Source: an uncultured virus (IMG/VR IMGVR_UViG_2061766007_000877)
Lineage: Duplodnaviria > Heunggongvirae > Uroviricota > Caudoviricetes
Direction: 5' to 3' (one strand)
DNA: 21,914 nt
Virus record (IMG/VR): IMGVR_UViG_2061766007_000877
Below, piece after piece: positions 1 through 21,914 of the stretch (positions are counted from its first letter, which is position 1; every line of letters begins with the position of its first letter). Under the pieces are notes generated by a model. The model worked only from the letters and a program-made list of their open reading frames with translations. It ran no database searches and had not been told where the DNA came from. The translations under genes were made by a program, and so were the position numbers.

Positions 1-171
1 CCGTATGTTGAACTAATAAGCTTACTAGATAAAGTTGAAGAACACATTGATAAGCATGGCGTACCTTCATCATTCGAGAGTGTAGGTAAGGAATTTGCTG
101 AGTCCTTGAATCGTTACAACAGTATTCTTAAAGACTCATGTGTTGGTATAATGAAAGACGCCTATAAATAA
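1..171 (+). CDS. Hypothetical protein, 5'-truncated by the window edge
   Basis: Frame 1 is open from base 1 (PYVELISLLDKVEEHIDKHG...MKDAYK) to TAA 169-171. A coding-like continuation runs in the same frame to TGA at 247-249. Confidence 0.6.
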   Translation, partial: PYVELISLLDKVEEHIDKHGVPSSFESVGKEFAESLNRYNSILKDSCVGIMKDAYK

Positions 172-245
172 TATCTACAGAATAGTAAACGTAACCTATT
201 TTCAAAGGAGCAGTATGATACTCACATAACTTATTTCGAGCTGAG

Positions 246-491
246 GTGATTATCANNNNNNNNNNNNNNNNNNNNNNNNNNNNNNNNNNNNNNNNNACTA
301 ATAAGCATAGACTAGACACTTTTCTTACTGTTCTTAAAGGTTATCTGCAAGGAGCATTGGCTGTTTGCGATAGTGTAGAAGATAATAAGAATTTATTTCC
401 GACGTGGAATGATAATGTAACCACTTATATAACAGCTGCATTAGATTTGATTTACGAAATGGAGAATTGCAATGGAAACAAACATAAGTGA
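246..491 (+). CDS. Hypothetical protein (start probably inside the N block)
   Basis: ORF track; GAGGTG RBS-like sequence just before the masked block; overlaps the next gene. Confidence 0.55.
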   Translation: MIIXXXXXXXXXXXXXXTNKHRLDTFLTVLKGYLQGALAVCDSVEDNKNLFPTWNDNVTTYITAALDLIYEMENCNGNKHK

Positions 492-753
492 TATATTATC
501 AATAATGTCGTTATTAGAGTCAGCTGTATCAGGCAACCTATTAAACAACCAACCTGTTGATGGTCAGTTGTTTGCACTTTATTTGAATCTTAATAAAGTA
601 ATTGCTGAGTATCTTGACAATTCAGAGCCATCTAATGACGTTGGAAAGGCTGCTCTTGAAAAGCTGCATGAATATATAAAGAATAAGCAAAGTATCTTAG
701 ATAGGAAATGTGCACTTGATGTAACAGGTGAATATGAAGGAGTAAGTAGATAA
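472..753 (+). CDS. Hypothetical helical protein, 93 aa
   Basis: GGAG RBS upstream; stop overlaps the next start (TAATG). Confidence 0.7.
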   Translation: METNISDILSIMSLLESAVSGNLLNNQPVDGQLFALYLNLNKVIAEYLDNSEPSNDVGKAALEKLHEYIKNKQSILDRKCALDVTGEYEGVSR

Positions 754-1870
754 TGTTATTCGTAAATGAAAAGTATACACCTATTCACAAAATTATGAAT
801 GAAGCCACAATGAAAGGCGGTGGTGCAAATAGTGACTACACAAAGTACGGTTACAAATATGCACTTGCTGTTATTGACAAACTACTTAGTGGTGGCGAAG
901 TTCGTTTAGGTGGTAAAGGTGATAGTGGCAGTGTATCTGGTAAANNNNNNNNNNNNNNNNNNNNNNNNNNNNNAAATGCACTTAAAAAGAACATTGATGG
1001 TTCAACAGTGGAAGACTTCAATGACGCTGTAAAAGACCTTAACCTTAAATGGACAAACATATTCAAAGGCGATGTTACAGGTTATTCAGATGGCTTAGCA
1101 TCAAAGAATAAAGGTAACGCATTTGAACAAGAATTTGTTGCTGACTTTGAAAAGTATGAGCCTGAAATCAAAAAGATGGTTGACTACAACGAAATCGTTG
1201 ATGTTAAACCTGATGGTGGTCTAAATCAAAAGCGACCTCTTACATTTGGCTCAGGTTCAATCACATGTGGTCCTGCAGGTGATTACAACATTGGCCACAC
1301 TGTTACAGACATTACACTTACTACTGATGAAGGTGAAAAGATTTACCTGTCATTAAAATATGGTAACACAGTTACATTCGTCAATGCAGGTATTAAGAAA
1401 CTATTCACAAAAGAATTCTTTGATGNNNNNNNNNNNNNNNNNNNNNAACCCTTCTTGATATGTTCTGCATTGATGAAGACAGATTCAGAGACGTGTTTGC
1501 AAATTACAAAGGTAAGGGTGATGGCAAACGACAGAAAGCTAACAAGCAGGTCGAAGATATCACAAGTAAATTGAAAGCTAACAAAGTATTTAAGAACTTC
1601 GTTAAATCCGTTATCGGATATGGATTTATCATGGTTCATAAAACTAGTAAAGGCGATGTAGAATTTATCAACTTCTTAGATGAAAGTGACCTTAACAAGT
1701 TCGTTTCAAAGATTGATTCTGCAACGATTCTATATCCTACTGGCGGAACTGAAAAACGTGTTGACATTGTAGTCAGATACAAGAGCATTGAAATCAAGTT
1801 CAATATTCGTAGTAAAGATGGTGGTGTATTGCCAACACACATCATGGCTGATTACAAATTTCTAAAGTAA
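753..1870 (+). CDS. PD-(D/E)xK restriction-endonuclease-like protein with MLFVNEKY leader (ORFs 753-1574 and 1460-1870 joined across the N block at 1426-1446)
   Basis: Motifs KGNAFE...VTDITL...YLSLK (E-D-SxK variant); C-terminus KFNIRSKDGGVLPTHIMADY; the frame change coincides with the N block; AAGGAG RBS. Confidence 0.7.
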
Positions 1871-1881
1871 ATAGAAAATAA

Positions 1882-1911
1882 AAACCCTCTATGAAATTTC
1901 ATAGAGGGTTT
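1882..1911. terminator. Perfect 30-bp palindrome, probable bidirectional terminator between convergent nuclease genes
   Basis: aaaccctctatgaaatttcatagagggttt equals its own reverse complement and has A/T-rich flanks. Confidence 0.75.
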
Positions 1912-1933
1912 AGTTGTATTATAAAATAATGAA

Positions 1934-3248
1934 TTATAGGATTGACATTACAATCCAGAACTTGCCGCCGTCTGACTTAAAAGCGGCCTTTACTTTATAA
2001 CCTTTGCACTCGTCACTCTTAACATACTTTACAATGTCATTGTATAATTTGCAGTTACCAGTCTCATTCCAAACTAATACAGCATTAGCACAAGAATTGC
2101 TCTTTTCACCAAATTTGCCTTTACCTGATAAAGCTTCAACGATTAGCTGATCTCTAACCTCTGCATCAGATGTTACATAGTCAAGTATTGTTTCACCGAA
2201 TGCTTTCTTTATTAAAGACATTCTAGCAAGCTCTTGTATATCGCTATCTTCATTGTCTAGCAAAGTATCTGCTATATCTTCTACATCTTTTCCTAACAAG
2301 CTTTTTACTTTTTNNNNNNNNNNNNNNGCTATCAAAGTTGCTTCTTGTTTTTGCAGACTTCTTGTTAAGCTCTAAAATTCTATTTGAAAATTCGTTTATA
2401 AAATTAGAGTCTTTTTTAGCATTTTCTATAGCTGTAGTTATAATAGCAAGAGAGTCACATACAGAACTGGATGCAAGTCGGGCTCTATCTTTGTCTGAAT
2501 CGACTTTTTTCATTGAGNNNNNNNNNNNNNNNNNNNNNNNNNNNNTCATTATTAACAGTGCCACCGAAATCTTTGTAGTGACCTTTATCTTCCCATGTTG
2601 GATCTGCATTATCTTTACCGGTATATCTTACTAGATCTGTTTTAATACCAGCATCTGTTAGTGACGTATATATTTTCTTAAAAAATTCATTCTTATCATC
2701 ATCTGTTCGTTTACCGTTTGCTTCCATGTCACCACTAAACTCGTAAGACGACCAGTCCCAGTCTTTAGGTAATTTTCCTTCATTCTTTCTTAATAAATTA
2801 AATGCGTCGCACACTATATACTCAACTTTCTCACCCCAGCTTCTACCGCGACTTTTTGATTTACTACCTTGTACGCCTTTAACTTCATTTGACTTATATA
2901 TAAACGACCAACCATTTGTTTCATTTAAACCGTTATTTTTATTTGCATTAGCATTGATTATCTTTTTAGCTTTATCAGTTAGCCATTCATTAAAAAATAA
3001 CTTATTGAAATTTTCAACATTACTTGGTNNNNNNNNNNNNNNNNNNNNNNNNNNNNNNNNNNNNNNNNNNNNNNNNNNTCGGACTTTGATGATTTAGGTG
3101 CAGGCTGTACTTCAATCTGACCAGTCGTTTTCATAATGTTCATAACTGATGACACATACTTATTGAAGTTGGCATTCGTAAGTAAATTTTCATTTACTAT
3201 ATGAGTTAATTTATCTAAAGACTCATAGCATTTGCTAATAAATAACAT
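1934..3248 (-). CDS. PD-(D/E)xK-like nuclease with MLFISKCY...IVNE leader (one gene of roughly 430 aa split by three N blocks)
   Basis: Manual translation: MLFISKCYESLDKLTHIVNE...[N]PSNVENFNKLF...WSFIYK...WGEKVEYIVCDAFN...FGGTVNN[N]SMKK...[N]...EALSGKGKFGEKSNSCA...MSIL*. Motif I Glu and SxK are visible; the expected Asp lies in the masked block. Confidence 0.6.
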
Positions 3249-3265
3249 ATATACCTCTAATAAAA

Positions 3266-4147
3266 TTATTCTGATAAGAATTTCTTAAACTGCTCTAAAT
3301 CTTTTGCATCTTGATTTGCTTTTGTNNNNNNNNNNNNNNNNNNNNNNNNNNNNNNNNNNNNNNNNNNNNNNNNNNNNNNNNNCTTTTGATTTTTATCAGA
3401 CAAGTAGATCTTTGTGTCTTCAATGTCAAAGTATGGATTTTCAATTTCACCATTTACTTTGATGATTGATTGTTTATCATCAAACCTTACCGAAGATACC
3501 TTGCATTGCTTTTTGAGTCCTGCGATTACATCGTCTCGTTGGCTTAACGGTAAATCCTTTGAGCCATTTGAATAGTATCTTGCAAAGGCTGTTATGTCAA
3601 AGTATTTGAGCAGATTATCTGCAGTATTCTTAAATATAGAATACTCATTATTTAATGCAGTAATGAAAAATTCTACACCCTTCTTAGTGTAATAATCACT
3701 TATCCACTCTGCAAACACACTTGCATCTAAATCAAACATAATCTTACTAGAGTGTGGCTCCGTCAACTTCACAAAGTTATCGAAGTTATCATTTATATAA
3801 GACATGATTTTTGATGCAGCATCATTCTGATCTGCAGTTTCTGAACATTCAAAGAATCTTTTATCGCCATCTTCAACAAGCTTTATTCCAAATCCTGTTG
3901 ACTGCGCACCAACTTTCTTTTTACCATTCTCTGTCATTTTACATTCAATATAGAACTTATCGTCTACAAGAATGTCTGACACGGTTTTATTATTCCCACC
4001 TTTAACAGTGAACTTATGATCTGGAAATTGCTTTCGAAGATATCTCGCACATTTAGACTCGAACCTATCAGAGTCTTTTGTCTCATTAACTATGTTCTTA
4101 GTAAGAATCCTATTTAGTGATTCATACTTTTCATTTACAAATAGCAT
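3266..4147 (-). CDS. PD-(D/E)xK restriction-endonuclease-like protein with MLFVNEKY...IVNE leader
   Basis: Canonical motif RFE...VSDILVDDKFYIECK; 293 aa ORF; AGGT RBS. Confidence 0.75.
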   Translation of the reverse strand: MLFVNEKYESLNRILTKNIVNETKDSDRFESKCARYLRKQFPDHKFTVKGGNNKTVSDILVDDKFYIECKMTENGKKKVGAQSTGFGIKLVEDGDKRFFECSETADQNDAASKIMSYINDNFDNFVKLTEPHSSKIMFDLDASVFAEWISDYYTKKGVEFFITALNNEYSIFKNTADNLLKYFDITAFARYYSNGSKDLPLSQRDDVIAGLKKQCKVSSVRFDDKQSIIKVNGEIENPYFDIEDTKIYLSDKNQKXXXXXXXXXXXXXXXXXXXTKANQDAKDLEQFKKFLSE

Positions 4148-4156
4148 ATTATTACC

Positions 4157-5200
4157 TTAAAGACATTTTGCCAGTATAGTCTCTNNNNNNNNNNNNNNNN
4201 NNNNNNNNNNNNTGTGACTAAGAATCTTTTTATAGTCGGCAAAAGTTCGTTTATCTTTAATGAAAAAGAAATCACCAGTTACACCGTTAATAAGTATAAA
4301 GTATTTGAATCCTTCTAACAACTGATATAGATATATTTGTGTGCAGTTAACTATATCAGCGAGCTCTCTTGCAGACATGTTTTCTTTTAACAAAGACTCT
4401 GCTTGTTTATACAGCATAGGTAACTGTACAGCTTCATAATTTCCAGTATCATCTTTTCTAGCATATTGTTTGCAAACACCGTCTACAAGTGCTTTTGCAA
4501 CGCTAGACTTTTTGCCACCAGAAGACAAGTAAGCGCTCATACGATTATTAAATAGACAAATATTTTTATCAAGCATATAATTGCAATGATTATCATCTAT
4601 GCCAAATAAGTGGTCTATTTCTTCACATATAATAATAGGACTCTTTACATCGAGCTGACCATCAGCATGAGCGCCGTCACGATTATGACATTTCACTTCT
4701 AAGAAATCCGTATCTAGTATGCCAACATCACCTTTACTTTTTGGTGATGTTCCCTCTTTAAGTACCATTCGCAGTAGTAGCTCAAAATCACCAGATGCAA
4801 TGTCACTTTTGCTTTGAGGCTTCAATTTAGAAATCTTTTTTGCTTCTGATTGAAAATTAAAGCAAGATTCGTTGTATATATTACCAGTCTCTGGTAGATC
4901 ATTCACAGATATTACGCCATCGTTGTAGACAATGTGTTTTAAGGCCTTTACATTTGAATCTTCGTTAAAGATTTTGACTATAACACTTATAGGATCGTCT
5001 TCACCTTTAATGCAAATGCCATGCTTCTTGAAGAATTCTTCATAATGACTATCTGACTTTGCTTTGTTTATTTCACTAATGTTAGAAGCATCTTTGAACA
5101 AACGTGGTAGGTCTTTATCACTAATGTTTAATGTCAAAAGATAGTCATTCAACGAGCACATTCCACGTGTAGACAGTCTGCATTCTTTACGTTTAGGCAT
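4157..5200 (-). CDS. PD-(D/E)xK restriction-endonuclease-like protein (no leader)
   Basis: GDFELLL...KGDVGILDTDFLEVK motif; AGGAG RBS; exact 3' end uncertain because of the N block (alternative frame RDYTGKMSLR*). Confidence 0.68.
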   Translation of the reverse strand: MPKRKECRLSTRGMCSLNDYLLTLNISDKDLPRLFKDASNISEINKAKSDSHYEEFFKKHGICIKGEDDPISVIVKIFNEDSNVKALKHIVYNDGVISVNDLPETGNIYNESCFNFQSEAKKISKLKPQSKSDIASGDFELLLRMVLKEGTSPKSKGDVGILDTDFLEVKCHNRDGAHADGQLDVKSPIIICEEIDHLFGIDDNHCNYMLDKNICLFNNRMSAYLSSGGKKSSVAKALVDGVCKQYARKDDTGNYEAVQLPMLYKQAESLLKENMSARELADIVNCTQIYLYQLLEGFKYFILINGVTGDFFFIKDKRTFADYKKILSHXXXXXXXXXXETILAKCL

Positions 5201-5578
5201 TATAAACTCCTACAATAAGATGAACCAATCAACGAATTGTAGTTATTATATACACAGAATTGAGTTACTGTTTAATTTTACACAGTAAATGCAGGAAAAT
5301 AATGGCAGACACAGTTTGATACAGACTATATTTAATCTTAATGAAACACAGACTGATTCTGTATCAGAATGTAACAACTTATAATAAATAATGAGATATT
5401 CATTTCTAATGCAGCTTTATGTATATCTATAATCTGATTAGATATTATTTACCTATAACGAGGGTACAAAATGATATTTGCAATAATACTAATCTGTACA
5501 ATACTTGGTGGAATGATAGGCTATACAACTGCGTTGTATTTGCATAACGATAATAAATAATTTGAAAGGCTATACACA

Positions 5579-6037
5579 ATGAAAAGACTAACATTAGAAG
5601 AAAGAATTGATCGTCTTGAGAGACTGTTTAATAAGAACGAATCTTCTGAAGATGATAGTTGGCGTTATATAGAACCTAAGGATAAAATTATTAAAGATTG
5701 GTTTGAGCGAGTTAACCGTCTTATAAGAAAGAATTGGGAAGTAACATCACAAACTGACAATGAAAAGTTATCAGAGACAATTTTAGAAAAAGATGATCAA
5801 ATAATTGTGTATCGTGTTGTTGACTACGCAATACCTTCAACAGGTGAGCGTGAGCTTCACTGTATTTATACATATGACGACAATAGTCCTTATGAGTCAT
5901 ACGAAAGTGAATCAGAAGTTGATGTTTGGAAACAAGACGGCAGAGATCCTAACAAATTTTATCTTAACGATGCTGGAATGACTTATAGTGAATATAAAAG
6001 ATCCTTTAGAAAAGGCAAACCTTTTATCAGTAAATAG
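5579..6037 (+). CDS. Hypothetical protein beginning with the LEERIDRLERL motif
   Basis: 152 aa ORF, GAAAGG upstream; N-terminus MKRLTLEERIDRLERLFNKNE. Confidence 0.8.
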   Translation: MKRLTLEERIDRLERLFNKNESSEDDSWRYIEPKDKIIKDWFERVNRLIRKNWEVTSQTDNEKLSETILEKDDQIIVYRVVDYAIPSTGERELHCIYTYDDNSPYESYESESEVDVWKQDGRDPNKFYLNDAGMTYSEYKRSFRKGKPFISK

Positions 6038-6059
6038 TAATTAGCAATGGCATTGCATT

Positions 6060-7462
6060 ATGAAAGAAATACAAGGACTTGAAAATTATTCATATGACGA
6101 AATCGTTGATCTTATCAACGATTTTATCATTGATAAGATTTGGGATAACTGGCATTCGGCTGATGATATTAAACTTAATGATATAAGATTACACGGATCA
6201 AGATTACGAAATCAAGCTAAATCAACATCTGATTTAGATGCTGTTGTTGAATATGATGGTGATATTCGTGAAGATGATTTCTTTAATATACTAAATGATG
6301 ACCCGTTATATATTGATGACGTTAGAGTTGACATAAATCCAATTAAAGAGGATTTAGATTTATATATGAAAAGGTCAGCTGATTATGATAGACATAAATT
6401 AAGTCTCGAATACCGATTAAGAAAATTAGAACAGCTGATATGTGAAGGTAAGAAAGACCAAGAGGTACTTCGTGGTTTTCTTGGTGACGATTATTACGAC
6501 AGGTTCCAACTAATAAAAGACAAAATTAAAGACCCTGACTACAAGGACGTATATAAAATAATCAAACAAGATCCTGATGATATTAAAAGCTATATAGACA
6601 ATTTCAAATCACAAAGAGATTTACGTTCTGCAGCAAAAGGTTCAGGTGCAAAATTAATCTACAGAGATGATGATTGGAGTGTATATAGAATAACAACTTA
6701 TGATGCAGCTGCATTATATGGAAAGAATACAAAGTGGTGTATCACTGGAAGATATCCTGGGTCAGAGTCAGAAGGTGAAAGATACTTCAATGATTACATA
6801 AATGACTATAATCTTGATGGCGGTTATTACTTTTATATAAATAGACACGATCCTGCTGTTAAGTATTGTGTATTGCAAGATGATAACAATAATATCCACT
6901 CGATATGGGATGCCGCTGACAACGATCTTGGCGATAAATTTGCATCTGTTTACATAAGACAAAATGTAATGCTGCCACCTATTGATGAAATACCCGCATC
7001 TGAAANNNNNNNNNNNNNNNNNNNNNNNNNNNNNNNNNNNNNNNNNNNTTAATAAAAGATGGCATAGATCCTATGATTATAATTGAAGATGGCGTGCCTG
7101 CACTTATGTATGCCTGTGTTTATGGGGCTGACACATCTGTTGCTGAAACTCTATTACGATGCGGTGCCGATCCAAATGATGGAGGTGTTAAATCACCACC
7201 ACTTATATTTTTAACAAGATTTGGCGATTTAGCAGGTGTTAAGGTGTTATTAGAATTTGGAGCTAATCCTAATTTAACAGACCATAGAAATCATACTGCA
7301 CTGTATTACGCAGTAAAATTTGATTTTTATGAATGTGCAGCTTCACTTGTTGAATACGGTGCTGATGCTAGTATATCTGTGGATGGTGAGACAGTTTATG
7401 ATATTGCAGCGAACGATCCTAATGCAGGTTCTCTATTCAATGCAATAAATTCAGAAGGATAA
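6060..7462 (+). CDS. Multidomain protein: pol-beta-superfamily nucleotidyltransferase + LE.R.LE linker + TKWCI domain + ankyrin repeats (ORFs 6060-7052 and 7073-7462 joined across the N block)
   Basis: hGS...DLD...D motif (LHGSRLRNQAKSTSDLDAVVEY...VDINPI); YGKNTKWCIT; ankyrin-like LLRCGADPN, LLEFGANPNLTD...TALYYA, LVEYGADAS; the frame is open upstream of 7073 (LIKDGIDP). Confidence 0.72.
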
Positions 7463-7467
7463 TCATA

Positions 7468-7756
7468 ATGACTATAAAGAATAAACTAANNNNNNNNNNN
7501 NNNNNNNNNNNNNNNNNNNNNNNTTAGAAAGAATTGTTAGTGAACGCCGTAAAATGACCAATGAGGCCATTCCTGATGCACTTGCTAAAGTTGCACCAAT
7601 TCTTTCAAAGAATCTTCCTGCATTTTTAGAAGTATTACCTAAAGAGATACCTTTAATGATTAAAGCTCTTGAAAGTGATACCATNNNNNNNNNNNNNNNN
7701 NNNNNNNNNNNNNNNNNNNNNNNNNNNNTAAGAAACTTAGTGAGATGTTCAAGTAA
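7468..7756 (+). CDS. Small hypothetical protein with a LERIVSE-type leader
   Basis: ATG 7468 after AAGGA: MTIKNKL[N]LERIVSERRKMTNEAIPDALAK...[N]KKLSEMFK*. The end could alternatively be 7766. Confidence 0.6.
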
Positions 7757-7776
7757 CCTGCAATAATTATTCAAAT

Positions 7777-7822
7777 AATAAAACCCACTATGTATATAAA
7801 TCTGTACATAGTGGGTTTTATT
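7777..7822 (+). terminator. Hairpin terminator of the AAACCC...GGGTTT family
   Basis: 18-bp perfect arms aataaaacccactatgta / tacatagtgggttttatt with a 10-nt loop. Confidence 0.75.
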
Positions 7823-7846
7823 TATCTTTGAAGATTTGAGGTTTTT

Positions 7847-8306
7847 ATGAGTCTTAAAAGCTTGTATAAGATATATAATAANNNNNNNNNNNNNNNNNNN
7901 AGACTGTGATATTACAGGATATCGTATCAAAAGTATAGACGAATTTGAAAAATGCAATGGTGGCGTTTGTTGGGATTTCATGGCACCTATATCAGATGAA
8001 ATAAATAAGATCCCATACATACATCATTGTTATTTCACTGAAGTACAGAAGGGAGGTAAAATGATTGCCTCCCATACATACATCATTGTTCGTGATACAC
8101 CTTTTCATTATTGGATTGAATGTGCTTGGCAAAAGAACAAAGGTGTTCATTTTATATTTTCATATAAAGATATAGAGCGATTATTAAAAGAAGAATACAA
8201 TGCAGATGAAGTTCATACCATTGTGTACGATCCTAGTGCAGTAGAAGGTTATACAGCTAATGAATTTTTCGAGTATCTTAATAAAGAAGGAGCTGAACTG
8301 TCATAA
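7847..8306 (+). CDS. Transglutaminase/papain-like fold protein (putative Cys-His-Glu triad)
   Basis: True start at ATG 7847 after GAGG. Extending ORF 7980 upstream gives NGGVCWDF, followed by SHTY and YWIECAW. Confidence 0.55.
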
Positions 8307-8653
8307 TGGGATGTATTTCAAACTTTCTTGATGATACAATAGAAGCTATTCATTCAGCACGTTACAGAATGGTGCCGTACACTGAAGACGATGTAACATC
8401 TGTAAGTGTAGGCGGTGATGTCATTACGTGGGAATGCTTTAAGAATTCAGCAAAAGACTTGTATTGGGATCCTACATGTGGAACATGTTATATACGTGAT
8501 GATATTCTTATATGCTTGCCACACCATATACTATATTTAGAAGAATATGATGATTACCTTAGATGGTTATCCGTTGGCAAGGTTAGTGAAGAACCTGATG
8601 AGTCAATCACATATATAAAATTACGACCAAATAATTATGAAGAGGATTTGTAA
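8306..8653 (+). CDS. Hypothetical protein, paralogue of 12421-12783
   Basis: Shares SNFLD.T, TE.D..SV.VG.D..TWECFK.S.KD..WD and RP..Y.E with 12421; TAATG coupling. Confidence 0.8.
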   Translation: MGCISNFLDDTIEAIHSARYRMVPYTEDDVTSVSVGGDVITWECFKNSAKDLYWDPTCGTCYIRDDILICLPHHILYLEEYDDYLRWLSVGKVSEEPDESITYIKLRPNNYEEDL

Positions 8654-8988
8654 TGAAAGTAAAAGATGTTATTGATGCTGTTACAAATAAACCATTCTAT
8701 TCATTATATGATGTAGACGAATACTTTATTGACAATTACGGTGAATGTCTACATGAAGTATATAACACGGACAAGTCAATAGAGTACTTACAGGATGTAG
8801 ANNNNNNNNNNNNNNNNNNNNNNNNNNNTGTTGCTGCAACAATTTTATATAAGTGTGACGACGGTGTTGTTGGAGTGCATGGTGTTTACTGGATTCCATT
8901 TGATGGTATTCAGTATGAAGATATAGGGGAGCTGTGTACAGCACAGGAATACATACTAGAGAACAAACAGATATACGTTCCTAAATAA
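8653..8988 (+). CDS. Hypothetical phage protein
   Basis: 111 aa ORF, GAGGA RBS, TAATG coupling. Confidence 0.75.
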   Translation: MKVKDVIDAVTNKPFYSLYDVDEYFIDNYGECLHEVYNTDKSIEYLQDVXXXXXXXXXXVAATILYKCDDGVVGVHGVYWIPFDGIQYEDIGELCTAQEYILENKQIYVPK

Positions 8989-8990
8989 TT

Positions 8991-9012
8991 AAAGCCCTCA
9001 TAAGAGGGCTTT
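8991..9012. terminator. Bidirectional intrinsic terminator
   Basis: aaagccctc-ataa-gagggcttt followed by a T-rich tail, between convergent genes. Confidence 0.75.
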
Positions 9013-9016
9013 TGTT

Positions 9017-9934
9017 TTATTGGTAGTACTCTGGAATGTAGTCAGGATCATTTTTCTTATCTTTAATAATTCCTCTGATACATTTTAGTCTCCATTCAAG
9101 ATCAAGTTTATCATGTCTCCAAAGTGGGCCAAGAACTGTACGACGACCTCTTAAAGCTTTTCTACACATATCAAGGTCTTTTACTGTTTTAGCTTCTAAT
9201 GATTGCAGTTGGTCTATATCATAATGCCATACAGTATGTAAGAACTCATCATCCTCGCCCATTGCAAGAACACCCGTGTCCCAAGGACTCATTGGGCTAC
9301 CTTCACTAACCAATCTTTCTAATCGTGTAATTCTTTCTTCAAGAGTTTGTCGCATTCTTCTCCTCCTAGAATATCTTTCTACCTTACCATACACTTTATA
9401 GATTTGTCTCTTAAGTGTTTCATATAGAATATCACTATCACTTGCAGATCCTGGAGGAATCATTGACAGGCAACCATCTTTATCATCATTAAGTAAACAA
9501 TTACGCACCTTTGTTGCACTAACATCTTTCTCAGGATCTCGTTGTACTTCAATTACTTCGAAGTCATCAGTTAATCCAGCACGATCATGATATCTTGCAG
9601 CTTTAACTGAATATTCAGGATATCTGTCTGTCCCACATGTCCATGCTGCGATTTGGTAATTGTGGTCGCGTAAAATTTCACCTGCCTTAACAATGTCTGC
9701 ACTAGGAACAGTAACAACCTCTGCTATATAAGGATCATTTGTGAAAAGATTGTTATAAAGACTAATAAGCATATCACTTGGGAAAGGATGTCTCTCATCT
9801 ACTTTAAACTCTGGCACATTGATCATGCACACTACTGTCCTCAACCCTTTCTTACGCATTGCAGCTACTGCACAAGAATAGTGACCAGTTGTGAATGGCT
9901 GAAAACGACCGATAACTATATTTACCTTCTCCAT
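9017..9934 (-). CDS. Cytidylyltransferase-like (HIGH-superfamily) nucleotidyltransferase with an extra C-terminal module
   Basis: GRFQPFTTGH (H/TxGH motif), CGTDR, VSATKVR; then TLEERITRLERLVSE and about 95 further residues. Confidence 0.8.
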   Translation of the reverse strand: MEKVNIVIGRFQPFTTGHYSCAVAAMRKKGLRTVVCMINVPEFKVDERHPFPSDMLISLYNNLFTNDPYIAEVVTVPSADIVKAGEILRDHNYQIAAWTCGTDRYPEYSVKAARYHDRAGLTDDFEVIEVQRDPEKDVSATKVRNCLLNDDKDGCLSMIPPGSASDSDILYETLKRQIYKVYGKVERYSRRRRMRQTLEERITRLERLVSEGSPMSPWDTGVLAMGEDDEFLHTVWHYDIDQLQSLEAKTVKDLDMCRKALRGRRTVLGPLWRHDKLDLEWRLKCIRGIIKDKKNDPDYIPEYYQ

Positions 9935-10008
9935 TATTCAAATCTCCGTCTATGCTGTGTATATTTGTAATAGCTTTACTAATTTAGATATTAAGCAGGA
10001 GAGATTGT

Positions 10009-10494
10009 ATGAAAACTAATAAGATGCTTCCTGTTCTTGACAAAGATCAAGTTGCTAACACAAAGTGGGTTTTCTGTATTCAGAAAATTACACAATACGA
10101 TGACGGTGGGATTGATCCATATTTAGACTATGTTGGTGCATGGGATTCTGATACAGGTGAAATTGACAAAGCCATGCAAGACATGTATAANNNNNNNNNN
10201 NNNNNNNNNNNNNNNNNNNNNNNNNNNNNNNNNNNNNNNNNNNNNNNNNNNNNNNNNNNNNNATGTAAAATGGAAGTCATTGATGAAATGAAAGATCACT
10301 TTGGCAAAGATGATTACAAAACGCTACGTTGCACAGAATGTGGAGGCACGATTCAATATGGCGATGATTTCTTGACAGATAAAGATACTGGAAAAATATA
10401 TTGTTGTTCAGATTGCTTTGTTAAAAGTCATAATGTAATACAACATGAAATGGACAATGATGATTATAGAAAATATTTTTGGTTGGAGAAATAA
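10009..10494 (+). CDS. Hypothetical protein with C-terminal zinc finger
   Basis: CTEC...YCCSDC; AGGAG RBS. Confidence 0.72.
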   Translation: MKTNKMLPVLDKDQVANTKWVFCIQKITQYDDGGIDPYLDYVGAWDSDTGEIDKAMQDMYXXXXXXXXXXXXXXXXXXXXXXXXXCKMEVIDEMKDHFGKDDYKTLRCTECGGTIQYGDDFLTDKDTGKIYCCSDCFVKSHNVIQHEMDNDDYRKYFWLEK

Positions 10495-10495
10495 T

Positions 10496-11221
10496 ATGAC
10501 CAGAGAAGAAGCTGAACGGATTATTAGAGAGTACATACCTCAAAAGCCAACTGCATATTATTACCATGACCCATACGATGATGGAAAATATTGTGGCAGT
10601 GGATGGCGTTNNNNNNNNNNNNNNNNNNNNNNNNNNNNNNNACTTATCGAGCGTGATAAAAACTGTAAGCCGTATGTCACAGATGATGAAATTGGTGTAA
10701 GTGAAGAAGATGCTAAATTTAATGCTGAAATGGAAAAGCGATTTACGGATCTAATGAATAGAGGCAATAAAACAAACTCTGCTATTGAAGAATACCGTAA
10801 GAAGAACTCACACTACTATTCAATGGTTACAGAATATCTTGGAGATCAAATAACTGTTATTCCAATGACATACATGTCAGAATGTGAGTTTAAAGAAAAG
10901 GCAAGAGGCGTTTGTGATAGATTAGGATTAAGAAATTGCCATGTATATTGTTATAACAATAAAGATGATGTGAAGGGAAAAGAAGTTTACGGTTATAGCC
11001 CATGGTGTTCAAATTCAATTGATTCAACTAGTGCAGACGCATGTGATAATGTAATTAGATTCTGTGATAAGTTTGAAAAATATGCTAAGAATGTAGATAA
11101 AGATCTTTTAAATAAAACTATAAATGAAACAAGACATGCAATAGCAACTTTGAAGTTGCTTGCAAATGTTGATTACATTAATCGTATTAAAGAATATTCA
11201 CAGCAATATGATGAGACTTAG
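10496..11221 (+). CDS. Hypothetical protein
   Basis: Start reassigned to ATG 10496 (GGAG RBS, directly after the previous stop): MTREEAERIIREY... Confidence 0.72.
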   Translation: MTREEAERIIREYIPQKPTAYYYHDPYDDGKYCGSGWRXXXXXXXXXXXLIERDKNCKPYVTDDEIGVSEEDAKFNAEMEKRFTDLMNRGNKTNSAIEEYRKKNSHYYSMVTEYLGDQITVIPMTYMSECEFKEKARGVCDRLGLRNCHVYCYNNKDDVKGKEVYGYSPWCSNSIDSTSADACDNVIRFCDKFEKYAKNVDKDLLNKTINETRHAIATLKLLANVDYINRIKEYSQQYDET

Positions 11222-11230
11222 AGGTGCGTC

Positions 11231-11401
11231 ATGCAGGAAACACAAATAGAAATATTGAAACGTAATGTTAAGACAGGTGAATATGTTGTTGTAGGCTATG
11301 AAGATAGTTATTCTCGTGAACTATGTAATAGACTGCACGACTTATCTGAACAAGACAGCAATTACAGATATGAAATAAGAGTGGTTGGTAAACAGTTATG
11401 A
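11231..11401 (+). CDS. Small hypothetical protein, 56 aa (absent from the ORF track)
   Basis: GAGGTG RBS; MQETQIEILKRNVKTGEYVVVG...VVGKQL*; ATGA overlap with the next gene. Confidence 0.7.
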   Translation: MQETQIEILKRNVKTGEYVVVGYEDSYSRELCNRLHDLSEQDSNYRYEIRVVGKQL

Positions 11402-11595
11402 AAGTAAAAGAGTTGATTGAACAATTGCAAAAACTAAATCCTGAGCATGATGTAAAAGTTGTTGCTTACAATGAAAACGCACGCTGCGATAAAAAATGCA
11501 ATGTCACTGAAGCACATGAGTCAGCTTATTACAGAAATATAAATGACAATGACTTATACCATTATGTCGTAATAAATTATAGTTTTAAGGACTAA
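11398..11595 (+). CDS. Small MKVKELIE-family protein
   Basis: MKVKELIEQLQKLNPEHDVKV. Confidence 0.75.
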   Translation: MKVKELIEQLQKLNPEHDVKVVAYNENARCDKKCNVTEAHESAYYRNINDNDLYHYVVINYSFKD

Positions 11596-11596
11596 C

Positions 11597-11986
11597 ATGA
11601 ATCCTAAATGGTTGTATCGTCTAGAGGCAAAAGACCCTAACAACGGTTTGTGGTATAACACAAATGCTGAATTGGTTTGGGGCATAGGCAAAATAAAAGA
11701 TTGCGAAACAAAGTATTTACCTATGGATTATGATGAGCGTTATCATAAAGATGGTAAGATTTGGCATTCATCTTGTTCAAACAAAGAAGATCTTTCTCAC
11801 TGGTACTCACTTGAAGATGCAAAAGAACTTATTGCAAATGGATTTGTTTTCACAAGGTATTTAGCAACAGAGTACGTTGAATACGATCTTGAAACAACGT
11901 TTGTTAAAAGCACTTCGTTAAAACGTGAAGAGCTTAACATTGAAGATATTATGGGTGATAGCAATGAAAGTAAAAGAGCTTATTGA
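11597..11986 (+). CDS. Hypothetical phage protein
   Basis: 129 aa ORF, AAGGA RBS. Confidence 0.78.
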   Translation: MNPKWLYRLEAKDPNNGLWYNTNAELVWGIGKIKDCETKYLPMDYDERYHKDGKIWHSSCSNKEDLSHWYSLEDAKELIANGFVFTRYLATEYVEYDLETTFVKSTSLKREELNIEDIMGDSNESKRAY

Positions 11987-12152
11987 GGAATTAAAAGGAT
12001 TTGATGGTGAACTTGAAGTAGTTACATGGTCAGATTATGATGAATGTGGTAATGGCACTATTGATGAAGTTAGACTACATAACGTGTTTGATGGAAATGA
12101 AACAGGAAACGATAGCGTAATGATTCGTTTTGAGTGGGATGGGGATATTTAG
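11964..12152 (+). CDS. Small MKVKELIE-family protein
   Basis: Start reassigned to 11964 (GGGTG RBS): MKVKELIEELKGFDGELEVV. Confidence 0.75.
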   Translation: MKVKELIEELKGFDGELEVVTWSDYDECGNGTIDEVRLHNVFDGNETGNDSVMIRFEWDGDI

Positions 12153-12154
12153 TA

Positions 12155-12418
12155 ATGAGTAATAAATGCTGCAAGTGTGGAAAATATGCGAAATTCTATA
12201 ATGAATGGAGATATGCAGACAAAGACACAGATAGAATTTATTATTGTACTGATTGTGCCATAGAGCAATCTTATCGTGAAGGGAAGATTGATGATGGCCA
12301 CATTATTAAACACTGCAGCAGATGTGGTGCATCACTTACAAACGGATGTTATATACTAAGTAGTGATTACTGTTGTGCTGATTGTTTTGTTACAGGTCTT
12401 GGATACGATATGGAGTAA
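12155..12418 (+). CDS. Double zinc-finger protein
   Basis: Two CxxC...CxxC units (CCKC/CTDC; CSRC/CADC); start ATG 12155. Confidence 0.72.
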   Translation: MSNKCCKCGKYAKFYNEWRYADKDTDRIYYCTDCAIEQSYREGKIDDGHIIKHCSRCGASLTNGCYILSSDYCCADCFVTGLGYDME

Positions 12419-12420
12419 TT

Positions 12421-12783
12421 ATGAGCGGATATGTTTCAAACTTTCTTGACTATACTGTTGATTATCTAAACAGGTGGAAAATAAATGGTAAGCAAGTAAC
12501 AGAGAATGATATTATTTCTGTTCAAGTAGGAAGTGATATAGTAACTTGGGAATGTTTCAAAGAATCAATAAAAGATATTCTGTGGGACACAGATGATAAT
12601 GATAATCTAATCATTGGTGATATTCAAATTTATGGTAAGAACTTTATCATGTATCTTGAACATGATAGTGAATATGAGAGCTACTCTTGGGATTCTTTAT
12701 TCATACCAGATAGTTTAGAGCCAAACAAAGAAATTAAACATGTGAATGTTCGTCCAGAAGATTACATAGAAGACGAGGATTAG
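12421..12783 (+). CDS. Hypothetical protein, paralogue of 8306-8653
   Basis: Start 12421 after GGAG: MSGYVSNFLDYT...TWECFKESIKDILWD. Confidence 0.8.
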   Translation: MSGYVSNFLDYTVDYLNRWKINGKQVTENDIISVQVGSDIVTWECFKESIKDILWDTDDNDNLIIGDIQIYGKNFIMYLEHDSEYESYSWDSLFIPDSLEPNKEIKHVNVRPEDYIEDED

Positions 12784-12784
12784 T

Positions 12785-13095
12785 ATGAAAGATTTAAAAG
12801 AAATATATTCTCCAGTCTATGGTTGTACTACACTTGATGATAAGTACGCGGACGATGATAGAAAAGTAATTGATTATGAAACAATGTCTTCAATATGTAA
12901 AGCATTAAAAATTAAACAATTAAAGCTTTTGCACAANNNNNNNNNNNNNNNNNNNNNNNNNNNNNNNNNNATAGATTTTCAGATGAGCTTGACATGAATG
13001 ATAAGGAAGAGCGTAATTGCAAAATCTCAATCATTGAATCATTAAAAGAATTGAACCATGTAGCAGAGTATCTTACAAAGAGGACTTTGTGTTGA
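12785..13095 (+). CDS. Hypothetical protein (joined across the N block)
   Basis: GAGGA RBS; after the gap another frame reads RFSDELDMNDKEERNCKISIIESLKEL...RTLC* to TGA 13095. Confidence 0.6.
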
Positions 13096-13134
13096 TAGCA
13101 GACTTTTATTTGTATTGTAATATTTAAGGAGTAT

Positions 13135-13649
13135 ATNNNNNNNNNNNNNNNNNNNNNNNNNNNNNNTATATGAAAGCGGATCTGTCTTATTTAGTACATT
13201 TATCAAAAAGTGCATCAGACCATAAATACTTTGTCGGCGTGTTCACTGGTCGCTTCAAAGATGTACTATACTTTAGAGACGCATTTGACAATGAAATAGA
13301 ATTGCATATCAAAGATTACTTGTTTAACGATGGCTCATTTCATATTGACTTCATTCCTATAAAAGATGTAAATAATTGGGCATACGATGAGCCTGATGGT
13401 TCTAAAAGTGAGCTGGTTAAATACAAGGGTGTTATAAAGTCTATTGAAAAAGAAAAAGACTTGGTTACATGTACAGCTTTAATAAACCAAGAAAAGAAAT
13501 TTGAAATAGATACAGATGATCTTAATGAGTTTGGAAAAGAACATTTACTAGACACACTAATGTCAGGTAATGCTGTACAAATCGAAGTAACAGAACATAA
13601 AGACAAATTATTGCCTACACTTGTAGCGTGGTATGAAAAGGATGACTAA
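13135..13649 (+). CDS. Hypothetical beta-rich protein
   Basis: TAAGGAG then AT[N] at 13135 suggests the start is partly masked; ORF 13170-13649. Confidence 0.68.
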
Positions 13650-13653
13650 GGTA

Positions 13654-13836
13654 ATGAAAGTAGCAGAACTAATTGAAAAGTTAAAGTCATTTGATGATAA
13701 TCTTGATGTTTTTCTTGATACATATACGCCTGATGGTTTACCTGAAACATCATTGGGTATTTATGATGTAAGACTTGAAAAATATGATAAAGTGAATAAA
13801 CAATATATAAGTATTCTTTATGATTATCCAATGTAG
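13654..13836 (+). CDS. Small MKVKELIE-family protein
   Basis: AAGGT RBS; MKVAELIEKLKSFDDNLDVFL. Confidence 0.72.
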   Translation: MKVAELIEKLKSFDDNLDVFLDTYTPDGLPETSLGIYDVRLEKYDKVNKQYISILYDYPM

Positions 13837-13844
13837 AGGTTTTA

Positions 13845-14635
13845 ATGTGTAAAATAATTGCAGCATATAATTTGCCTGAACCNNNNNNNNNNNNNNNNNN
13901 NNNNNNNNNNNNNNNNNNNNTTGCTTTTATGGTGATGTAGTATATCCTTATGCAACAGAGACTGATTTTAGCAATAGTGTAGGTGTAGGCATTTGGCAAA
14001 CAATAAATCTTAGTGAAAAATTTCCATGGCTTACAACTCCTAATACTTGTTATGTGTACTATGCAGGCGAATGTGAGTGTGGCTTAGAAAAAGTAAAGAA
14101 TGTTTCATTTGTATTTTCGTTTATGGTTGAAAATAACAGATCATTCAATCTTACAATCATGGCAAGTCTATTCAAAAATGATAATCGTCCAACAAATGAT
14201 AATCTTGGTAGACTACTTATTGAAGTAATTGGAAAATCAAATCTACTAACAAATTTCTATTTACTTGATGAAGCACCTGCATGTATGAAAGATAAACTTG
14301 AATATCTTTCTGATTTCAAACGCGCTGTGTATTATGGACATGATGTAATTCACTACCAAAAGTACCTAGGGTGGGACACTGAATTTAACATCTCTGAAAT
14401 TGAGAATTCAATTGATGATTTCCCACAAAAGCATTACTCATTAAAAGTAAAAGATTTAATTAGACAGCTTGGACAATGCGATCCTAATGCAGATGTTATT
14501 CTTTCAAACTGCAGAAACTTCAAACAAGAAAATTATTATCCTATAATGTTAGAAGGACTTAAAGTCAATTGTGATAATGTGTTAGATCAAACACGAGCAT
14601 CGTTGCCTACTGCAAATGTTGTTATACTGTATTAG
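13845..14635 (+). CDS. Hypothetical protein with a C-terminal MKVKELIE-like module
   Basis: GAGGT RBS; MCKIIAAYNLPEP[N]CFYGDVVYPY... is continuous with ORF 14054; C-terminal LKVKDLIRQLGQCDPNADVIL. Confidence 0.68.
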
Positions 14636-14660
14636 AGAACACTCATGTTAAAATAACTAA

Positions 14661-14695
14661 ACCCTCTATGTATATTTTCCATATACATAGAGGGT
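14661..14695 (+). terminator. Hairpin of the ACCCTCTAT...ATAGAGGGT family
   Basis: 15-bp perfect arms accctctatgtatat / atatacatagagggt, 5-nt loop, followed by atttt. Confidence 0.7.
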
Positions 14696-14714
14696 ATTTT
14701 AGTATGGAGGCAGT

Positions 14715-14965
14715 ATGGATTNNNNNNNNNNNNNNNNNNNNNNNNNNNNNNNNNNNNNNNNNTATCATACGGATATTCAAATAGGCAGGTACCTGAAAGC
14801 GTGTATGAGTTTCAAAATTTGTTTAGATCTATGCTTGCTAATTACATTGAGAATCATGGTTGGTTCGAAAATCAATTTCTTAATCTATGTGTAGAGCATA
14901 TCAATGACATTTCTAATGAGAATTTTGACTTCATGCAAAATTCAACGTACAAAATGAAGGAATAG
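14715..14965 (+). CDS. Hypothetical protein of about 80 aa (absent from the ORF track)
   Basis: GGAGG RBS; MD[N]SYGYSNRQVPESVYEFQNLFRSMLANYIENHGWFENQF...YKMKE*. Confidence 0.62.
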
Positions 14966-14966
14966 T

Positions 14967-15413
14967 ATGGCAAGTCACGATACAATAAGAAAAGTAAGAT
15001 TCAAATGTATGGATCTTAATGTTGTTGTAAAAGGCACAAATAGACTGTACACACGGGCATTAGGTGAATCTATTATAGAACGATTCAAAAGTGATTCATA
15101 TTTTAGAGAGCATTTGTTTTGTGTACTAGATCTTAACAATAATGGCGGTTATATTAGCTATCCTGATATTGTTGGAGTAATTACAGATATTACACTTGAT
15201 GATGCAACGATAGGGTCAGAAAGCCTTATCGCTGAATTAACGATTATAAATACATCAGGTGGCCGTATACTTGATAAGGCATTAGACACACTTTCATTAC
15301 GTCTATATCCAATTGGCTATGCTGATGAAACAAATGTAGACGGCATTGAAATAATGACAAGTAATTCTTATGACTTAATTGGGTTTACAATAGGACCTAC
15401 TATAAAGAGGTAA
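14967..15413 (+). CDS. T4 gp21-like prohead protease homologue, catalytic residues apparently lost
   Basis: By-eye alignment to remembered family motifs: NRLY; LFCVLDL (vs LGELxHP); VITDI; IAELTIINTSGGRIL (vs GxxxILDTPxGxIL); LYPIGYA (vs VSSRGxG); YDLIGFTI (vs FxLxxxD). Confidence 0.55.
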   Translation: MASHDTIRKVRFKCMDLNVVVKGTNRLYTRALGESIIERFKSDSYFREHLFCVLDLNNNGGYISYPDIVGVITDITLDDATIGSESLIAELTIINTSGGRILDKALDTLSLRLYPIGYADETNVDGIEIMTSNSYDLIGFTIGPTIKR

Positions 15414-15417
15414 TAGC

Positions 15418-16207
15418 ATGGACATACATGATAAATTTATCAGGTACATGTGTGGAGAAACTAATAATGATGTATCATATTCAGCAAGTACTGACAACGA
15501 CAAATACGTTGACAGTTTGAAATATAGAAATGAGATTGAAGCATTTGCAAGATTGAAAGGTACATCTATTCCTGACTTGTACAACACTGAAATAAATGAA
15601 AAAGTAACGGCTGCATTAGGTGAAGTATATCCTGATAACTTTGATGCTGATCTATCAATAGAAAATCCTGGTGGAAGATTCAATGAGCTGCTAAGCAAAA
15701 TTGAATCAGACACAGATTTAGTGATGAAAATTGATAACCCTACTTTTGACGATGTAATAAAACAAAACAGCCATCTTTCATGGGACGCATATTTTATGAA
15801 CATCGCAATTTTAACATCTCTTCGTAGTAAAGATGAAAATACAAAAGTAGGTTGTATCATTGTTGATTCAAAGAATAGAATCGTTGGTACAGGATATAAT
15901 GGATTACCTTCACATATTGATGAGTCACAGTTCCCAACAGGCAGAGATGGTGAACTTCATAATACTAAATATGCCTACGTCATACATGCGGAAGCTAACG
16001 CGTTATGCAATTCACCGGTATATGATTTAACAGGATCAAGAATTTATTGTACTCTATTCCCATGCTGTCATTGTGCTGCATTGTTATTGCAAAAAGGAAT
16101 CTCTGAAATAGTTTACCTTTCTGACAANNNNNNNNNNNNNNAGTAGAAAATTATTTAATGCAGCAGGCGTCACTGTAAGGCAATACAATGACACAATTCT
16201 TTTATAG
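15418..16207 (+). CDS. dCMP deaminase with an N-terminal extension of about 115 aa
   Basis: WDAYFM, RSKD..TKVGC, TGYNG, HAEANA, TLFPCCHCA zinc motifs; after the N block SRKLFNAAGVTVRQY...* ends at TAG 16207. Confidence 0.92.
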
Positions 16208-17659
16208 ACGACTTATCAATTTTGAAGTTACACTATTGAGATCATCTGCAAAATTAATGTATAATCTATCAAGTTTTGTCTTTCTATGATTTGTTGCAAG
16301 TTCTTTATACATTTCAGTATATGAGTTATTATCATTACCAAATAGTTGGCGTGGTGTTAAATCCCATCCTACATTCAACTGTGAAACAGTAAGATGAATA
16401 ATTGAACTGTTTGAAATTGCATTATCACTTAATTCGACATCCGGGGTTTCCATATTGACATATATCTTGTAAGATGCCTGTTGCTTTTTAGAATAGCAAT
16501 TAAATTCAAAACTTACATCAAACATATCATCTGATGTATATTTTGAACAGGCATCTTTTATTTCCGCTGCTATATNNNNNNNNNNNNNNNGTGATGCGAT
16601 ATTCTTAACAACTTTATCCTGTAATTTTTCAATAAGTTTCAAAGTAGTTCTTATGAAATAATTTCTAAATTTCAATGGAGACATTTTTTCAAATCGTTCT
16701 GCAGCGCTGGATTCTTTTGAACCTTCAACAACTATTGATTTTACTATATCCCAAAAATTAGAATCATAGTCAGTGTCACTCAATTCATTTAGAGAATCAT
16801 ACACATTTGAAATAAATTCATCAAATGTGATATTGCCACCATCTGAACAAGCGCGTGAAAGATACTGTAATGACACTTTATTTATATACTTTGATTTTAC
16901 AATGCTGCGCTGAACATCAACATCACGACCGAATGTTTGTGTAAACGCATTGAACTCTGTTCTACTCCATAACGAATATAAAATGTTAAGTGCTAATTCA
17001 AGCCCATACTTATCAGCATTGTCGATGTTTAATCCTGTAAAATGATTGACTCTTGCAGCATTAGGTTGATCCATTACATGTGTGAGTTCATGCAAAATTG
17101 TCTTGATTGCAAATACGGCATCTATATTCAAAGTCTTTTTAACTGATGTATTTGAATCCGATATATCAGCCATAATTTCATCGACGACATAACGATACTT
17201 CTGTTTCAGTTTGTTAGTTTCTTTACTTATTGAATTATAATTGTTTGTATGTAACCATCCATCTAATTGGTGTAGTTCATCAGTATAGTCATCACAGATA
17301 TTGTTAAATCTGCTGTTTAACGATTTGCTAACAAAAGGTGATGTTTTGAATGACACAGGGATATAGGCATATACTTTATCGTATGCAGTAACACCATCTA
17401 CATCATCAGGCCCAATAAAATTATCATCACTTATTTTACTGTTCGGGTTTCCACTTTCCCTATCATAATAGAACAGAGTAATTACGCACTGCAAATCTCT
17501 ATCGGATATCTCACGGGTTGTCATAAATACTTTGTACTTGTGCAAGAACAAACTGACTATCGGTGAAATTTTATTGAGTTCATTTATCTCGTCTAAAATA
17601 GCATCCCTAATCTTTCCTTCGTATTCTTGCAATGAATATTTTTCGTATATGTATTTCAT
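16202..17659 (-). CDS. HExxH zinc metallopeptidase-like protein with MKYIYEKY...LQE leader
   Basis: ILHELTHVMD plus downstream TEFNA (candidate third ligand); 485 aa; GGAG RBS. Confidence 0.68.
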   Translation of the reverse strand: MKYIYEKYSLQEYEGKIRDAILDEINELNKISPIVSLFLHKYKVFMTTREISDRDLQCVITLFYYDRESGNPNSKISDDNFIGPDDVDGVTAYDKVYAYIPVSFKTSPFVSKSLNSRFNNICDDYTDELHQLDGWLHTNNYNSISKETNKLKQKYRYVVDEIMADISDSNTSVKKTLNIDAVFAIKTILHELTHVMDQPNAARVNHFTGLNIDNADKYGLELALNILYSLWSRTEFNAFTQTFGRDVDVQRSIVKSKYINKVSLQYLSRACSDGGNITFDEFISNVYDSLNELSDTDYDSNFWDIVKSIVVEGSKESSAAERFEKMSPLKFRNYFIRTTLKLIEKLQDKVVKNIASXXXXXXIAAEIKDACSKYTSDDMFDVSFEFNCYSKKQQASYKIYVNMETPDVELSDNAISNSSIIHLTVSQLNVGWDLTPRQLFGNDNNSYTEMYKELATNHRKTKLDRLYINFADDLNSVTSKLISRL

Positions 17660-17709
17660 AAATTCATATTCTCCAAAGAAGCATTTATGATTTTAGATAT
17701 GTATCGCGT

Positions 17710-18192
17710 ATGAAAACCATTATCGTTTGTGCACTTTTCTGTTGTGGAAAAACCTATACATGCAACACGTGTGATAGATACAAAATTGTTGACGTAGATG
17801 AAATGGTAAAACCGCATCCACAATCAGTTCCTTCAAATTATAAACACAGCTACTATCGTGACAGCATGATTCCATATATTGAAAAATACAATGGAACATG
17901 TGATTTCATTTTCTTATCTGTTAAAGGCTATATCTTAAAAGAACTACAAGCAAACAACATTCCATATAGTCTTGTTTATCCTGAGTATTCAAAAGAATGT
18001 AAACGTGAATGGAAACACAGAAATAGAACCCGTAACACCGAATGGTTATGGAGAGACCATCACTCACTTTTCTTTTCAATAATTAAAAATTTACAATCTG
18101 ATCCATTTGCAATTCATAAGTATGAGTTAAATGCAGATCAATATATTTCAGACATCATAGACACAATTTATAAGGATAATGTTTTACTATGA
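17710..18192 (+). CDS. Small P-loop (NMP-kinase-like) protein with an atypical Walker A
   Basis: N-terminal IIVCALFCCGKT, then VDVD and FIFLS...LVYP, resembling small phage P-loop proteins; ATGA overlap with the epimerase. Confidence 0.55.
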   Translation: MKTIIVCALFCCGKTYTCNTCDRYKIVDVDEMVKPHPQSVPSNYKHSYYRDSMIPYIEKYNGTCDFIFLSVKGYILKELQANNIPYSLVYPEYSKECKREWKHRNRTRNTEWLWRDHHSLFFSIIKNLQSDPFAIHKYELNADQYISDIIDTIYKDNVLL

Positions 18193-19196
18193 AAATACTA
18201 ATCACAGGGATTGCTGGATTCATTGGTTATCATATAGCAAAATCTCTATTGTCTAATCAATCTAACACTGTCACAGGAATAGACAACTTCAATTCTATCA
18301 CATACGATTCATCTCTGAAATATGATCGAATAAAACAATTAGGATTCACTGATTATGACATAAATCCATTCCAAAATGTAAACTTCTATAATCAGCATAG
18401 AATTTTCAATCCAAACATTGAAGTTTACTACGCAGATGTTTCAAATAAACCAACGATTGAATATGTGTTTAATCAAAGTCATTCACAGTTCGATACTATT
18501 ATACATTTAGCTGCAATTCCAAACCCAAGATTACCTTCGAGATATTACGATACGGTTGTTCAAACAAATATTATTGGAACATATAATTTATTGGATGCAG
18601 TCCGTCTATATTCACCACACGCACACGTTATTATTGCAAGTTCCTCATCAGTCTATGATCCTCATTCACTATATGCAATAACAAAGCAAACCTCAGAATC
18701 AATTGCAGAGTTCTACGCTAAAACACACGGTCTCAAAATAACATGTATTCGTCCTTTTACAGTGTATGGTCCTTATGGTCGACCTGACATGTTCATTCAT
18801 AAATGTATAACTGCTATCTTAAAACAAGTATCATTAGAGCTTTACAATTATGGAAATAATTATAGAGATTTCACATACATAGATGATCTTGTCCGGTGTG
18901 TCAATTCAATAATAGATAGACCTCCTGAAAGTAAAAACGGTTTCACCGTTTTTGACATAGGAACATCAAATCCTGTACGGATAGAAGAGCTTGTGAATAT
19001 NNNNNNNNNNNNNNNNNNNNNNNNNNNNNNNNNNNNNNNNNACATAGAACACTGTCCGCCACATCCCTATGATGTAGAAAAGACGTGTGCGAATATGGAA
19101 TCATTCATAAACAGATACGGTTATAAACCTTCAACTAAAATTGAAGAAGGTATAGAAAGGTATATAGATTGGTATAGAGATTATTTCAAAATCTAA
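18189..19196 (+). CDS. NAD-dependent epimerase, UDP-glucuronate 4-epimerase-like (extended SDR)
   Basis: TGIAGFIG, HLAA, ASSSSVY, YAITK, FTVYGPYGRPDM, RDFTYIDD. Confidence 0.88.
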   Translation: MKILITGIAGFIGYHIAKSLLSNQSNTVTGIDNFNSITYDSSLKYDRIKQLGFTDYDINPFQNVNFYNQHRIFNPNIEVYYADVSNKPTIEYVFNQSHSQFDTIIHLAAIPNPRLPSRYYDTVVQTNIIGTYNLLDAVRLYSPHAHVIIASSSSVYDPHSLYAITKQTSESIAEFYAKTHGLKITCIRPFTVYGPYGRPDMFIHKCITAILKQVSLELYNYGNNYRDFTYIDDLVRCVNSIIDRPPESKNGFTVFDIGTSNPVRIEELVNXXXXXXXXXXXXXXXIEHCPPHPYDVEKTCANMESFINRYGYKPSTKIEEGIERYIDWYRDYFKI

Positions 19197-19201
19197 AATT
19201 A

Positions 19202-19241
19202 AAACCCTATATAGAAAATTAAACACTTCTATATAGGGTTT
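19202..19241. terminator. Bidirectional hairpin terminator of the AAACCC...GGGTTT family
   Basis: 15-bp arms aaaccctatatagaa / ttctatatagggttt between convergent genes. Confidence 0.75.
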
Positions 19242-19266
19242 GGTTATAAGTACTTCAAAGTGCAAG

Positions 19267-20506
19267 TTATAAGTGCAAGTATTCAAATCCTGATGGAACA
19301 TTTCCATATAGCAAATGTCTACCGTCAAAAATAATTTTATTCCTCATGGATTCACCTAACATTTCATAATTCAAATCTCTATAACAATCCCATTCAGTTG
19401 CAATGATTATAGCATCTACATCCTTCACACATTCTTGTATATCAGAGCATTTAACAATTCCTTCCTTACTATTTAGATTATTCAATGCGATTGGATCATG
19501 CACTTTCAATTTGCATTTTTTCTCTAACAATTTATGGCACAGATTCAAACTTACACTGTCTCTAATATCATCGGTACCAGGTTTGAACGCGATTCCAAAA
19601 ATAGCAAATTCCTTATCTTTCAAATCGCCAAATTTATTCTCTAAAATTTCAACCACTCTATTCAGACACATTTCATTTACGGATATACAGCTATTAAGAA
19701 TTGACATACTGCATCCAACTTTATTACCTTCATACAATAATGAATGACAATCCTTAGGGAAACATGAACCTCCCCATCCCAACCCACTATTTAGAAATTT
19801 GTTCCCTATTCGATTATCTGATCCAACACCTTCTGCAACTTTTATTATATCAGCTCCAATTTTACTGCNNNNNNNNNNNNNNAATCTTTAATGCTAAAAA
19901 TGAATTGGACGCATACTTAATCATTTCTGCAGTGTTGTAATTTGTAGTAATAACTTTCACACCCTTAAAATAATTACTCCATAGATTATTAAACACACTC
20001 AAAATATAATCCTTATCAGAATCAGTACATCCAATTACAATTCTATCTGGATTCATTAGATCATAAATTTCATTCCCTTCCCTTAAGAACTCTGGATTAA
20101 ATGCAAAATGTAATTTGTTACTACAGACTCTGTCTGTAATATACGATTCAAATTTCAAAGTAGTTCCACATGGTATTGTTGATTTTAGTATTATTAGTAA
20201 GTCATTACTCACATTCCATTTATTCACACACTCAACAATATCATTCGCAACTTCAAACAGATAATGTAAATTTGTAGATCCATCATCGTTACTTGGTGTC
20301 CCTACTGTTATATAGATTACACTTGCATTCTTAAATGTATTTTCATTAACACATGTTTCAAATGTTAAATGGTTACTACTATACTGTCTGTTTAACAATT
20401 CAACTTTATTTACGTCAACGTCTATACCTGTTACATAATGGCTGTTACTTAATACTCTACATAATGATAAACCAACATATCCTGTTCCATAGATTATAAT
20501 ATTCAT
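19267..20506 (-). CDS. ugd: UDP-glucose 6-dehydrogenase (ORFs 19862-20578 and 19267-19782 joined across the N block)
   Basis: GTGYVG, VGTP, KSTIP, NPEFLREG, EMIKYASNSFLALKI, GWGGSCFPKD, AFKPGTDDIRDS, ATEW, FDGRH; start ATG 20506 after GAGGG. Confidence 0.92.
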
Positions 20507-20511
20507 ACTAA

Positions 20512-21147
20512 ACCCTCTATATCGTCCAGAAGTCCTTGTGAGGCTTCTTATTAAAAGCTTATAAATGTACCGTCCCATAACAAGCTATACTTGTAGATGG
20601 TCATCTAACGATTACTATAGCCATGTATTTTGATCTGTCATCTGTGTAATTTCCAACTTGATTGTAATGGTTTCCTTAAGTGATTTTGGTCTGTATCTAA
20701 GCTCAGATTAGGCTATAAGAAAATTTGTAAGCGTGTTGTGAAAATATTTTAATGACCCACTGCTTATCATCATCTTGTTGCCTCTTGCTTTCATCTTAAG
20801 ACCTAACTCTTACCGCTTACTAATCATCAAAGAAAATAAAATCCACACGAACTTAATCTGTGTGGCTTGTACTGTGGGAGGTNNNNNNNNNNNNNNNNNN
20901 NNNNNNNNNNGATCTAAATTACTTATTGCAAAGTACAAAAAAGCAGACCGTCGGAGATTCCCTTCAGTCGCAACGAAGAAAGATTTGTAGCTTAATCAAC
21001 AATTCAAATTAAATTACTACCGAATGAATCTCTGGCCTTATTCTTCTGGTCGGGTTCGTGTCCAATCATTCATTTCTTTAATCTTATTTAACGCTCATGG
21101 TCACGGGTCGCACCATAGAGAGCATTTAATTAGAGAAGTAGTTGGAA
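20512..21147 (-). ncRNA. Candidate large structured ncRNA (about 600 nt), family unassigned
   Basis: ORF-poor region with many mutually nested 6-8 bp inverted repeats; G-U wobbles favour the minus strand; boundaries approximate. Confidence 0.4.
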
Positions 21148-21292
21148 TAATGTGAATCATTAACTGTATTACAATATATTATTGATACTGAGGAATGAAA
21201 GAAAAGTAAATCCGATTAGAGAATCTATATAATGTATAGATTAGAATTTTTCTATCTATATGTGTAATACCCATTTCAAGAAGGAGTGACTT

Positions 21293-21736
21293 ATGATAGT
21301 TGAAACTATTGTGATAAAGAACAAAGTCACTGGACTTGAGATAGTAGCTCATTACAGTGATAGTTACAATTACAGATTAAGCACTGGAGAATCTTGTTAC
21401 TCTGTTATTATTGAGTACAACGGAATTGAATATGTCATCTGTATAAGTAAAGACTACCAAATAATATACAAGATGGCAGAAAGACTTACTGAGGATATTG
21501 GTTTTCCTTTAGCAGTAAACAGAGTTACAAAGCTACGTGGAAATGATTACAATATCGTTAGAGATTCCATCTGCATTGATGCTTTCAATAGAACATTAGA
21601 TAGACAGAGAAGTCATACTGATATTTTTGAAAGATATATGATTAGCGATGCAGACAACCAATTATGTGAAGATATGATGAACTTTGATTTAACAACTCGT
21701 AATTGGAACAGTCAATCTGGTGAAGACCCAAAATAA
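21293..21736 (+). CDS. Hypothetical protein, 147 aa
   Basis: AAGGAG RBS; clean ORF. Confidence 0.75.
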   Translation: MIVETIVIKNKVTGLEIVAHYSDSYNYRLSTGESCYSVIIEYNGIEYVICISKDYQIIYKMAERLTEDIGFPLAVNRVTKLRGNDYNIVRDSICIDAFNRTLDRQRSHTDIFERYMISDADNQLCEDMMNFDLTTRNWNSQSGEDPK

Positions 21737-21795
21737 GATGGCGGCATTTTGTGTTTATAAATTCTAATCTAATGCGGCAGATCTTATTTGAATAA

Positions 21796-21872
21796 CCACA
21801 CAGAACAATATTTGAATCCCATTTTGTGAGCAGCGGCAATAACTCACATTATGGGATTCAAGTATTTTGTGG
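21796..21872 (+). other. Long imperfect stem-loop
   Basis: aatatttgaatcccat (21807-21822) / atgggattcaagtatt (21851-21866), inner tgtgag/ctcaca, outer ccaca/tgtgg. Confidence 0.65.
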
Positions 21873-21914
21873 ACCATGTCTAACTAACAAATAATATATA
21901 CATATCGTTGAAGT

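Follow-up and report, generated by a model that had tools for sequence, protein, structure and literature searches.

We propose, with moderate confidence, that a short helical motif recurring in the proteins of an uncultured, T4-like Caudoviricetes phage is the core of a clade-specific capsid-targeting propeptide, an analogue of the CTS of T4 that combines a docking helix with a prohead-protease site. The motif was studied in a DNA stretch of 21,914 nucleotides (IMG/VR record IMGVR_UViG_2061766007_000877, hereafter the window) and in related phage contigs. According to this proposal, the helix would dock its carrier to the core or scaffold during prohead assembly, and a gp21-type (Peptidase S77) prohead protease would then cut after a Glu residue, as in the major capsid protein. 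The mature protein would be left free within the head and ejected with the DNA into the next host.

Copies of the motif in the window and in related phages

The motif LE-x-R-(I/L)-x-(R/K)-LE-x-L occurs four times in the window, three times in full and once half-masked (Table 1). One is clearly N-terminal, one probably so (its start is masked) and two lie at fusion joints. The earlier note, made from the DNA alone, had described the motif both as a leader and as an inter-domain linker, and all four sites are indeed present. The back-translated core pattern gave three matches in the window, whereas none of 100 dinucleotide-preserving shuffles contained a match (mean 0.00, maximum 0). The Leu, Arg and Glu codons vary among the copies at synonymous sites, so that it is the peptide that is conserved.

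Table 1. Coordinates in the window of the motif copies and of the genes that carry them
Feature	Position	Strand	Remarks
152-aa protein with N-terminal leader	5579..6037	+	leader 5579-5641 (MKRLTLEERIDRLERLFNKNE)
Motif core	5594-5626	+	inside N-terminal MKRLTLEERIDRLERLFNKNE of ORF 5579-6037
Nucleotidyltransferase domain	about 6060-6389	+	weak NTP_transf_2 match, residues 39-93
Motif copy SLEYRLRKLEQLICE	6402-6446	+	internal in ORF starting at 6060, between nucleotidyltransferase and 'WC' domain; end ICE, then GKKDQE
'WC' domain	6447-7004	+	middle part of the three-part 6060 gene
Ankyrin repeats	7073-7462	+	strong Ank matches
Small protein, masked start	7488..7766	+	LERIVSE, then RRKMTNE (7545-7565), then AIPDA
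Partial motif copy LERIVSE	7524-7544	+	beginning hidden by masked run 7490-7523
305-aa fusion	9017..9934	-	cytidylyltransferase-like domain, motif, small C-terminal domain
Cytidylyltransferase-like domain	9934 to about 9370	-	CTP_transf_like match, residues 6-145
In-frame Shine-Dalgarno AGGAGG	9367-9362	-	then 6 nt, then ATG
In-frame ATG	9355-9353	-	directly before the motif
Motif copy TLEERITRLERLVSE	9346-9302	-	internal in ORF 9934-9017, between cytidylyltransferase and C-terminal domain; end VSE, then GSPMSP
Small C-terminal domain	9301-9017	-	stand-alone in P0001-P0004

In three related IMG/VR phage contigs the core pattern matched 26 times (10 in G001, 8 in G002 and 8 in G003), and the reversed pattern, used as a control, gave no match in five contigs including these three. 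In 21 of the 26 copies the motif begins 4-8 residues after the start Met. The remaining five are two tandem second copies, one internal copy, which belongs to the orthologue of the window's fusion, and two copies at extreme C-termini. C-terminal copies are carried by stand-alone cytidylyltransferase orthologues and by two head-module proteins, and they have no downstream Glu site. A profile built from 23 leaders detected 14, 13 and 13 copies in G001, G002 and G003, respectively. The same profile found none in G005 (252 kb) and none in Listeria phage LIS04 (182 kb), and the core pattern was absent from 482 kb of the three cultured phages with the closest capsid proteins. By these scans the tag is restricted to one phage clade. 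The sister clade, G004 and G005, has a different common leader, MVKL(R/K)RV(N/Y/C)E, which in G005 is found on a WC protein and on three non-WC proteins.

When the leader was removed, the 26 carrier bodies fell into 19 BLASTP families, so the earlier note was right that the carriers are unrelated. They include ankyrin proteins, DUF6273 and many proteins of 80-110 aa. Thus, in G001-G003 a short N-terminal peptide is common to unrelated proteins of the same phage. Inspection by eye did not reveal any clear promoter common to the carriers.

The two small carriers of the window were compared with their orthologues. The leader of ORF 5579-6037 terminates in KNE, followed by SSEDD; it is kept in the orthologues P0005-P0007, which differ by indels immediately downstream of it, and the protein has no match to a Pfam or PHROG family. 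For the second gene, the start proposed previously, the ATG at 7468, has to be abandoned: it is not in frame with LERIVSE, and an in-frame TAA is present at 7482-7484, indicating that the true start lies within the mask. The G001 orthologue is a protein of 94 aa that begins with MRRNYKSTLEERLSRLERIVSERRTPKNE, followed by ALPA, and the bodies of the two proteins are 54% identical.

The Glu end of the leader and the prohead protease of relatives

The leaders have a common layout: Met and 3-8 residues (often basic), an 11-residue amphipathic helix with the consensus LE-x-R-(I/L/V)-x-(R/K)-LE-x-(L/I/M/F), a spacer of 0-9 residues and a Glu. This Glu is usually within (K)NE, otherwise within h-(S/C/A)-E. 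NE is found at most 12 residues after the helix in 20 of 25 leaders but in 3.8% of 3,777 control windows; for KNE the figures are 14 of 25 leaders and 0.5% of control windows (the binomial figures for both enrichments are inflated by paralogy). The five leaders without NE comprise four with S/C/A-E and one that lacks a Glu nearby. Spacer length varies between orthologues while KNE stays, and KNE follows each of the 15 leaders of the M(D/N)KK type found in IMG/VR (10 contigs). VSE and ICE are less common ends, and VNE occurs in one orthologue. The tag end was only partly right as first described: the leader does end at a Glu, but usually in (K)NE after a variable spacer and with no fixed LxxE.

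A Peptidase_S77 domain was detected in all three relatives' contigs with 44-54 bits (Pfam cut-off 27) and in none of 14 control genomes. The gp21-type protease gene adjoins that of a Gp23-type capsid protein (E 1.7e-36; the neighbouring genes were named from PHROG), so that G001-G003 each encode a gp21-type protease and a gp23-type capsid protein above the Pfam cut-offs. No head gene lies within the window; the protease and the capsid-protein site are known only from the relatives, at about 54-65% protein identity. In their capsid protein, (V/M)KNE54↓S55 (the arrow marks the junction, here and below) is conserved in all three phages, and no Glu other than E54 lies between residues 18 and 72. 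In an alignment with mature T4 gp23* (456 of 521 residues), the N-terminal residue of the T4 protein is placed about 9 residues ahead of this junction. At the sequence level the leaders thus end in the same Glu motif as the putative maturation site of the relatives' capsid protein. In the 18 ORFs of the G001 structural region KNE occurs four times, in the capsid protein, in two head-module proteins and in one leader, and it is invariant in the two head-module proteins across the three phages.

This Glu end bears on the most serious alternative, namely that the motif is a general coiled-coil association tag, joining effectors or binding a common partner in the infected cell, and is neither cut nor related to packaging. 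We consider this unlikely, although several observations speak for it. A heptad pattern can be read from the alignment, in which positions a and d are hydrophobic, e is Glu and g is Arg; either terminus is used, on the cytidylyltransferase orthologues and two other proteins; and tandem double copies occur. AlphaFold2 also predicts confident helices that are continuous with the following domain. However, such a tag would leave unexplained the conserved (K)NE after a variable spacer, its identity with the conserved site of the capsid protein, the rarity of KNE outside head proteins and leaders, and the near-fixed distance of the motif from the start Met. The heptad pattern also fits the propeptide that we favour, in which two helices could zip in parallel.

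Some other sorting or turnover signal, such as a site for a different protease, membrane or secretion targeting, or timed degradation, appears very improbable. The peptide is N-terminal, looks removable and has basic flanks, and most carriers have no assigned function, but the leader is strongly charged without the hydrophobic core of a signal peptide, and its end matches the capsid-protein site of phages encoding an S77 prohead protease.

Fusion joints in two genes of the window

The two internal copies of the window are clearly fusion joints, as judged from homologous proteins: the downstream domains stand alone elsewhere with an N-terminal leader, and the upstream domains stand alone too. 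The internal copies would be the leaders of downstream modules, turned into linkers by in-frame fusion of neighbouring genes, and if the site at a joint is still cut, one translation product could give two packaged proteins.

The gene starting at 6060 probably extends through the ankyrin ORF 7073-7462 as one fused gene with three parts. A masked run (7006-7048) covers the link between WC domain and ankyrin repeats, and the reading frame differs on its two sides. The database protein P0008 (477 aa), which is 100% identical over the 203 residues compared, ends with the ankyrin sequence of the window, and the G001 orthologue is a single ORF of 478 aa; both unite nucleotidyltransferase, WC and ankyrin parts in one polypeptide. 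The masked run is too short for the 25 residues that P0008 has at that place. The nucleotidyltransferase part by itself corresponds to the 101-aa gp642 of Bacillus phage G.

At the WC junction, P1 is Glu in 116 of the 122 mapped family representatives (150 in all), from many clades, P3 is Leu or Ile in 79 (L/I/V/Y/F/M in 104) and P1' is S, G or A in 110. This agrees with the gp21-type substrate rule (Glu at P1, Leu or Ile at P3), and the copy of the window reads ICE, then GK. In G005, the WC protein has TLE↓S whereas the capsid protein has SNE↓N. Since the Glu of the WC junction is conserved without tracking the capsid-protein site, it may be intrinsic to the WC domain. In the AlphaFold2 models, the leader, the proposed scissile Glu and the first WC-domain helix form one continuous confident helix: helix 93-141 of P0008 spans the motif, and in P0017 the leader helix runs into the first WC-domain helix (residues 2-32), both with pLDDT above 90. 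In giant polyvalent proteins, each WC module begins at an h-x-E↓(S/A)K joint.

In the fusion gene 9017..9934, the downstream domain is free-standing in P0001-P0004 (105-114 aa, beginning M(D/N)KKLEAR(I/V)ARLERLV(S/N)E↓G) and is joined to another upstream domain in P0158 and P0159. The enzyme is free-standing in G001 and G002 (205-206 aa), with a C-terminal motif copy at its end, and the motif of the window's fusion aligns with this C-terminal copy. The motif links one upstream domain (73% identity over 125 residues) with two different partners downstream; the similarity ends at E↓G.

These fusions raise the possibility that the motif is mainly a recombination joint for gene shuffling, with little function of its own. 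The several different fusions at the motif, the upstream domain with two partners and the alignment of the cytidylyltransferase fusion with the C-terminal motif of stand-alone orthologues are what such a joint would give. Yet the DNA of the copies has diverged through synonymous changes, which makes them poor substrates for homologous recombination and indicates selection on the peptide, and the leaders are more conserved than the bodies: in L100 and L080 the first 13 residues are the same and the bodies are 54.5% identical. We therefore find this explanation quite improbable. Chance likeness of low-complexity charged helical segments, conceivable in an AT-rich genome with proteins rich in K, N and E, is ruled out by the shuffles, the reversed pattern, the 482 kb of cultured phages and the 13-14 profile matches per relative against none in two other large phages.

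Two further claims of the earlier note stand in part. It had read the motif as a docking tag with a protease site on unrelated cargo, and the N-terminal position, the restriction to one clade, the 19 kinds of bodies, the capsid-like Glu and the S77 protease of relatives are all consistent with this, but some copies are C-terminal. It had also read the fused genes as polyproteins cut into separate effectors. Although the internal copies do lie at fusion joints, the Glu of the WC joint is conserved regardless of the capsid site and is placed by AlphaFold2 within a continuous helix, and a separate ribosome-binding site and ATG have been retained in the cytidylyltransferase fusion. Polyprotein cleavage is the weakest part of that reading.

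Relation to known packaging systems

The nearest parallel to the proposed propeptide is T4. In the parts of PMC9026906 and PMC3012670 cited here, a 10-residue CTS on diverse internal proteins (IPI-III, Alt) directs them to the core and is then removed by gp21, which cleaves after Glu in L/I-X-E; the cited part of PMC5694885 gives T4 propeptides as 10-20 residues. As in T4, a short N-terminal peptide on unrelated proteins of one phage ends at a protease-motif Glu, and a gp21-type protease occurs in the clade together with a gp23-type capsid protein that has the same kind of propeptide end. In contrast to this T4 description, the tag is about 20-30 residues long, its putative site is mostly (K)NE, and its heptad-patterned helix is set apart from the cut site by a variable spacer. 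There are about 13 copies per genome; besides leaders, tandem doubles, C-terminal copies and linkers inside fused genes occur. We know of no resemblance between the tag and T4's own CTS.

The N-terminal propeptides of head and ejection proteins in the giant phages phiKZ, 201phi2-1 and SPN3US are likewise cleaved at Glu by gp21 homologues with few other determinants and, as far as the cited parts of PMC5694885 and PMC9026906 go, have been proposed to act in a CTS-like manner; SPN3US gp53 and gp54 have identical first 15 residues, so that paralogues can have the same N-termini. Those propeptides, as described there, are mostly over 100 residues and end in S/A-X-E or A-X-E (PMC5694885), whereas in the clade many unrelated bodies share one short helix.

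Polyvalent proteins, in the cited part of Iyer et al. 2017 (PMC5512222), combine several unrelated effector-type domains per polypeptide; according to the proposal made there, they are packaged, delivered together with the DNA and processed through built-in metallopeptidase domains. Two or more unrelated effector-type domains per polypeptide are also found here, in relatives of the 6060 gene and in ORF 9934-9017 (cytidylyltransferase and small domain). Proteins in the database that are related to the window's WC domain are up to 1,000-2,600 aa long, and 4 of 13 scanned contain ART-PolyVal; the domain scan detected no hallmark domain such as ART-PolyVal in the window's own proteins. Neither 'linker' nor 'ankyrin' occurs in the text of PMC5512222. 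By contrast, each joint of the window has a helix of the leader type with a Glu in agreement with the rule for prohead proteases, and its proteins have two or three domains.

More tentatively, the helix could be a self-complementary 'zip code' present on both sides, at the C-termini of head-module proteins (conserved next to the capsid gene) beside a basic tail and at the N-termini of cargo. Coiled-coil pairing with core proteins would then load the cargo, and the (K)NE cut by the prohead protease would unzip it. Since leader-bearing genes fused in frame to an upstream neighbour would still be released, the tag would also allow polyproteins of two and three domains to be invented quickly, a possible stepping stone to giant polyvalent proteins.

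If the tag is a capsid address, the head cargo that an uncultured phage delivers before its genes could be listed from sequence only; in this clade it would come to about 13 proteins per genome. Among them are ankyrin-repeat proteins, nucleotidyltransferases, an NMNAT-like cytidylyltransferase and numerous small proteins without an assigned function, which would probably be the first to act against the defences of the host. The CTS of T4 would then have a counterpart of different construction, a second loading peptide whose separable docking helix and cut site could help to package foreign proteins into capsids. Finally, the repeated fusions at the tag suggest a route by which the multi-domain 'polyvalent' phage proteins may have originated.

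The motif in the window and in related phages

An earlier note had placed a mobile peptide (LE-x-R-(I/L)-x-(R/K)-LE-x-L, hereafter the helix) at four sites of the window, and we found all of them, three as full copies and the fourth as LERIVSE beside masked sequence (the masking comprises 24 runs, 793 N in total). The back-translated core pattern matched these three full copies and no others in the window, and gave no match in 100 dinucleotide-preserving shuffles of it. The conserved Leu, Arg and Glu are encoded by differing codons among the DNA copies, therefore the peptide is the conserved entity. The start at 7468 proposed for the LERIVSE protein had to be abandoned: this ATG is out of frame and an in-frame stop is present at 7482-7484, so that the true start lies inside the mask.

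Coordinates of motif copies and associated features (window positions unless a locus extracted from a relative contig is named; the arrow marks the proposed cut point)
Feature	Position	Strand	Remark
Leader of ORF	5579-6037	+	N-terminus reads MKRLTLEERIDRLERLFNKNE
Internal motif, ORF from 6060	6402-6446	+	SLEYRLRKLEQLICE↓GKKDQE
WC domain	6447-7004	+	conserved core ...G.GTKWCITGRY...
LERIVSE	7524-7544	+	directly 3' of masked run
Internal motif, ORF 9934-9017	9346-9302	-	TLEERITRLERLVSE↓GSPMSP
Head-module protein, 316 aa (309-316 aa in relatives)	L105 8903-9853	-	encoded right after capsid protein
Head-module protein, acidic, 153 aa (143-153 aa in relatives)	L105 7180-7641	-	
Stand-alone cytidylyltransferase of G002	L139 1501-2118		
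Stand-alone cytidylyltransferase of G001	L140 1501-2121		

The window is AT-rich (G+C 29-37%), with short ORFs tightly packed on both strands. The genes identified are a dCMP deaminase, a nucleotide-sugar epimerase, a UDP-glucose dehydrogenase, a cytidylyltransferase, an ankyrin protein and a weak nucleotidyltransferase match; these identifiable genes have phage-like accessory and nucleotide-sugar functions, and we detected no head or tail gene within the window.

Several other features of the window were observed. The N-terminus MLF(V/I)(N/S)(E/K)(K/C)Y... is shared by ORFs 753-1574 (+), 3266-4147 (-) and 2979-3248 (-), and is probably the "first motif" of the earlier note. In each of these ORFs (I/V)(M/V)NE follows after no more than about 20 residues (KIMNE↓A, NIVNE↓T, HIVNE↓N), an ending of the type found in the helix leaders; the database WC protein P0041 begins with MLFINDTLMNE↓S. 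Three small ORFs on the + strand, 11398-11595, 11964-12152 and 13633-13836, have the common start MKVKELIE(Q/E)L(Q/K)... (M..MKVAELIEKLK in the third) and are probably a family of paralogous small proteins. ORFs 8306-8653 and 12421-12783 (+), which contain ...SNFLD.T(I/V)... and then V(S/Q)VG(G/S)D(V/I)(I/V)TWEC, also look like paralogues. The UDP-glucose dehydrogenase gene (19267-20578, -) is in two ORFs, the N-terminal one at 19862-20578 followed by 19267-19782; this split may be a masking artefact since a masked run (19869-19882) lies at the boundary.

Relatives were found through alignment of proteins with the WC domain, the domain that follows the internal motif in the fused gene 6060..7462, which gave 223 related stretches in IMG/VR. 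We scanned three related phage contigs genome-wide, G001 (103 kb), G002 (204 kb, 95% complete) and G003 (156 kb), and obtained 10, 8 and 8 core-pattern matches respectively; the reversed pattern gave none in the same contigs and the core pattern none in two other WC-bearing contigs. In 21 of these 26 copies the motif begins 4-8 residues past a Met, and the other five are two tandem second copies, one orthologous internal copy and two copies at the extreme C-terminus of an ORF. The placement put forward in the earlier note, as leader or inter-domain linker, is borne out for most copies, which are near a start Met or at a fusion joint. Its description of the carriers as unrelated also held, the 26 leader-stripped bodies falling into 19 BLASTP families. 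Pfam matches among carriers were to ankyrin repeats and DUF6273 only, and many carriers are 80-110 aa long.

A profile built from 23 leaders found 14, 13 and 13 copies in G001, G002 and G003, and none in the sister-clade contig G005 (252 kb) or in Listeria phage LIS04. No core-pattern match was obtained in the three cultured phages whose capsid proteins are closest. Across all IMG/VR, the exact form M(D/N)KK-LE-x-RI-x-(R/K)-LE occurs in 15 copies on 10 contigs, and the tag is therefore restricted to one small clade. A strict back-translated pattern with Ile fixed matched no stretch in IMG/VR; it was loosened because the relatives have I, L or V at that position. No match was obtained by blastn of window 5201-7005 against phages or by tblastn of ORF 16202-17659, a literature search for the motif sequences found no paper containing them, and comparison by eye of the sequences upstream of leader and head genes revealed no clear common promoter.

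At locus L091 (G001:18199-18339), an ORF terminates in the helix, LESRIKRLEKLILRK and then a stop, with a leader-starting ORF of 25-31 aa immediately after it. The profile match runs across a TAA, and the gene may have been disrupted or have split recently.

A conserved glutamate in the leaders and in head proteins of the relatives

The helix is followed in the leader by 0-9 spacer residues and a Glu. Within 12 residues of the helix, 20 of 25 leaders have NE and 14 have KNE; in 3,777 control windows taken from these proteins the frequencies are 3.8% and 0.5%, respectively. Formal P values for these enrichments are inflated by paralogy among the leaders. Of the five leaders without NE, one ends in VSE, two (orthologues) in ICE and one in LAE, and the fifth lacks a nearby Glu. 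The leader had been proposed to end at a Glu in the form LxxE/hxE: the Glu is indeed there in nearly all, mostly as (K)NE, with VSE and ICE in the minority. KNE is retained across orthologues despite indels in the spacer. One family has, for example, ISRKNE↓A, VSRKSVKNE↓A, MNRKSAKNE↓A and FKRKNE↓S; the family to which ORF 5579 belongs has FNKNE↓S, LNRSAKNE↓S and IKNE↓D. The four window copies all fit this Glu-end scheme (FNKNE↓SS, ICE↓GK, VSERRKMTNE↓AI, VSE↓GS).

A protease of the Peptidase_S77 family (T4 gp21-type) was found above the Pfam cut-off in all three relatives, and in none of 14 control genomes. Its gene is immediately upstream of that of a Gp23-type major capsid protein (E 1.7e-36), with tail sheath and tube genes downstream of the latter. 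In the three phages, the N-terminal 54 residues of the capsid protein end in (V/M)KNE↓S, and E54 is the sole Glu between residues 18 and 72. Mature T4 gp23* in PDB chains has 456 residues, from a 521-residue precursor; by a weak N-terminal alignment, its first residue falls about 9 residues before (V/M)KNE↓S.

There are only four occurrences of KNE in the structural region of G001 (19 kb, 18 ORFs): one each in the capsid protein, a 316-aa protein, a 153-aa protein and the leader peptide of a protein of 91 aa. The 316-aa and 153-aa proteins carry KNE or NE↓S sites that are invariant across the three phages (loci L105, L106 and L107), and both terminate in a helix copy plus a basic tail, LERRLSRLESLYINRKLKRLY and LEDRLAALERRFTESRRRKACRRLRY. 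No Pfam or PHROG family matched either of them, and the acidic 153-aa protein matched only "hypothetical protein" clusters in the protein atlas. Since they carry helix copies, these two proteins are candidate core or scaffold docking partners of the leader.

Two gene fusions with an internal motif

The gene starting at 6060 very probably extends through the ankyrin ORF: the database protein P0008 (477 aa) is identical to it across 203 compared residues and ends in the same ankyrin sequence, and G001 has an orthologue of the entire fused gene (65% identity) as a single 478-aa ORF. The order of genes is also the same in G001 as in the window, the fused gene being followed by a small leader protein and a convergent cytidylyltransferase. 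The masked run 7006-7048 together with base 7005 makes 44 bases, the stretch between the flanks in P0008 is 25 residues (75 bases) long, and in the window the flanking sequences do not share a frame. Either the mask is not length-preserving or the window differs there. The nucleotidyltransferase part matches a stand-alone 101-aa protein of Bacillus phage G.

The WC family has 979 cluster representatives at E <= 0.001 and no Pfam model. Among the 150 representatives listed (P0008-P0157), we could map the junction in 122; it is at most 40 residues from the N-terminus in 92 of these and internal in 30, so the WC domain is usually N-terminal in its family. Ankyrin or BspA-type LRR repeats usually come after it, and proteins of 1,000-2,600 aa that also bear ART-PolyVal contain up to several copies of it. 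Its AlphaFold2 model is confident (pLDDT 91). Foldseek gave no match to the PDB at E <= 0.001, and VIA-align wide gave no clear PDB match (best Z 5.3, on helical segments only).

Immediately upstream of the motif, ORF 9934-9017 contains AGGAGG in frame, separated by six bases from an ATG; SRRRRM in the protein therefore results from translation of a ribosome-binding site and a start codon. The small domain that follows the motif occurs alone in four proteins of 105-114 aa, three of which start with M(D/N)KKLEAR(I/V)ARLERLV(S/N)E↓GS and the fourth with another short leader, MKDLSNYILE↓AT; the VSE↓G of the window is VNE↓G in one orthologue. In two longer proteins the motif connects this small domain to another upstream domain, and the Met before the motif is retained. 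Over 125 residues, this alternative upstream domain shares 73% identity with the N-terminal part of a motif-WC protein, and the similarity between those two upstream domains stops at E↓G. The cytidylyltransferase in turn stands alone in G001 and G002 (205-206 aa, 54-57% identity), where it ends in a motif variant, LQ(Y/F)R(V/I)AKLERLLNI(N)K, with VYVDE before the helix. This suggests that the cytidylyltransferase is itself tagged, at the opposite end of the protein. A related-locus search of IMG/VR with the 305-aa protein of ORF 9934-9017 found no relative. Both joints are gene fusions whose partner domains also occur alone.

A putative targeting signal of the phage head

In the sister-clade contigs G004 and G005, WC proteins begin with another short shared leader, MVKL(R/K)RV(N/Y/C)E. 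This pattern gave seven matches in G004, four in G005 and none in G001-G003. The G004 copies belong to seven WC paralogues arranged in tandem, and three of the four G005 carriers are non-WC proteins (MVKLRRVNE↓A, MVKLKRVNE↓N, MVKLKRVCE↓R). At the corresponding position, the capsid protein of G005 reads GISNE↓N. One family with clade-specific leaders, each common to unrelated proteins, is a pattern that would be expected of a targeting signal fitted to the head of each phage.

In T4, a 10-residue capsid targeting sequence (CTS) directs the internal proteins to the core and is then removed, gp21 cleaves after Glu in L/I-X-E, and the CTS is the only common part of the diverse internal proteins of T-even phages (PMC9026906, PMC3012670). 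The gp21 homologues of giant phages cleave after Glu in S/A-X-E or A-X-E (PMC5694885). We consider it rather probable that the leader is a clade-specific analogue of the CTS, which it resembles in the sequence-level properties that were tested. Unlike the CTS, it differs in length and copy number, consists of a separable helix and a putative cut site following the (K)NE rule, and has its helix at the N- or C-terminus, as tandem copies or as a linker. The helix would dock the carrier protein in the assembling prohead; its heptad (hydrophobic at a and d, Glu at e, Arg at g) suggests that two helices could pair in parallel. The S77 protease would then cleave after the Glu of the leader.

At the internal copies, such a cleavage would divide one product into two packaged proteins. 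However, the AlphaFold2 helix is continuous and confident through the site, and the Glu of the WC junction is kept in 116 of the 122 mapped representatives, in all clades and irrespective of the capsid-protein site. Across clades, the junction tripeptide does not follow that site (TLE↓S versus SNE↓N in G005, ICE↓G versus KNE↓S in the clade of the window) and is therefore not counted as evidence for cleavage. In the cytidylyltransferase fusion, the small protein could also be made on its own, by way of the retained ribosome-binding site and ATG.

The giant WC relatives carry ART-PolyVal together with BspA-type LRR or ankyrin repeats, which ties the family to the polyvalent proteins of Iyer et al. 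(PMC5512222). In the text of that paper, polyvalent proteins are proposed to be processed by built-in metallopeptidase domains, and neither "linker" nor "ankyrin" occurs. If the leader is indeed an analogue of the CTS, the mature carrier protein would remain in the head and would then be ejected into the next host.
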